This document shows positions 1 through 58,149 of a DNA stretch of 58,149 nucleotides, one piece after another. Numbering within the stretch: position 1 is the first letter of the stretch; the number at the start of each line of letters is the position of its first letter. A model generated the notes under the pieces. The model did no database searches, was not told where the DNA came from, and saw only the letters and a list, made by a program, of their open reading frames with translations. Source of the stretch: Alphaproteobacteria bacterium. Lineage in GTDB: Bacteria; Pseudomonadota; Alphaproteobacteria; CAAHEQ01; UBA3637. Location of the stretch: contig JAZOOQ010000014.1 of the NCBI GenBank assembly GCA_045655105.1, forward strand, positions 1 through 58,149, read 5' to 3'. A program made the position numbers and the translations under genes.

Positions 1-2441
1 GCTGATACGTCATCACTGATTACATCATACCCAACGTTAATGCCAACACTTGGTCGGACTTTACCCAAATCCCAAGCGGTTTTTACGCCAGCAATTGCCG
101 TTAAGTAATCGCTTGAGGTGGCTTCAACCGTTGTTCCCAAAGTATCGGTATATCCTTCTTGTTTCACAGTAAGATATCTTAAGCCAACTTCTGGCGTGAT
201 GATAGCGTTTTCAAGCTTGATATCATACCCCGTCATCACTTGAACACCCCAAGAATCAACATCATAGTTAGCTGTACCCACGCTTGATAACACTTGCTTT
301 TGTTCATCATATTGACCGCGACTAAACGTTGTCAATCCACTTAACCACCAAGCGTTTGGTTGATAATGCGCTGAGATAAAGCCTGTGTTCGTATCCACCT
401 CTGTTCGTCGCAAATCTTCTTTTGCTGTTGTTTTGCTTGTGGCATATCCAACGCCAAGCGTTAAGGCGTCTGTGATTTCAGATTGAACGCCCAAGACTGC
501 ACCTTGGCTTCTTGCCTTAAAGCCATCCCCCATCGTGGACTTTGTTTTATCATAAAGCCCTTTAATGAATACTTTAGCACGCGGATTTTCTTCGCCTCCA
601 GAGTGCCCCTTCATGGATCCACCCTTTATTTCACCTCTAATAACTTTACTAATAGCCCCAATATGGTTGTTTGTCAAAGCTTGAGGAGTTGGTTGTTTGC
701 TAGATCCAATGGCTTTTAACGTTTTCTTTGCTTTTGAAATTTCTCCTTGATGAGTGGATTGCAACATTTTTAAAAGGGAACTTTTGGCTTCTTCAAATAG
801 TTTATTTTGAGTTAAAGTATCATTTGATTGATTAATTGCATTAAATATTTCTTGTTCATCAGAATTAAAGGAAACAGAACTTGATTTGTTTGCATCTTCA
901 GCTTTTACAAATATTTTTCCATTTTCTTGTAAGATGAAATCATATAACAAGCTTTCTGTGATTATATCAATAGAGCTTATTTTGCTAATATTATCACTGA
1001 TAATAAAGTCATATTCACCTGTTGTTAATTCATCTGTGACTATAATATCTAATTTATTTCCAGAACCAAAAGAAACTGAATTAGCTTCAATTGTTGAATG
1101 ATTGAGAATAATTTTTAATAAAACATTATTTCCAAAAGAAATAGAGCCATTAGCTTTTATTCCCTTATTTTCAAATATAACCTGACTATTATCTTCAATT
1201 TTTATATCATTTGAAATATGTATAGATCCGTTTCCATGTGTGTTAAATAATGTATTTTCCCCCATATAAATGGATTCAATAGTCATTGGGTTATCAGTTA
1301 AAGATTTTAATGTTAAAGACCCTTTTGAAATTTCAATTTTTTTTGCAGAGGCATCTGTCATTGTTAAATGAGTTAAAGTTGAGCTTCCTTTTTGAATATC
1401 CCATGAGTCATTAGAGGTTGTTTGGTTAGGGATAAATGTTCCTAAAGCATTATTTCCATAAATATTATTTACAGAAACATTCTTAAGGTTTAGTATGGTT
1501 GTTGTAACATTTGCTTGCATGTTGATTTTATCTACTTCAGGATAATCAATGCCAATTAATCCTCCAGCATAAATATCAGAAGCAAAAATACCACCAGAAA
1601 TATTTATTGTTGATGTTTCAACTTGTGAAACTATTTTATTTTCCTGAGTTATATCATTGCTAAACTCGTATCCAGTTACTAAAACACTTCCACCACCATA
1701 AATATTTTGGTTAAACTGGCCACCAGATATATTTATGGTTGAATTTTTTATAGAGTCAACTAAATCAACATGTTGATCGCAATAAGCTTTTAAAATACTT
1801 CCACCATGTATAAATGAATCAAAAGCTCCGTTTGTTATTGTTAAATTTGCATTGTTAATTTCAAAATCAATTTTGGGAGCGTATGAAACATTATAACCCC
1901 TGTCTTTTATATAGTTCCCAGGGGTAACAACATTGTTATATGATTCTGTGGCTCTTCCCCATTCATCATCAAGAGGATAATCATCGTTATATGTTCCGCC
2001 ATTAATAACCAAATTTGTTTCTTCTGTAATTATTTTTAAACGGGTATTATCTGGAACAGGATTAGATTTAAAGCCATTTGCATGTCGGCTTCCGCCAACA
2101 ACTTCGCCAGAAACTGTAACATTATTTAAATTAGTGTTTATAGAGTCAAATTCATAAGTAAAATCACCCGTAGCATAACTTTGTGTAAATTGAGTATAAT
2201 TACCACCAATAATTCGGCCATAATTTGCATTGTCTGATACATTTAATGTGATGGATGTTTTTGTTTCATCAACATCTGTGACTGCACCATTAATACCACC
2301 ATAGAGATTAGCTGCATATAATTTTGAAGAACTAAAAAATAAAGGGCTTAAAATTGCTAAATTTATAAGCATGCATTTTTTTAAAATGTTTAAATATCGT
2401 TTTTTGAGCTCTTTAAGAGTGGTGCGTGATGAATGAAACAT
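1..2441 (-). CDS. Autotransporter (type Va): extended signal peptide, Gly-rich beta-helix-like passenger, C-terminal beta-barrel; 3' end beyond the window; not in the ORF track
   Basis: ATG at 2441 with GGAGG SD at 2448-2452. N-terminus MFHSSRTTLKELKKRYLNILKKCMLINLAILSPLFFSSSKLYA. Passenger repeats such as ISGGQFNQNIYGGGS and ISGGIFASDIYAGG. The same frame at the window edge gives barrel strands (TPEVGLRY, VRPSVGINVGYDVISDD). At least 813 codons; both ends were hand-translated, and the middle is inferred open because the track reports no stop-terminated ORF here. Confidence 0.9.
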   Translation of the reverse strand, partial: MFHSSRTTLKELKKRYLNILKKCMLINLAILSPLFFSSSKLYAANLYGGINGAVTDVDETKTSITLNVSDNANYGRIIGGNYTQFTQSYATGDFTYEFDSINTNLNNVTVSGEVVGGSRHANGFKSNPVPDNTRLKIITEETNLVINGGTYNDDYPLDDEWGRATESYNNVVTPGNYIKDRGYNVSYAPKIDFEINNANLTITNGAFDSFIHGGSILKAYCDQHVDLVDSIKNSTINISGGQFNQNIYGGGSVLVTGYEFSNDITQENKIVSQVETSTINISGGIFASDIYAGGLIGIDYPEVDKINMQANVTTTILNLKNVSVNNIYGNNALGTFIPNQTTSNDSWDIQKGSSTLTHLTMTDASAKKIEISKGSLTLKSLTDNPMTIESIYMGENTLFNTHGNGSIHISNDIKIEDNSQVIFENKGIKANGSISFGNNVLLKIILNHSTIEANSVSFGSGNKLDIIVTDELTTGEYDFIISDNISKISSIDIITESLLYDFILQENGKIFVKAEDANKSSSVSFNSDEQEIFNAINQSNDTLTQNKLFEEAKSSLLKMLQSTHQGEISKAKKTLKAIGSSKQPTPQALTNNHIGAISKVIRGEIKGGSMKGHSGGEENPRAKVFIKGLYDKTKSTMGDGFKARSQGAVLGVQSEITDALTLGVGYATSKTTAKEDLRRTEVDTNTGFISAHYQPNAWWLSGLTTFSRGQYDEQKQVLSSVGTANYDVDSWGVQVMTGYDIKLENAIITPEVGLRYLTVKQEGYTDTLGTTVEATSSDYLTAIAGVKTAWDLGKVRPSVGINVGYDVISDDVS

Positions 2442-2669
2442 GGTGTGCCTCCTGAAAAATAAATTAAGATAATTTTATCCCTTTGTTAATGTTAAAAGAG
2501 GTAATTTTAAAAACACAATAATTGTTTTATATCCTAAAGTTCCCCCATTTATACTTTAATTATAGCATATGTTTCTATGTTTTGTATTGAAAAAAATTTT
2601 AAAATATATTTTTTTTATAATTTTTTGTTTAATATAAATCTTTTATCAAAACTCGAAAATATTTAAAAT

Positions 2670-2701
2670 AAAAAAATCCCCTCTTGAAGAAGAGGGGATT
2701 T
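2670..2701 (-). terminator. Intrinsic terminator of the OmpA-family gene
   Basis: AAATCCCCTCTT-gaag-AAGAGGGGATTT stem; the A-tract reads as a U-tract on the minus strand. Confidence 0.8.
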
Positions 2702-2722
2702 GTCTTATCAATGAAATTAAAA

Positions 2723-3367
2723 TTAATTTTTATTGATTAAGAAGATTTCAACGCGTCTATTTTGCTCTCTTCCTTGTGCTGTTGCATTTGATGCAATTGG
2801 ATTTTGAGGGCCAAGGCCATCTGTGATGATTCTGTCAGCTGAAACCCCTTGCAATCTTAAATAGTTGGAAACAGCGTTGGCTCTGCGCAATGAAAGAGTG
2901 TTATTGTAAGCAGCTGATCCTGTGTTATCCGTGTAACCCACGATTTGAACCATTGTTTTGTTATATTCTTTGATAACTTTGGCAATGGAATTGAGGGTAG
3001 GGGTAAATCCTGGTTGAATGGTGGCTTCATTTGTGCCAAATGTAATGTTTCCTGGCATAATGAGTTGAACTTGACCATTTTGTGAAACAACTTGAACACC
3101 TGTTCCAACCAATTCTTGGCGCAATTTTTTAGCTTGGGCATCCATATAAGCGCCTGTTCCAACGCCAACAAGTGCTCCAGCACCAGCCCCAATGAGAGCG
3201 CCTTTTTTACCGCCGACTAATGCACCGATACCTGCACCAGCGGCTGTGCCGATTCCTGTTCCCCATGCTGTTTTGGAAACTTGACTTTCACCAGTATATG
3301 GATTTGTGGCGCAAGCTGATAAAAACGAGGCTAAAACAAGAGAAAGAGTTGCTTTTTTTATATTCAT
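2723..3367 (-). CDS. OmpA-family lipoprotein with glycine zipper (YiaD-like)
   Basis: Lipobox LSAC; GAGIGALVGG zipper; OmpA_C motifs GYTDNTG, NNTLSLRRA, GREQNRRVEI. Confidence 0.92.
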   Translation of the reverse strand: MNIKKATLSLVLASFLSACATNPYTGESQVSKTAWGTGIGTAAGAGIGALVGGKKGALIGAGAGALVGVGTGAYMDAQAKKLRQELVGTGVQVVSQNGQVQLIMPGNITFGTNEATIQPGFTPTLNSIAKVIKEYNKTMVQIVGYTDNTGSAAYNNTLSLRRANAVSNYLRLQGVSADRIITDGLGPQNPIASNATAQGREQNRRVEIFLINKN

Positions 3368-3400
3368 TTTTCTATCCTTTCTAATAAAATATGACTTAAG

Positions 3401-4489
3401 TTAAAAAATTTCTTTTTTAAGTTGTTCTCTATATTGATCCAAAGAAATCAATACGGGTTTTTTATTTTTTTGTTTTTTAGTTACTGTATGCCAAAATGTC
3501 CACCCATTGCAAGAAATAATTCCTTGTAAAGAAGCGGCAACTTGATGGATTGAGCCGTGATGAGTGCCAGAATGTATGGTGCCATCTGCTCTGATAATGG
3601 CTGAAAATTTTTGTTTAATATCAAAAATTTTTTGACCAGGTTTTAAAAGCCCATGCTCAAGTAAAGATCCAAAAGGTATTTTAGGTTCCGCTTTTTTAGG
3701 TTGAATAGGGTCGAATATGTGGCATTCAGAAGAAGGGCGTATACAGGCCAATCTTTTTTTTGCATATTTAATATAGGTTTCATCCTTTTCAATGCCAATA
3801 TATCTGCGGCCAAGTTTTTTGGCAACAGCGCCTGTTGTTCCAGTTCCAAAAAAAGGATCTAAAACAATATCGCCTGGGTTGGTAGATGCTAATAAAATAC
3901 GATAGAGAAGGCATTCTGGTTTTTGAGTGGTATGAACTTTTTTCCCAGCTTCGTTTTTCAATCGTTCTGGCCCGTTACAAATTGGCAACAACCAGTCAGA
4001 TCGCATTTGAATATCGTCATTAAAGGCTTTCATGCTTTCATAATTGAATGTATATTTCGCTTTTTCTGATTTTGCGCACCAAAGAAGCGTTTCATGTGCA
4101 TTAGCAAAGCGTGTTCCTTTAAAATTAGGCATTGGGTTTGTTTTAACCCAAACGATATCATTTAAAATCCAAAATTTTAAATTTTGTAAATGATATCCAA
4201 CCCTATAAATATTATGATAGGAACCAATAATCCAAATGGTTCCATTTTCTTTTAAAATACGTTTAGCTTCTGTTATCCAATTGAGTGTAAAAGAATCATA
4301 AGCATCAAAACTATCAAATTTATCCCAATCATCTGTGACTGCGGCAACATGAGTAGCATCTGGACGCAACAAATTACTTCCAAGTTGCATATTATAAGGC
4401 GGATCAGCAAAGATAACATCCACAGAGTTATCTGGCATTTTTTTCATAACTTCGATGCAGTCGCCTTTAATAATAGTGTTTGTTCTCAT
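3401..4489 (-). CDS. ccrM: Cell-cycle-regulated DNA adenine methyltransferase (beta class, GANTC)
   Basis: DPPY, PMPNFKGTRFANAHETLLW, HTTQKP, DPFFGTGTT and C-terminal GSIHQV...CNGWTFW domain. Start moved to ATG 4489, behind a GGGAGA SD. Confidence 0.9.
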   Translation of the reverse strand: MRTNTIIKGDCIEVMKKMPDNSVDVIFADPPYNMQLGSNLLRPDATHVAAVTDDWDKFDSFDAYDSFTLNWITEAKRILKENGTIWIIGSYHNIYRVGYHLQNLKFWILNDIVWVKTNPMPNFKGTRFANAHETLLWCAKSEKAKYTFNYESMKAFNDDIQMRSDWLLPICNGPERLKNEAGKKVHTTQKPECLLYRILLASTNPGDIVLDPFFGTGTTGAVAKKLGRRYIGIEKDETYIKYAKKRLACIRPSSECHIFDPIQPKKAEPKIPFGSLLEHGLLKPGQKIFDIKQKFSAIIRADGTIHSGTHHGSIHQVAASLQGIISCNGWTFWHTVTKKQKNKKPVLISLDQYREQLKKEIF

Positions 4490-4609
4490 CCTTTTCTCCC
4501 AAAACGATAACAATGTTATCATAATAATAAATAAAAAGTAACTAAAATTTTAACAAAACTTAAAAAAAAGAAACTTTTTTTCATAAGAGCGATAAAATGT
4601 TTTTTAGGC

Positions 4610-4638
4610 TTGCAAAAAAAATAAATTTAAGCTAGAAT
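4610..4638 (+). promoter_or_regulatory. Sigma70-type promoter for secG-kdsA-eno
   Basis: TTGCAA-N17-TAGAAT. Confidence 0.6.
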
Positions 4639-4692
4639 GCACCCGTTTAAAACTTTTTGAAGAAGTTTTTCTTTTATTTTATAGGAAAAAAG

Positions 4693-4992
4693 ATGCAAAC
4701 ATTTATTTTGACTATTCATATTATTTTAGCAATTTGTATAACTATTTTTGTTTTGTTGCAACGCTCTGAAGGGGGCGCTCTGGGTGCTCTTGGCGGTGGT
4801 CAAGGCGGTGCTGGGCTTTTCACTTCACGTCAAGCTGGTAATTTTCTTTCAAGGATGACAGCTTATTGCTTTGCTGCGTTTATTGTAACAAGTTTAACGC
4901 TTGTTATTATGGCCAAAAATGGTAATGAAGTTGAAAAGATTAGCATTGTGCCAACACAAAATATTGCTAGTGAAACAACTTCAGAAAAATAG
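4693..4992 (+). CDS. secG: Preprotein translocase subunit SecG
   Basis: VLLQRSEGGALG motif, two TM segments; start reassigned to ATG 4693 after AGGA. Confidence 0.92.
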   Translation: MQTFILTIHIILAICITIFVLLQRSEGGALGALGGGQGGAGLFTSRQAGNFLSRMTAYCFAAFIVTSLTLVIMAKNGNEVEKISIVPTQNIASETTSEK

Positions 4993-5000
4993 GGGAATCA

Positions 5001-7165
<2,165 letters not shown>

Positions 7166-7175
7166 GAAAAAAACT

Positions 7176-7210
7176 AAAACACCCGTGCCTGTTTGGTGCG
7201 GGTGTTTTTT
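7176..7210. terminator. Probably bidirectional terminator between eno and recX
   Basis: AAAACACCCGtgcc...ggtgCGGGTGTTTTTT. Confidence 0.75.
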
Positions 7211-7261
7211 ATTCTGATTTTTTTTTGATTAAAACTTAAATAGCTTAATTTATCTTATTGA

Positions 7262-7795
7262 TTAATCAAAATAATTTTCTGTATTTAAAGGTGTAACATC
7301 TAATGCTTCTTTAGCGATTGTATAAGAAAATCCAGCTCTTGCTAAAGCAGCCATATCTTTTTGATAGAATAAAGAAGCATCTTTGCTTCGAAATTGTCCT
7401 TTTTTATGTTTTTTCAACCAGTTAGTTGCTCTTGTTAAATCAGAACATGAATTTTCTTCATCAAAAGAATTTAAATAAAGAGAGATAGATTGTTCAGAAA
7501 GACCGTCTTGTTTTAATTTATTTAAGATAAAAGATTTTGATTTTCCAGCATTTGAAAGTCTACGCACTTGATTTTGAATAACACGATCATCATTAATATA
7601 GCCTAGATCAGTCATTTTTTGGATAACTTCATCAATTAATAAATTAATATTATCCGGGATAATATTTCCTTTTAATCTTTCTTTTTGAACGCGTTTTTCT
7701 AACATTTTTTTAGTTTTAAAACGAGAGGATTCAAATCGTTCAAGATAAAAAAGAGTTATGTTGTAAAGTCTTGTTTTTGTGATTTGCTTTGTCAT
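7262..7795 (-). CDS. recX: RecA regulator RecX
   Basis: YLERFESS, LGYINDDR, GKSKSFILNKLKQ, ALARAGFSY. Confidence 0.85.
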   Translation of the reverse strand: MTKQITKTRLYNITLFYLERFESSRFKTKKMLEKRVQKERLKGNIIPDNINLLIDEVIQKMTDLGYINDDRVIQNQVRRLSNAGKSKSFILNKLKQDGLSEQSISLYLNSFDEENSCSDLTRATNWLKKHKKGQFRSKDASLFYQKDMAALARAGFSYTIAKEALDVTPLNTENYFD

Positions 7796-7837
7796 GTGTT
7801 TTTCCTTTAAAAAGAAGTTTAAAATACTTTTTAATCA

Positions 7838-7866
7838 TTGACAAGAAAAAACCTTTTTATCATAAT
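7838..7866 (+). promoter_or_regulatory. Sigma70-type promoter for the hslO operon
   Basis: TTGACA-N17-CATAAT. Confidence 0.65.
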
Positions 7867-7891
7867 ATAAAAAAATCATAAGGAGTATAAA

Positions 7892-8734
7892 ATGGATTCA
7901 ATTATGTCATTTATTTTGGAAGAAGCCCGTTTTAAAGGTGTTTATATTGGGGCTGATAAGGCAATTCAAGATATTTTGGAATGCCACTCTTATCCGGTTG
8001 TTGTTCAAAAAATTTTGGGGCAGGGTGTTGTTTTAGCTTTGGCTTTAGCTCAAAGTATTAAATATCAAGGTGTTTTTTCATTGCAGGTTCGTTCTGCTGG
8101 TCCAGTTCAATCATTATTTATAAATGTGACACATGATAAACAAGTTCGCGCTTATGCTGTTTATGATGAAGAAAAATTACCAGGTGAAGATGAATTAACG
8201 AATGAAGCTTTATTTGGGAATGGAGAATTGTTATTTTCTGTAACGCAATTGGGTCAGGAACCTTATCAAGGGATTGTTGCATTAACTGGAAAAACGCTTA
8301 TTGATACAGTTTTAGATTATTTCAGACTTTCAGAACAAATTAAAACAGATTTAATTGTGCGACAAAAAGATGGGAAAACGCGTTGCTTAATGGTTCAACA
8401 AATGCCATTAAAAGCTGAGGATGATTTTGAAGAAGTTTCCTCTTTGTATGAAACAATAGATGTTTTGATGAATAGTGTGAAAGATGTTGAGTTATTTTCA
8501 GATAAATTAGCTCCAGAACAGTTGCTTTATCGACTATTCCACGCAAATGATTTAACCGTTTATGAACCAACAGTTCCTCATTTTTCTTGTTCATGTCATA
8601 AAGATCAAATGAGACGTTTTTTGGATAAATTGGCAAAGAATGAAAGGGAAGAGTTGTATCAAGATGATCAAATTGTGACAGAATGTCAGTTTTGCAGAAC
8701 ACAATATGTTTTTAAACATGAGGATTTTAATTAA
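7892..8734 (+). CDS. hslO: Hsp33 redox-regulated chaperone
   Basis: YQGIV, YFRLSEQ, C-terminal CSC...CQFC zinc switch. Confidence 0.92.
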   Translation: MDSIMSFILEEARFKGVYIGADKAIQDILECHSYPVVVQKILGQGVVLALALAQSIKYQGVFSLQVRSAGPVQSLFINVTHDKQVRAYAVYDEEKLPGEDELTNEALFGNGELLFSVTQLGQEPYQGIVALTGKTLIDTVLDYFRLSEQIKTDLIVRQKDGKTRCLMVQQMPLKAEDDFEEVSSLYETIDVLMNSVKDVELFSDKLAPEQLLYRLFHANDLTVYEPTVPHFSCSCHKDQMRRFLDKLAKNEREELYQDDQIVTECQFCRTQYVFKHEDFN

Positions 8735-9292
8735 ATGAAATACTTTTCTTTCTTACTTTTGTTTTTATGTTGTGCTTGTGTGGCTCCTCAATTTAAAAGC
8801 GTTCAAGTAAATACATATAAGGAAGAAAAGAAAATAGCTGTAAATGTTTCAACTGTTGAAGTTAAATCAACAGTTGAGACTTTTGATCGTTTACCTCATA
8901 TTGAAGATGAAATGCCTATAACACCAGAAAATGCTCTTAAAGGATGGGTTTTAAATAGGTTTTATGCCCGTGATGCTGTTTCTAAAGTTTATTTAAATGT
9001 TATTATTGAAAAGGCATATTTAACTAAAGAAGATGATAAAATTCCGCAATGGTATATTTTTGATAATGAGAAATATACGTTAACATATGCTGTAAAATTT
9101 GTGTTTAAAAAGGAAAATCAAGTTTTGTATACATATTATATTGAAGGATATGAAACATCTTCATTACCAAAACGAAGTTCAATTGCATCAAAAGAAGCCG
9201 TTTTTGAAAAAATGCTAAATGCTATGATTTATAAGGTTGATGAAGAAGCTCTGAAACAATTACCTAAAAGATTTATTTTGAGTGGTTATTAA
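8735..9292 (+). CDS. Putative lipoprotein, unknown function
   Basis: Signal peptide ending LCCAC; abuts hslO and comEC. Confidence 0.7.
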   Translation: MKYFSFLLLFLCCACVAPQFKSVQVNTYKEEKKIAVNVSTVEVKSTVETFDRLPHIEDEMPITPENALKGWVLNRFYARDAVSKVYLNVIIEKAYLTKEDDKIPQWYIFDNEKYTLTYAVKFVFKKENQVLYTYYIEGYETSSLPKRSSIASKEAVFEKMLNAMIYKVDEEALKQLPKRFILSGY

Positions 9293-9294
9293 AA

Positions 9295-11430
9295 ATGAAG
9301 CCATATTTTTTTCTTCTTGAAGAAGAACATAAAGGAATTTTGTTGGTATTGTCTTTTATTTTGGGAATTATAGTTTATTTTTCCTTGCCATTTGAACCAT
9401 ATTTAAAAGGGGTGACTTCTCTTTTTATATTATCTCTTCTCATAGTGTTTTTTTTCTTTTTCAAACAAAGATTTAAATTTTTCTCTCTTTTTCTTTTTTT
9501 CTTTGTTTTAGGAATATTTGTTTCAAAAATTCATACCAGTATTGTTGACACAAAATTTTTGCAAAGACCTATTGAAAATGCAGATATAACAGGAACTATC
9601 ATGAATATTGATGAGCGTCCTCAATCTTTAAGGCTAACACTTGAAAATGTGTTAGTTGAAACAAAAGATGAAAAATTTTATTTAAATAAAGTGAGAATGT
9701 GGGCCTCTAAGAAATTGATTCGAAATAAAAATTCAGATACCCAAGAGTTTATATGCGAAGATTTGAGTGTTTTAGAAAAAATATCAAATCAAAGAGGCTT
9801 AGAAAAGAAAAGTAAGAAAATATCAACAGATACATGTATTTTTAAAAAACCTATACCGCCTTTTTTGAAAAAAGGAGATTTAATTAGTGGAAAAAGTTTT
9901 TCAATGAGACCTCCTTCGGAACCAACGCAGGTTGGTGGTTATTATGAAGCAAGAACTCTTTTTTTTGAAGGTGTTGAAGCGGTTGGAAGTTTTTCAACTG
10001 TTTTATTGGTAAGGGAAAATTTTAAACAACCTTCTCGTTTTGATTCTTTTAAAATATATCTTAAAGAACGATTATCCTTTTTAAGAGAGGATACAAGAGG
10101 TGTTATTCAAGCGCTTCTTTTAGGGGATACAAATTTTATAACGGCACCCATTGAATATTTGTATCGTTCTTTAGGATTAACGCATATTCTTTCTGTTTCA
10201 GGTTTTCATGTTGGGCTTCTTTCTTTTTTAGTTTATTATTTCACGCGTTTAATTTTAACGATTATATCCTTAAAAAGAGTTATATCTCCATTCTTAATTA
10301 GAAGTATCAGTGCTGTTTTTGCGCTTATAGTTTCTTTTTTCTATGTTATTCTAACGGGGGCAGAGCCACCAGCGGTTAGAGCTTTTATTATGACAGGTTT
10401 TATCTTTTTATGTTTTTTTATAAATAGGCAAACTCTTTCTGTTCGAACGGTATTTATAGCTGCCTTTTTATTGTTGTGTTATAAACCTGTTTTAATTTTA
10501 AGTATTGGCTTTCAACTTTCTTTTATGGCGGTTTTAACATTATGTGTTTTGGTTAAGAATATTCAAAAGAAAGTAAATTCTTTTTTTAGTGGAAAATCTT
10601 TTTTCCTGTTTATATTTAGTTTATTTTTGTTAAATGTTTTGGTGACGTTTGTTTCTTTCCCATTTATTGCTTATCATTTTCATAAAATACCTCTTTATGG
10701 AATTATTGGTAATTTAATATTAAGTTTTGTTTTTTCATTAGCAATTATGCCACTGTTGGTTCTTGGAATATTTTTTATGCCATTTCAACTAGATGGTGTT
10801 TTCTTTGGGTTGGCTGAAAATGCTTTATTACTGGTTCATTTTATTGGAGAAAAGATTACCCAGTTGCCATATTTAATGCTGCCAATTTCATCTTTTTCAA
10901 TTTGGGGATTGTTGGTTTTTTCTTTTGGCTTCATTTTATTTTCATGTATGAATGGAAAATTAAAGTATATAGGTATTCTTTTAATTGTTTTGTTCCCTTT
11001 TTCATTTTTAACATATCCTGAAAGTGATATGAAATTGGGTAGAGAAGGGCGTCTTTTGGCAGTGAAAACTCAGGAGGGAAATTGGCGTTTAAATGAAAGT
11101 TATATTCATAAAATTGTTTCGGATAATTGGCTTCTTTCAAATTCTCAAGTTCCTGAATTTTATGTTGAAACTAAAGTATTTAAGCCAGATTATATTTTTA
11201 TTAAAGATAAAAAAATATCTTTTGAACCAGCTTCTTGTGCGGATGCAGATTTAACATTTGAACTCATGAAAAAAGATTATTCTAATTGCCAAAATCTTAT
11301 TTCAAAAGAAAAGTTGAAACAAATGGGTTCGTTAGATCTTTTTGTTAAAGATGGGAATTTATTTATTGTTGATTTTTCAAAGACGGATGAAAATAGGCCT
11401 TGGAATCAAAAAAAGAAAGTTATAGATTGA
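9295..11430 (+). CDS. comEC: ComEC/Rec2 DNA-uptake channel
   Basis: YFSLPFEP, GLTHILSVSGFHV, PAVRAFIM, GFQLSFMAV, many TM helices. Confidence 0.9.
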   Translation: MKPYFFLLEEEHKGILLVLSFILGIIVYFSLPFEPYLKGVTSLFILSLLIVFFFFFKQRFKFFSLFLFFFVLGIFVSKIHTSIVDTKFLQRPIENADITGTIMNIDERPQSLRLTLENVLVETKDEKFYLNKVRMWASKKLIRNKNSDTQEFICEDLSVLEKISNQRGLEKKSKKISTDTCIFKKPIPPFLKKGDLISGKSFSMRPPSEPTQVGGYYEARTLFFEGVEAVGSFSTVLLVRENFKQPSRFDSFKIYLKERLSFLREDTRGVIQALLLGDTNFITAPIEYLYRSLGLTHILSVSGFHVGLLSFLVYYFTRLILTIISLKRVISPFLIRSISAVFALIVSFFYVILTGAEPPAVRAFIMTGFIFLCFFINRQTLSVRTVFIAAFLLLCYKPVLILSIGFQLSFMAVLTLCVLVKNIQKKVNSFFSGKSFFLFIFSLFLLNVLVTFVSFPFIAYHFHKIPLYGIIGNLILSFVFSLAIMPLLVLGIFFMPFQLDGVFFGLAENALLLVHFIGEKITQLPYLMLPISSFSIWGLLVFSFGFILFSCMNGKLKYIGILLIVLFPFSFLTYPESDMKLGREGRLLAVKTQEGNWRLNESYIHKIVSDNWLLSNSQVPEFYVETKVFKPDYIFIKDKKISFEPASCADADLTFELMKKDYSNCQNLISKEKLKQMGSLDLFVKDGNLFIVDFSKTDENRPWNQKKKVID

Positions 11431-11487
11431 TTTTTTTAGTTGAGTTTTTTGGTAAAATTATATAGAATAAAGATAAAGGAATTTAAA

Positions 11488-11826
11488 ATGAAATATCTTT
11501 TGGTTGTATCTTTTTTCTTGCTGAGTGCCTGTAGCTCGTTACAAGGCGATTTTTTTGACGCATCATCAAGATTTAATCGTGTTCAAAAAAGGGAATTTAT
11601 TGGTCGATCAGCAGGGGAGGTTATTGAGATTTTAGGTAATCCTAGAACTGTTTTGACAGAAGATCCCAATCAGGTATGGACATATAGAAAAGATAAATGT
11701 ATCACATTTGTGTATTTTAATAAAAATGGAAAAGTGGGATTTGCTGAAGAACGAGGAGAATGTGTAAATTCCAAGTTTTTTGAAGAGTTGAAGGAGAATA
11801 AAAATGAAGCAGAAAATAACGCCTAA
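11488..11826 (+). CDS. Small lipoprotein (BamE/SmpA-like fold possible)
   Basis: MKYLLVVSFFLLSAC lipobox after AAGGGA SD; IGRSAGEVIEILGNP...QVWTY. Confidence 0.7.
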   Translation: MKYLLVVSFFLLSACSSLQGDFFDASSRFNRVQKREFIGRSAGEVIEILGNPRTVLTEDPNQVWTYRKDKCITFVYFNKNGKVGFAEERGECVNSKFFEELKENKNEAENNA

Positions 11827-13174
11827 AATATTATCTGGTTTTATGGAGTTGTTGCCGGCTGAGCAGTTAATTTTTGATAAAATGAAAAATATTGTTGAGG
11901 AAACATATCGTTCATTTGGTTTTGTTGGTTTGGATACGCCAGTTTTGGAATTATCTGAAGTTTTATTGGCAAAAGCTGGGGGCGAAACAGAAAAACAAAT
12001 TTATCGCTTTAAGAAAGGTGATAATGATTTATGCATGCGTTTTGATTTAACCGTTCCTTTGGCAAGATATGTCGCGCAACATCAAAATGATTTAACTTTT
12101 CCGTTTAAAAGATATCAAATTTCAAAAAATTATCGTGGGGAAAGACCCCAAAAAGGTCGGTTTAGAGAGTTTTATCAAGCCGATATTGATATTATTGGAA
12201 GTGAAAAATTATCTATTGTATATGATGCTGAAGTGCCATCTATTATGTATCATGTGTTGAAAAAAATAGGTCTTGAACGTTTTCATATTAAATTGAATAA
12301 TCGTAAAATTATGATTGGTTTTTTTGATTCATTAAGTTTGAATGAGCAATCAGCAGAAATTTTAAGAATTATTGATAAAGCGGATAAAATAGGCATTGAA
12401 AATGTTAAAGCTTGTTTAAAAGATTTAATGTTATCAGATGATTTGATTGAAATGATCACTTCCTTTACGATGAAACAAGGGAGCGTTGATGAAATTTTGA
12501 GTTTTCTTAAAGAACAAGGTATTGAAAATGAGAAATATAATGAAGGTGTTTCAGAATTATCTCTTGTTTGTGAAGCTATGAAAAATTTGGGTGTAGATGA
12601 AAATTCTTTTGAAATTGATTTAAAAATTACCAGAGGATTAGATTATTATACGGGGACTGTTTATGAAACATTTTTAGATGATTATCCAAACTGGGGTTCA
12701 ATTTGTTCAGGCGGTCGATATGATAATTTAGCTGAATATTATACGGACAGAAAACTTCCAGGCGTTGGGATGAGTATTGGATTAACAAGGTTTTTTGATT
12801 TGCTCAGAGATCAAAATTTAATTTCTCCTTTAGCGCAAACACCTGCTGATGTTTTGGTTTTACCTATGGGGGAAGAGGCTCTTTTGTATGGTTTAAAAGT
12901 GGCTAGCTTTTTAAGAGAACATGGATTTAATGTGCAAACAAATGCGGCAGATGGTAAATTTAAAAATAAATTAACCTATGCAAATAAACTTCAAGTTCCT
13001 TTTGTTTTAATTTTAGGAGAAGATGAAGTTCAAAGCCAAACAGTGACATTGAAAAACATGACAACAGGAGAGCAAACTCATTTACCTTGTGATGAATTGC
13101 CAACTGTTTTTAAAGAGTTTTTGGAAAAAAATTCTTCTAAAACAACAAAGGTAATCAAAAGCCTTGATAAATAA
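11804..13174 (+). CDS. hisS: Histidine--tRNA ligase
   Basis: RFDLTVP, YRGERPQKGRFREFYQ, RGLDYYTG, GGRYDNL. Confidence 0.97.
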   Translation: MKQKITPKILSGFMELLPAEQLIFDKMKNIVEETYRSFGFVGLDTPVLELSEVLLAKAGGETEKQIYRFKKGDNDLCMRFDLTVPLARYVAQHQNDLTFPFKRYQISKNYRGERPQKGRFREFYQADIDIIGSEKLSIVYDAEVPSIMYHVLKKIGLERFHIKLNNRKIMIGFFDSLSLNEQSAEILRIIDKADKIGIENVKACLKDLMLSDDLIEMITSFTMKQGSVDEILSFLKEQGIENEKYNEGVSELSLVCEAMKNLGVDENSFEIDLKITRGLDYYTGTVYETFLDDYPNWGSICSGGRYDNLAEYYTDRKLPGVGMSIGLTRFFDLLRDQNLISPLAQTPADVLVLPMGEEALLYGLKVASFLREHGFNVQTNAADGKFKNKLTYANKLQVPFVLILGEDEVQSQTVTLKNMTTGEQTHLPCDELPTVFKEFLEKNSSKTTKVIKSLDK

Positions 13175-13183
13175 GTTTTTTGC

Positions 13184-13212
13184 TTGCATAAAATAATATT
13201 TTTAAGTAAAAT
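13184..13212 (+). promoter_or_regulatory. Sigma70-type promoter for dnaE
   Basis: TTGCAT-N17-TAAAAT. Confidence 0.55.
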
Positions 13213-13252
13213 AAAAGCTCTATATTAAAAAACAGAATGAAGAGATGAACTC

Positions 13253-16200
13253 ATGACGGCAACACCAAAATTTATTCATTTGCGCGTTCATACGGCTTAT
13301 TCTATTTTAGAAGGCGCAATTAAAATGAAAGAATTGGCCAAGTGGGCGGCTAATTCTGGTGTTCCAGCCATTGCAATGACTGATACAAATAATATTTTTG
13401 GTGCAATGGATTTTGCTGATGTTTGCGTAAAAGCAGGGGTTCAGCCTATTTTGGGTTGCCAATTGTTGATAAAAACACCAAAAAAGGAAACAAATTCTTT
13501 TGTGGATGATAAAGAAACTTTTGATAAAGTTGTTGTCTTGGTTCAAAATGAAGCAGGTTATCTTTCTTTGCTTCAATTTTTTAAATATTTTTATACAGGT
13601 GAGGGAAAACAAGGCACTCCTCACTTAACTTTTGATGAGTTGTTAGCTCATTCAGAAGGTTTGATTTTATTGACAGGCGGTGCGCAAGGAATTTTAGCTC
13701 GCTCGGTATATGATGGGGATATAGAGTTTGCCCAAAAGCTTGCTATGCAACTAAAAGAAGCTTATCAAGATAGGCTTTATATTGAAATTCAACGGCATGG
13801 AACGGAAGTTGAAGAAAAAACAGAAGATGGTTTTTTAAAAATTGCCTATGATTTAAATATTCCTTTGGTGGCAACAAATGAGGCATATTTTGTTTCACCA
13901 GATATGTATGAGGCGCATGATGCATTGCTTTGCATTGCTGATAAAACGTTTGTTGATGTGGCTTCTCGCAGAAAGGTAACGCCAGAGCATTACTTAAAGA
14001 GCGAAGAGGAAATGCTTGAAATATTTAAAGATTTGCCAGAGGCAACTTTAAATACTGTTGAAATTGCAAAACGGTGTTATTTTTTGGCAGGTAAGAAAAA
14101 ACCTGCATTCCCTAATTATGATTGTGGTGGAAAAACAGAAGATGAAAAATTAGCTGAAATGGCTGAGGCTGGTTTTGAAATTCGCATGCAAGGGCGTTCA
14201 GAAGAAGAACGAAAGAGATATCATGAGCGTTTATTATATGAATTAAGCATTATTAAAACAATGGGTTTCCCTGGATACTTCTTAATTGTTGCTGATTTTA
14301 TTCAATGGTCAAAAGCCAATGGGGTGCCTGTTGGGCCAGGGCGAGGATCAGGGGCTGGTTCAGTGGTTGCTTGGTGTTTAACAATTACAAATATCGATCC
14401 ACTTCGTTTTAATCTTCTTTTTGAACGGTTTTTAAATCCAGAACGTGTATCTATGCCAGATTTTGACGTTGACTTTTGCCAGGAAAATCGAGCAAAAACA
14501 ATAGAATATGTTCAACGAAAATATGGTCTTGATCATGTTGCTCAAATTTTAGCATTAGGGCAGTTGCAAGCAAAAGCGGTTATCAGAGATGTAGGGCGTG
14601 TATTGCAGGTGCCATATCCTGTTGTTGATCGTTTATCTAAACTAGTTCCTCCAACATTAGGGATAACATTACAAGAAGCGTTAGATCAAGAGCCAGAATT
14701 TCAAAAAGAAGCACAAGCGGATGATACAATTGCAAGATTGTTAGAAATTGCGTTGAAATTAGAGGGGATGTATCGTAATATTTCAATGCATGCAGCTGGT
14801 GTGGTGATTGGAAACAAGCCATTAGATCAAATTGTTCCATTATATAAAGATCCATCTTCGGATATGCCGATTACACAATATGATAAGCATTTTGTTGAAG
14901 ATGCCAGTTTGATCAAATTTGACTTTTTGGGATTAAAAACCTTAACAACAATTGAAAAAACATTAGAACTTATTCGTCAAAAAGAAGATGTTACATTTGA
15001 TATTAATAATTTACCTCTTGAAGATGAAAAAACATATGAGCTTTTAAAATCTGGCAACACAACCGGGGTGTTCCAACTTGAAAGTACTGGGATGCGCAAA
15101 ATCTTGTTAGAGATGCAACCAGATAAAATTGAAGATATTGTGGCTTTGGTTTCTCTTTATCGACCTGGACCAATGGATAGCATTCCAAGCTATATTGCGC
15201 GTAAAAAAGGAGAAGAAATCCCAGATTATATGCACCCAATGTTAGAAGGCATTTTAAAAGAAACATATGGGATTATGATTTACCAAGAACAAGTTATGCA
15301 AATTTCTCAGGTGATGGCAGGATATACGCTGGGAGGAGCAGACTTGTTGCGTCGTGCAATGGGTAAAAAAATTAAATCTGAAATGGATAAACAGCGCTCT
15401 ATCTTTGTTGAAGGCGCGGTGAATAATAATGTTGAGCGCGCCACAGCTGAGCTTGTTTTTGATAAGATGGCAAAGTTTGCCGAGTATGGATTTAATAAAT
15501 CGCATGCAGCCGCCTATGCATATATTGCTTATCAAACAGCCTTTTTGAAAGCTCATTATCCTGTTGAGTTTATGGCTGCAACGATGACGCTTGATAAAAC
15601 CAATACGGATAAGTTGGCCTTTTTTAAAAATGATTTAACTCAGATGCATATTCAAGTTTTATCTCCGGATATTAATAAATCTGAGGTGAATTTTAGTGTT
15701 GAAAATGGTGCTGTTCGATATGCGCTTTCAGCAGTGAGAAATGTTGGTGAAGGTGGTATGCAATTAGTTGTTGAAGAAAGAAAAAAGAATGGACCATATA
15801 AATCTGTTCAAGACTTTTTCTCAAGAGTAGATGCATCAGCTTTAAATAAAAGATATATTGAAAATTTAATCAAATCAGGAGCTTTTGACTGTTTAGATAA
15901 AAACAGAGCAAAACTTTTTGAAAATATTGAAAACTTTTTGGCTTTCGCTTCTACGGCAACTCAAAGTCGGAAAAGTGCGCAGATTAATTTATTTGGTGCA
16001 GCAGATACGTCTGTCAATGGGTTAAAAATGCGTGATTATCCAGATTGGCCTCACCTTGAAAAGCTTGAAAAAGAAGCTGAAGCTATTGGTTTTTACTTGT
16101 CTGCTCATCCATTGGATACATTTGATAGTGTTTTTGAGAGATTAAGAGTTATTCCAAGCAATGAGGTGAAACAACAAGTGTTGGTTGCTGGATCGGTTCG

Positions 16201-16684
16201 TATTCAATTAGCGGGAATTGTTTCTTCTGTTCGGGAACGAATTAGTCAAAAAGGGAATAAATTTGCATTTGTAACGGCAACGGATAAATATGGTTCTTAT
16301 GATGCAATTTGTTTTTCAGATGTGTTAAATAGTTCAAAAGATAAATTGAAATCTGGACAACCTTTGTTATTAACAATGACTGCAGATAAAAAACCAGATG
16401 ATGAACAAATCAGAATGAATTTATTGTCAGTTGATTATTTATCAGAAGTAATGGCAAGAACGACTTCTTGCTTGATTTTAGATTTAGATGGGGGAATGGA
16501 AACGCTTCAAGAACTTAAAAATATTCTTTCGCAAGATGCGCCAGGAAGATGCAAAATCTTCTTACGCCTGAAGGTGAAAGGGTATGAAATTGAAGTTGAG
16601 CTTTCAGAAAAATATGAATTATCACAAAAAACGTTGGAGGCCTTGCAACACCTAGGTGGAATAGGTGAGATTAAACAAGTATAA
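13253..16684 (+). CDS. dnaE: DNA polymerase III alpha subunit
   Basis: HLRVHTAYS PHP domain, GPGRGSGAGS, SMPDFDVDF, YGFNKSHAAAY. Confidence 0.98.
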   Translation: MTATPKFIHLRVHTAYSILEGAIKMKELAKWAANSGVPAIAMTDTNNIFGAMDFADVCVKAGVQPILGCQLLIKTPKKETNSFVDDKETFDKVVVLVQNEAGYLSLLQFFKYFYTGEGKQGTPHLTFDELLAHSEGLILLTGGAQGILARSVYDGDIEFAQKLAMQLKEAYQDRLYIEIQRHGTEVEEKTEDGFLKIAYDLNIPLVATNEAYFVSPDMYEAHDALLCIADKTFVDVASRRKVTPEHYLKSEEEMLEIFKDLPEATLNTVEIAKRCYFLAGKKKPAFPNYDCGGKTEDEKLAEMAEAGFEIRMQGRSEEERKRYHERLLYELSIIKTMGFPGYFLIVADFIQWSKANGVPVGPGRGSGAGSVVAWCLTITNIDPLRFNLLFERFLNPERVSMPDFDVDFCQENRAKTIEYVQRKYGLDHVAQILALGQLQAKAVIRDVGRVLQVPYPVVDRLSKLVPPTLGITLQEALDQEPEFQKEAQADDTIARLLEIALKLEGMYRNISMHAAGVVIGNKPLDQIVPLYKDPSSDMPITQYDKHFVEDASLIKFDFLGLKTLTTIEKTLELIRQKEDVTFDINNLPLEDEKTYELLKSGNTTGVFQLESTGMRKILLEMQPDKIEDIVALVSLYRPGPMDSIPSYIARKKGEEIPDYMHPMLEGILKETYGIMIYQEQVMQISQVMAGYTLGGADLLRRAMGKKIKSEMDKQRSIFVEGAVNNNVERATAELVFDKMAKFAEYGFNKSHAAAYAYIAYQTAFLKAHYPVEFMAATMTLDKTNTDKLAFFKNDLTQMHIQVLSPDINKSEVNFSVENGAVRYALSAVRNVGEGGMQLVVEERKKNGPYKSVQDFFSRVDASALNKRYIENLIKSGAFDCLDKNRAKLFENIENFLAFASTATQSRKSAQINLFGAADTSVNGLKMRDYPDWPHLEKLEKEAEAIGFYLSAHPLDTFDSVFERLRVIPSNEVKQQVLVAGSVRIQLAGIVSSVRERISQKGNKFAFVTATDKYGSYDAICFSDVLNSSKDKLKSGQPLLLTMTADKKPDDEQIRMNLLSVDYLSEVMARTTSCLILDLDGGMETLQELKNILSQDAPGRCKIFLRLKVKGYEIEVELSEKYELSQKTLEALQHLGGIGEIKQV

Positions 16685-16698
16685 AAGGATTAAGCGTT

Positions 16699-17682
16699 AT
16701 GACCCCTAATAAAAAAAATGAAAATAAAAAAGTAACACTTTATTTGATTGCTGAAGATTCAAAAGAAACAGTAAAGAAAATAAAAGAAAATGCCATTAAT
16801 TTATTGAATAATAAACCAGTTCATGATGAAGAATTGCGCTCATTGCCATTATTCCCATCATTCAGAGGTTCGCTTGTTGATGCGGCTGAAAAAGTGACGT
16901 ATGAAAATCAAAAATGGTTGCGTTTGGTTTTTAAAGCATCTTTGAAAGATATTGAATATCCAGCCTATCAATTTGAAAAATCATCTGATGTTCCTTTTTA
17001 TTTGATGGATGCTTATGAAGAAGCATTTGAAAAGGTTGCTAAAGAAAGTTCAAATCCTCCGAAATATATTGAAAATGGTGTTGAATTGGGTTCAATTTTA
17101 AAAATATGGTATATTAATGGCGAACGTAAACGTTTTTCATTTTTATACAAAGATAAAAACAGTGACAGTAAGTTTTTATCTCCAGCATTTTATTTGGATG
17201 AGCAAGGAAAACAATTTACTGGTATTGTCAATTGGTTTTTAAATGAAAATGAAATGTTTAGATCTCATTATAATAAAATTTTAAAAAGAACAATGGAAAG
17301 AAAACCATCTGAAATTATTGATGCAACGAATCCGGATGTTGTAACTGTTGTTAATCCTGCAACAACTTCAATTGTATGTACGTCTAAAACTTCTTGGCCA
17401 GTTTTAACACAAGTTACAAAAATTAATAATAAATTATTGCCTGTACGTTCGGATTATAAATATTTTATGAAACAAGATATTGCAAATCAGCTTGCTTTTA
17501 ATGAACTTGAAACATATCAAGGTCGGTCTTTAGCTGGTTGGAAATATACTATTCAAGGTGGAACAACAAATGTTCCTAAATTAAAGAAGAAAAAAGAGAA
17601 GGTAATTTTAAATACTTACCAGTCTAAAACTTCTTTGTGGCGTTGGATAATTAACAAACTTAAAAACGAACGATCAAAATAA
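16699..17682 (+). CDS. Hypothetical protein, no recognised family
   Basis: 327-aa ORF with AAGGA SD directly after dnaE. Confidence 0.7.
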   Translation: MTPNKKNENKKVTLYLIAEDSKETVKKIKENAINLLNNKPVHDEELRSLPLFPSFRGSLVDAAEKVTYENQKWLRLVFKASLKDIEYPAYQFEKSSDVPFYLMDAYEEAFEKVAKESSNPPKYIENGVELGSILKIWYINGERKRFSFLYKDKNSDSKFLSPAFYLDEQGKQFTGIVNWFLNENEMFRSHYNKILKRTMERKPSEIIDATNPDVVTVVNPATTSIVCTSKTSWPVLTQVTKINNKLLPVRSDYKYFMKQDIANQLAFNELETYQGRSLAGWKYTIQGGTTNVPKLKKKKEKVILNTYQSKTSLWRWIINKLKNERSK

Positions 17683-17755
17683 ATAACTTGACTTGTTTAA
17701 AGGAAAAGGTCATCATAAGGTCAGTTAAATAACAGATAAAGAGGGGTTAGAAACG

Positions 17756-18577
17756 ATGTATTCAGGTGTTCCTTTTCCTGAAATTGATCCAGTAATTTTT
17801 CAGATAGGATTTTTTTCTTTAAGATGGTATTCTTTAGCCTATATCGTTGGGATTATTGGTGCCTGGTTTATGGCCAGAAAAATGTCAATTAAAAAGAAAA
17901 GCGTGTTTACGGTTTTAAAAATAGATGATTTTTTGGTATGGGCAACTGTTGGTATTATTTTAGGTGGGCGCTTAGGATATGTTTTATTTTATAATGCTTC
18001 ATATTATTTAGAGTTTCCTCTTAAAATTTTTGCCTTATGGCAAGGAGGAATGTCTTTTCATGGAGGCTTATTGGGGGTTATCATTGCTTCATGCATCTTT
18101 GCTAAAAAAAGAAAAATCCCTCTTTTAGAAATGTCTGATATTTTAGTTTGTGTTGCGCCTTTTGGCTTGTTTTTAGGGCGATTAGCCAATTTTTCAAATG
18201 GGGAACTGTTCGGAAGAGTGACGCATTCTGTTCCATGGGCAATTATTTTCCCTGATGGAGGCCCAGAACCAAGGCATCCAAGTCAATTGTATGAAGCGGC
18301 ATTAGAGGGTGTTGTTTTATTTTTAATTTTAAATTCCATTTTTTGGTTTTCAAAAAGATTACAAGAACGTCAAGGTTTTTTAACGGGATTATTTTTCTTG
18401 TTATATGGAATATTTCGCTTTTTGCTTGAATATACGCGCGAACCTGATGGTCATTTAGGTTTTATTTGGCAAGATTTATCTATGGGCCAAATTTTGAGTA
18501 TCCCAATGGTTTTATTTGGTGTTTATTTGATTAAAAAGAGTTCTTTTAAAAATAAATTGAAAAAAATTGATATATAA
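17756..18577 (+). CDS. lgt: Prolipoprotein diacylglyceryl transferase
   Basis: RWYSLAY, GGRLGY, WQGGMSFHGG, GRLANFSNGEL, RHPSQLYE. Confidence 0.97.
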   Translation: MYSGVPFPEIDPVIFQIGFFSLRWYSLAYIVGIIGAWFMARKMSIKKKSVFTVLKIDDFLVWATVGIILGGRLGYVLFYNASYYLEFPLKIFALWQGGMSFHGGLLGVIIASCIFAKKRKIPLLEMSDILVCVAPFGLFLGRLANFSNGELFGRVTHSVPWAIIFPDGGPEPRHPSQLYEAALEGVVLFLILNSIFWFSKRLQERQGFLTGLFFLLYGIFRFLLEYTREPDGHLGFIWQDLSMGQILSIPMVLFGVYLIKKSSFKNKLKKIDI

Positions 18578-18597
18578 CATAGGAAGGCGAGAATCAG

Positions 18598-19224
18598 ATG
18601 GAAACAGTTCCTTGTCTAGAAAGTGAATTTATTTTTCATGGATTTTATAATGCAAAAGAAAGTGAAAAACTGGAAAATATTATTTTAATGAACCAAGTTC
18701 ATTCAGCAGATGTTTTGGTTATAAGTGAGCCTCTTTCTAAAGCCCCTCAAGTAGATGCATTAGTAACAAAAACATCAGGTTTGGCATTAGCTGTAAAAAC
18801 AGCTGATTGTGCGCCTGTTTTACTTTGTGATAAAAAAAATAAAGTAGTTGGTGCTGTTCATGCTGGTTGGAAAGGCGCTTTTCAAGGCGTTATTGAAAAC
18901 ACTCTTTTAAAGATGATAGAAATAGGCGCAGATATTTCTTGTATTCAAGCTGGAATAGGACCTCATATTCAAAAAGAAAGTTTTGAAGCTGATGAAAAAA
19001 TGAAATCTCTTTTTCCGGTTACGGAACATCATTTTTTTGAAAACAAAGAAGATGGAAGATATCATTTTGATTTTCATGGATATGTTCTTTATCGTTTAAA
19101 AAGAGCAGGAATTAAACAGATTGACTCTGTTTTGATTGATACATATCAAGATGATGCCTATTTAAGTTATAGACGTGATCCTAAAAATCCTGCAAGGCAA
19201 TTTTCCGTTATTGAATTAAAATAA
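18598..19224 (+). CDS. pgeF: PgeF/YfiH-family protein, short form
   Basis: QVHS, TADCAPV and HAGWKG triad; GPHI; SYRR. Confidence 0.88.
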   Translation: METVPCLESEFIFHGFYNAKESEKLENIILMNQVHSADVLVISEPLSKAPQVDALVTKTSGLALAVKTADCAPVLLCDKKNKVVGAVHAGWKGAFQGVIENTLLKMIEIGADISCIQAGIGPHIQKESFEADEKMKSLFPVTEHHFFENKEDGRYHFDFHGYVLYRLKRAGIKQIDSVLIDTYQDDAYLSYRRDPKNPARQFSVIELK

Positions 19225-19228
19225 TTTT

Positions 19229-20527
19229 TTATTTTTTTGGTGATAACTCTAAAATATCTTGTGCCTTATGATATTGGGGTGTGTCTTTTTTTAACCCCTT
19301 TAGAGCTTTTTGTGCTGATTTTTCAGCATTTTTATAATCACCTTGAGTGCGATATAACTCAGCCATAGCGTAATCACGCAAGGCGATTTGATTTGTTCTA
19401 TCATAAGCTGTTGCTAATAATTGCCAAACAAAAGGGATATCCTGTTCTGTTAATAAGATTTTTTCAAGTTCTTTTTGTGCTTGAATAGCATTTTGCTGAT
19501 TTTCATTTTGAAGAAGGGCTTGAGCTAAAGAAAGGCGAATGAGCGGTGCCTGTTGAATATATTTTAAAGCTTCTTTATAATAATGAATAGATTCATCAAT
19601 TTTTCCTGTTTCAAGTAAAAACTGAGCTTTTAATTCATAAAAATAAGGAAAATTAGGTTTAGATTTGATAAGTGTATCCAAGGTATCCAAACTTTTTGTT
19701 AACTCTCTATTTCTATAATAAGCAATCGCCTTTGCATAAAGGGCTTGTATTGTATTTTGATTTCGATAAATATCAAAAACACGTTGTGGAGGATATAAAA
19801 AACCAATTAGTTTAGATTTAATGAGCTCAAAACGGATATCTTGATTTAAGGGAAGGGGGTTTTGTGTAAAACGTTCAAGAGCTGCCATTCTTTCTTGAGA
19901 AAGTGGATGGGTGCGTAAATAACTGAATTCATTTTCTGGTGTTAATCGATCTTCAATGCGAATTAATTTCATTGTGTTTAAAAAGCCAGCCATTGAATAG
20001 TTTGTTTTTTCCATAATATCAACGGCAATTCGGTCAGCGGCACTTTCATCTGTTTGTCTAAACGAAGTGTAAAGTGCTTCTGCCGACGTGTTCCCGCCCA
20101 TCATAACGGCAATGCCTGCATCTGGACGACCAGCAACAGCAACAAGACCTCCTAAAATAGTGGAGATTAACGCTGTTGTTTGTGATTTTTTATAAGCTTC
20201 AATGCTCCGTAAAATATGACCACCTTTAATGTGCCCTGTTTCATGAGCTAAAACAAAAATTAAATCATCAATATTTTTTGCTTGAGTAAGAAGTCCAGTG
20301 TGAACAAAGATAGTATGGCCACCAACAACAAAGGCATTTAAACTTTGATCATTTACTATTACAACACTTGCTTTTTGAGAGGGTAATCCTGCAACTTTAA
20401 ATATTTTTTGTATATAACTGGTTAAAACGCCTTCTATTTCTGTGTCTCTAATAAGGGAAAGAGATTGCGCTGGCGCATTGAATGAAAAAAAGAAGAGTAA
20501 AAAGAAAATAAGAGTTTTGAATTTCAT
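19229..20527 (-). CDS. M48 metalloprotease with TPR domain (BepA/YfgC-like)
   Basis: Signal peptide, NAFV, LAHETGH, ESAAD, YLRTHP, helical TPR-like C-terminus. Confidence 0.9.
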   Translation of the reverse strand: MKFKTLIFFLLFFFSFNAPAQSLSLIRDTEIEGVLTSYIQKIFKVAGLPSQKASVVIVNDQSLNAFVVGGHTIFVHTGLLTQAKNIDDLIFVLAHETGHIKGGHILRSIEAYKKSQTTALISTILGGLVAVAGRPDAGIAVMMGGNTSAEALYTSFRQTDESAADRIAVDIMEKTNYSMAGFLNTMKLIRIEDRLTPENEFSYLRTHPLSQERMAALERFTQNPLPLNQDIRFELIKSKLIGFLYPPQRVFDIYRNQNTIQALYAKAIAYYRNRELTKSLDTLDTLIKSKPNFPYFYELKAQFLLETGKIDESIHYYKEALKYIQQAPLIRLSLAQALLQNENQQNAIQAQKELEKILLTEQDIPFVWQLLATAYDRTNQIALRDYAMAELYRTQGDYKNAEKSAQKALKGLKKDTPQYHKAQDILELSPKK

Positions 20528-20662
20528 TTTAATTACCTTTTGTTTTAATTATTTTAAGATAATTAAATAAAATCGTCAATGGGTTTGTTGAAATGAAAAA
20601 AAAAGAGCGCTTGACAAAGAATATAAATTTGTGTCTAAATATACCTATTTAGAGGTAAAAAA

Positions 20663-21190
20663 ATGAAATCAGAAAATAAAGAAATTATCGCGGGACTTCT
20701 GCTATTTATCCTTTTAGTTGTAAGTTTGTTATTTGTTCATGCACGCTCTGTTTTGGATAAAAAAGGAACAGATTTTGTTTTGTATGCGCCGTTTAATCAG
20801 TCTGATGGGCTTATGATTGGAGCTGATGTTCGTATGGGCGGAATTAAGGTTGGTCGAGTAGTTGATCAATCGTTGAATAATAATTATCAAGTTCTGGTTA
20901 AAATGGAATTCTTTAAATCAATGACAATCCCTGTTGATTCTTCTGTTATTATTGAAACAGATGGATTATTAGGAGCAAAACATATTGAAATTGTTCCAGG
21001 TGCTGATGAAGAGCTTTGTGTTTCTGGTGGTGAGCTTGAGTATACTCAAGATGCATTAATTTTGAGCGAATTAATGGATAAAGTGAATGCATATATGCGT
21101 GAAAAGAAAAAGAAAGAAGAGGTTGTTGCGGAAACAACAAGTTCAATTGCTGATGTTGAAATTGAAGAAAAAGAGGAGCAAGCAGAATGA
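20663..21190 (+). CDS. mlaD: MCE/MlaD-family protein, paralog 1
   Basis: N-terminal TM; GLMIGADVRMGGIKVGRV; TDGLLGAKHIEIVPG. Confidence 0.88.
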   Translation: MKSENKEIIAGLLLFILLVVSLLFVHARSVLDKKGTDFVLYAPFNQSDGLMIGADVRMGGIKVGRVVDQSLNNNYQVLVKMEFFKSMTIPVDSSVIIETDGLLGAKHIEIVPGADEELCVSGGELEYTQDALILSELMDKVNAYMREKKKKEEVVAETTSSIADVEIEEKEEQAE

Positions 21191-21630
21191 AGAAAAATCC
21201 AGTTGAAACGATTTTAGGTTTTTGTGTGTTAATTTTTGCAGGAGTTTTTCTCTTTTTTGCCGGATCAAGAGTTGATACTAAAGCTGTTGAAGGTTATAAG
21301 GTTCATGCAAACTTTTTGAAAATAGGTGGATTAGAAGTTGGATCAGATGTTCGTATTGCAGGTATTAAAGTGGGCTCAGTGCTGTCAACAACTTTAAATC
21401 CAGAGGATTATACGGCTGATGTTGTGTTAAGTATTGATCATTCTGTTTCTTTACCTGATGATACATTGGCTGCCGTTTCTGATGTGGGTGTTATGGGTGG
21501 CAAATATGTTTCTTTAACACCAGGGAAAAGCAAAGTTTTATTGCGTGATCAAGGAAGAATTTCTCAAACAAAAGATTATAAGTCTTTAGAAGATAGTGTT
21601 TCAGAGTTCATTTTTCTTTCAACAAATTAA
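21187..21630 (+). CDS. mlaD: MCE/MlaD-family protein, paralog 2
   Basis: GGLEVGSDVRIAGIKVGSV; GVMGGKYVSLTPG; ATGA overlap with paralog 1. Confidence 0.9.
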   Translation: MKKNPVETILGFCVLIFAGVFLFFAGSRVDTKAVEGYKVHANFLKIGGLEVGSDVRIAGIKVGSVLSTTLNPEDYTADVVLSIDHSVSLPDDTLAAVSDVGVMGGKYVSLTPGKSKVLLRDQGRISQTKDYKSLEDSVSEFIFLSTN

Positions 21631-21641
21631 AGGTGAGTTAA

Positions 21642-22109
21642 ATGAAAAAAGTTTTTCTTTTTAGTGCATTGCTTTTTTGCTCATCAGCTTTTGCTGATGA
21701 TATTTCAACCAAAACCATGATGATTCGAGGGGTTGATAAAGTGACGGGTCATGTTTCAACGGTGAAGGCAGTTGTGCATGAGCCGCTAGAGTTTGGTTCA
21801 TTAATGATTGTTCCTGAAAGATGCTTAACAAAACCTCCAGAAGAAACACCTGAAAATGCTGCCTTTTTTAGAATTTTTGAAAAAGATGCAGATGGTGTTC
21901 AGCAAACAGTTTTTAATGGGTGGATGTTTTCTTCAAATCCAGCTTTATCTGCCATGGAACACCCAAGATATGATATTTGGGTTTTATATTGTATCAATGA
22001 TGATTTGAATTCTAAAATTGTTTCTCCAGAAAAGATTTCGAAGGAAGATGATTTAAATTTAGTGGCAGAAGATGATAATCCAGCGCTTAGTGAAGAGCCT
22101 GAAGATTGA
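21642..22109 (+). CDS. DUF2155-family secreted protein
   Basis: [42 protein letters not shown]; usual position after mlaD. Confidence 0.88.
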
Positions 22110-22206
22110 TTTTTTGATAAAAAAAAGAATTAAATTTAAAAAAAGTATTGATTTTTCTTTTTATATCGTGTATAAAATAGACCTCAATGAATCTATGGAG
22201 TTAAAA

Positions 22207-22428
22207 ATGAAAAAAGATATTCATCCGGATTACCACGAAATTACAGTTGTTATGACAGATGGCACTGAATTTAAAACACGCTCAACATTGGGCAAAGAAG
22301 GTGCTGTTGTTCGTTTAGATATTGATCCGTTATCACATCCGGCTTGGACAGGTGTCTACCGCATGATTGATACTGGTGGTCAATTAGCGAAATTTAACAA
22401 AAAATTTGCTGGTTTCAAAGCATCATAA
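22207..22428 (+). CDS. rpmE: 50S ribosomal protein L31 (Cys-free form)
   Basis: MKKDIHPDY...[13 protein letters not shown]; start at ATG 22207 after GGAG. Confidence 0.96.
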
Positions 22429-22460
22429 TCTTTTAACTATTATTTTAGTAAGGGATTTTA

Positions 22461-22493
22461 AAGAAGAGGCATTGTTTACAGTGTCTTTTTTTT
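22461..22493 (+). terminator. Terminator after rpmE
   Basis: AGAGGCATTG-ttta-CAGTGTCTTT followed by a T-run. Confidence 0.65.
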
Positions 22494-22646
22494 ATTTTAA
22501 ATTATAAAGCATGTTTAAATAAGATATATAAATAAGTTCAGTTTGAATTTTTTTATTTCACTATATTTTTAGGCGAAGGAAGTAAATAGCTTGAAACAAA
22601 CAAAAGAAGGTTATTTCTTTTATTTAATGTTTTTCTCATTTAGAAT

Positions 22647-22684
22647 AAAAAAACATCTGCATATTTTAGCTATGCAGATGTTTT
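22647..22684 (-). terminator. Terminator after the PpiD-like gene
   Basis: AAAACATCTGCATA...TATGCAGATGTTTT. Confidence 0.75.
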
Positions 22685-22703
22685 AATAAAACTTTATAAA
22701 AAA

Positions 22704-24608
22704 TTATTCTTGGTTTTTATAAAGAGAAATAATTTGGTTAATCGCTTTTTGATTAACTTTAACATTTAATTTGTTTAAATAATCATTAAATACAGCGTCA
22801 TCTAACATTGATGCATTTGTTTGCTTTTCTGTTGTTTGTATTACTGTTAAATCAATGTTGTTTTGTGTGACATTAGGTTTTTCAATATGATCAATAACCA
22901 AAATCACAGCTCCTTGATTATTTGGTGCTAAAACAAAGGTTGCATTTTGAAGACCTTTATTTTGAGAGAAAATTTGCTTTAAATGTGCTTTAAATAAATT
23001 GTTTTCACTTGTTCTTGTTAATGCAAGAGCTTTTTCATATTTAAAAGAGCCTTCTGTTGTTCTAGCTAATTTTTCAAGATTGGATCCATTTTTCGCTTTT
23101 TGTGTTAAAGATTCAACAACTTTTGTGAAGTTTTCTTTTTGTTTTTCAGCAATAAAAAGATTAATCACATCATTTTTCACTTGAGCAAAAGCTTTAATGC
23201 CAACTGGATCAATTTCAGTGACTTCTCCAATTAAATAACCATTATTATGTTCAATTAATGATGAAATTTCACCTTGTTTTAATGTGAAAATTTCTTGCAT
23301 CAACTCAGATGAAATGAATTCATTTATCTTTCCATCAGTATCTGTTCCTGCAATATCTAATAAGGGTAATTCGCTTGTTTCAAGTGATAAAGCTAAAGCC
23401 GCTTCTTGTAAAGATTTGCCTTCACCTAATAAATCTTCTAATTGACGAGCTACTTCAGTTAATTTATCATATGTTTTATTATTAATCAGAGATTTCTTAA
23501 TTTCTGCTTTAATAATATTTTCATCAGCTTTTACTGCTTCTTTAATATTTTTAATATAAAAAACCTGCCAACCTACATTTGTTTCAATTGGTTGAGTTAT
23601 ATGTCCTTGAGAAATAGAAAAAACAGGTTCTTGCAAAACTTCTGCTAATTGATTTTTTTGAGTCATGCCAAAATAGGTGGCCTCTTTTGTTTGACCAAAG
23701 GCAAGAGCTTTTTCTTCAAAATTTTCTGGATTCAGTTGAGTTAAAGCTGCTTCAGCTTCTTCTTTTGTTTTGAAAAGGATTTGTAAAAGCTCTCTTTCTT
23801 CTGGTTGATCATATTTTGTTTTTTCAAATTCAAAGTTTTTAGCAATTTCTTCATCGCTAATTGGAATGAATTTTTCCATTAAAGCTGGTGTTAATGATAA
23901 TAATCTGATTTTTCGATATTCTGGTTTCATGAAGTTTTCACTGTAAGCTTCATAGTAATCAGTTAATTCTTGATCAGTTGGTTGTTGACTGATAGTCAAA
24001 TCACTTGGTTTTAAAAATAATGCACTGACGTTTCTTGTTTCATTTGAAGATAAGTATGCTAATGTGTTAATTGGAGTAGGGGCATAAGCTAAATCATTTA
24101 ATGTATCTTTTAAATGATTATAGGATAATTCCTCTTTTAATTGATAAGCAAGAGCTGTTTCAGAAAGATTTCTTTGAGATAAAAATGCGTAAAAAATATT
24201 TTTATCAAAGTTTCCAAGAGCATCTTTAAAAATAGGATTGTTTTCAACATATTTTTGAACTGATTCATTTGAAGCAGATAAACCTAAATCTTCTTTGATT
24301 TGATACTTAACTTGTTTATAAATTTCTTCTTGAATAACTTTTTGTAATAAACCAATTTCCAAAGCTTGGGCTGGAGAGATATATTTTCCGCCAATTTGAG
24401 CAGATAAATTTTTGCGTTCTTGGTCAAAAAGTTGAGCAACTTGTTGTGCTGAAACAGAAACCTTTCCAACATTGATGGCTTCATTATTATACATATTTAA
24501 ATTTGTTAAGCCACCAAGCCCCCAAAAGGCCATCATACTGAGCGCTAAGAAACCTAAAATAATTTTTGCGACCCAAGAATTGCCGAGTTTATTAAAAAAA
24601 GTAATCAT
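22704..24608 (-). CDS. PpiD-like periplasmic chaperone (SurA N-terminal plus parvulin-like domains)
   Basis: N-terminal anchor KIILGFLALSMMAFWG; FKDALGNFD; PEYR and PEER motifs; PIETNVGWQV. Confidence 0.85.
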   Translation of the reverse strand: MITFFNKLGNSWVAKIILGFLALSMMAFWGLGGLTNLNMYNNEAINVGKVSVSAQQVAQLFDQERKNLSAQIGGKYISPAQALEIGLLQKVIQEEIYKQVKYQIKEDLGLSASNESVQKYVENNPIFKDALGNFDKNIFYAFLSQRNLSETALAYQLKEELSYNHLKDTLNDLAYAPTPINTLAYLSSNETRNVSALFLKPSDLTISQQPTDQELTDYYEAYSENFMKPEYRKIRLLSLTPALMEKFIPISDEEIAKNFEFEKTKYDQPEERELLQILFKTKEEAEAALTQLNPENFEEKALAFGQTKEATYFGMTQKNQLAEVLQEPVFSISQGHITQPIETNVGWQVFYIKNIKEAVKADENIIKAEIKKSLINNKTYDKLTEVARQLEDLLGEGKSLQEAALALSLETSELPLLDIAGTDTDGKINEFISSELMQEIFTLKQGEISSLIEHNNGYLIGEVTEIDPVGIKAFAQVKNDVINLFIAEKQKENFTKVVESLTQKAKNGSNLEKLARTTEGSFKYEKALALTRTSENNLFKAHLKQIFSQNKGLQNATFVLAPNNQGAVILVIDHIEKPNVTQNNIDLTVIQTTEKQTNASMLDDAVFNDYLNKLNVKVNQKAINQIISLYKNQE

Positions 24609-24726
24609 TTTTGTTTTCCCGTTTTCGTTAATAATAAATCAGTTGTTGATAAGGTAATACCAACAATCGTGTTAAAATTTATATAACACTTTTTTTCTTT
24701 TTGCAAGCGCTTTATCTTTGGCTTTT

Positions 24727-27210
24727 TTATTTTTGATGCATCTTATCTTGAATAAGAGAAATGGCTTCTTCAAGCGATGGAATACTATCTTTTTGTTTAA
24801 CAGATGCCATGATTTTTTTCCATTTTACATAGGGGCCATATCTGCCAATTTGATAGGTGATTTTATCATCTTGCCATTTGCCGATGTCTTTTGATTTTGA
24901 TTTTTCTTTTGCTTGTGAAAGCAATGCCATTGCACGATCAAAATCAATTGTTAGAATATTATCTTCATTTGTTAAAGATTGATATGTTGTTCCTCTTTTT
25001 ATAAATGGGCCAAATTTTCCAAGTCCAGCTTCAATTGGTTCATGTGTTTCAGGATCATTTCCTAAAATGCGTGGTAAAGCAAGAAGTTGAAGTGCTTTTT
25101 CAATAGTAATTGAATCTGGAGCCATAGATTTAGGCAGGCTTGTGCGTTTAGCTTCTTTTCCATCTCCAAGTTGAACATACCAACCATAAGGTCCTTTTTT
25201 TAAACTTACATCTAGTCCTGCTGCATTTTTCCCTAAAATAGTTGCTTGTTTTTCATCAATAGTTGTTTCAATAATTTTTCCATTTTCATCAACTTCAGGG
25301 GGAGTGATTGATGCAAATTGCTTGGTATATTTGCAATTTGGGTAATTAGAACAACCAATAAATGCACCAAATTTTCCAATATGCAAGGCTAGTTTGCCAT
25401 CTTCACAATCAGGGCATTTTCTTGATTCTTCATTCGGAAAAAGTTGTTTTTCAAGAGTTTTTGAAACTGTTTCTAAAATATCCGTCATTTTGGGTGGAAC
25501 AGCTTGAACGGTTGCAAAAAATGTGCTCCAAAAATCATTTAAAACATTTTTCCATTGTAATGCGCCTTGGGTGATTTCATCTAATTTATTTTCCATTTGT
25601 GCAGTATAATCATATTGCACATAGGTATTAAAATAATTTTCCAAAAAGGCGGTTACAATTTTTCCACGATCTTCTGGCACAAATTTTTTAGCCACTAACT
25701 TAACATAGGCGCGTTCTTGTAAAACAGAAAGAATTGTGGCATAAGTAGATGGTCTTCCAATTCCAAGTTCTTCAAGTTTTTTAACAAGACTTGCTTCTGA
25801 AAAGCGAGGAGGGGCTTCTGTGAAGTGTTGTTCTGTTTGAATGTCTTCAATTTTTAACGGATCGGATTCATTCATCTGTGGTAATATTTTTTCATCATCA
25901 TCTTGATTCTTATCATCCACATCTTCTTTATAAACCTTGATAAATCCAGCAAAAGCAATTGTTTGACCTGTTGCTCTTAATTGGGCAGATTTATCTTCAG
26001 CTATAATATCGATACCAACTTTATCTAAAACAGCGCTTTGCATTTGGCTGGCCACAGTTCTTTTCCAAATAAGTTCATAAAGCTTTCTTTGATCTGGTGT
26101 TAAATGTGAGGCAATTGCTTGTGGAGTTCGCATCACGTTTGTTGGGCGAATAGCTTCATGAGCTTCTTGGGCATTTTTTGAATTGTTTTTGTAAATGCGT
26201 GGTTTTTCTGGGAGATAGTCTTTCCCATATTCTTTTTCGATGAGTTCCCGAATAGCAGTTGTTGCTTCGGTTGAAAGGGCAACACTATCTGTTCTCATAT
26301 AAGTAATCAAACCAACGGTTTCTCCACCGATATCAACCCCTTCATAAAGGTTTTGAGCCAGTTGCATGGTTTTTTTTGCTGAAAAACCTAATTTTCTGGA
26401 GGCTTCTTGTTGAATAGTTGATGTGGTAAAAGCTGGGGCCGGATTTCGTTTTGTTTGTTTTCTTTCAATGTTTGAAACTTTAAATGATGCGTTTTTAACA
26501 ATATTTTCAGCTTCTTGAGCTGTTGTTTGATTGTTTAAATCAAATTTTGTGAGTTTTTCGCCCTTTAAATGAGTTAATTTTGCTGAAAATGTTTCATTTG
26601 ATGGCGTGGATAATAACGTTGTAATTGACCAGTATTCTTGCGGAACAAAGGCCGTTATCTCATCTTCGCGTTCGCAAACTAATCGTAATGCCACAGATTG
26701 AACACGTCCTGCTGATTTAGCTCCAGGCAAAGATCTCCAAAGTAAAGGAGAAATAGAAAAACCAACTAAATAATCAAGAGCCCTTCTTGCTAAATAAGCA
26801 TCAACAAGTTGCATATCAATATCACGAGGGTTTTTGATGGCGTCTAAAATTGCATTTTTTGTAATTTCATGAAAGACAACCCTGTGAATAGGGAGTGTTT
26901 CAGGTAATTTTTTTCGGCGTTTTAATTCTTGAACAACATGCCAAGCAATAGCTTCTCCTTCACGATCAGGGTCGGAAGCCAAATATAATGCATCTGCTTT
27001 TTGCAATGCTTTAATCATTTCACGAACTGTTTTTTCGCCTCGTGATTGAACTTCCCAATCCATAGCAAAATCTTCATTAGGCCTAACAGATCCTGTTTTA
27101 GCAGGAACATCACGAATGTGGCCAAAACTAGCCATTACAAAATAGTCTTTTCCTAAATATTTATTGATCGTTTTTGCTTTTGCTGGAGATTCCACGATAA
27201 CAAGTTTCAT
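24727..27210 (-). CDS. topA: DNA topoisomerase I
   Basis: LVIVESPAKAKTI, DPDREGEAI, SAGRVQS, LITYMRTD, Zn ribbon; start ATG 27210 overlaps the dprA stop (TAATG). Confidence 0.98.
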   Translation of the reverse strand: MKLVIVESPAKAKTINKYLGKDYFVMASFGHIRDVPAKTGSVRPNEDFAMDWEVQSRGEKTVREMIKALQKADALYLASDPDREGEAIAWHVVQELKRRKKLPETLPIHRVVFHEITKNAILDAIKNPRDIDMQLVDAYLARRALDYLVGFSISPLLWRSLPGAKSAGRVQSVALRLVCEREDEITAFVPQEYWSITTLLSTPSNETFSAKLTHLKGEKLTKFDLNNQTTAQEAENIVKNASFKVSNIERKQTKRNPAPAFTTSTIQQEASRKLGFSAKKTMQLAQNLYEGVDIGGETVGLITYMRTDSVALSTEATTAIRELIEKEYGKDYLPEKPRIYKNNSKNAQEAHEAIRPTNVMRTPQAIASHLTPDQRKLYELIWKRTVASQMQSAVLDKVGIDIIAEDKSAQLRATGQTIAFAGFIKVYKEDVDDKNQDDDEKILPQMNESDPLKIEDIQTEQHFTEAPPRFSEASLVKKLEELGIGRPSTYATILSVLQERAYVKLVAKKFVPEDRGKIVTAFLENYFNTYVQYDYTAQMENKLDEITQGALQWKNVLNDFWSTFFATVQAVPPKMTDILETVSKTLEKQLFPNEESRKCPDCEDGKLALHIGKFGAFIGCSNYPNCKYTKQFASITPPEVDENGKIIETTIDEKQATILGKNAAGLDVSLKKGPYGWYVQLGDGKEAKRTSLPKSMAPDSITIEKALQLLALPRILGNDPETHEPIEAGLGKFGPFIKRGTTYQSLTNEDNILTIDFDRAMALLSQAKEKSKSKDIGKWQDDKITYQIGRYGPYVKWKKIMASVKQKDSIPSLEEAISLIQDKMHQK

Positions 27211-28346
27211 TATATAACCCATTCATTATTATAAATAAGTGCAACATATTGCCCAGCAAAACGTTCAATTTTGCCAGCAATTTCTAATTCCATTAATATG
27301 GTATTAACAATATAAGGTGCAAGCCCTGTTTCTCTGATTAAAACATCAATATGAGTGGCTTGTGGTGATAATTTGTCTAATAAAGTTTTTCGAGCCTGAT
27401 TAATCTCTGCTTCTGCAATTTTAAGCGATAAGGCATCTAATTGTTCAGATTTTTCATATGAATCAAAAAATCTAAAAGATGTTTCATTATCGATAATGTT
27501 TAATATATCTTCAGCAGAGGAAACAAGATGGGCACCATCTTTGATCAGTTGATTGGGTCCTGCCGCTCTTGAATCAAGTGGTGATCCAGGTATCGCAAAA
27601 ACTTCTCTTCCTTGAGAAAGGGCTTCTCTTGCTGTAATTAAAGAGCCAGACATTAAACTTGCTTCAATAACAAGAGTGCCATAACTTAATCCAGAAATAA
27701 TTCGGTTGCGACGCGGAAAGGCGGATGGCGTTGGCTTTGTGCCAAAAGGCATTTCGCTGACCAAAAGACCTTGTTCTTTAATTTTATCGTAAATATCTTG
27801 ATTTTCTCTTGGATAAAGAACATCAACTCCCGTTCCAAGAACGGCAATTGTTGAACCAGAAGAAACATTAGAAACTAAAGCTCCCTCATGGGCTGCTCGA
27901 TCTATTCCTTTTGCAAGTCCCGAAATAACAGTAATATTTTGACTTGATAGATCATAGGCTGTTTTTTTTGCCAAAGAAATTCCATTTAAGGATGCATTTC
28001 TGCTTCCAACAATAGAGATGCTTTTTTGATTTAATAGTTTTTTATTGCCGTAAATAAATAAAACAGGTGGTGCATCCTCAATATATTTTAAAAGATTAGG
28101 GTAGTCTGCATCCTCTAAAAATAAAATTTGAGCTCCAGTTTTTTGAGCTGTTTCAAATTGTTCATAAACAAAAGAATCTGGGGGTAATTTAATAACTCTT
28201 TTGGATGATTTAAATTTAAAATCCAAAATGTTTTCAATGGCTTTATCCGCACTTTTGAAGTGTTTGATAAGCTCTTTAAATGTAATCGGCCCAACGTTTT
28301 GACTGAGCGCTAATTTTAAATAGGCAAAACGTTCTTTTGTATTCAT
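27210..28346 (-). CDS. dprA: DNA-processing protein DprA
   Basis: IVGSRNAS, SGLAKGID, FPRRNRIISG, SGSLITA, GREVFAIPG. Confidence 0.96.
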   Translation of the reverse strand: MNTKERFAYLKLALSQNVGPITFKELIKHFKSADKAIENILDFKFKSSKRVIKLPPDSFVYEQFETAQKTGAQILFLEDADYPNLLKYIEDAPPVLFIYGNKKLLNQKSISIVGSRNASLNGISLAKKTAYDLSSQNITVISGLAKGIDRAAHEGALVSNVSSGSTIAVLGTGVDVLYPRENQDIYDKIKEQGLLVSEMPFGTKPTPSAFPRRNRIISGLSYGTLVIEASLMSGSLITAREALSQGREVFAIPGSPLDSRAAGPNQLIKDGAHLVSSAEDILNIIDNETSFRFFDSYEKSEQLDALSLKIAEAEINQARKTLLDKLSPQATHIDVLIRETGLAPYIVNTILMELEIAGKIERFAGQYVALIYNNEWVI

Positions 28347-28351
28347 TTATA

Positions 28352-28948
28352 TTAAGCCTTCCGTTTTAATTTGATTTTGCTTTCTTCGCCTTTTAAAATG
28401 CGTTTAATGTTGTCTTTATGGCGATAAAAAGAAAGAAGTGCTAACCCTAAATAAATAAGAGAGATGATTGGGCTTTCAAAGAATAAGGCATAAACAGGAG
28501 ATAAGGCCAAAGCTGTTAAAGCAGATAAAGATGAATATTTAAATGTAAAAGCCATAAACAACCAGGTGAGGGCAGTTAAAATACCAACAAGAGGAGTCAT
28601 CGCAATCATTAAACCTAAAGTAGCAGCAACACCTTTGCCCCCTTTGAATTTTAACCAAATAGGATAATTATGACCAATAATAGCGGCTACACCAGATAAA
28701 ACGCCAATAATTTCATTTTGGGAAATATATTTGAATAATAAAGCAATAATTGCTGCTTTACCTGCATCTAAAATAAGTGTTAATAAAGCTAAATCTTTTC
28801 GACCAGTTCTTAAAACATTTGTTGCGCCAATATTACCAGATCCGATCTTGCGGATATCGCCAAGACCAGCAGCTTTTGTTAAAACCAATCCAAAAGGGAT
28901 AGACCCAATTAAATAACCAATTAATAATGCAAAAATAGATATAATCAT
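28352..28948 (-). CDS. plsY: Glycerol-3-phosphate acyltransferase
   Basis: GSIPFG, GSGNIGATNVLR, FKGGKGVA, RHKDNIKR. Confidence 0.97.
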   Translation of the reverse strand: MIISIFALLIGYLIGSIPFGLVLTKAAGLGDIRKIGSGNIGATNVLRTGRKDLALLTLILDAGKAAIIALLFKYISQNEIIGVLSGVAAIIGHNYPIWLKFKGGKGVAATLGLMIAMTPLVGILTALTWLFMAFTFKYSSLSALTALALSPVYALFFESPIISLIYLGLALLSFYRHKDNIKRILKGEESKIKLKRKA

Positions 28949-29016
28949 TTTAAGAAACCTCCTTAAATCTTTTCTTTTTTACATAAAATATGATAAAAAG
29001 GCAAGAAAAAAATATT

Positions 29017-30780
29017 TTAAGTAGCAAGTGCAGCATCTATAATCTGCATTTGAACTTTTGTGTTACCTTTCCATGTATCTTTTTTAAGAGTGCCCGCGAT
29101 ATGAAGATAAACTTTTTCTTTATTGAGAAGTTTATGACCTAATTCTGTATCAACAGATCTAAAGGCAATTGCATTGATATATTTGCCAGATTTTGAAGAG
29201 AGGACGCATGCGATATGGCCATTTTTTAAAATGGTGGTTTTACTGATCATCATATCCTTTAAAACAAAAATAGGCTCGGGGTTTGCTTCTCCAAAAGGGG
29301 CAAGCAAAAGAATTTTATCCATCAGATCAACCGTGACACTTTGCGCATTTAAAATAGCGTCTATTTCGAGCATACTGCCATCATTTGCAATCATGTTGCT
29401 TTTGATGTTTTCGGTTAAATAATCTTTAAAAGCTTGCAAATTTTCTTTTTTAAGTGAAAAACCTGCCGCCATAGGGTGTCCACCGCCACGGCTTAAAATT
29501 CCTTTTTGAATCGCGTTCATAACCAAAGTTCCAAGATCAACTCCTTGAACAGAGCGAGAAGATCCTTTGATTTCATCTTCTTCAATGCTTAAAGCAAAAA
29601 CAGGCATGTTATACTTATCTTTTAAACGACCAGCAACAATCCCAACAACGCCTTGATGCCAATTCTCTCCTTCAACTACGATAAAAGGGGTGGCCAGTTC
29701 TTTGGATTCAACTTGTTCAATAGCCTCTAATAAAACAGCTGTTTCAATTTCCCTTCTTGTTAAATTTAATGCTTCTAATTCTTGCGCCAAAACACCAGCT
29801 TTAATCGGATCAGATGATGAAAGTAGATGCATTCCGATATCTGATTTTCCAACACGGCCACAAGCATTAATTCTAGGACCAAATACATATCCTAAATGAT
29901 AAGCTGAGGGTGGTTCTGATAAATTGACGAGTTGGGCTAAAGCTTTTAATCCTAAATTATTTTGAGTTTGCATTTGCTTGAGCCCAGCTTTAACAAAAAG
30001 TCTATTAACCCCTTGTAAGCGAACAACATCGCAAACAGTTCCAAATGCAACTAAATCTAAATATTTAATTAAGTTTGGTTCTTTTTTATTTTGGTAAAAT
30101 CCTTTTTCTCTTAAGATGGTGTTAAGAGCAACACTAAATAAAAAGATAACACCAACAGCAGCCATATAGTGGCAAGGATGATGGGGATCTTCATCTAATC
30201 TTTTGGGATTAACAATCGCATAAGCATTTGGATATCTTTTTTCATCAGCATCATGATGGTCTAAAACAATCACATCTATGCCAAGATTTGTTCCTTCTTG
30301 AATAGGGTCAAACGCAGTCATCCCACAATCAAGTGTTGCAACAACAGTGCAACCTTTTTTATGATATTCATGCATTTTGCTTGCGCTTGGGCCATATCCA
30401 TCTTCGCGATCAGGAATATATGAATAAACAGTTACACCAAGTTCTTCTAAAAACATTTTTAAAAGAGCGGTTGATGTGGCTCCATCAACATCATAATCAC
30501 CCATTAGACCGATAGGTTCATTGTTTAATATAGCTTTAGCCATTCTTTCGGCTGCTTTTTTCATGTCAATCAATGAAAATGGGTTTGGAAGATTATTTTT
30601 TAAAGTTGGATATAAAAATGTTCCAACATCATCTAAATTTTCAATTCGGGCAGATAAAATTTTTGAAACAATATCTGGTAAATCATACCTTTGGGAAATT
30701 GCCAAAGCTAGTCTTTCATCAATATTTTTATATACCCACTTTAAACCGTTAAACGAACTTTCTACACCTAAAACACTCAT
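29017..30780 (-). CDS. recJ: ssDNA exonuclease RecJ
   Basis: GDYDVDG, DHH, GTVCDVV, PRINACGR, GGGHPMAAG, PFGEANPEP. Confidence 0.97.
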   Translation of the reverse strand: MSVLGVESSFNGLKWVYKNIDERLALAISQRYDLPDIVSKILSARIENLDDVGTFLYPTLKNNLPNPFSLIDMKKAAERMAKAILNNEPIGLMGDYDVDGATSTALLKMFLEELGVTVYSYIPDREDGYGPSASKMHEYHKKGCTVVATLDCGMTAFDPIQEGTNLGIDVIVLDHHDADEKRYPNAYAIVNPKRLDEDPHHPCHYMAAVGVIFLFSVALNTILREKGFYQNKKEPNLIKYLDLVAFGTVCDVVRLQGVNRLFVKAGLKQMQTQNNLGLKALAQLVNLSEPPSAYHLGYVFGPRINACGRVGKSDIGMHLLSSSDPIKAGVLAQELEALNLTRREIETAVLLEAIEQVESKELATPFIVVEGENWHQGVVGIVAGRLKDKYNMPVFALSIEEDEIKGSSRSVQGVDLGTLVMNAIQKGILSRGGGHPMAAGFSLKKENLQAFKDYLTENIKSNMIANDGSMLEIDAILNAQSVTVDLMDKILLLAPFGEANPEPIFVLKDMMISKTTILKNGHIACVLSSKSGKYINAIAFRSVDTELGHKLLNKEKVYLHIAGTLKKDTWKGNTKVQMQIIDAALAT

Positions 30781-30859
30781 ACTCGAACCTTTATTTTTTC
30801 TTTTTAATTACTTTATCTTGAATTAAACAAAAAATCAAGAAAAAATAAATTAATTGTGC

Positions 30860-30888
30860 TTGCAATAGGTTTTGTTTTTGTTTATACT
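30860..30888 (+). promoter_or_regulatory. Sigma70-type promoter for glgA-ddh
   Basis: TTGCAA-N17-TATACT. Confidence 0.6.
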
Positions 30889-30923
30889 CTTAAAAAGAGA
30901 AATAACGTTAAAGGGGATTTTAA

Positions 30924-32408
30924 ATGACGCAAAATATCTTATTTGTTGCAAGTGAAATGACTCCGTTTATCAAAACAGGAGGGTTGGGTGACGTTGTTGG
31001 AGCTTTGCCAAAAACTTTGGCGGAGGCTCATCGTGTGAATATAAAAGTGATTGTTCCACTTTACTCTAGCATTGATTATCAAAAGTTTGGTCTTTATCGT
31101 GTGATGCAAGGCAACTGCGTTGCAATGGGTAATTGTCAGGAATTTTTCAGTGTTCATCGTTCAGACTATGTGCCTGGTGTTGAAACTTATTTCATTGAAT
31201 TTAATAAATATTTTGGAAGACCTGTTTGGCGCCAACATGGAATTTATGATGATTGTGCAACGCATCAAGAATATCAAGATAATGCTTATCGTTTTTCATT
31301 TTTTTGCAGAGCGGCGCTTCAAACGGCAAAAGATATGAATTTTAAACCAAATGTGATTCATGTTCATGATTGGCAAACATCATTAATCCCTTATTATTTA
31401 AAACATGATAATGATCCATTTTTCTATGGTACCAAAAGTTTATTAACTTTACATAATTTACCATATCAAGGGCGCTTTGGTTCAGATGTTGTTCCATATG
31501 CAAAAATTGAGTGGAGGGATTTCCATGCAGGGGCTTTTGAAGATTATGGTAGAATCAACTTATTAAAAGGCGGTATTCGTTTTGCAGATAAGTTAAATAC
31601 GGTTTCACCAAATTATGCAAAAGAAATTTTAACCCCAGAATATGGGGCTGGGCTTGATTTTCTTTTAAGAGAACGTCAAGGAGATTTAGTTGGTATTTTA
31701 AATGGGATTGACACAAAACTTTGGAATCCTTCTAAAGATTTGATTATTCCTAAACAGTATTCATTTGAAAATTTTGATGAAGCTAAACGTTTGAATAAAC
31801 GTGAATTGAGAAAAGAATTTGGGTTATCTCAAGATGACTATAAGCCTATTTTTTCAATGGCAGTGCGTTTAACAGAACAAAAAGGCGTTAAAATGTTAAC
31901 AGAGTGCTTGGAACCTGTTTTGCAAACAATGCAATGTCAAGTTGCAATTATGGGAAATGGCGATAGCTGGATTCAAGATTATTTTTCATCGTTGCCGAAT
32001 AAATATAAAGGCCAAATTGGAGTTAAGATTGGATTTGATCAGGAAACAGAGCATTTAATGGATGCGGGATCTGATTTTTCGCTTGTGCCATCAATTTATG
32101 AGCCTTGTGGATTAAAGCAAATGGTAAGCCAAACTTATGGAGCATTGCCAATTGGGCGTGCAACTGGCGGTTTAGATGACACAATTTTTAATTATAATGA
32201 ATCCTATGGTGTTGGCACCGGATTTAAATTTAGAGATATTTCATCGCGTGCTTTGTATAATACAATTGGGTGGGCAAACGCAACTTACTTTGATAGACCA
32301 GAGCATATTAAGTCTCTTACAAAGATGGCGATGAAACAGGATTATTCTTGGGATAGATCCTCAAAAGAATATAAAGATTTGTATCAAAATTTATCGGGAG
32401 TATATTAA
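30924..32408 (+). CDS. glgA: Glycogen synthase
   Basis: KTGGLGDV, HVHDWQT, HNLPYQG, PSIYEPCGL. Confidence 0.95.
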   Translation: MTQNILFVASEMTPFIKTGGLGDVVGALPKTLAEAHRVNIKVIVPLYSSIDYQKFGLYRVMQGNCVAMGNCQEFFSVHRSDYVPGVETYFIEFNKYFGRPVWRQHGIYDDCATHQEYQDNAYRFSFFCRAALQTAKDMNFKPNVIHVHDWQTSLIPYYLKHDNDPFFYGTKSLLTLHNLPYQGRFGSDVVPYAKIEWRDFHAGAFEDYGRINLLKGGIRFADKLNTVSPNYAKEILTPEYGAGLDFLLRERQGDLVGILNGIDTKLWNPSKDLIIPKQYSFENFDEAKRLNKRELRKEFGLSQDDYKPIFSMAVRLTEQKGVKMLTECLEPVLQTMQCQVAIMGNGDSWIQDYFSSLPNKYKGQIGVKIGFDQETEHLMDAGSDFSLVPSIYEPCGLKQMVSQTYGALPIGRATGGLDDTIFNYNESYGVGTGFKFRDISSRALYNTIGWANATYFDRPEHIKSLTKMAMKQDYSWDRSSKEYKDLYQNLSGVY

Positions 32409-33316
32409 TGCAAAAAATATCAGTTGCAATTGTTGGATGGGGAAATGTGGGTCGTGGTTGTAAACGGGCAATTTCCGAATGTTCAGATTTAGTTTTAGCT
32501 GGCGTTGTTCGGCGGGCTTCTTCATTAAAATATGAAGATCCTGATTTGGAAAATACGCTTGTTGTTTCTGATATTACAGAACTTGAACATGTTGATGTGG
32601 CTATTTTATGTATTCCATCACGTGAAGTTCCAGAACGTGTGAAACAATATCATGAACTTGGTATTTCAACGATTGATAGTTATGATGAGCATTCAAATAT
32701 TGCCTCTGTTCGAAGAGATTTAGATATTTCTGCAAAATCAAAAAAAGTTGTTTCAATTATTGGAGCTGGTTGGGATCCAGGCACCGATTCTGCCATTCGT
32801 GCTATTATGAAGCTTGTTTCTATTACAGGGCATGGAACAACCACTTTTGGTGGTGAAAAAGGTGGGCGTAGTATGGGGCATACTGCTCAAGTTAAGCAAA
32901 TTGCAGGTGTTAAAGATGCTGTGGCTTTAACATTGGCAAATGGTCGTGGAAAACAAAAGAGAAAAGTATACGTTGAACTTGAGAAAGATGCAGATTTTGA
33001 TTCTGTTGAAAAAGCGATTGTTTCAGATCCTTATTTTAAAAATGATCCAACAGAGGTAATTGTTGTTAAGGATATTAATAAATATAACACATTGAATCAT
33101 TCTGTTTGTTTGGAAAGAACAGGAATGCAAGTGAATCAAAAATATGAAGCAGAAGGTGTTAATCCAGAGTTTACAGCTAATATTATGGTTTCATGCGCCA
33201 GAGCTTGCATGAAAGCATATGTGGATGAAGATTTTGGAGCATATACATTTATTGAAAGGCCTTTAATTGATTATTTGCCTGGTTTAACAATTGATGAAAA
33301 ATTAGAAATCTATTAA
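32408..33316 (+). CDS. ddh: meso-diaminopimelate D-dehydrogenase
   Basis: IVGWGNVG, GAGWDPGTDS, GRSMGH, NPEFTA; TAATG overlap with glgA. Confidence 0.88.
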   Translation: MQKISVAIVGWGNVGRGCKRAISECSDLVLAGVVRRASSLKYEDPDLENTLVVSDITELEHVDVAILCIPSREVPERVKQYHELGISTIDSYDEHSNIASVRRDLDISAKSKKVVSIIGAGWDPGTDSAIRAIMKLVSITGHGTTTFGGEKGGRSMGHTAQVKQIAGVKDAVALTLANGRGKQKRKVYVELEKDADFDSVEKAIVSDPYFKNDPTEVIVVKDINKYNTLNHSVCLERTGMQVNQKYEAEGVNPEFTANIMVSCARACMKAYVDEDFGAYTFIERPLIDYLPGLTIDEKLEIY

Positions 33317-33323
33317 TAAAAGC

Positions 33324-33353
33324 AAAAAGCCTTCAAAAATGAAGGCTTTTTTT
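33324..33353 (+). terminator. Terminator after ddh
   Basis: AAAAAGCCTTCA-aaaa-TGAAGGCTTTTTTT. Confidence 0.8.
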
Positions 33354-33369
33354 ATATAATAAAAACTAC

Positions 33370-33539
33370 TTGACTTTTAAAGATTTTTTGTGTAAAATAC
33401 AAGCCATTCCCTGAGAATGCGGGTGTTGACAATAGGTTAGGGCCACGCTTTGGCAATTCGGTCAAAGACTATCGGGGACAACAAGGAGTTTTTGTTTTCT
33501 TCTTTTACAAAGACTCCGGCTATAAAAGAAAGGTATACT
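33370..33539 (+). promoter_or_regulatory. rpsD promoter and structured 5' leader
   Basis: TTGACT-N17-TAAAAT (33370-33398), then a ~135-nt GC-enriched leader with hairpins CTTTGGC/GTCAAAG and GGAGTTTTTGT/ACAAAGACTCC. Confidence 0.55.
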
Positions 33540-34154
33540 ATGTCAAAAAGATTAAGTTCTAAATTTAAAATTGATCGTCGTTTAGGCGTTAACCTCTGGG
33601 GTAAAGCAAAAAGCCCTGTTGAAAAAAGAAATTACGGTCCTGGTCAACATGGTGCAAACCGTAAAAAATTAACGGACTATGGTGTTCAGTTGCACGCTAA
33701 ACAAAAATTAAAAGGTGTTTACGGCAACGTTTCTGAAAAACAATTGCGTAAATATTATGCCGAAGCTGTTCGTCGTAAAGGCGATAGCTCTGAAAACTTG
33801 GTTGGTATTTTGGAAACACGCTTAGATTCAGTTGTTTACCGCATGAAATTTGTTCCATCAGTTTTTGCTGCTCGTCAGTTTGTAAACCATGGTCATGTTC
33901 TTGTTAATGGTAAAAAAGTAAACATTCCATCATACTTGGTTAAACCAGGTGATGAAATTTCAATTCGTTCAAAAGCAAAAGAAATGGCTTTAGTCATTGA
34001 CGCTTTGGCAGCAACAGATCGTGAAGTTCCAGAATATATGGAAGTTGATGCAAAAGCAGGAACTGGTAAATTTATCCGCGTTCCTCAATTAGCTGATATT
34101 CCATATGCAACACAAATGGAACCAAATTTGGTTATCGAATTCTATTCTCGTTAA
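33540..34154 (+). CDS. rpsD: 30S ribosomal protein S4
   Basis: [32 protein letters not shown]; start ATG 33540 after GAAAGG. Confidence 0.98.
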
Positions 34155-34170
34155 TCAGTATCTGGATAAG

Positions 34171-34202
34171 AAAAGCCGTTCTGGAAACAGAACGGTTTTT
34201 TT
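34171..34202 (+). terminator. Terminator after rpsD
   Basis: AAAAGCCGTTCTG-gaaa-CAGAACGGTTTTTTT. Confidence 0.85.
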
Positions 34203-34233
34203 ATATTAATATATTTTTTAAAATAGAGTAGGT

Positions 34234-34274
34234 CATATTAAAAGGCTCTTCGTTTCGAAGAGCCTTTTAATATG
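34234..34274 (-). terminator. 19-bp perfect inverted repeat, probable terminator of the PilV-like gene
   Basis: CATATTAAAAGGCTCTTCG-ttt-CGAAGAGCCTTTTAATATG. Confidence 0.75.
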
Positions 34275-34290
34275 TTGGAAATAAATGTTT

Positions 34291-36090
34291 TTAATTCCCA
34301 ACAATTGAAGAAGCATCATCTGCTCGGTCTGAAACATAACTAGAACCGTCACCGCCTGTGTAAACACAATAAGTATGAACTAATGCAGTGATTGGAGTTG
34401 TAATTTCAGTAAGGTCAGCAACTGCAGAATCATTTTGATCATAGGATAAGTTAACAATCCAAGATTTTGTATCTGATGATGTGTTTGCTGAATGATAATA
34501 TTTGCTTACATCCGTGTTATATTTAATTTCAATGCGTGGCAAAATAGGATAAGCATTTGGAATCATCTCTGTTTTAACTTCTAAGTTACCATCGTCATTT
34601 GTTTCAATATTTTCAACAACAGTATCGGTAATATCCTTTTCTGAGATTTGATGCCATTGAAGTGGCGTTACAACAATTGCTGGAACATGCATGTTCGGGC
34701 ATGTTGGCATGTCAATTGTGTTTGAAAGAGTTGGGTTGTAATTTTCACTGGTAATAGTTGTAATTTCTTTGAGTTGATATTGTGGTAAAAGATCACTCAG
34801 TTTTGCACCACCACGACTTTCAAGGCGAATATCTCCCATAACGGAAATGTGACTTGGATCAACTCGATATGCTTGATCTGATCCGGCAGCTTGAGTAGCA
34901 TTTTGTGCTTTTTCGTTTGATTCAATGCGGCCATTTTTAATGGTGAGTGTTTCAACTTCATTATTTTTGCCAGACATGGTCTGACTGCTGCTTAAACGAT
35001 TAACGCCTCTGGCTATAATTTCACCCTGGCCATTAATGGTAACAGCTTCTTTGCCATTAGCAGTATAAACAACAATTCGTCTTTTTTTATTTTCATCAAT
35101 AGAGGGCATCTCTGAAGGAGCTGCGCCCTCAATTAAAATAGATGATGGTTTTTGATTATCTGCAATTGGTTCGCTTGCGATTAAAACAGAAGTTGTTCCT
35201 GTTGGGCTTGATCGCATATGCAATTGGTTTTTAACAAATACATTTCCTGCAAAGTCGCCTTCAGCAGCAACCCAAAATAATGGGTCACAGCCATTTTCAC
35301 CAGGCATTTTAATGGTGTCACTTTGAGCGGTTGTAATGCCATCTGCTGATGTTGTTGTGCTATTATGTTTTAATTCAAAACAAGTATTGCTGGCAGAACT
35401 ATCAACTTGCCCAACGGAAAAAAAGTTCCATGCATGTAAGCGTTTACTTGCAAAACCTTGATCTGGCAATAAAATATTTGATTGATCAAAATCTTCATAT
35501 TTAACTGTTGGAACATATGTATCAATACCCGTTGTGGCTAAAAAGTAATGATCGGTTGGCGCATTAGGGAATAATTTAGTTGTTTCTGTTTCATCCAGTT
35601 GCCAAGCACCGCCAGTTCCATTAATTTCTGTTCTTCCTTTTCTTAAAATACCTGCATCAGCACCAATAAGTGTTGCAATTCTAGCAACGCGTTTTAAACC
35701 AAGTCCTTCAAGGCCCAAAGAACCCAAGTTTGGAATAATAAAGCCTTGTAAAGAGCTGCTGCCTTGTTTTGATTCATTTTTCAAAATAGTGAAAGAGTAG
35801 CCATTAGCTGTGTCTTCAAAGCCAGCAGGTAAGTAAGATCTAACTATTGCAAGATTTGGAGTGCAAGTTCCGTTCGTGCACGCTATTTCAGAGTGATAGT
35901 TCATGATATATGAAGAAAAAGCTTCTTTCATAATGCGCATTTCAGAGGCAATATTGATATTTTCAACTTCTTCGTTTCTGTCTGCAACTTGTTTAAAAAG
36001 AAGCGGACCCATAACCCCTAAAAGGGCAACAACAGCGATAACTTCAATAAGAACGGAGCCTTTTTCTTGGTTTTTTAGTTTCTTATTCAT
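34291..36090 (-). CDS. Large type IV pilin-like protein (PilV/shufflon N-terminal-like adhesin)
   Basis: Class III signal: charged leader, G|SVLIE with Glu+5, hydrophobic helix. RIATLIGADAG...INGTGGAW resembles the PilV constant region. C-terminal MPTCP...PAIVVTP...TYC. Confidence 0.7.
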   Translation of the reverse strand: MNKKLKNQEKGSVLIEVIAVVALLGVMGPLLFKQVADRNEEVENINIASEMRIMKEAFSSYIMNYHSEIACTNGTCTPNLAIVRSYLPAGFEDTANGYSFTILKNESKQGSSSLQGFIIPNLGSLGLEGLGLKRVARIATLIGADAGILRKGRTEINGTGGAWQLDETETTKLFPNAPTDHYFLATTGIDTYVPTVKYEDFDQSNILLPDQGFASKRLHAWNFFSVGQVDSSASNTCFELKHNSTTTSADGITTAQSDTIKMPGENGCDPLFWVAAEGDFAGNVFVKNQLHMRSSPTGTTSVLIASEPIADNQKPSSILIEGAAPSEMPSIDENKKRRIVVYTANGKEAVTINGQGEIIARGVNRLSSSQTMSGKNNEVETLTIKNGRIESNEKAQNATQAAGSDQAYRVDPSHISVMGDIRLESRGGAKLSDLLPQYQLKEITTITSENYNPTLSNTIDMPTCPNMHVPAIVVTPLQWHQISEKDITDTVVENIETNDDGNLEVKTEMIPNAYPILPRIEIKYNTDVSKYYHSANTSSDTKSWIVNLSYDQNDSAVADLTEITTPITALVHTYCVYTGGDGSSYVSDRADDASSIVGN

Positions 36091-36108
36091 GTTTGCCTCC
36101 TTTAATTT

Positions 36109-37614
36109 TTAAAAATTATAACGTTTTTTCTCTGTTTTTAAATTATGTTGGATTTCATCCATATTTAATGCTCGATTATATATTTTTATGTTATACATAT
36201 CTGCATTAATTTTGTTGGTTGAATTGTGTGGGGATGCCCCAATGAAAATTGACGGGGATGATGAAATACCACTAAAGTATATATCATTTGCAAATGTCTC
36301 AGAAGCAACTTTTTTCCCATTAACAAAAAGATGATGGAATCTTGGTCCAATAACATAAGAAATAGCAGTAATGCTATAAGGAATTATGGTTTGAATTTCT
36401 CCGATTTTCTTATCGGCTGCTTGATATATGGAAACAGTTAATTGACCTGATTTATATTTAGCTAAGATATAAGGGAAACTCCCTGTGTTTGTTGAAAAAA
36501 GAGGAGCTTCCGACCCATTTGGATCATGTTGATCAAACTGCGCAACAAAAGAAAGTGTGAACTCTCTATTTAGGGATTCTTTGCCATTTGAGCTGTCTAG
36601 TCTGATATAAATATCACTGGCCATAGCTAAAGGAACCTCTTTATTTGGATTCCATATGGATTCAGCTGTTGAATCAATGAAGGGTACTTCTGTTTGAGAT
36701 ATAATATCAAGCCATCCAGTTTTTTTATCATCATGGATTGGGGCGCCATGTTCATTTTTGTTATTCATGGTGCTATCGAAATGATACATTAACCCATCTG
36801 CAATATAGGGAGAATTAACCGGAGTAATGCAAAAAATTGGTTGATAATCATATGTCGAGTCATCAGGAAAGTATTCATTAAGTTTAAAAACTTCATATAG
36901 CTTAAGAGGAATTCTTCTTTTTTGGCCATCAACGGAAAAAATATAGGGTAGCTTTGATTCAATTCCGATATAGCCACAATCAGGATCACCCTTTGTTCTT
37001 TTAGCTAAGGCTTTTTCCCATAAAATACGATTGCGCTGAATTTCGTTTTCATCAACAGATGTGTCTAATCTGGTTTTATAAAGATTATGTTGAACTTGGT
37101 TTTGGGGGAATAAAGCTCCATATGTTAAAACGTATTTAAAAGTTTGAATGGGCGTTTTGCAAGAAACAACATTCCCATAAACATTTTTTTTGGTTTCTCC
37201 AGAAGAAACAGTTTTATCTAAACCATCCATGCAAACAATGGCTGATGTATAAGATCCATCAGTTGGAAAGGTTTTTCTAGAGACATCATCAGGCATCATT
37301 TTGGGCATATATCCATTTTCAAGATTATCAAACTCATCTTTGAATATATGAATATAGGCAGCTTTATCTTTATCGCTTAGTTCATCACTTCCTGAAATGG
37401 GTTGAATATCACTTCCTGAAATGGGTTGAATATAGGGAAGGGTAAGAGCTATTTGGTCAGCATAATCTCTGGCAAATTGGTGTTGTGCAACAAAACTGGC
37501 AACATATGCTTCAGAAACAGGAAGTTCTTCAACATTAACGCGGTCAGTTCTTGGAAACAACATTGTTACCATCAAGCCAATTATGAAAGTTAAAACAGTT
37601 GTCCAAAATATCAT
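36109..37614 (-). CDS. Membrane-anchored protein with C-terminal LamG/ConA-like domain
   Basis: N-terminal hydrophobic helix; GLMYHFDS, LFVNGKKV, IFIGA, YNIKIYNRAL..DEI. Confidence 0.7.
   Translation of the reverse strand: MIFWTTVLTFIIGLMVTMLFPRTDRVNVEELPVSEAYVASFVAQHQFARDYADQIALTLPYIQPISGSDIQPISGSDELSDKDKAAYIHIFKDEFDNLENGYMPKMMPDDVSRKTFPTDGSYTSAIVCMDGLDKTVSSGETKKNVYGNVVSCKTPIQTFKYVLTYGALFPQNQVQHNLYKTRLDTSVDENEIQRNRILWEKALAKRTKGDPDCGYIGIESKLPYIFSVDGQKRRIPLKLYEVFKLNEYFPDDSTYDYQPIFCITPVNSPYIADGLMYHFDSTMNNKNEHGAPIHDDKKTGWLDIISQTEVPFIDSTAESIWNPNKEVPLAMASDIYIRLDSSNGKESLNREFTLSFVAQFDQHDPNGSEAPLFSTNTGSFPYILAKYKSGQLTVSIYQAADKKIGEIQTIIPYSITAISYVIGPRFHHLFVNGKKVASETFANDIYFSGISSSPSIFIGASPHNSTNKINADMYNIKIYNRALNMDEIQHNLKTEKKRYNF
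37384..37433. repeat. Perfect in-frame 24-bp tandem duplication
   Basis: ATCACTTCCTGAAATGGGTTGAAT twice plus AT; encodes IQPISGSD twice. Confidence 0.95.
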
Positions 37615-37758
37615 TTAAATCCCCCAATTTGTTATACCCTTTATTATAATATTATATCAAATTTTTTTTGTTTGGTAAATATTTTTTTGTCAAATAGCAT
37701 GTTTTTTCTCTCTTTTTTTCGAAAAAAATGTGTTTTTTTCAATTTAGAGAAAAATAAT

Positions 37759-37793
37759 AAAAAAATAGCCCAAGATTTCTCTTTAGGGCTATT
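37759..37793 (-). terminator. Terminator after the NUDIX gene
   Basis: AATAGCCC...GGGCTATT with A-tract. Confidence 0.6.
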
Positions 37794-37800
37794 GAAAATT

Positions 37801-38208
37801 TTATTTAAAATTTGGTAACTTATTGAGTTTTTTTAAAGCATTAATGAAAGGTTCATCTGCTGGGCAAAACTCATAATTATCTAATTCAGATAATGAAATC
37901 CATTTTGCATCATTATGCTCATATAATGCTGGTAAAACTTGATTTTCCGAAGTTGCCCAAAAGGCATGAAGTTGAAAATCTCCTTTTCCAGGATAGGTGT
38001 GAATATGAGTCATAAAAAGATTATGAACAGTTATTTCTTTTTCCATTTCTTCTTTAAATTCTCTGATTACGCATTCTTGAAGGGTTTCTCCTTTTTCAAG
38101 TTTTCCACCTGGAAATTCCCATAAAAGTTCAGGGAATTTTCCTTTTTTGCGTTGAGCAATTAAAATTTTATCATTACATGTAACAATAGCCATTGAAATT
38201 TCTATCAT
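37801..38208 (-). CDS. MutT/NudG-family NUDIX hydrolase
   Basis: WEFPGGKLEKGETLQECVIREFKEE Nudix box; FCPAD. Confidence 0.92.
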   Translation of the reverse strand: MIEISMAIVTCNDKILIAQRKKGKFPELLWEFPGGKLEKGETLQECVIREFKEEMEKEITVHNLFMTHIHTYPGKGDFQLHAFWATSENQVLPALYEHNDAKWISLSELDNYEFCPADEPFINALKKLNKLPNFK

Positions 38209-38222
38209 AAAAAATCCTTTTG

Positions 38223-39209
38223 TTATGCGGTTTTATCTAATCCTGTTCGTAAAAGATATAAATTATTTTCTGTGGGACGAGGAGGTGTTTTAACAGGAAT
38301 TTGATCATTTTTTGTTTTCAAAAATTCAGGCGCAACATTTTGGCGATAGATAACGTTCAATGCGGAACAAACGGCATTTGTTTTCTCATTGAAAAGTCTA
38401 TGTTTTTTGATTTCATTTAAAAATCCTGTTAATTCATTTCGCGTCATTAAAAAGTGACCTAAATCGGAAACACGTTCAAATGAAATTTTATTTCCAAATT
38501 CAATTTTGTAAAAAATATTATTTTTTTTGAAAATTAATTTTTTCCCTTTTGTTAAAACAGGGGGAATTGGAAAATTATTGCTAATTAATGTAAACTGTTT
38601 TGAACCTCTATTAAAACAATCCTTTAAACCAAAATATCGGTAAATATCTGAAAAATGGGGGAATATCTTTTTTTCTTTTGGTTTAATTAATTTTGATTTT
38701 GGCGTTTTAGAATAAATTTTTTCAAGTTTAGAAGAAACAGCTTCTGCTGTAGAAAGATCTGCTTTAAGCCAATTTGAAACCATTTCATTGGCTTTTGAAA
38801 ATGGCATTAATGAAACTTTATTGTTTTTTAAATTGATTTCTTGAAAACAAGGATTGGATTCATCTAATGAAACACGAAAGAGAGTGTTTCCTTCTTTTGA
38901 AAATAAAATACCATCATTTCCGAGCAATGTTGGAATATTAAAATTGCAGGCAAATGGGTGCTTATTTCCAAAAGTTTCATTTGGGTTTTTGAATTGATAA
39001 TCCATTAAATAAACAGAAGAAATCAGCTCATAATCAACACGATTGTTCTCTTCTCCGAAGAAGAAAGTTCTATTATCAGATTGAATAGAGTTGTGTAAAA
39101 ATGCAGTATTTGGAATTTTCTTTTCATCGATGATTAATTTGATATTTGGATTATCTTCTTTGATAAATCTTGAAAGCGCCATTTCAATGTTTGCCATTTT
39201 TTTCTCCAT
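38223..39209 (-). CDS. Hypothetical protein, possibly two degenerate internal repeats
   Basis: 328-aa ORF; start may be the second Met (MANIEM), which follows GGAG. Confidence 0.7.
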   Translation of the reverse strand: MEKKMANIEMALSRFIKEDNPNIKLIIDEKKIPNTAFLHNSIQSDNRTFFFGEENNRVDYELISSVYLMDYQFKNPNETFGNKHPFACNFNIPTLLGNDGILFSKEGNTLFRVSLDESNPCFQEINLKNNKVSLMPFSKANEMVSNWLKADLSTAEAVSSKLEKIYSKTPKSKLIKPKEKKIFPHFSDIYRYFGLKDCFNRGSKQFTLISNNFPIPPVLTKGKKLIFKKNNIFYKIEFGNKISFERVSDLGHFLMTRNELTGFLNEIKKHRLFNEKTNAVCSALNVIYRQNVAPEFLKTKNDQIPVKTPPRPTENNLYLLRTGLDKTA

Positions 39210-39306
39210 TTTTTTGGTTTCTTTTCTTTTTTTATTTTAACAGAATCATACTTTGAAAGCAAGAGGTGTTTTTTTATTAAAGATATTTTGGGTGAAATGG
39301 TAAAAT

Positions 39307-39336
39307 AAAAAAATCCCCCACCAAGGGTAGGGGATT
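39307..39336 (-). terminator. Terminator after ppdK
   Basis: AATCCCCcACC...GGTaGGGGATT with A-tract. Confidence 0.7.
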
Positions 39337-39356
39337 ATAAAGATTTAAGCTATTGC

Positions 39357-42023
39357 TTATTTCTTTTCGTTGCGAACGGCTGCTTGTGCTGCTGCCAAAC
39401 GTGCAATTGGAACACGATATGGTGAGCAAGACACATATGTCAAACCAACTCTGTGACAGAAATCAATTGTTTCTGGATCCCCACCATGTTCACCACAGAT
39501 ACCGAGTTTGATGTTTGGACGAGTTGCTTTACCTTTTTGAACAGCAATGTCAACCAAAGCGCCAACACCTTCTTGGTCAAGTGATGCAAATGGATCACGA
39601 GCATAGATACCTTTTTGAACGTATTCTGGTAAGAATGAACCAGCATCGTCACGGCTCATACCCAAAGTTGTTTGAGTTAAGTCGTTTGTACCAAAGCTGA
39701 AGAATTCTGCTGATTCAGCGATTTTGTCAGCTGTGATAGCAGCGCGTGGTAATTCGATCATTGTACCAACATGGTATTCGAATTTAACGCCTTTTTCAGC
39801 CATAACAGCATCAGCAACAGCAACAACAACTGCTTTAGCTAAATCTAATTCTTTCTTTGTTCCGACTAATGGAATCATGATTTCAGGAACGATTGTGCGA
39901 CCTGTTTTATTCATAACTTCAACAGCGGCTTCAAAAACAGCGCGAGCTTGCATTTCGTTGATTTCTGGGTATGTAACACCTAAACGGCAACCACGGTGGC
40001 CAAGCATTGGGTTGGCTTCGTGTAATTTTGCTGTACGTGCTGCAATTTCTTCAACAGAAACGCCGAGTTCACGAGCGATTTCAGCTTGTTCTTCTTTTTT
40101 ATTTGGTAAGAATTCATGCAATGGTGGGTCTAAGAAACGAATTGTTACTGGTAAACCTTCCATGATTGTGAACAAGTCTGTAAAGTCTTGACGTTGATAT
40201 GGCAAGAGTTTTGCAAGAGCTGCTCTTCTTGCTTCAACTGTGTCAGATAAAATCATTTGACGCATGTGGTTAATACGTGCTGGATCAAAGAACATATGTT
40301 CTGTACGGCACAAACCAATACCTTCAGCACCAAAATCACGAGCTGTTTTTGCATCTAATGGTGTTTCAGCATTTGTGCGAACGCCAAGAGTGCGAACTTC
40401 ATCAACCCATGTCATGAATTCGCCGAAGTTACCTGTCATTTCTGGGAGAACAAGTTTCAAACCACCAGCCATAACTTCACCAGTTGTTCCATCGATTGAA
40501 AGCATGTCGCCTTCTTTAATAACTGTGTCACCAACTGTGAGAGTTTTTGCATCATAGTCAATGCGTAAAGCAGAAACACCAGAAACGCAAGGTTTACCCA
40601 TACCACGAGCAACCACAGCGGCGTGACTTGTCATACCACCACGAGCTGTTAAAATACCTTGAGAAACGTGCATACCTGCGATATCTTCAGGTGATGTTTC
40701 AATACGAACCAAGATAACTTTTTTGCCAGCTTCAGCAGCTTTTTCAGCATCTTCAGCTGAGAAAACAGCTTCACCAACAGCAGCACCTGGAGAAGCAGGT
40801 AAACCGCTTGTTAAAACAACACGTTTTTCTGATTTATCGAACATTGGGTGTAATAATTGATCTAATTGAGCAGCTTCAACACGCATAATAGCTGTTTTTT
40901 TGTCAATTAAACCTTCTTTTACCATTTCAACAGCGATACGAAGAGCTGCTGTACCAGTTCTTTTACCATTACGTGTTTGAAGCATCCAAAGTTTGCCGTC
41001 TTGGATTGTGAATTCCATATCTTGCATATCTTTGTAGTGATCTTCTAATTTGGCGCGAATATCTGACAATTCTTTGAAAAGAACTGGGAATTCTTCTTCC
41101 ATACATGGCATATCTGTGCCTGAACGTTCTTTAACAAGTTTTGTCATTGGTTGTGGTGTACGAATACCGGCAACAACGTCTTCACCTTGAGCATTTTTAA
41201 GGTATTCACCATAGAAATAGTTTTCACCTGTTGCAGGGTCGCGAGAGAAGCAAACACCTGTTGCAGATGTGTCACCATAGTTACCAAATACCATTGTTTG
41301 AACGTTAACAGCTGTACCCCAATCACCTGGGATGTTGTTCAGTTTGCGATAGTAAATAGCGCGATCAACCATCCATGAAGAGAACACAGCGCCAATACCG
41401 CCCCACAATTGTTCAAATGGATCTTGTGGAAGTGGGTGACCATCGTTGACGCAGATTTCTTTGTATTCTTTAATAACTTCTTTTAATTGTTCAACAGTCA
41501 TTTGGTTGTCAAATTGATAACCATTTTCTTCACGAACGCGATCTAAAACAGCTTCAAATTTTGAGCTGTGAACACCCATAACAACGTCAGCATACATTTG
41601 GATAAAACGGCGGTAGCTGTCATAAGCAAATTTTGCATTGCCTGAACGTTCAGCTAAACCAACAACTGTTTCATCGTTTAAACCAAGGTTTAAAACTGTA
41701 TCCATCATACCAGGCATTGAAACGCGAGCGCCTGAACGAACTGAGAATAAAAGTGGGTTTTTCGGATCGCCGAATTTGCTGCCCATTTTTTCTTCAATAC
41801 CAGCAAGAGCAGCCAAAACTTGGTCTTTTAATTCAGCTGGATATGAATGATTGTTTGCATAATAATATGTACACACTTCTGTTGTGATTGTAAAACCTGG
41901 AGGAACAGGAACACCAACACGGCTCATTTCAGCCAAGTTAGCACCTTTACCACCCAACAAGTTTTTCATAGAGGCATCGCCTTCTGCAACACCGTCACCA
42001 AAAGTATAAACCCATTTTGTCAT
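39357..42023 (-). CDS. ppdK: Pyruvate phosphate dikinase
   Basis: [53 protein letters not shown]. Confidence 0.99.
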
Positions 42024-42275
42024 TAGTTTTTCCTTTGCTTGTTAGTTAATTAAAAACCATATTTCTCATAAAGAAGTATGGAACCTTGAGATTTTTATTC
42101 GCAAAATGTTTAACATTTTTTTTGCTTGATTGCAAGTGATTTTTTTGTTTTTGTATAAATATCAGTTTGAAAATGTAATTGCCTAAAAAAATAAATAAAA
42201 AAATATCTTTTTGCTTTTCTTTTTTGCAAAAAGAATGTTATATAGAAATAGTTTTATTAAAAAAAGGGGTTTAAT

Positions 42276-44489
42276 ATGAGTTTTATGACAATAGATGATA
42301 TGAATGCCGTTTGTTTTGGAAGTTATCAAGGCGATCCATTTAGTGTTTTGGGAATGCATTTATGTTCAAAAAATATCTTGACCCCGTTTTTATTTATAAG
42401 AACGTTTCAACCACAAGCAAAAAAGGTTGAAGTTGTTAGAACAAAAACAAAAGACGTGTATGAAATGAAAAAAATTCATCAAGATGGGTTGTTTGAATTG
42501 GCCTTTATTGATGAAACAGAATTTTTTGATTATTATTTTAAAATCACTCTTTTTAATGATCAAGTTTATGAGACAGAAGATGCTTATCGGTTTTGGCCCG
42601 TTTTAGGTGATATGGATTTATATCTTTTTAACGAAGGGAACCATAAGGATATTTATCAAAAAATGGGATCTCATCTTATAACACATCAAGGGGTAAAAGG
42701 GGTAAGTTTTGCTGTTTGGGCTCCTAATGCTAAAAGAGTGAGTGTGGTGGGTAATTTTAATGATTGGGATGGACGTCGACACATGATGCGCCCCAGAGGT
42801 TCTTCGGGGGTTTGGGAACTTTTTATTCCTCATTTGCCAGAATGGACAATTTATAAATATGAGATAGTTGGTCCAAATGGAGATTTACTTCCTTTGAAAA
42901 TAGACCCTTATGGTCGTTCATTTGAAATGCGCCCCAAAACAGGAACATTAGTTGTTGATCCTAATAAATATCAATGGCAAGATGAAAAATGGTGTGCCAT
43001 GAAACGGCATAAAGCAAATGCTTTAGATTCTGCAATTTCCATTTATGAAGTTCATTTTGGTTCTTGGCGTCGCAATTCTTTAGAGGGAAATCGTTGGTTA
43101 ACATATCGTGAAATGGCTGAAGAATTGCCTGAATATGTAAAAGAAATGGGATTTACGCATGTTGAATTTTTACCTCTTTCTGAATATCCGTTTGATGGTT
43201 CTTGGGGATATCAAGTAACGGGTATGTATGCACCAACAAGCAGATATGGAACCGCAGATGATTTTAAATATTTGATTGATAAGTTGCATCAGGCGGGAAT
43301 TGCTGTTATTATGGATTGGGTGCCTGCTCATTTCCCTAAAGATGCTTTTGGTTTGGCGGAATTTGATGGAACAGCTCTTTATGAACATGCAGATCCAAGA
43401 CAAGGTGAACATAAAGATTGGGGAACAAAAATTTATAACTATTCAAGAAATGAAGTTTCCAATTTCTTGCTTGGGAATGCATTGTTTTGGCTTAGAGAAT
43501 ATCATATTGATGCTTTAAGAGTGGATGCTGTTGCTAGTATGCTTTATTTGGATTATTCAAGAAAAGAAGGGGAATGGATTCCAAATAAATATGGTGGACG
43601 AGAAAATATTGATGCAATCAATTTCCTTCGTAAGTTAAATGAGCTTGTTTTTGGTGAAAATGCGGGATACACAACTTTTGCTGAAGAATCAACAGCTTGG
43701 CCAATGGTTTCAAAACCAACGTATATTGGTGGTCTTGGTTTTGGATATAAATGGAATATGGGGTGGATGCATGATACATTAGGATATATTTCTCATGAAT
43801 CTATTCACCGCAGATATCATCATAATGAACTTACTTTTTCAATGTTGTATGCTTTTACTGAAAATTTCACATTGCCAATTTCGCATGATGAAGTTGTTCA
43901 TGGAAAAGGACCCATGTATGATAAAGTGCCAGGGGATAATTGGCAAAAATGCGCTAATTTAAGACTTTATTATTCTTATATGTATATGCATCCAGGTAAA
44001 AAACTTTTGTTTATGGGAAATGAGTTTGGGGTACGTAAAGAATGGAATTATGCTGATAGTTTAGATTGGGGATTGTTACAATATGATGATCATAAAAAAT
44101 TGCAACACTTAATTAAAACGCTTAACCGTCTTTATATTTCTTCAAAAGAGCTTTCTGATTTGGATTTTGATGGGAGTGGATTTGAGTGGATTGATGGAAG
44201 TGATGCAGCTCAATCTTGTTTTTCATTTATGAGAAAAGATAAAGAGGGAAATTCTCTTATTATTGCTTGTAATTTCACGCCAGTTGTGCGTTATGATTAT
44301 AAAATTGGTGTTAATGAAGCTGGAGAATATGAAGAAATTTTTAATTCTGACTCAACAGAGTTTGGTGGAGCAGGGGTTGTAAACTCAGGATTGATTCAAT
44401 CAGGTGAAGGCTGGAATTTTAAACCACATGCCTTAAAAGTAACTTTGCCTCCATTAGCTGTTGTGGTTTATCGATTGAAAAATAGATAA
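42276..44489 (+). CDS. glgB: 1,4-alpha-glucan branching enzyme
   Basis: FAVWAPNA, SWGYQ, DWVPAHF, RVDAVASM, AEESTAW, SHDEVVHGK. Confidence 0.98.
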   Translation: MSFMTIDDMNAVCFGSYQGDPFSVLGMHLCSKNILTPFLFIRTFQPQAKKVEVVRTKTKDVYEMKKIHQDGLFELAFIDETEFFDYYFKITLFNDQVYETEDAYRFWPVLGDMDLYLFNEGNHKDIYQKMGSHLITHQGVKGVSFAVWAPNAKRVSVVGNFNDWDGRRHMMRPRGSSGVWELFIPHLPEWTIYKYEIVGPNGDLLPLKIDPYGRSFEMRPKTGTLVVDPNKYQWQDEKWCAMKRHKANALDSAISIYEVHFGSWRRNSLEGNRWLTYREMAEELPEYVKEMGFTHVEFLPLSEYPFDGSWGYQVTGMYAPTSRYGTADDFKYLIDKLHQAGIAVIMDWVPAHFPKDAFGLAEFDGTALYEHADPRQGEHKDWGTKIYNYSRNEVSNFLLGNALFWLREYHIDALRVDAVASMLYLDYSRKEGEWIPNKYGGRENIDAINFLRKLNELVFGENAGYTTFAEESTAWPMVSKPTYIGGLGFGYKWNMGWMHDTLGYISHESIHRRYHHNELTFSMLYAFTENFTLPISHDEVVHGKGPMYDKVPGDNWQKCANLRLYYSYMYMHPGKKLLFMGNEFGVRKEWNYADSLDWGLLQYDDHKKLQHLIKTLNRLYISSKELSDLDFDGSGFEWIDGSDAAQSCFSFMRKDKEGNSLIIACNFTPVVRYDYKIGVNEAGEYEEIFNSDSTEFGGAGVVNSGLIQSGEGWNFKPHALKVTLPPLAVVVYRLKNR

Positions 44490-44508
44490 GTTTGAATTTG
44501 GGGGATAG

Positions 44509-46551
44509 ATGACACGCACCATTTTAAAAGGAGAACCATATCCATTAGGAGCTACATATGATGGAAAGGGTGTGAATTTTGCGCTTTTTTCTTCTTCAGC
44601 AACAAAGGTTGAACTATGCCTTTTTGATAGTTCTGGGAAACAAGAAGAGCGTATTGTGTTGCCCGAATATACAGATGAAGTATTTCATGGATATATTGAG
44701 GGGTTAAAACCTGGTCAATTATATGGATATCGTGTTTATGGGCCTTATGAACCAGAAAATGGCTTGCGATTTAATCCAAATAAGCTCTTGATTGATCCTT
44801 ATGCAAAGTTGCTGACTGGACCAATTTCAGCACATAACTCAATGCTTGGTTATCAAGCTTTATCCAAAAAAGAAGATTTATCTTTTTCTAAAACAGATTC
44901 TGCCCCATTTGTGCCAAAAGGAATTATTACAGATGAATTAGCATTCGATTGGGGTGGTATTTCTAAACCAAAAGTTCCATGGACAGATGAAATTATTTAT
45001 GAAGCGCATGTGAAAAGTTTTACTGCTTTAAATCCAGAGATTGATAAGGCTTTTAGGGGTACCTTTAAGGGAATGAGTACCAAAAAAGTGATTGAATATA
45101 TTAAATCATTAGGTGTTAGCTCTGTTGAATTGTTGCCGATTGCTTCTTTTATGAATAGTGGTTTTTTAAAAGAGAAAGGGCTTTCAAACTATTGGGGATA
45201 TGATCCAATTGCTTTTATGGCACCTCAAGCCTCGTATTTATCAGACAAACGAAATTTAGATGAATTAAAACAGATGGTGCGTGTGTTCCACGAAGCTGGT
45301 GTTGAAGTGATTTTAGACGTTGTTTATAATCATACAGGCGAAGGTAATCAAATGGGACAAACGCTTTGTTATCGAGGGATTGATAATCAGGTTTATTATC
45401 GATTAAATAAAGAAAATAAGCGCTATTATGAAGATACAACTGGTTGTGGTGCTTCTTTTAACTTAGGGCACCCTCGCGTTTTACAATTGGTGATGGATTC
45501 GTTGCGCTATTGGGCCAACACGATGCAAATTGATGGATTCAGATTTGATTTGGCTACTACTTTGGCGCGTGACGAAAATAATCAATATGGTGCTAAAAGT
45601 GCCTTTTTATCAACAGTTCAACAAGATCCAACTTTGCAACGTTTAAAGCTTATTGCTGAACCATGGGATTTGGGGCTTGGCGGATATCAAGTTGGTTTTT
45701 TTAGGCCAGGTTGGGCAGAATGGAATGATAAATTTAGAGATACTATGCGCAGATTTTGGCGTGGTGATGAAGGGCAGGCAGGGGATTTTGCTTCCCGTTT
45801 AACGGGTTCTTCTGATGTATATCAGTATCGTGGTAGAAGACCATGGGAATCTGTTAATTTTATCACGGCTCATGATGGTTTTACTTTGAATGATCTTGTA
45901 TCATATAATCAAAAACATAATGAAGCGAATGGTGAAGATAATCGTGATGGAACGGATCATAATTTATCTTATAATGGTGGTGTTGAAGGACCAACAAATG
46001 ATCCTATTGTGTTGAAAAACAGAATGGATCGAGCAAAAGCATTAATGGCAACATTATTGCTCTCATTCGGAACGCCAATGATCAGATCCGGTGATGAGAT
46101 TATGGCCTCGCAACAAGGCAATAATAACACATACGCCCAAGATAATGAATATTCATGGATTGATTGGGAACATATAACAGAGCAAGGCAAAGAAATGCTT
46201 AAAATGGTGAAGGAATTGATGTCTTTTCGTCAATCAAGACCAATTATGGAACATAGTCATTTCTTTACCGAAGATATTTGCACATGGTATAAACCAGATG
46301 GCTTGCAAATGGAAAAAAATGACTGGCATTATTATGTGAGGGCTGTTTCTTGTTTGATAAAAAATCATAAAAATAACAATAGGTTATTTATGATTTTTAA
46401 TGCATATCATGAAGAAATTAAGTGGACTTTGCCTGCAAGAGATTTTGATTGGAAGATTGTTTTTTCAACATCAGATACGTTAAAAAAACAAAAAGTTAAA
46501 AGTTTAAAAGTACCACCATTTAGCGTTGTGGTATTAGAAAAAATGAAATAG
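44509..46551 (+). CDS. glgX: Glycogen debranching enzyme
   Basis: PLGATYDG, NYWGY, DVVYNH, DGFRFDLA, AEPWD, NFITAHDGFTL. Confidence 0.97.
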   Translation: MTRTILKGEPYPLGATYDGKGVNFALFSSSATKVELCLFDSSGKQEERIVLPEYTDEVFHGYIEGLKPGQLYGYRVYGPYEPENGLRFNPNKLLIDPYAKLLTGPISAHNSMLGYQALSKKEDLSFSKTDSAPFVPKGIITDELAFDWGGISKPKVPWTDEIIYEAHVKSFTALNPEIDKAFRGTFKGMSTKKVIEYIKSLGVSSVELLPIASFMNSGFLKEKGLSNYWGYDPIAFMAPQASYLSDKRNLDELKQMVRVFHEAGVEVILDVVYNHTGEGNQMGQTLCYRGIDNQVYYRLNKENKRYYEDTTGCGASFNLGHPRVLQLVMDSLRYWANTMQIDGFRFDLATTLARDENNQYGAKSAFLSTVQQDPTLQRLKLIAEPWDLGLGGYQVGFFRPGWAEWNDKFRDTMRRFWRGDEGQAGDFASRLTGSSDVYQYRGRRPWESVNFITAHDGFTLNDLVSYNQKHNEANGEDNRDGTDHNLSYNGGVEGPTNDPIVLKNRMDRAKALMATLLLSFGTPMIRSGDEIMASQQGNNNTYAQDNEYSWIDWEHITEQGKEMLKMVKELMSFRQSRPIMEHSHFFTEDICTWYKPDGLQMEKNDWHYYVRAVSCLIKNHKNNNRLFMIFNAYHEEIKWTLPARDFDWKIVFSTSDTLKKQKVKSLKVPPFSVVVLEKMK

Positions 46552-46560
46552 GGGGAGAAG

Positions 46561-48750
46561 ATGGTAAAAGAGGTTGTTAATCTCGAAAAATTAAATTTGT
46601 TATCTGAAAAAGCAGGTATTTGGCTTAATTTTTGGGATCGTGGAACAAATACTCTTTATGAAGCAGATACTCTTTCTAAGCAAACGATTTTAAAAAGTTT
46701 GGGATATAAAGCTGATACAAATAAAGAAATTGAGGCTTCTTTAAAAAAAATTAAACAAGATGAATATGCTTATTTAATTTCAAAAACGATTGTTGTGCGC
46801 TTAACTGAATCAGAGGATACAATTATTCCCATTTATCTTAAAAAGGAATTAGAAAATGAAACTTTGATTTGGCGCATTAAAACGAGTGAAGGTGAAGAAT
46901 TTTTTGATGAAGTGCCACTTTCATTATTGCCAACGATTCAAGAAGATGAGATTGATGGAGAAGTTTATATTCAAAAAGAATTAAGTTTAATGCTTGAGTT
47001 AGAAATGGGCTATCATTCTTTAAGTGTTCAAATAAAAAAGAAAAAAGAAACTTCATCATTAATTATTGTTCCAGATACTTGTTATATGAATGAAGCATTG
47101 GCTGAGGATAAAAAAGTTTTTGGATATCCTGTTCAATTATATGCTGTTCGATCCAAAAGAAATTGGGGTATTGGTGATTTTAAAGATTTAGAAGGATTAA
47201 TTGATGTTGCTATTAAAACAGGGGCTTCTTTTATTGGAGTGAATCCATTATCCGCTCTTTTTCAAGATAATCCAGATGACGCAAGTCCTTATTTCCCATG
47301 CTCGAGATTGTTTTTAAATCCAATTTATATTGATGTTGAAGGTGTTGCGGAACGAGAAAATTATGTTCAATTTCAACGTTGGTTCTCGTATCCTTCTATT
47401 CAAAGACTTTTAAAAATGGCGCGTCGCGGTAAAACGGTTGATTATCATGCGGTTTTGGGTTTAAAGAAGAGTGCATTTAAAATTTTATATAAAAGATTTA
47501 AGGAGCTTCATTTTGATTTTAATGGGAATGCTTTGACTCAACGGGGAAAAGATTTTAATGCGTTTTTGAAAGAAAAAGGTAAAGCTCTTCAAGATTTTGC
47601 AGTCTTTCAAGTGCTAAGAGATAAAGCTGCTTTAAATAAAACATCAATGATGTGGCGTGAATGGGAAAAGTTTTTTCAAAATCCTTCTTCAAAAGAGCTC
47701 AAAGAATTTATTAAAGAAAATGAAACCGATATTTATAATATTTACTATCAACAATTTATTGCTTTTGAACAATTAGATAAAGTGATTCAAAAAGCAAAAG
47801 CTTTACCATTGGGGCTTTATACGGATATGCCTGTTGGTGTGAGCGATAATTCGGCGGAGGTATGGTCAGATCAAGTTTCATTTATGACAGGGGTAACAAC
47901 GGGTGCACCACCAGATGCCTTTAATCAAAAAGGGCAAGATTGGTCTTTGGCGCCATTTAATCCAAAAGTTCTTCACAAAACGGGATATAAAGCGTTTATA
48001 AATGTGTTAAGAAGTGTAATGAAGGGAGCAGGGGCTGTTCGAATTGATCATGCCTTTGGATTAATGCGCCTTTATTTAAGAGTTCAAGGGGCAACAGGGG
48101 CTTATTTAACTTTCCCATTTAAAGAATTAACAGGGATTTTAGCGCTTGAAAGTCACTTAAACAAAACGGTTGTTATTGCTGAAGATTTGGGAACTGCGCC
48201 AGATGGCTTTTCAAATGAAATGATTAAATTGAATGCTTTTTCATTTAAAATTATGCATTTTGAACGCGATTGGAATGGTTTTATTGCGCCAGAGCACTAT
48301 CCAACTAATTCTTTAATTTCAACGGGAACTCATGATTTGCCTTCTTATACAGGGTTTTATAAAGAGTTAGATTTAGAGCTTGCTAAAAAGATGAAAACCA
48401 TTTCTTTAGAGCAATATACGCACCATAAAGAAAACAGAAAAACAGAAAAAGAATTATTCTTAAAGGCTTTTGAACAACAAGGTTTTGAGATTAAAATGGC
48501 TCAAAAAGAAGAAAAAGAGGTTCCTGCTTGGTTTATTCCATCTGTTTATAAATATTTATCTTTGACAAATAGTAAAATTTTGCTTATAAGACCGGAAGAC
48601 ATTTTTGAAATGGATGAGCAGTTTAATTTGCCTGGAACTTATATGGAATATCCAAATTGGCGCCATAAATTGCCTGTATATCTTGAAGAAATGTTGCAAG
48701 ATAAAAGATTAAAGGATATCGTTCGTATTGTAAAAAAACAAAGAGATTAG
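46561..48750 (+). CDS. malQ: 4-alpha-glucanotransferase
   Basis: WGIGDF, GAPPDAF..GQDW, RIDHAFG, AEDLG, GTHDLP, NLPGT...NWR. Confidence 0.96.
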   Translation: MVKEVVNLEKLNLLSEKAGIWLNFWDRGTNTLYEADTLSKQTILKSLGYKADTNKEIEASLKKIKQDEYAYLISKTIVVRLTESEDTIIPIYLKKELENETLIWRIKTSEGEEFFDEVPLSLLPTIQEDEIDGEVYIQKELSLMLELEMGYHSLSVQIKKKKETSSLIIVPDTCYMNEALAEDKKVFGYPVQLYAVRSKRNWGIGDFKDLEGLIDVAIKTGASFIGVNPLSALFQDNPDDASPYFPCSRLFLNPIYIDVEGVAERENYVQFQRWFSYPSIQRLLKMARRGKTVDYHAVLGLKKSAFKILYKRFKELHFDFNGNALTQRGKDFNAFLKEKGKALQDFAVFQVLRDKAALNKTSMMWREWEKFFQNPSSKELKEFIKENETDIYNIYYQQFIAFEQLDKVIQKAKALPLGLYTDMPVGVSDNSAEVWSDQVSFMTGVTTGAPPDAFNQKGQDWSLAPFNPKVLHKTGYKAFINVLRSVMKGAGAVRIDHAFGLMRLYLRVQGATGAYLTFPFKELTGILALESHLNKTVVIAEDLGTAPDGFSNEMIKLNAFSFKIMHFERDWNGFIAPEHYPTNSLISTGTHDLPSYTGFYKELDLELAKKMKTISLEQYTHHKENRKTEKELFLKAFEQQGFEIKMAQKEEKEVPAWFIPSVYKYLSLTNSKILLIRPEDIFEMDEQFNLPGTYMEYPNWRHKLPVYLEEMLQDKRLKDIVRIVKKQRD

Positions 48751-48755
48751 AATTA

Positions 48756-49496
48756 ATGGATAAATTTCAAAAAAAATATCGCGTCAGATCAGCTGAATGT
48801 GACAGGTTTAATCAATTAAGATTACGCTCCTTATTTAATTTATTTCAAGATATTGCCGATTTGAATGCTGAAGAATTAGGGGTTGGATATAATTTTTGCC
48901 TTCAAAATAATATGACTTGGATGGGGTCTGGGTATCATGTGAAGATTAATAGGTTGCCTAAAAGAGATGAAAACTTGATTTTATCTTCTTGGCCATCAGG
49001 TGTTGCATCCTTATCTGCGATTAGAGATTTTGAGCTTAAAAATGATATGGGTGAAACGCTTCTTGTTGCTTCAAGTAGTTGGATTTTAATTGATTTAATC
49101 AGAAAAAGACCTTTGCCAGTTCAAAAGCATGTGGGGCATTTAAAAGCGCTTGAAGAAAGATCACTTCAAACAAATTTTGAAAAGATTATATTGCCTGAAA
49201 CATTTGAGTATGAGGCTGATGAAGTTATTCGAGAAGATGATATTGATATTAACCAGCATGTGAATAATGCCGTGTATCCTTCTTGGTTATTGGATGCTTT
49301 GCCAGAGGATTTTTTAGCTCATCATCAATTAAAAGAGTTAAAAATTCAATTCAAGCAAGGGGCCGAAAAACAAAGTGTTGTTAAAATATTAAGCCATATT
49401 TCTGATAGTAATGTTTATACGATTGTTCAAGATTCAGAAACAAAAAAAGAATATGCGCGTATTTTTAGTTGTTGGGATAAAAAAGAGTTGGAGTAA
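48756..49496 (+). CDS. Acyl-ACP thioesterase (double hot-dog fold)
   Basis: DIDINQHVNNAVY catalytic motif; LFQDIA, RDF. Confidence 0.9.
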   Translation: MDKFQKKYRVRSAECDRFNQLRLRSLFNLFQDIADLNAEELGVGYNFCLQNNMTWMGSGYHVKINRLPKRDENLILSSWPSGVASLSAIRDFELKNDMGETLLVASSSWILIDLIRKRPLPVQKHVGHLKALEERSLQTNFEKIILPETFEYEADEVIREDDIDINQHVNNAVYPSWLLDALPEDFLAHHQLKELKIQFKQGAEKQSVVKILSHISDSNVYTIVQDSETKKEYARIFSCWDKKELE

Positions 49497-49502
49497 TAAT
49501 TT

Positions 49503-50774
49503 TTGACGAATACATTGGTTTTATTGCCGTATTTAAAACAAGAAACGGATATAAGAACGCCTAAAGCAAGGCTTGAAGAAGTTGCCAGTTTAACAAAGGC
49601 TATTGAATTAAATGTGATTGAAAGTGCGCTTGTTCCTTTAAAAGAAATTAAAGCGAATGCATATATTGGGAAAGGCGTTATTGAAAATTATATTGATTTT
49701 ATTAAAGAAAATGAAATTGATCTGGTTATTTTAGCTTGTAAATTATCTCCACTTCAACAAAGAAACCTTGAAAAAGCATGGAATACAAAAGTTATTGATA
49801 AGACGGCATTGATTTTAGAAATTTTTGGTAAACGAGCGCGCACAAAAGAAGGTGTTCTTCAAGTTGAATTAGCGCATTTAACTTATGCGAGATCTCGTTT
49901 GGTTCGATCATGGACTCACCTTGAACGACAACGCGGTGGTTCCGGGTTCTTGGGAGGGCCAGGTGAAACGCAGATTGAGCTTGACCGAAGATTAATTGAT
50001 GAAGATATCATCAAAATTAAAAAAGAATTAGAGGCAGTGAAAAAAACAAGATATCTGCATAGAGCTGCCCGCCAAAAAGTGCCGTTTCCAATTGTTGCCC
50101 TGGTGGGATATACCAATGCTGGAAAATCCACTTTGTTTAATAAATTAACCCAAGCAAATGTGATGGCAAAAGATATGTTGTTTGCAACACTAGATCCAAC
50201 AATGCGCAAAATTAAATTGCCGTCAGGGCAGGTGGTAATTTTATCTGATACAGTGGGATTTATTTCTGATTTGCCAACAGAATTGATTATGGCTTTTAGG
50301 GCAACGCTTGAAGAAGTGTTAGATGCAGATGTGATCGTTCATGTTAGGGATTATTTTCATGATGATTCAACGGCTCAACGTAAAGATGTTGAGGCGGTTT
50401 TATCTGATTTAGGTCTTCATGATGAAGTTGAAGAAGGTCTGATTGAGGCTTTAAATAAAATGGATCTTTATGATGAAGATGATCGAAAAATGATTTTAGA
50501 ACAAAAGAAACGCCGCCCAAAGGAATGTCCAATTTGTGCTGAAACAGGCGAGGGGTTTGATAAGCTTTTAAATTGCATTGAAGAAGCGTTGAATAAAGAA
50601 GCTAAAGAAGTTGAACTTAAAATACCGGTTACAGATGGAAAGGCGTTGGCGCAAATTTATCAAAAAGCTCAAGTGATAGAGCGAAAAGATTTGCAACGAT
50701 ATATAAAGTTAAAGGTTAAAATTAAAGAAAGTGAACTTTTTTATTTTGAAGAGTTTATGAAAGGCGAAAAATGA
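49503..50774 (+). CDS. hflX: GTPase HflX (TTG start)
   Basis: LQVELA, GGPGETQIELDRR, GYTNAGKST, LFATLDPT, DTVGFI, NKMD. Confidence 0.97.
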   Translation: MTNTLVLLPYLKQETDIRTPKARLEEVASLTKAIELNVIESALVPLKEIKANAYIGKGVIENYIDFIKENEIDLVILACKLSPLQQRNLEKAWNTKVIDKTALILEIFGKRARTKEGVLQVELAHLTYARSRLVRSWTHLERQRGGSGFLGGPGETQIELDRRLIDEDIIKIKKELEAVKKTRYLHRAARQKVPFPIVALVGYTNAGKSTLFNKLTQANVMAKDMLFATLDPTMRKIKLPSGQVVILSDTVGFISDLPTELIMAFRATLEEVLDADVIVHVRDYFHDDSTAQRKDVEAVLSDLGLHDEVEEGLIEALNKMDLYDEDDRKMILEQKKRRPKECPICAETGEGFDKLLNCIEEALNKEAKEVELKIPVTDGKALAQIYQKAQVIERKDLQRYIKLKVKIKESELFYFEEFMKGEK

Positions 50775-51094
50775 GCAAACTTTTTGAAAGAAATGTTGAA
50801 GATTTTGTTTGCGCCGTTTGTGGGCAAGAAGTTGAAGGCAATGGATATACCAACCACTGCCCAAAATGTTTATCTTCTTTGCATGTGGATATTAATCCAG
50901 GGGATAGGGCATCAACTTGTCATGGAATAATGTATGCTGTTGGGTATGAAATCAAAAATGGTGCAGAATTTATTTTGCATGAATGTTCAAAATGTGAATT
51001 TCAGCGCAAAAACAAAGTTTCTCCAAAAGATTCAAGAAAAGCCTTGATTGCATTATCTTCTGGAACATTTAATCCATTAGAATTAAAAAAATAA
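50771..51094 (+). CDS. RNHCP-domain zinc-ribbon protein
   Basis: FVCAVCG, TNHCPKCLSSLHVD..PGDRAS.C.G.M, HECSKC. Confidence 0.88.
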   Translation: MSKLFERNVEDFVCAVCGQEVEGNGYTNHCPKCLSSLHVDINPGDRASTCHGIMYAVGYEIKNGAEFILHECSKCEFQRKNKVSPKDSRKALIALSSGTFNPLELKK

Positions 51095-51097
51095 ATT

Positions 51098-51126
51098 AAA
51101 AACCCTGCTTGGAGCAGGGCTTTTTT
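51098..51126 (+). terminator. Terminator after the glgB...RNHCP run; left copy of a 22-bp direct repeat
   Basis: CCCTGCTT-g-GAGCAGGG region followed by CTTTTTT. Confidence 0.8.
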
Positions 51127-51193
51127 ACAACAAGATTTTTCATCAAATACTTTTCTGTATAAAAGGATTTTTATTTGAGGATTAAAAAAAATA

Positions 51194-51222
51194 TTGAACT
51201 CAAAATATCTTTATGATAAACT
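51194..51222 (+). promoter_or_regulatory. Sigma70-type promoter with extended -10
   Basis: TTGAAC-N17-TAAACT with TG at 51214-51215; predicted start near 51228. Confidence 0.65.
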
Positions 51223-51226
51223 GAAG

Positions 51227-51436
51227 CCTAGATTTAATTTTGTAGAAAGAGATTAAATCTAGGGCGTAGAAACCCTTTGTACAAGTAGTCGTTTAAGCAT
51301 AGCGACTAAAATAAGTATGCCGACTTTCGTCTGATGGACGGATGTCGGTGAATAAGGTTTTGGCCAAATAAGCCGAGCCGTCAACTTGTACACGGTTTTC
51401 TAACATCCGCCCGCCTTTTAAAGGTGGGTTTTGTTT
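51227..51436 (+). ncRNA. Structured RNA leader resembling phage P1 C4 / P4 CI antisense RNA with its upstream target boxes, ending in a terminator
   Basis: 12-bp hairpin 51227-51263 with loop GTAGAAA; second GTAGAAA 51266-51272; TGTACAAGT 51278-51286. Closing stem CGGATGT (51339-45)/ACATCCG (51403-09) encloses ACTTGTACA (51384-92) and TTTCTA (51397-402), the complements of those boxes. Terminator at 51410-51436. Confidence 0.6.
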
Positions 51437-51459
51437 AACACAATTATTAGGAGAGATGT

Positions 51460-51636
51460 ATGAAAAAAGTGTTATTATTTTCAAGTTTGATTTTGTTTTC
51501 AATTATGTTGACTTCTTTTGCTCAGGCAGGGACCGTTCATGTTAAGGGTTATCATAGACAAGATGGAACATATGTTCAACCGCATACAAGAACTGCTCCA
51601 GATGGGATTAAATGGAATAATAAGTCCAATTGGTAG
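51460..51636 (+). CDS. 58-aa secreted small protein (below the ORF-track size range)
   Basis: AGGAGA SD at 51449-51454. MKKVLLFSSLILFSIMLTSFAQA|GTVHVKGYHRQDGTYVQPHTRTAPDGIKWNNKSNW*: Sec signal with AQA cleavage site. Terminator immediately after the stop. Confidence 0.85.
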   Translation: MKKVLLFSSLILFSIMLTSFAQAGTVHVKGYHRQDGTYVQPHTRTAPDGIKWNNKSNW

Positions 51637-51638
51637 TG

Positions 51639-51667
51639 AAAAAAGCCCTGCAGGGAGCAGGGCTTTT
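51639..51667. terminator. Bidirectional terminator (small gene / metK); right copy of the direct repeat
   Basis: AAAAGCCCTGC-aggga-GCAGGGCTTTT. Confidence 0.85.
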
Positions 51668-51689
51668 ATCTTTAAAATAAATCAAATTT

Positions 51690-52703
51690 CTATAACTCAG
51701 CAAAAACAGGGCCTGTTTTGCAAAGTTTTGAAAAAATTGGTTGTCTTAAATTCAATTTTTCAATAATTTCAGATGGTTTTAAATCAACAGAAATATTTTC
51801 AAGTTTAAAAATGCCATCTTTAACAGTTTTCACTAAAGCGCTTGGTAATTCTGCTTTTCCAATGCAAGAAGAAAGATAAACAAAACATTCATCATTATCT
51901 TTCAAATACTCTTTTGCCAATTTTCTGGCATATAAGTTAAGCGTTAAGTCAGCTTTGCTTGGATCTTTTGTCCATGGGCTTCCACCACCAATGGCACATG
52001 AAGTGGAATAAAAATCGCAAGCAAGTTTTCGCCCCGTAATACCACAATCGGCAATAGAGGAGTGATAAGTATAAGCGCCCGTTCCATTGATAATAAGTTG
52101 TTTTGGTGTTTGGCCAAGTGTTTCAATCACAAAGTTTGTTAAATCTTCATGCTCAATCATTGGAATGGCAACAATGGCTGTTAAAATCGTTTCATCTTCA
52201 TCCAAAGTGATTTGAGTTTTAATATCTAATCCCAAGTGTTTGGAATTTTTAGCTTTTTGATATAAGGCATTATTGAGCTTGCGTGCCAAAACCAAATCTT
52301 TTGGCATTAAGTCATCACCTTGCGATGCATAACCAACGAAAACGCCTTGATCGCCCCAACCATCTTGAGTCACGCCTTGTAAAATTTCGCTTGATTGAAT
52401 GCCAATTAAATCAATTACTTTTAACTTGTTGATATCAATGGCTTTTTCTTTCCAGATAGAAGCATATTCTTCATCATATCCAATTTCACGCAGCGCTTGT
52501 TTAACAATTTCATTTATATCATCAATTTTAATATAACCATTGACTTCGCCACCTAAAATAACGGTGTTATCTTTAATCATAACTTCAACGGCATATTTTA
52601 AAGAAGGGTCTTGTTGAATAAGCGTGTCAAGTAAATAAGAACTGATAAAATCGGCAACCTTATCTGGATGACCGATGGATACATATTCTGCAGTTTTAAG
52701 CAT
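51690..52703 (-). CDS. metK: S-adenosylmethionine synthetase, short divergent type
   Basis: GHPDKVAD, GWGDQG, DIKTQ, DCGITGRK, GGGSPWTKDPSKAD. Confidence 0.88.
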   Translation of the reverse strand: MLKTAEYVSIGHPDKVADFISSYLLDTLIQQDPSLKYAVEVMIKDNTVILGGEVNGYIKIDDINEIVKQALREIGYDEEYASIWKEKAIDINKLKVIDLIGIQSSEILQGVTQDGWGDQGVFVGYASQGDDLMPKDLVLARKLNNALYQKAKNSKHLGLDIKTQITLDEDETILTAIVAIPMIEHEDLTNFVIETLGQTPKQLIINGTGAYTYHSSIADCGITGRKLACDFYSTSCAIGGGSPWTKDPSKADLTLNLYARKLAKEYLKDNDECFVYLSSCIGKAELPSALVKTVKDGIFKLENISVDLKPSEIIEKLNLRQPIFSKLCKTGPVFAEL

Positions 52704-52709
52704 AAAAAA

Positions 52710-52750
52710 TCCTTTTTATTTATTGTTAACAAAACAATAGATTAAAAGGA
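52710..52750 (-). promoter_or_regulatory. Hairpin sequestering the metK SD, followed by U6 (terminator-like)
   Basis: mRNA UCCUUUU.AU.UAUUGUU-loop-AACAAUA.AU.AAAAGGA then UUUUUU-AUG; 16 of 18 stem positions pair. Confidence 0.65.
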
Positions 52751-52788
52751 AAGGAACAAAATATATCGAAATTTAAACGATTATACAT
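52726..52788 (-). CDS. Putative leader peptide (uORF), 20 aa, MYNRLNFDIFCSFPFNLLFC
   Basis: ATG 5 nt after the riboswitch AGGAGA; the stop falls at the apex of the hairpin that hides the metK SD. Confidence 0.55.
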   Translation of the reverse strand: MYNRLNFDIFCSFPFNLLFC

Positions 52789-52793
52789 TCGTT

Positions 52794-52860
52794 TCTCCTT
52801 TTAGTCCATTTAACCTTAAACCTTCTTACCTTGGACAAGTAGAGATAAATCCGATAAGAA
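52794..52860 (-). ncRNA. SAM-II/SAM-V-class riboswitch (H-type pseudoknot)
   Basis: P1 UUCUUAUC/GGUAAGAA; L1 GAUUUA; P2a UCUCU/GGAGA; P2b UUGUCCA/UGGAC-U-AA; L3 containing UAAAUG; 3' end CUAAAAGGAGA. Lies upstream of metK. Confidence 0.8.
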
Positions 52861-52868
52861 TTACCATC

Positions 52869-52897
52869 ATTATAAAAAAGATCATAAAAAAAATCAA
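52869..52897 (-). promoter_or_regulatory. Sigma70-type promoter of the metK leader
   Basis: TTGATT-N17-TATAAT, placing the start just before riboswitch P1. Confidence 0.75.
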
Positions 52898-52977
52898 TCT
52901 TTTTTTTGAAAAAACTTTGAATGATTATATGTTTTATGTTAAAATATTTATAAAAGAAGAAAGAAAAAGGGGGATTT

Positions 52978-53868
52978 ATGAGTTGGGATTTTAGTCATGA
53001 TGGGGTAAATCAACAGTTTGGTCGGCGACCAAGAAATGGCGGTGAATGGCATTATGGCAGGGATTATGGAACAAGAGGCAAAAAAGATGTTCCGTTAGGT
53101 GTTCCAAAATATTGCGATGGATGGATTTGCCATGTTATTGAAAATAATAAAATTGATGGGTTGGGAAATCAAGTTGTTTTGATTAGCCCAGATGGCAGTG
53201 AAATGGTTCGTTTTGGGCATGTTGCAACTGGATCAATGAAGCATTTAAAAACAGGGCAAATTGTGAATCATGGGGATTGGATTGGCAATATTGGGGGCGT
53301 TGGTTACACGGAAAATTCTTTTCAACCGCATATCCATGTTGAACATGGGATAAATCCACGGTATGAACTTGTTCAAACGAAACATAATGGTAAATATTAC
53401 CAGCATTACACATGGTTTTGTGGAGAACATACGATTGAAGATTATCGTGATCCACAAGCTGGCGCTTTGCCTTTTGAAGAGTTAGAAGAATTAACGAATA
53501 TGGCTTTTCAATCAAGAGAATTAACTTTATCAGGAAGAGGAAAACCCCCAAAAATGGCAAGTTCAATGCCTGTAGATATCGTGAAACAAGAAAATTCTTT
53601 TATCGAATGGTTTCGTTCCAGTTGGATTGGCAGATTGTTTTTTTCTGATAACGAGCAAGAGGAACCACAAAATGAATCTGAACCTAGAACAGGGCCAATT
53701 ATTCATCGAAAAACGCCTGTTCAAACAGAAGCGCAAACAACACCTGTAAGTCACACAAGGCAAACAAATGCCTCAGCTAGATTAGCAGAATGTAGTGAAC
53801 AACAAGATGTTTATAAAGAAGATGATATGACAAGACGTTATAGTAATCTTAGAAATACCAGGGATTGA
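52978..53868 (+). CDS. M23-family zinc peptidase domain protein with low-complexity C-terminal tail
   Basis: HYGRDYG (HxxxD), GLGNQV, FGHV, GQIVNHGDWIG, PHIHVE (HxH); no signal peptide seen. Confidence 0.8.
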   Translation: MSWDFSHDGVNQQFGRRPRNGGEWHYGRDYGTRGKKDVPLGVPKYCDGWICHVIENNKIDGLGNQVVLISPDGSEMVRFGHVATGSMKHLKTGQIVNHGDWIGNIGGVGYTENSFQPHIHVEHGINPRYELVQTKHNGKYYQHYTWFCGEHTIEDYRDPQAGALPFEELEELTNMAFQSRELTLSGRGKPPKMASSMPVDIVKQENSFIEWFRSSWIGRLFFSDNEQEEPQNESEPRTGPIIHRKTPVQTEAQTTPVSHTRQTNASARLAECSEQQDVYKEDDMTRRYSNLRNTRD

Positions 53869-53872
53869 TAAA

Positions 53873-55222
53873 TCAAATATTTTTTCTTTTTTTGATAATG
53901 GCTTTTTTCCAATAGCCTGAATAAAAGTAAAGAAGTCCGATGGTTACTTGTCCATAAACGGTTAATGGTGAAGAAAAACCAACAGAAATGATATCTGTTG
54001 CCATTAAAAGGGCAGGAATGCGTATGCATAAATTGGCAAAAGAGTTGTTAATCATTGTAAACGTTGTTGCACCACATCCATTTAAAAAAGAGTTTACCAA
54101 AAAAACAATTGTAATCATTAAAACGCTAGAGCTATAAGAATGCAAATAAAGAGAACCTGCTTGAACAATTTCTTGATTATTAGAAGCAAGTCCCATTATG
54201 TTTTTTGGAAAAAAAGCAACCCCAATATAACTTGGAATAGCAAATAAAAGCGCAAGAAATATTCCAGTATACATTACGTTTTTGGCACGTTTAATTTTCC
54301 CAGCGCCAACATTTTGAGCAACCATTGCTGAAACAGCAGATCCAATGGCTAAAGAAGGTAAAAAGGTTAATCCATCAATTTTTTCAGCAATGCCAGAGGC
54401 GGCTGAAACAATGAGACCTAATTTATTGAGTTGGATCATTGCAACTAAAAATGAAATCATTAAAAAAGTATCTTGCAATGAAAGAGGAATCCCAATTTTA
54501 AAAAGTAAAAGAGCTGTTTTTTTCTTGAATTTTTGATGAGAAAAGCGAAGGTTAAAAGGAAATTTTTTCTTTTGAAGATAAATAAGCACAATAATAAAAC
54601 TGCATCCTTGTGCTAAAATGGTTGCAAGGGCTGCACCATTAGCACCCATTTTAAAATCTTTGATAAAAAGTATATCAAGTAATACATTAAGAATGCTTGA
54701 TATCAAAATGAAATAAAAAGGATTTTTTGAATCTCCAAGACCTCTTAAAATGGCGCAAATGCCATTATACCCAAATGTGAATAAAATGCCAATAGCGCTG
54801 ATTAAAATATAGGATTTTGCAGCTGAAAAGGCTTCTTTTGGAACTTGTAAAACACTTGTGATCTCATTGATAAAAAGAATTGTTATAAGGCTAAGAAAAA
54901 GAGCTACATAAAAGAATAAGACAAACATAGTTGAAATAACGTCTTGAACACCTTTATTGTCTTTTGCTCCAAAAAATTGGCCGATTAAAATAGTTCCCCC
55001 CATTGTGAGCCCAGAGGCAAGGAAAATGAGGGTCCAAACAATTTGTGCGCCATTGGTAACGCCAGCTAAATCGCTTGGTGTTCCATAATAAGAAATAATC
55101 AACATATCAACAAGGCCATAACCTGCTTGCAAAAAGCTAGAAAGCAAAAAGGGTATGGCAAATAAGATGAGTGTTTTTAAAATATTTCCTTTTGTTAACT
55201 GTTTAATATCTTGTTTTTGCAT
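53873..55222 (-). CDS. MATE-family efflux transporter
   Basis: LTKGNILKTLILFAIP, LRGLGDSKNP, GANGAALAT, AQNVGAGK, about 12 TM. Confidence 0.93.
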   Translation of the reverse strand: MQKQDIKQLTKGNILKTLILFAIPFLLSSFLQAGYGLVDMLIISYYGTPSDLAGVTNGAQIVWTLIFLASGLTMGGTILIGQFFGAKDNKGVQDVISTMFVLFFYVALFLSLITILFINEITSVLQVPKEAFSAAKSYILISAIGILFTFGYNGICAILRGLGDSKNPFYFILISSILNVLLDILFIKDFKMGANGAALATILAQGCSFIIVLIYLQKKKFPFNLRFSHQKFKKKTALLLFKIGIPLSLQDTFLMISFLVAMIQLNKLGLIVSAASGIAEKIDGLTFLPSLAIGSAVSAMVAQNVGAGKIKRAKNVMYTGIFLALLFAIPSYIGVAFFPKNIMGLASNNQEIVQAGSLYLHSYSSSVLMITIVFLVNSFLNGCGATTFTMINNSFANLCIRIPALLMATDIISVGFSSPLTVYGQVTIGLLYFYSGYWKKAIIKKRKNI

Positions 55223-55319
55223 TTTATATCCTTTTTAGAAAAGGGGTTATACTTCTTTTTTATTGAAAAATCAAGATGGAACACTTGATTTTATGTGTTT
55301 TTTTCTATATCCTATGGAT

Positions 55320-57155
55320 ATGATTGAATTAAAGAATTTAACTGTTCAAATGGGGCATAAAGATCTTTTATCTGATGTGTCTTTATTTATTTCTGATAAA
55401 CAAAAGGTTGGTATTGTTGGGCCAAATGGGTGTGGTAAATCCACTTTGTTTAAAGTTTTAACTGGTGCCTTAGAGGGTATGGGTAATGTGATGATACCTT
55501 CAGGGGAAAGAATTGCTTTTGTTGAGCAGTCAATTGAAGATACATCCTTAACTGTATTAGATTATGTTTTGCAAAAAGATAGATATTTAACAAAGGCAAA
55601 AGAAGAGTATAATAAGGCTTTAGATGAAGATAAGCCCGAGCTGTATGAAAAAATTAAACAACTAGGTGGGGAAACGGCGATAGCAAGAATTGCTGAAATT
55701 TTAGCTGGTCTTGGGTTTAAAAATGATGATTTAAATCGAAAAGTGGCTGATTTTTCAGGGGGATGGCAGATGCGTTTAAATTTGGCAGGAGCCTTATTTC
55801 AACCATCAAATATTTTGCTTTTAGATGAACCAACAAACCATTTAGATCTTGAAAGCGTTATTTGGTTACAAGCGCATTTAAAAAAATATTCGGGAACTCT
55901 TTTATTAATTAGTCATGATAAATCCATTTTAAATGAGATTTGTTCTTCAATTGTTGTGTTTCAAAATCAAAAATTAATTCTTTATAGTGGTAACTATGAT
56001 GCATATTTAACAACGAAATCACTTCAAGATAAAGTATTGATGCGCCAAGCGGAAAAAGAAAAAGAAAAAAGAGCTCATTTAGAAAGTTTTATCAATCGCT
56101 TCAGGTATAAGGCAAGTAAAGCTAAACAAGCGCAAAGCCGAATTAAAATATTGGAAAAAATGGCTGAAACACCGGCGGTTTATCTAGATAAAGAAGAGCG
56201 ATTTTCTTTTTTAGAACCCATTAAAGCTTTGCCACCATTAATAAGTGGTGAAGATATTTCATTAGGTTATGATGAAAAAATTGTTTTAAAAAAGCTTTCT
56301 TTTTCAATTTCAGATACAGCGCGAATTGCTTTATTAGGGCAAAATGGTAATGGAAAATCAACATTTGCTAAGTTTTTGGCAGGTGTTTTAGCCTTAAAAT
56401 CAGGGCAGGTGCATGCCTCTTCAAAGCTAAAGGTTGGTTATTTTGCGCAACATCAGGAAGAAGAGTTGCCATTGGAAGAAACCCCTGTTTCATATTTTTC
56501 TTTTTTAATGGATGGAAAAAATGAAACTGAGGTGCGCTCGCATTTAGCTTCTTTTGGATTAACAGGAGAAAAGGCATTAACAAAAATTCGTTTGCTTTCT
56601 GGGGGTGAAAAAGCGCGTCTTTTATTTGCAAAAATATCTTTAGAACAACCAAATTTATTAATTTTAGATGAGCCGACAAACCATTTGGATATAAAGGGGC
56701 GCGAAGCGTTGGCAGTTGCTTTAAATGATTATCAAGGCGCTGTTGTTTTAATTACACATGATTTTTCTTTGATTGAGCAAGTGGCTGATGAATTATGGCT
56801 TGTTAATAATGGTAATTGTAAACCATTTGAGGGCGATTTATTGGATTATCAAAAAATATTGCTTGAAAAACAAGTTGATAGAGCCAAGCAAAAAGAAATT
56901 CAAAAAGAAAAAGAGCTTAAATTAAAGCAAAAGCAACAAGAGGCGGAAAAACGAAAACTTAAAGCTTTAATTTTGGAAGTTGAACGAGAGATTAAAAAAT
57001 TAACCCTTGAAAAAGAAGGACTTGAAAAACGATTTGAAACAGTGTTAACAAATGAAGAAATTGTTAATATTTCGCAAAAAATTAAAGAAATTCAAAAAGA
57101 AATTGACAGGGTGGAAGAAAAATGGTTTTCTTTGTCAGAACAACTGGAAGAATAG
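55320..57155 (+). CDS. ABC-F family ATPase (YheS/Uup-like)
   Basis: Two ABC domains (GPNGCGKST, FSGGW, LLDEPTNHLD; GQNGNGKST, LSGGEK), no TM, coiled-coil tail; start reassigned to ATG 55320. Confidence 0.93.
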   Translation: MIELKNLTVQMGHKDLLSDVSLFISDKQKVGIVGPNGCGKSTLFKVLTGALEGMGNVMIPSGERIAFVEQSIEDTSLTVLDYVLQKDRYLTKAKEEYNKALDEDKPELYEKIKQLGGETAIARIAEILAGLGFKNDDLNRKVADFSGGWQMRLNLAGALFQPSNILLLDEPTNHLDLESVIWLQAHLKKYSGTLLLISHDKSILNEICSSIVVFQNQKLILYSGNYDAYLTTKSLQDKVLMRQAEKEKEKRAHLESFINRFRYKASKAKQAQSRIKILEKMAETPAVYLDKEERFSFLEPIKALPPLISGEDISLGYDEKIVLKKLSFSISDTARIALLGQNGNGKSTFAKFLAGVLALKSGQVHASSKLKVGYFAQHQEEELPLEETPVSYFSFLMDGKNETEVRSHLASFGLTGEKALTKIRLLSGGEKARLLFAKISLEQPNLLILDEPTNHLDIKGREALAVALNDYQGAVVLITHDFSLIEQVADELWLVNNGNCKPFEGDLLDYQKILLEKQVDRAKQKEIQKEKELKLKQKQQEAEKRKLKALILEVEREIKKLTLEKEGLEKRFETVLTNEEIVNISQKIKEIQKEIDRVEEKWFSLSEQLEE

Positions 57156-57164
57156 GGGGCAGAT

Positions 57165-58100
57165 ATGAATTTATTTTCAATTTTTAAAAAAGAAATAAAG
57201 CCATTTGATGAGGGGTTTTGTGATGTGGGTGATGGACATGAAATTCACTATATGCAATTTGGTAATCCTAAAGGAGTGCCTGTTTTATTGTTTCATGGTG
57301 GGCCTGGTGGGCAAGCAAAATCAGCTCCTACGACATATAATTTAAAAAAATATCGTGTTCTTCTTTTTTCTCAAAGAGGATGTGGAAAATCAAAGTTTAA
57401 GGACTTGTTGGAAGAAAACACTACTCCAAATTCAGTAAAAGATGCCTATTTATTGTTAAAATATTTGAAAATTCATTCAAGAGTTGTTGTTGGTGGTGGC
57501 TCTTTTGGGTCAACATTGGCGCTTTTGTTTGCGCTTGAATATCCTCAAAAAGTTAAGGCATTGGTGTTGAATGCTATTTTCTTAGGTCGAAAAAAAGATA
57601 TAGATTTTCCATATAAAGAAATGTTTTTATTTTATCCAGAAGCAAAAGCTGAATTTGAACGTTTAGCTGGTCAAAAAAGCATTGAATCCTTTTTTAAAGA
57701 AAAGATTTTTTCTGAAAAATATAAAGATATTCAATTGGCTCTTCAATATTATGGAGCCTATGAAAATCAATTGGGGAAAATGCAGTTGGATTTTAAAACA
57801 GCTCCTGCAATTACAGATCAAAAGATTAATAGTTTGAAAATCTTTTTAACTTATATTCAAAATAATTTGTTTATTAAAGAAGATGTGATCTTAAAAAATA
57901 TTGATAAAATCAAAGATATCCCAACATTAATTGTTCATAATCGTTTTGATTTTTGTTGCCCTGTGGAAGAAGCGTGGGCGTTGCATAAAAAAATGCGCCG
58001 TTCAAAACTGGTGATTAATGAAGATTACAATCACGGAAGTCCTAAACTAAAAAAACGTTTGGAAAAGGAAATAGAACCCTTTTTAAAAAAATATTTATAA
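57165..58100 (+). CDS. pip: Proline iminopeptidase-like alpha/beta hydrolase
   Basis: GDGHEIHY, HGGPG, QRGCGKS, GGSFG nucleophile, RFDFCCP. Confidence 0.85.
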   Translation: MNLFSIFKKEIKPFDEGFCDVGDGHEIHYMQFGNPKGVPVLLFHGGPGGQAKSAPTTYNLKKYRVLLFSQRGCGKSKFKDLLEENTTPNSVKDAYLLLKYLKIHSRVVVGGGSFGSTLALLFALEYPQKVKALVLNAIFLGRKKDIDFPYKEMFLFYPEAKAEFERLAGQKSIESFFKEKIFSEKYKDIQLALQYYGAYENQLGKMQLDFKTAPAITDQKINSLKIFLTYIQNNLFIKEDVILKNIDKIKDIPTLIVHNRFDFCCPVEEAWALHKKMRRSKLVINEDYNHGSPKLKKRLEKEIEPFLKKYL

Positions 58101-58149
58101 CTAATCTTTTAAAAAGAGTTTTATGATGTTTTCAAGGAAGGTTTTTCCT

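Follow-up and report, generated by a model that had tools for sequence, protein, structure and literature searches.

C4-like antisense RNAs and the leader in the window

The CI RNA of satellite phage P4, with its seqA and seqC, is a processed leader RNA that pairs with boxes in its own transcript family and shuts off the genes downstream, the outcome being premature termination. The immI region of phages P1 and P7 (Rfam C4 RF01695 and c4-a1b1 RF03163, clan CL00128) runs from the P51 promoters through a1, b1, c4, a2 and b2 to icd/ant. For Acinetobacter baumannii AB5075, 21 chromosomal copies of ‘Group 1’ C4-like sRNAs have been described, in passages that propose co-option of a phage RNA fold and report that RNase P cuts both C4 and the processed A. 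baumannii C4-like sRNAs at GGW (Weiss et al. 2016, PMC5320573). In Xylella, sRNA-Xcc1 is tabulated in several copies per genome, adjoining C4 and isrK matches (PMC12189769, Table 4), and in APSE phages a passage places it upstream of an accessory gene (10.1101/2020.03.17.996009). Our literature search on C4 antisense sRNA in Alphaproteobacteria found no paper.

The locus described here occupies 51194-51636 on the + strand of the window (the whole 58,149-nucleotide stretch that was analysed) and is, as predicted from its sequence, a promoter-to-terminator leader RNA of about 205 nt followed by a small gene (Table 1). The structured RNA spans 51260-51436 (+), and its terminator ends 24 nt before a 58-aa signal-peptide ORF, which matched no Pfam family. 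A preliminary description had placed a promoter, boxes, stems, an alternative hairpin (51320-51348), a terminator and a ribosome-binding site here, and all are found where it put them; it had also set the unit outside any visible prophage, and in the roughly 9 kb that were read around it there is none, the neighbours being malQ, a thioesterase, hflX, an RNHCP protein, metK and a MATE pump. The promoter at 51194-51222 is absent from the list of a consensus promoter scan because it scores only 8 of 12; across the family, a −10-like motif lies upstream of the core (median 36 nt) in 76 of 88 testable members. Both of the GTAGAAA boxes that had been noted are present, although the second is a minority feature: 8 of 69 members carry an additional copy of their own box 6-mer, where non-cognate 6-mers would predict about 1.7. 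A hairpin with a ΔG of −8 or lower falls inside the 48 nt preceding the core in 48/88 members.

Table 1. Features of the leader and the downstream ORF, in window coordinates (MFE, minimum-free-energy fold; SD, Shine-Dalgarno)
Feature	Position	Strand	Elements and basis
Promoter	51194..51222	+	−35 TTGAAC 51194-51199, 17-nt spacer, TG 51214-15, −10 TAAACT 51217-51222; by eye
5′ terminal hairpin	51225..51263	+	MFE; sequence differs among copies; loop contains the second GTAGAAA, 51242-51248
Outer box GUAGAAA	51262..51275	+	GTAGAAA 51266-51272, in small hairpin GGG/CCC; equivalent of a1 of P1
Inner hypervariable box TGTACAAGT	51278..51286	+	cognate duplex and covariation; equivalent of b1 of P1
Hairpin P3 (AGUCGUU...AGCGACU)	51287..51307	+	7/7 pairs changed on both sides
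Sequestor hairpin	51319..51349	+	central strand GGACGGAUGUCGG with upstream GCCGAC-UUCGUC; MFE and covariation; the alternative hairpin of the preliminary description
C4/sRNA-Xcc1-like module	51336..51412	+	closing stem GGACGGAUGU/ACAUCCGCCC, hairpins UCGG...CCGA and GCCGU-loop-ACGGU; Rfam alignments and covariation
Closing stem	51339-51345 with 51403-51409	+	CGGATGT with ACATCCG; sequence
Loop ACTTGTACA	51384..51392	+	inside GCCGT/ACGGT; complement of inner box
TTTCTA	51397-51402	+	complement of outer box
3′ segment GGUUUUCUAACAUCCGCCC	51394..51412	+	three possible partners: outer box with 5′ GGG; central strand (closing stem); ribosome-binding region of the ORF
Intrinsic terminator	51409..51436	+	stem 51409-51429, 9 bp, 3-nt loop; tail TTTTGTTT
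SD and ORF	51449..51636	+	SD AGGAG 51449-51453; ORF of 58 aa, ATG 51460; signal peptide

At gathering scores, Rfam gave no match over the whole window. The best sub-threshold match was sRNA-Xcc1 (RF02221), with 33.1 bits at 51336-51420 against a gathering score (GA) of 53, and it covers all 87 model positions; over the 1.58-Mb source genome the same model picks out exactly the four main copies (30.6-33.1 bits), and on 9 of 20 loci scanned it gives 32.7-39.2 bits, again below 53. The C4 models to which the preliminary description had pointed did not recognise the window copy, since neither C4 (RF01695) nor c4-a1b1 (RF03163) matched it at E <= 10; c4-a1b1 was likewise absent from the 20 loci at E <= 0.1, and no model named c4-2 appeared in any Rfam output. 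C4 did score two other source-genome copies, at 27.8 and 21.9 bits, and the best relative at 32.3 (GA 45); the P1 control gave 68.8 bits with C4 and 51 bits with c4-a1b1.

The C4-like architecture itself holds up, through these sub-threshold Xcc1 and C4 matches and through a nested layout that is the one in the annotated P1 record. As in P1/P7, a promoter is followed by a looped box, a single-stranded box and a nested three-helix RNA, in which a closing stem encloses two hairpins and the antisense segments sit in the second loop and the 3′ strand; the upstream boxes are complementary to both segments and nested in the same order, the first being presented in a hairpin loop, and in both systems specificity is encoded by variable loops and the boxes that compensate for them. 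Consensus letters are shared too: GCCGG-loop-CCGGUuUgCcAAC...CcgCCaCC in C4 corresponds to GCCGU-loop-ACGGUUUUCUAAC...CCGCCCACC in the window family. The prophage immunity region and antirepressor of P1/P7 C4 are not found here, as both neighbours and family cargo differ (secreted and surface proteins rather than icd/ant), and the family, unlike P1/P7, resides in chromosomes, with as many as 14 copies in a genome. The closing stem is shorter (7-10 bp vs ~18 bp in P1) and the boxes are longer (7-13 bp for the inner one vs 7 nt in P1). The terminator abuts the module, unlike in P1, and there is no downstream copy of the inner box, the ribosome site instead matching the 3′ strand and closing strand. 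Finally, the sequestor hairpin belongs to the window family, whereas the MFE of the P1 precursor retains the c4 fold; with this addition the RNA would lock itself.

With AB5075 Group 1 the family shares many chromosomal copies, a conserved upstream hairpin region and variability in the specificity loop; Group 1, however, reaches the Rfam C4 motif and is processed according to RNA-seq, whereas the window family is sub-threshold, and the passages on Group 1 report no upstream-loop self-pairing, alternative fold or coupling to a downstream ribosome site (PMC5320573). sRNA-Xcc1 comes from integron cassettes, islands and phages of Proteobacteria, as against animal-gut Alphaproteobacteria here, and the passages that deal with it mention neither a box-bearing 5′ half nor a sequestor hairpin. 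Judged by layout and model matches, the family descends from, or converges on, the phage C4/sRNA-Xcc1 antisense-RNA design, and the comparison suggests that the C4, c4-a1b1, isrK and sRNA-Xcc1 entries of Rfam are fragments of one wider modular system.

A many-copy family with a fast-changing inner box

On the sequence evidence, the window RNA is one copy of a many-copy family of ~175-base folded leaders in small-genome gut Alphaproteobacteria. The search for further copies with co-varying box pairs, to which the preliminary description looked, was productive: the source genome has four strong copies and one divergent copy, and matches turn up in 66 of the 80 genomes of the order (~296 in total, as many as 14 copies in a genome) and in 11 of 151 genomes of a class-wide sample. 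Most of the named members were retrieved with a pattern that demands the conserved 3′ block. A co-oriented Shine-Dalgarno sequence and ORF follow within 90 nt in 78 of 88 members, 48 of the 78 with a signal-peptide-like start; across the family, the downstream genes encode secreted proteins, lipoproteins, autotransporters, a methylase, an ankyrin protein, a GT2 and an HTH protein, and their products range from 58 to 890 aa, enzymes included.

The plasmid collection gave no family match and the phage collection a single one, on a faecal contig. Two exact-pattern scans of viral contigs returned 4 and 7 loci, and none of the 11 matched R1, our model of the family. The number of viral-contig matches is about that expected by chance, by estimate, for patterns of that length.

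The pairing of boxes with their complements, as first proposed from the window alone, is retained throughout the family: a cognate duplex of 7-13 bp forms in 27/27 aligned copies with entirely different sequences, and all nine pairs of the inner helix have changed on both sides. Among 59 copies there are 52 distinct loop sequences; cognate box/loop duplexes reach −11.75 kcal/mol vs −2.98 for non-cognate ones (n = 692), and in the 4×4 matrix of the source genome the diagonal runs from −8.9 to −14.5, the off-diagonal from −0.2 to −2.9, copies within one genome showing no cross-pairing. In copy pairs that are at least 95% identical elsewhere (10 pairs), the inner helix shows 0.219 differences per site vs 0.032 in the rest, and in those that are 90-95% identical (30 pairs) 0.459 vs 0.075, such that the inner helix evolves 6-7 times faster than the remaining RNA; in one pair it has 0.47 differences per site despite flanks that are 93% identical. 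We suggest that this fast, compensated turnover would keep the several copies in one genome from cross-talk.

Exclusive partners of the central strand and the ribosome site

All of the evidence on RNA states presented here comes from covariation and equilibrium folding. The + strand folds with an MFE of −82.1 kcal/mol vs −48.8 ± 4.0 for shuffled sequences (z = −8.37; 0/200 shuffles as good), and the − strand of the same region gives z = −4.28. This ‘self-locked’ fold is the MFE in all 27 copies, favoured by 11-23 kcal/mol in the full-length RNA; blocking the boxes leaves two states that are separated by ~2 kcal/mol or less.

In alignments that were fitted to the locked fold itself, 65 distinct sequences have 94.7% of cells paired, vs 82.3% in shuffles; both sides have changed in 37 of 51 pairs, and the covariation score is 0.382, vs 0.159 for shuffles and at most 0.063 for slid partners. 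In the divergent set 92.3% of cells are paired, both sides have changed in 48 of 51 pairs and the score is 0.656 vs 0.199. Sequestor helices 5 and 6 have 12/12 pairs changed on both sides in the divergent set (92-95% of cells paired) and the terminator helix 7/7 (96% paired); the outer box occurs in the compensated variants UAGAAA/UUUCUA, UUGAAA/UUUCAA, UUCAAAA/UUUUGAA and UCGAAA/UUUCGA, its pair 10:319 being CG in 37 sequences and AU in 25. For the closing stem and the other module helices, counted on an alignment fitted to the other (locked) fold, 78.2% of cells are paired, vs 68.8% in shuffles and at most 48% for slid partners, and seven of nine closing-stem pairs have changed on both sides in divergent members (pair 178:325 is CG in 14 and UA in 12); inside the main family, the module's own helices are nearly invariant. 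Two mutually exclusive partners, the sequestor and the closing stem, are available to the central strand, GGACGGAUG, and both covary, so the RNA looks like a switch; the alternative hairpin that the preliminary description had set against the closing stem is itself real.

A further complementarity, beyond those in the preliminary description, links the 3′ strand of the module, UUUUCNAACAUCC, to the Shine-Dalgarno region of the gene that follows, the pairing falling on positions −13 to −1. A member's own strand and site pair at −11.34 kcal/mol on average vs −6.19 for 1,095 background sites, all of which come from a single genome, and 28 of 56 members reach −12 or lower vs 12 of those 1,095 sites; since site complementarity may have been passed on along with the module, these 56 do not count as independent cases. 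The controls gave −6.52 (reversed segment), −6.94 (shuffled segment) and −5.83 (shuffled site). Within the divergent set the cognate rank is 0.33 (p = 0.003), and complementarity to the site has been kept through compensated changes (AACUUCC/GGAAGUU, AAGCUCC/GGAGCUU); variants of the outer box and of the site match loosely, the cognate J strand beating the majority strand in 26 of 49. The search for a downstream copy of the inner box supported none (cognate rank 0.45, p = 0.18).

Modelled accessibility of the Shine-Dalgarno sequence (n = 41) falls from 0.48 at full length to 0.23 when the boxes are blocked and to 0.26 when the RNA is processed. The window copy runs opposite, from 0.63 at full length to 0.86 with the boxes blocked or removed; its 3′ segment forms a weak duplex with 51437-51470 (−10.4 kcal/mol), and its Shine-Dalgarno sequence is unpaired in the MFE of the read-through transcript.

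Competing readings of the leader and what it may mean

Synthesising these findings, we incline, with modest confidence, towards a self-locking leader switch with several partners, C4-like in design and linked in cis to the gene that it precedes. The 5′ boxes would hold the 3′ strand, such that the ribosome site of read-through transcripts is left open; the freed 3′ strand would shut that site once the boxes were out of play, whether a cognate C4-like RNA had bound them in trans or processing at the GGA where the closing stem opens had cut them off. Either route would amount to a locus-specific negative feedback like that of P1 c4 and P4 CI. The terminator is probably always active, so the ORF would be made only from read-through, and since the ribosome-site pairing of the window copy is weak, the closing of that site is the step least certain here.

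A different account, and to our minds an unlikely one, is a free-standing sRNA, in which a processed C4-like form of ~77 nt represses phages, satellites or host mRNAs in trans and the boxes serve as a decoy or an aid to maturation. It would explain the C4/Xcc1-like fold, the quick compensated change of the loop (which resembles P1/P7 heteroimmunity) and a closing stem whose first three letters, in 89 members, are GGA 40 times and GGG 16 times, GGW being the RNase P site given in the passages cited above (PMC5320573). One member does lie on a contig deposited as ‘UNVERIFIED: Bacteriophage sp.’, but that contig carries recombinases and an autotransporter without phage structural genes, and the viral-contig loci proved not to be family members. 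Furthermore, the loops would be buried in the far more stable locked fold, and the tight coupling to a co-oriented ORF speaks against this account. Nor does the 1.58-Mb genome contain a second site with both boxes besides the leader itself: for the window copy and copy C16 such sites are the leader and its trivial antisense (C16 also has two loosely spaced 8-mer matches), and the many 8-mer matches to the A/T-rich boxes of copies C50 and C66 are of the kind expected by chance. A role in trans is consequently argued from orthogonality and fast turnover only.

The preliminary description had also envisaged an attenuator, and a classical one, with sequestor and terminator as the OFF state and the closing stem as antiterminator in the ON state, strikes us as improbable. 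The four-segment layout with its two covarying alternatives fits such a scheme, and the closing stem was cast as antiterminator because its extension, GG(A/G)C...GCCC, overlaps the first three C of the terminator; the overlap grows to 4-5 nt in two divergent members (a by-eye reading of their sequences), and in some divergent members the bottom pairs of the terminator weaken without the 5′ half, for example from 1.00 to 0.11, 0.36 or 0.44. In the window copy, however, the terminator pairs with a probability of 1.00 whether the 5′ half is present or not, the means for 37 members are 0.95 and 0.79 in the two states, and with the boxes blocked the extension forms in 0/27 copies, all in equilibrium models that are silent on kinetics; on these grounds we rejected the closing stem as antiterminator in the window copy, and a contest between closing stem and terminator finds no support there. 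The same models lend no support in the window copy to premature termination of the P4 CI kind. Least probable, and by our estimate very much so, is a static leader with the locked fold as its single functional state and the C4-like alternative and ribosome-site match as ancestral leftovers: the wide margin by which that fold is the MFE in every copy would suit it, as would the near-invariant module helices of the main family, but the closing stem covaries in divergent members and the match of 3′ strand to ribosome site has been kept through compensated changes.

Three further candidates were dropped. The excessive variety of the downstream genes and the hypervariability of one helix told against a metabolite riboswitch, and the size range of the downstream proteins, with enzymes among them, against a type I toxin-antitoxin system. 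A DNA-level repeat or MITE was set aside in view of G-U pairs that are strand-specific, the presence of a promoter and a terminator, and an orientation that is constant with respect to the gene behind it.

The small-genome gut Alphaproteobacteria are uncultured, and our literature search found no paper on their riboregulation. What the family appears to offer is a phage C4 design rebuilt as a cis-linked, self-locking leader before a large share of these bacteria's secreted- and surface-protein genes. Two features commend it as a system in which to test RNA switches that have more than two partners: one strand has three covarying alternative partners, and one helix is under fast compensated change. 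We also speculate, as a long shot, that each copy is a privately addressed RNA ‘lock’, whose processed C4-like RNA acts in trans only on leaders with its own box pair, the locks being kept distinct by diversifying selection. If so, each surface-protein gene would have its own RNA feedback loop, and a genome of 1-1.5 Mb could switch each of as many as 14 envelope genes on its own, in what would be an RNA-only counterpart of phase variation made from a domesticated phage immunity module.

A self-locked leader RNA and its family

The window copy belongs to a conserved, multi-copy family of leader RNAs that run from promoter to terminator and combine self-complementary boxes in the 5' half with a C4-like module in the 3' half. 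Every motif listed in the preliminary description was found in its place on reading 50700-52100 (see the table below), and the boxes and their complements are indeed present; the boxes are not free, since the minimum-energy structure has them bound to their complements, in one long-range helix around three hairpins (the ‘locked’ fold). Folding of 51225-51436 gave -82.1 kcal/mol on the + strand against -48.8 +/- 4.0 for shuffles (z = -8.37), with z = -4.28 for the - strand.

Features of the window copy and its immediate flanks
Feature	Position	Strand	Basis or remark
RNHCP-domain gene	50771-51094	+	directly upstream
Two-way terminator	51098-51124		end of RNHCP gene
Promoter-like TTGAAC-17-TGaTAAACT	51194-51222	+	sequence reading of 50700-52100
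GTAGAAA boxes	51242 and 51266	+	sequence reading of 50700-52100
Inner box TGTACAAGT	51278	+	sequence reading of 50700-52100
Sequestor (alternative) hairpin	51320-51348	+	sequence reading
Closing stem CGGATGT/ACATCCG	51339/51403	+	sequence reading
Loop ACTTGTACA inside GCCGT/ACGGT	51384	+	sequence reading
TTTCTA	51397	+	sequence reading
Terminator and TTTTGTTT	51409-51429	+	terminator scan
AGGAG; ATG	51449; 51460	+	start of 58-aa signal-peptide ORF
S-adenosylmethionine synthetase gene	51690-52703	-	convergent with small ORF

The search for further genomic copies that had been suggested was successful: BLAST finds four copies in all in the 1.58-Mb assembly itself, and extending it to 40 related genomes brings the number of significant copies to 29. 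An alignment of 27 of these yielded a covariance model, R1 (174 positions, 51 pairs), which detects a fifth, divergent copy in the same genome (locus L174, contig C59:61938-62104, + strand, 52 bits) and matches 66 of 80 genomes of the order; a single genome has as many as 14 copies, and the matches at E <= 0.001 number some 296. Across the class, sampled at one genome per genus, 11 of 151 genomes are positive; nine of these come from other families, and all 11 measure 0.9-2.5 Mb. R1 also matches 47 of 80 loci fetched by a pattern scan of named assemblies, titled mostly ‘Alphaproteobacteria bacterium’ (metagenome-assembled genomes from ruminant and human guts) and otherwise ‘Acetobacter sp. CAG:977’, ‘uncultured Azospirillum sp.’ or ‘uncultured Rickettsiales bacterium’, all of which we take to be GTDB order RF32. 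Five positive loci (L039, L059, L085, L088, L115) are titled Eubacteriales or [Ruminococcus] gnavus although all other members are alphaproteobacterial, probably through mislabelling or mixing of bins. In four genomes (G000, G003, G007, G013; loci L003, L004, L019, L021, L032-L034) many copies are found close to contig ends, at a distance of a few hundred bases or less, and therefore the family, with its paralogous lipoprotein genes, probably breaks short-read assemblies, making the copy numbers undercounts.

Among 89 distinct members, a -10-like motif precedes 76 of the 88 that are testable (median 36 nt upstream), and a co-oriented Shine-Dalgarno (SD) sequence and ORF start follow within 90 nt in 78 of 88 (median gap 26 nt). 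Signal-peptide-like starts were counted in 48 of those 78 ORFs and a lipobox in 25, with several others prepilin-like; most of the downstream proteins have no Pfam family, those that could be named being a DNA methylase, an ankyrin protein, a GT2 and an HTH protein. The neighbours of the window copy are malQ, a thioesterase, hflX, an RNHCP protein, metK and a MATE pump, and gene reading with Pfam found no phage gene among them, in keeping with the earlier placement outside any prophage. The RNHCP protein is Cys-rich (107 aa; domain E = 3e-27), and the 337-aa synthetase has three of three MetK domains (E 2.5e-22, 1.1e-9 and 3e-19), the central match covering only 70 of 120 profile positions.

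The sole match in the phage collection is MT836653.1 (L208), a 9.3-kb faecal contig titled ‘UNVERIFIED: Bacteriophage sp.’, on which a full family member (154.8 bits) stands before an 890-aa autotransporter (region 576-3443). A resolvase and a large serine recombinase are encoded next to it, and the contig further holds a gene for a DUF3768 protein and no phage structural genes. The plasmid collection gave no family match, and two exact-pattern scans of viral contigs yielded 11 loci, none of which matches R1.

Two covarying folds and a rapidly changing helix

The locked fold is well supported by compensated change. With 65 distinct sequences placed on R1, 94.7% of cells are paired, against 82.3% for shuffles and at most 53.5% for slid partners; two-sided change is seen at 37 of 51 pairs, and all nine inner-helix pairs covary (pair 36:296, for example, is AU in 18, UA in 17, CG in 12 and GC in 12), as expected of the co-varying box pairs suggested beforehand. 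The outer box is known in four compensated versions, and in 27/27 aligned copies inner box and hairpin loop form a 7-13-bp cognate duplex, although the sequences are unrelated.

The central strand GGACGGAUGUCGG has two sets of partners: upstream GCCGAC-UUCGUC, which makes the alternative hairpin, and downstream CAUCCGCCC and GCCGA, which make the C4-like closing stem and first hairpin. Because the module is almost invariant in the main family (helices 93.5% paired, few pairs changed on both sides), its helices are uninformative there, and divergent members were therefore collected and aligned to R1 (alignment A3, 38 distinct rows). On A3 the locked fold is 92.3% paired, with two-sided changes at 48 of 51 pairs and a score of 0.656 against 0.199; the module helices, counted on this alignment although it was fitted to the locked fold, are 78.2% paired, against 68.8% for shuffles and at most 48% for slid partners, and both sides have changed at seven of nine closing-stem pairs (for instance GGCAGGAAG/CUUCCUGCC and GACCGGGAG/CUCCCGGUC). 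Upstream and downstream helices thus both covary, and with them both partners of the central strand; judged from these comparisons, the folds are conserved and mutually exclusive, as the proposed competition between alternative hairpin and closing stem had implied.

One helix of the RNA is under fast, compensated turnover. In ten copy pairs with an identity of 95% or more outside it, the inner helix shows 0.219 differences per site against 0.032 for the rest; at 90-95% identity (30 pairs) the figures are 0.459 and 0.075; in one pair with flanking DNA 93% identical it reaches 0.47, and 59 copies hold 52 distinct loop sequences. Cognate box/loop duplexes average -11.75 kcal/mol, compared with -2.98 in 692 non-cognate combinations, and duplex energies indicate no cross-pairing between copies of the same genome. 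In genome G013, four copies on contigs C10, C25 and C62 (L031, L033, L034) represent two inner-box by two outer-box types, two of them at opposite ends of one 4,981-bp contig; strain mixing in the assembly is possible.

Terminator, ribosome site and the 3' strand

In full-length RNA the locked fold is favoured by 10.7-22.9 kcal/mol in 27/27 copies. With the boxes unavailable, sequestor and C4-like state are nearly level (-51.0 vs -49.3 kcal/mol in the window copy), and the C4-like closing stem (at least six of seven pairs) appears in the minimum-energy structure of 4/27 copies. An attenuator with closing stem set against terminator is not supported by these equilibrium models for the window copy, whose terminator forms with P = 1.00 in every state modelled; an antiterminator reading of this copy is therefore not adopted. 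Over 37 members the terminator's mean probability is 0.95 full-length and 0.79 when 5'-truncated, with a few divergent members at 0.11-0.5.

A search for a downstream target of the boxes found no inner-box copy in the following 75 nt (cognate rank 0.45, p = 0.18), and no second site in the genome of the window copy with both boxes in the leader's tight arrangement. The ribosome site, however, supplies a third partner: the 3' segment GGUUUUCNAACAUCCGCC (J strand plus closing 3' strand) shows complementarity to the ribosome-binding region of the gene that follows, pairing across positions -13 to -1. Own segment/site pairs average -11.34 kcal/mol, against -6.19 at 1,095 SD-bearing start regions, all from the genome of the window copy, and -12 or lower is reached by 28/56 members against 12/1,095 background sites; controls gave -6.52 (reversed segment), -6.94 (shuffled segment) and -5.83 (shuffled site). 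Divergent members keep the match by two-sided changes (AACUUCC/GGAAGUU, AAGCUCC/GGAGCUU; cognate rank 0.33, p = 0.003). At L174, where the closing stem reads GGCAGGAAG/CUUCCUGCC, the following lipoprotein gene has the ribosome site GGAAGUU, a matching change.

In some read-through RNAs the minimum-energy structure places the SD inside the segment/site helix, which the terminator hairpin caps. Partition functions for 41 members give SD accessibilities of 0.48 (full-length), 0.23 (boxes blocked) and 0.26 (cut at the central-strand GG). We suggest that the ribosome site is in competition with the 5' boxes for one 3' strand, so that it would be closed whenever the boxes are occupied or removed. 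The window copy departs from this pattern (duplex -10.4 kcal/mol, SD unpaired in the minimum-energy structure; accessibility 0.63 full-length, 0.86 blocked and 0.86 cut), and by this modelling agrees least with the translational side of the proposal.

Kinship with C4 and sRNA-Xcc1

A C4-type identity had been proposed, and the Rfam models bear out a kinship, albeit below gathering score throughout the window. The best permissive match is sRNA-Xcc1 (33.1 bits against a cut-off of 53, 51336-51420, full model length), which also scores 32.7-39.2 bits in nine of 20 related loci scanned, one of the 20 matching C4 as well (32.3 bits, cut-off 45); c4-a1b1 (RF03163) matches neither the window copy nor any of the 20, phage P1 as control giving 68.8 bits for C4 and 51 for c4-a1b1. 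When the complete genome of the window copy is scanned, the Xcc1 model picks out the four main copies and nothing else, and the C4 model picks out two of the four.

The C4 consensus shares with the family a hairpin-loop-hairpin core and a CCGCCaCC tail. The annotated P1 record runs from promoters through a1 (in a hairpin loop), b1, c4, a2 and b2 at the icd ribosome site to icd/ant; the hairpin loop is termed b' there and the 3' strand a', which makes the outer box of the family the counterpart of a1 and its hypervariable inner box that of b1, in the same nested order. The P1 precursor, in contrast, holds the c4 fold in its minimum-energy structure (18-bp closing stem, a1/b1 unpaired), whereas the family RNA locks itself. 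A sub-threshold isrK match in P1 (35.1 bits, 48217-48311; 1381-1475 of locus L206) overlaps the c4-a1b1 match and a terminator-like hairpin between a1b1 and c4, which suggests that isrK, c4-a1b1, C4 and sRNA-Xcc1 are parts of one modular system.

C4 with a1/b1 and chromosomal multi-copy C4-like sRNAs are already in print, in Weinberg et al. 2010 (PMC2864571) and PMC5320573 respectively, as is sRNA-Xcc1. The present analysis adds formal evidence that two alternative pairings both covary, and it sets the energetics of the self-locked RNA against those of P1. Also new are the figures for diversification and for orthogonality within genomes, the partner at the ribosome site and the survey of copy numbers. 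The obvious candidate for an occupant of the boxes would be a cognate processed RNA, and the lack of cross-pairing between copies may serve to keep such trans contacts private.

Follow-up and report, generated by a model that had tools for sequence, protein, structure and literature searches.

The window, as we call the whole 58,149-nucleotide stretch of alphaproteobacterial DNA that was analyzed, carries metK on its minus strand (51690..52703, ATG at 52703). The gene encodes a short, divergent S-adenosylmethionine (SAM) synthetase of 337 aa that matched 3/3 Pfam MetK domains and is the sole MetK match in the 1.58-Mb genome. All elements described below precede it on the same strand. Farthest upstream is a promoter-like site, TTGATT (52897-52892) and TATAAT (52874-52869) with a 17-nt spacer, which matched 10/12 positions in a consensus scan and whose −10 box ends 17 nt upstream of a GAUUUA motif. 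A regular expression detected a TTGnnn-N16-17-TAnnnT pair in 19/22 leaders of the family, including 18/19 g1 leaders; the distance from this pair to GATTTA was 12-17 nt in 17 of the 18 and 37 nt in L006. By its match to the consensus, the TTGATT/TATAAT site is a promoter candidate.

The site is followed by an H-type pseudoknot aptamer (52794..52860), supported by a covariance model of relatives, covariation, and the register of loop-tail pairing. Predicted folds place the 5′ strand of P1 at 52860-52851 and its 3′ strand at 52834-52823, with an 8-bp helix formed by UUCUUAUC (52860-52853) and GGUAAGAA (52830-52823). The sequence further contains L1 (GAUUUA, 52851-52846), a P2a loop strand (UCUCU, 52845-52841) whose partner is the GGAGA of a first Shine-Dalgarno (SD) sequence, SD1, and the word CUUGUCC (52839-52833). 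Within that word, the P2b strand UUGUC(C) (52838-52833) has as its partner G(G)AC-U-AA inside the tail word GGACUAAA (52807-52800), which follows the L3 linker (52822-52808). SD1 (AGGAGA, 52794..52799) forms the 3′ strand of P2a and at the same time provides the ribosome site for a leader ORF (uORF).

The uORF (52726..52788) has its ATG at 52788, 5 nt past SD1, and its 20 codons specify MYNRLNFDIFCSFPFNLLFC. It is out of frame with metK, has its own stop, and crosses the 5′ arm of a hairpin (52710..52750) that hides the metK SD; the uORF TAA (52728-52726) lies inside the hairpin loop, leaving 22 nt to the metK AUG. The hairpin consists of a 5′ anti-SD arm (UCCUUUU, 52750-52744), an inner stem (AUUGUU/AACAAU), and a 3′ arm that is the metK SD itself (AAAAGGA, 52716-52710). 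The surrounding anti-SD region, GUUCCUUUCCUUUUAAUCUAU (52737..52757), has alternative partners, as it can pair with either the metK SD or the aptamer tail AUGGACUAAAAGGAG (the relay helix). A run of six U (52704..52709) separates the metK SD from the AUG. Sequence and folds put the promoter-like site, P1, core words, SD1, uORF, hairpin, and U6 exactly where an initial annotation, made from the letters alone, had placed them. The uORF ATG is 5 nt from SD1, whereas metK is 91 nt away, and SD1 lies inside a covarying helix, in agreement with the proposal in that annotation that SD1 serves the uORF and not metK.

A covarying pseudoknot precedes metK in relatives

A covariance model built from relatives (R1) matched 52788-52860 with 49.2 bits (E = 1.3e-9). 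No other match in the 1.58-Mb genome reached E ≤ 0.01; at E ≤ 1, cmsearch added two weak matches in the window, of 10.9 and 10.7 bits. We measured covariation on 81 distinct relatives. Both sides changed in 5/6 P1 pairs, and the number of double-changed cells was 76, compared to 30.2 ± 4.8 in shuffled alignments, with 0/500 shuffles reaching 76. In the helix between the loop and SD1, columns 18-98 and 19-97 were paired in 81/81 sequences and contained 2 and 4 pair types (CG:63/UA:18 at one position and UA:44/CG:28/AU:6/UG:3 at the other). The loop-tail register was fixed across loop variants, as the K=7 register paired 64% of cells versus 54% and 44% in the neighboring registers. P2b does not vary in alignment A1, but this is uninformative and partly fixed by the search pattern; the core was also nearly invariant in model-ascertained sequences. 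Covariation thus argues that the aptamer is real and is an H-type pseudoknot in which the loop of the P1 hairpin pairs with the SD-containing 3′ tail. The SAM-II/V-type pseudoknot recognized in the initial annotation is therefore borne out by covariation in P1 and the loop-SD helix and by core words common with the consensus.

The motif is closely tied to metK. A search of species-representative genomes with the motif pattern yielded at least 120 matching stretches; among the matches listed (80 loci), nearly all came from metagenome-assembled genomes (MAGs) of gut or rumen Alphaproteobacteria. The N-terminus of a short MetK was encoded downstream in 98/106 motif instances, while three instances precede a protein of 145-162 aa that is not MetK; these proteins had no match in Pfam and no meaningful match in PHROG. 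The distance from the aptamer to the metK start is bimodal, with 13-16 nt in 55 leaders and 83-128 nt in 44. In the leaders with 13-16 nt the aptamer sits directly on the metK SD; the window represents the extended form. The ligand is most likely SAM.

The aptamer resembles SAM-V and SAM-II riboswitches

The Infernal comparison with the Rfam SAM-II (SAM_alpha) and SAM-V models that had been suggested for this leader left it unmatched even at E ≤ 10. Scanning the whole window against Rfam at gathering score returned 0 families, and scanning the leader (52600-53000) at E ≤ 10 returned only chance matches of the miRNA/lncRNA type. The SAM-V model (RF01826, gathering cut-off 41 bits) had no leader match at gathering score, nor at E ≤ 10 on the leader or genome-wide. 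Similarly, SAM-II (RF00521, gathering cut-off 36 bits), searched against the window's own genome, did not match the leader at gathering score or at E ≤ 10; its sole match on the window's contig (C14:51696-51738, 11.1 bits) is inside metK. Rfam searches of six relatives' loci at E ≤ 1 found nothing on the aptamer.

Comparison with the published consensus sequences revealed similarity to SAM-V. Both are H-type pseudoknots with the SD in the 3′ tail, and both carry the tail word G.ACUAAA followed by an A-rich spacer and GGAG. The window family has core words that resemble, and come in the same order as, those of the SAM-V consensus AUUUGAA..UUGUGC..GCACUAAAAAGGAG. By hand comparison, the SAM-V core of AUUU, UUGUGC, and GCACUAAA corresponds to AUUU, UUGU.C, and G.ACUAAA in the window at equal spacing; between AUUU and the P1 3′ strand the two consensus sequences are also equally long without gaps, with 13/21 positions identical by hand count. 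The one flipped pair, which the binding pocket may or may not tolerate, is in P2b, where GUGC/GCAC of SAM-V becomes GUCC/GGAC in the window family. The window family differs from SAM-V in its P1 sequence, in an L3 that is either short or contains its own variable hairpin, and in controlling metK, with 44/99 leaders acting at 83-128 nt. The hosts differ as well. SAM-V is found in marine Pelagibacter-type bacteria, unlike the gut and rumen alphaproteobacterial MAGs that carry the window family.

SAM-II has the same order of blocks as the window: P1, GAUUU, the P2a strand, CUUG.C, the P1 3′ strand, a linker, G.CUAAA, and the SD strand. Aligned by hand, the consensus GAUUU..CUUGC..GCUAAA differs in that the window has one extra base per P2b strand, giving one more pair (GUC/GAC) than the GC/GC of SAM-II. 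The P2a helices are also distinct, with 3-5 bp on the SD itself in the window and a GC-rich GGCCGG helix in SAM-II. Both occur in the same bacterial class, as RF00521 scored above its cut-off in 28/61 genomes of the class. Judged by sequence and predicted structure, the aptamer is an uncatalogued relative of the SAM-V/SAM-II riboswitches. In the literature covered, which did not extend to supplements and subscription journals, we found no description of the window aptamer, so that a prior description is possible, and no occurrence of the names ‘SAM-VII’ or ‘SAM-VIII’. Work on a spermidine riboswitch (PMC10853860) proved not to be relevant, since the accessible part of that report concerns SAM-I variants.

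We also considered another ligand (for example, SAH), a protein-binding leader, or a leader that is otherwise not a riboswitch. The lack of a match to the Rfam SAM families, the three instances that precede the 145-162 aa protein, and the likewise upstream-of-metK location of the SAM/SAH class (in the part of the source that was accessible) are compatible with this. However, the U-run in L1, the words UUGU.C/G.ACUAAA, and the loop lengths are common with the SAM-V consensus, sequences ascertained by the model also show almost no variation in the core, and the association with the SAM synthetase gene is near-exclusive. We give this explanation very little credence.

A uORF and an SD-hiding hairpin recur in two MetK clades

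The hairpin at 52750-52710 has a predicted stability of −11.8 kcal/mol (z = −3.41), which 2/200 shuffles equaled. One arm pair is U-A in the window's group and C-G (UCCUUUC/GAAAGGA) in sister groups. Sequestration of the metK SD in a hairpin, as first read from the window, thus holds up, and the hairpin is conserved.

Within the window clade, the uORF ATG is present in 11/11 leaders and the uORF has 20-21 codons in 9/11. Frame 0 has no stop before the hairpin arm in 9/10 leaders, while each other frame is open in 1/10. Sub-clades A1 and A2 read common nucleotides in different frames and reach the same TAA end. A 9-codon allele, which stops 7 nt before the anti-SD arm, was found in L003, L208, and one run X2 contig; the MetK of L003 is 96% identical to that of the window. 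In the 12 leaders examined from g1 groups B-D, sister groups within the same genus, the SD-hiding hairpin is kept and an ATG-started uORF is absent. Among these, a TTG in L010, L012, and L013 opens only 3-4 codons, and a second TTG in L013, 12 nt past SD1, opens 22 codons. A metagenome scan for further leaders of the window clade yielded one stretch only, L208, too little to improve the covariation analysis within the clade. Alignment of the uORF frame and stop, which had been proposed as a check, gave a mixed result: the open frame 0 in 9/10 leaders agrees with a conserved uORF, and the 9-codon allele and the uORF-less sister groups do not.

The initial annotation had noted Phe and Cys codons in the uORF and raised, as speculation, a second input such as Cys-tRNA. 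We reject sensing through Phe or Cys codons, as the peptides of the sub-clades differ (MYNRLNFDIFCSFPFNLLFC and MDDIIYQLKHLVSSFLIYCF) and arise from common nucleotides in different frames; the presence of these codons follows from the U-rich sequence.

The same layout occurs in a ‘Candidatus Enterousia’-type clade. All 22 leaders (22/22) have an ATG 5-8 nt past SD1, and the uORF is open through the anti-SD arm in 21/22, compared to 8/22 for each other frame. These uORFs use three reading frames, and in two leaders they are fused in frame to MetK. On a quick MetK tree, the two uORF clades are separate (SH-aLRT 100 and 98). As far as this tree can be relied on, the layout of uORF plus SD-hiding hairpin arose separately in two MetK clades. 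Across the three codon positions of the Enterousia-type uORFs, variability amounts to 0.75, 0.84, and 0.83 bits, without codon periodicity, and openness of the frame is therefore the only possible signal of translation. The ATG and the open frame in this clade support opening of the hairpin by translation. Thus, the earlier idea that a ribosome on the uORF melts the hairpin gains from the appearance of the same layout in a second MetK clade with 22/22 ATG and 21/22 open frames; it is unsettled in the window's clade because of the 9-codon allele, the uORF-less sister groups, and an RNA-only relay helix, described below.

Proposed mechanism and alternatives

A model that accommodates these observations is an OFF riboswitch, most likely SAM-sensing, that controls metK from 91 nt away through uORF translation and the hairpin; we put its chances at about even. 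When SAM is bound, the 3′ tail (GGACUAAA-AGGAGA) would be locked in the pseudoknot, hiding SD1 and leaving the leader ORF untranslated. The anti-SD UCCUUUU would then pair with the metK SD AAAAGGA in the −11.8 kcal/mol hairpin, and metK would not be translated. At low SAM, SD1 would be free, and a ribosome initiating at the AUG 5 nt downstream would read 20 codons through the 5′ arm. By stopping in the hairpin loop, 22 nt from the metK AUG, it would expose the metK SD and allow translational coupling or reinitiation. The free aptamer tail may also pair directly with the anti-SD (the relay helix), which would act in the same direction. The pseudoknot (by covariation), its association with metK, the hairpin, and the recurrence and open frame of the uORF are shown by the data; SAM as the ligand, translation of the uORF, and opening of the hairpin by that translation are our inference.

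The relay helix could suffice without the uORF. In this alternative, the aptamer strand that is free when SAM is absent pairs with the anti-SD and frees the metK SD, and the uORF is a by-product of an SD and AUG kept at the ancestral start. In the window such an RNA switch is energetically sufficient: the minimum-free-energy fold of 52701-52812, in which AUGGACUAAAAGGAG pairs with the anti-SD region, has −23.5 kcal/mol (z = −3.57; 0/200 shuffles were as stable), whereas the aptamer-sequestered state, which contains the SD hairpin, has −17.9 kcal/mol, making the relay helix ~5.6 kcal/mol more stable when the aptamer tail is free. In Enterousia-type leaders, a 9-14 bp helix joins the P1 5′ strand (AAGGUGGAUU) to a segment immediately 5′ of the anti-SD arm and partly within it; it recurs at −41 to −46 in 17/19 leaders and is matched by ≤5/100 shuffles in 12 of the 17. 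The absence of an ATG-started uORF from g1 groups B-D, the persistence of the 9-codon allele in nature, and the lack of codon periodicity also fit this explanation. However, the longest contiguous helix between aptamer and leader in the window clade is no better than in shuffles (43-89 of 100), and the relay helix is missing from the minimum-free-energy folds of L005 and L009. Complementarity between the anti-SD and SD1 is not independent evidence, because SD1 and SD2 are alike and any anti-SD must also pair with SD1. Moreover, an RNA-only switch leaves unexplained the retention of the ATG in 33/33 uORF-type leaders and of an open frame 0 despite indels and frame changes. We consider it rather unlikely, but the strongest of the alternatives. 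A further alternative is that SD1 is a riboswitch-gated standby or loading site from which the 30S subunit initiates at the distant metK AUG with the uORF untranslated. Such a site has been proposed for S. meliloti metA (PMC9373788), which, as far as the accessible part of that report goes, has a geometry similar to the 91 nt here. Such a standby site is improbable, since metK has its own good SD (AAAAGGA, with a 6-nt spacer) hidden in the hairpin, the uORF ends at its own stop in a frame other than that of metK, unlike the in-frame AUG1/AUG2 of S. meliloti, and no selection for an open frame would be expected.

The leader could also act in transcription, with the hairpin at 52750-52710 and U6 forming an intrinsic terminator that is blocked by uORF translation or the relay helix, as the initial annotation had considered. 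A run of U6-U8 follows the hairpin in all window-clade leaders, with one extra U in the X1, X4, and X12 contigs. Groups B-D carry a separate hairpin and U-run between the aptamer and the SD hairpin, which the window clade lacks, and the tail ACGGAG of L016 can, read by eye, pair with the 5′ base of that stem. Despite these features, a terminator scan did not call the window hairpin. Its AU-rich stem, with 3 G-C pairs and two internal loops, is interrupted and is not the G+C-rich stem of an intrinsic terminator; top-ranked terminator-like sites in the window, such as 39336-39312 and 51124-51098, have 5-6 G-C pairs. The U-run is also the spacer between SD and AUG; A-rich spacers stand in its place in g1 groups B-D, and other extended groups lack it. 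Finally, termination there would leave metK expression dependent on the same structural switch. A role as terminator or attenuator is thus not borne out, and we regard it as distinctly improbable.

The proposed control of metK through uORF translation leads to a more general proposal, which we hold tentatively and at somewhat less than even chances. In this aptamer family, the ligand-gated SD would have been converted twice from the gene's own SD to that of a leader ORF, with an unconstrained peptide and an ORF that serves only to drive the ribosome through the SD-masking hairpin (a ‘translation-relay’ platform).

Discussion

The layout is not without precedent, and the earlier statement that it was not known for this class was too strong given two published cases, each of which we cite from the accessible part of its report. 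In S. meliloti metA (PMC9373788), the SD inside a SAM-II riboswitch is required, as its mutation abolished expression. Changing AUG1 to UAG did not abolish it, and translation started 74 nt downstream, with a terminator hairpin between. According to the accessible text, metA and the window share an SD inside the aptamer with an AUG after it, an intervening hairpin with a U-run, and a real start far downstream (74 nt in metA and 91 nt in the window). The two differ in that AUG1 and AUG2 of metA are in frame, AUG1 is dispensable, and AUG2 is without a working ribosome binding site (RBS) of its own, whereas the window has an out-of-frame uORF with its own stop and a strong metK SD masked by the hairpin. 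In the second case, the B12 riboswitch of M. tuberculosis ppe2 (PMC11260477), the accessible part reports that PPE2 expression needs a riboswitch-controlled translated leader and occurs by termination-reinitiation. As in the window, it is the RBS of the uORF that the ligand occludes, not that of the main gene. The two cases have different ligands and aptamer classes, the description available to us mentions no SD-hiding hairpin such as the window has, and the role of the uORF, which was established experimentally in ppe2, is deduced in the window.

Our analysis extends the SAM-II/SAM-V aptamer group by an uncatalogued branch, one that Rfam-based pipelines miss and that appears to control the only recognizable SAM synthetase in these small genomes. 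A single aptamer is combined with three expression platforms: direct SD occlusion, hairpin plus U-run, and uORF plus SD-hiding hairpin. Where an SD and ATG adjoin an aptamer, the regulated gene may start elsewhere. Since the platforms form a series with two uORF origins, action at a distance by a short translational pseudoknot switch becomes directly testable, which bears on mechanistically open published cases such as S. meliloti metA. If the ‘translation-relay’ proposal is true, a purely translational pseudoknot riboswitch would act ~100 nt away, and the ‘translation at a distance’ seen with the SAM-II riboswitch of S. meliloti metA would gain a mechanistic interpretation.

Organization of the metK leader

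Examination of the minus strand confirmed the leader described in the initial annotation. A promoter-like site recovered by a promoter consensus scan (TTGATT-17 nt-TATAAT, 52897-52869) is followed by an 8-bp P1 stem in predicted folds (UUCUUAUC with GGUAAGAA), the core words GAUUUA, UCUCU, CUUGUCC and GGACUAAA, and a Shine-Dalgarno (SD) sequence within the aptamer tail (SD1, AGGAGA, 52799-52794). A 20-codon upstream ORF (uORF, 52788-52726) begins at an ATG 5 nt past SD1. It runs into a hairpin (52750-52710) whose 3′ arm, AAAAGGA, is the metK SD (SD2), followed by U6; the hairpin folds at −11.8 kcal/mol (z = −3.41 versus shuffles). The metK gene spans 51690-52703, with its ATG at 52703.

The encoded MetK is short (337 aa) and matches all three Pfam MetK domains, the central one partially (positions 3-72 of 120). 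No other MetK match occurs in the 1.58-Mb genome, while some relatives have two to three MetK paralogues. The protein is divergent: the 390-430 aa canonical MetK enzymes from other families of the class share only about 30-37% identity with it.

A second promoter-like match (TGGACT-N17-TATAAT, 52780-52808, minus strand) overlaps the aptamer tail and first uORF codons. It is probably due to chance, since a 20-kb scan of this AT-rich DNA gave 65 such matches versus 73.7 ± 7.6 in shuffles, which is no excess. Public gut and bovine-gut contigs contain natural variants within 52703-52717 (minus strand). One adds a single U to the U-run between SD2 and the AUG; the other replaces A with G in the RNA at 52717, immediately 5′ of the metK SD arm and still in the hairpin's 3′ half. 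These variants also occur in two loci from relatives (L002 and L004).

A probable divergent relative of SAM-V and SAM-II aptamers

The pseudoknot had been proposed to belong to the SAM-II/V type. No Rfam family matched the whole window at gathering score and no relevant match to the leader appeared at E ≤ 10; the SAM-II and SAM-V covariance models, run on the whole genome at E ≤ 10, also left the leader untouched. Nevertheless, the order of blocks is that of the SAM-II consensus (GAUUU, CUUGC, GCUAAA, then the SD strand), and SAM-V is nearer still. Comparison of the SAM-V consensus (AUUUGAA-CUGUA-UUGUGC-GCC ... GCACUAAAAAGGAG) with that of our family (AUUUAAC-CUaAC-UUGUCC-caC ... GGACUAAAcAaGGAg) revealed equal ungapped lengths, 13 of 21 identical positions by hand count and one flipped P2b pair. 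The element thus reads as a divergent relative of SAM-V/SAM-II. Separately, a locus from another alphaproteobacterial genome (L209:1501-1698, minus strand) has a SAM-I/IV match above cut-off (51.2 bits) directly followed by a SAM-V match just short of its own cut-off (39.6 versus 41 bits), which looks like a tandem arrangement.

In an alignment of 81 distinct aptamer sequences, P1 covaries. Changes on both sides were found in five of its six pairs, with 76 double-changed cells versus 30.2 ± 4.8 in shuffles (0 of 500 reached this value), and slid controls collapsed. The hairpin loop pairs with the SD in a pseudoknot helix (UCUCU with GGAGA in the window) that keeps one register across loop variants, with two positions paired in 81/81 sequences (CG:63/UA:18 and UA:44/CG:28/AU:6/UG:3). 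The second pseudoknot helix, UUGUC with GAC-U-AA, is invariant, which in this alignment is partly forced by the search pattern; it is also invariant in 14 sequences ascertained with a covariance model, three of which (L205, L206 and L210) have one base changed in other parts of the core words.

The motif GATTTA-N5-ACTTGTCC...GGACTAAA lies upstream of all 22 short-MetK loci of the window's family and in four of seven MetK paralogue leaders. In species-representative genomes, the pattern matched at least 120 stretches; among the 80 loci listed from these, nearly all belong to uncultured Alphaproteobacteria of the gut or rumen, including some that bear the name 'Candidatus Enterousia'. A Bdellovibrionota match (L130) lacks P1, looks like a chance match and was left out of the alignment. 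Ninety-eight of 106 motif instances precede a MetK N-terminus and three precede a 145-162 aa protein of unknown function; for the other five, the locus end was reached or the instance was the chance match. A covariance model built from the 81 sequences gave a single window match (52788-52860, 49.2 bits). Within the order (here, one family), 43 of 80 genomes were positive, as were three of 151 in a class-wide sample: the window's own, one more of its family and one of a second family.

Because of the SAM-V/SAM-II resemblance and the near-exclusive link to metK, the ligand is likely SAM. The element is likely a SAM riboswitch with OFF logic, as first proposed.

The aptamers before the 145-162 aa proteins are compact and come from three metagenome-assembled loci (L103:3546-4034, L112:206-643 and L129:166-639). 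The proteins share motifs by eye, such as GGSPLSG, and gave no Pfam match and no meaningful PHROG match; they may have a SAM-related function. There is also a pair of degenerate copies (L186:1501-1558 and L182:2189-2245). One lacks a start codon and has GCCC for GUCC, an uncompensated change in the second pseudoknot helix; an integrase-like 409-aa ORF begins 60 nt downstream. The other, with a mutated tail, precedes a 177-aa ORF, and an intact copy lies about 690 nt downstream of it.

Compact and extended leaders

The leaders fall into two distance classes, with none intermediate. In 55, the arrangement is classical, with the aptamer SD also serving as that of metK, 13-16 nt from the start. 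In the other 44, metK starts 83-128 nt downstream. These extended leaders are of three kinds. Those of the window clade (L001-L009, L083 and L208) have SD1, an ATG after 5-6 nt (10 nt in L009) and the SD-hiding hairpin UCCUUUU...AAAAGGA. Other groups of the window's genus (L010-L020, L095 and L135) have a hairpin and U-run after the aptamer, then an SD-hiding hairpin, UCCUUUC...GAAAGGA. Relative to the window clade, this hairpin has a compensated arm pair. These leaders contain no ATG-started uORF; three have only a 3-4-codon TTG frame, and L013 has an additional 22-codon TTG frame 12 nt past SD1. The third kind, in a second MetK clade (Enterousia-type; 22 loci, 19 distinct leaders), has SD1, an ATG after 5-8 nt and a different SD-hiding hairpin, CCUUUGGUU...AACCAAAGG.

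Two further leader elements were observed. In one, a TATAAT box directly precedes a CGGGA... hairpin, itself followed by a G+C-rich stem with a U-run. This element occurs upstream of MetK paralogues without the SAM-V-like aptamer (L051, L052 and L054) and about 90-200 nt upstream of compact aptamers (L019, L021, L053 and L055), had no meaningful Rfam match, and may be a second regulatory RNA for metK. The other is a hairpin, CCUCNUC-GGGU-GANGNGG, in the 18 nt just 5′ of P1 of compact aptamers (L019, L021, L022, L196 and L207), whose stem varies between loci while the GGGU loop is constant.

How the SD-hiding hairpin may be opened

The initial annotation proposed that uORF translation melts the hairpin when SAM is low. 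In the Enterousia-type clade, the ATG is present in 22/22 leaders and the frame is free of stops to the end of the 5′ hairpin arm or farther in 21 (L136 ends after 12 codons), versus 8/22 stop-free for each other frame. The ends vary: +42 or +83 inside metK out of frame, in the hairpin loop, or 5 nt before the metK AUG; L089 and L108 have an in-frame fusion of the uORF to MetK. All three frames are used across the conserved hairpin nucleotides, and uORF variability in this clade revealed no codon periodicity; selection here, if any, would act on translation through the region rather than on the peptide. In the window clade, the uORF has 20-21 codons in 9/11 leaders, and frame 0 is stop-free in 9/10 versus 1/10 for each other frame. 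Two sub-clades read shared nucleotides in different frames and yet share one stop codon, a TAA that leaves 22 nt to the metK AUG. As the peptide is not conserved, the suggestion that its Phe and Cys codons sense a second input fails.

A quick maximum-likelihood MetK tree (84 rows, omitting proteins <300 aa and five identical duplicates) separates the two uORF-type clades (SH-aLRT 100 and 98). Leaders without a uORF from the same genus surround the window clade, compact leaders surround the Enterousia-type clade, and label changes number three (minimum, two). That this layout appears to have arisen twice argues most strongly for uORF function.

The main rival is an RNA-only relay, in which the aptamer strand, once freed, pairs with the anti-SD region and releases SD2. 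The window's free tail, AUGGACUAAAAGGAG, can pair in this way, and 52701-52812 folds at −23.5 kcal/mol (z = −3.57) versus −17.9 kcal/mol for the SD-hairpin state with the aptamer sequestered. The sister groups (B-D) of the window's genus manage without an ATG-started uORF, and a 9-codon uORF allele in L003 (MetK 96% identical), L208 and a contig of sequencing run X2 also favors the relay over the uORF. However, the window relay helix is missing from the best folds of L005 and L009, is no better than shuffles as a contiguous helix, and would partly be expected anyway from the similarity of SD1 and SD2. The Enterousia-type clade gives good support to a different relay: a stretch lying just 5′ of the anti-SD arm and partly within it is reverse-complementary to the P1 5′ strand, and the resulting helix has 9-14 bp in 17/19 leaders, always at −41 to −46. 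Overall, we regard the RNA-only explanation as the less likely of the two. Opening of the hairpin by uORF translation is plausible, at even chances, with the kept ATG, open frame and two origins in its favor and the 9-codon allele and uORF-less sister groups against it. Both processes would favor release of SD2 and could operate jointly.

Termination at the hairpin, which would make the leader an attenuator, is unsupported. A terminator scan made no call there, the stem is AU-rich and interrupted compared to the 5-6 G-C pairs of the window's top-ranked terminator-like sites, and the U-run, which doubles as the SD-AUG spacer, is missing in the other extended types.

Discussion

The layout had been described as not known for this class. 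The S. meliloti metA SAM-II riboswitch is reported to have an internal SD needed for translation starting 74 nt downstream, with a terminator between this SD and the start, and was proposed to gate a standby site (PMC9373788). The M. tuberculosis ppe2 B12 riboswitch is reported to control a leader whose translation is required for PPE2 expression through termination-reinitiation (PMC11260477). Given these precedents, the principle of a riboswitch-gated leader is not new. Searches of the main text of papers outside subscription journals yielded no description of the aptamer. New here are the aptamer variant, its confinement to gut Alphaproteobacteria and metK, its coupling to an SD-hiding hairpin, and the repeated emergence of this arrangement.
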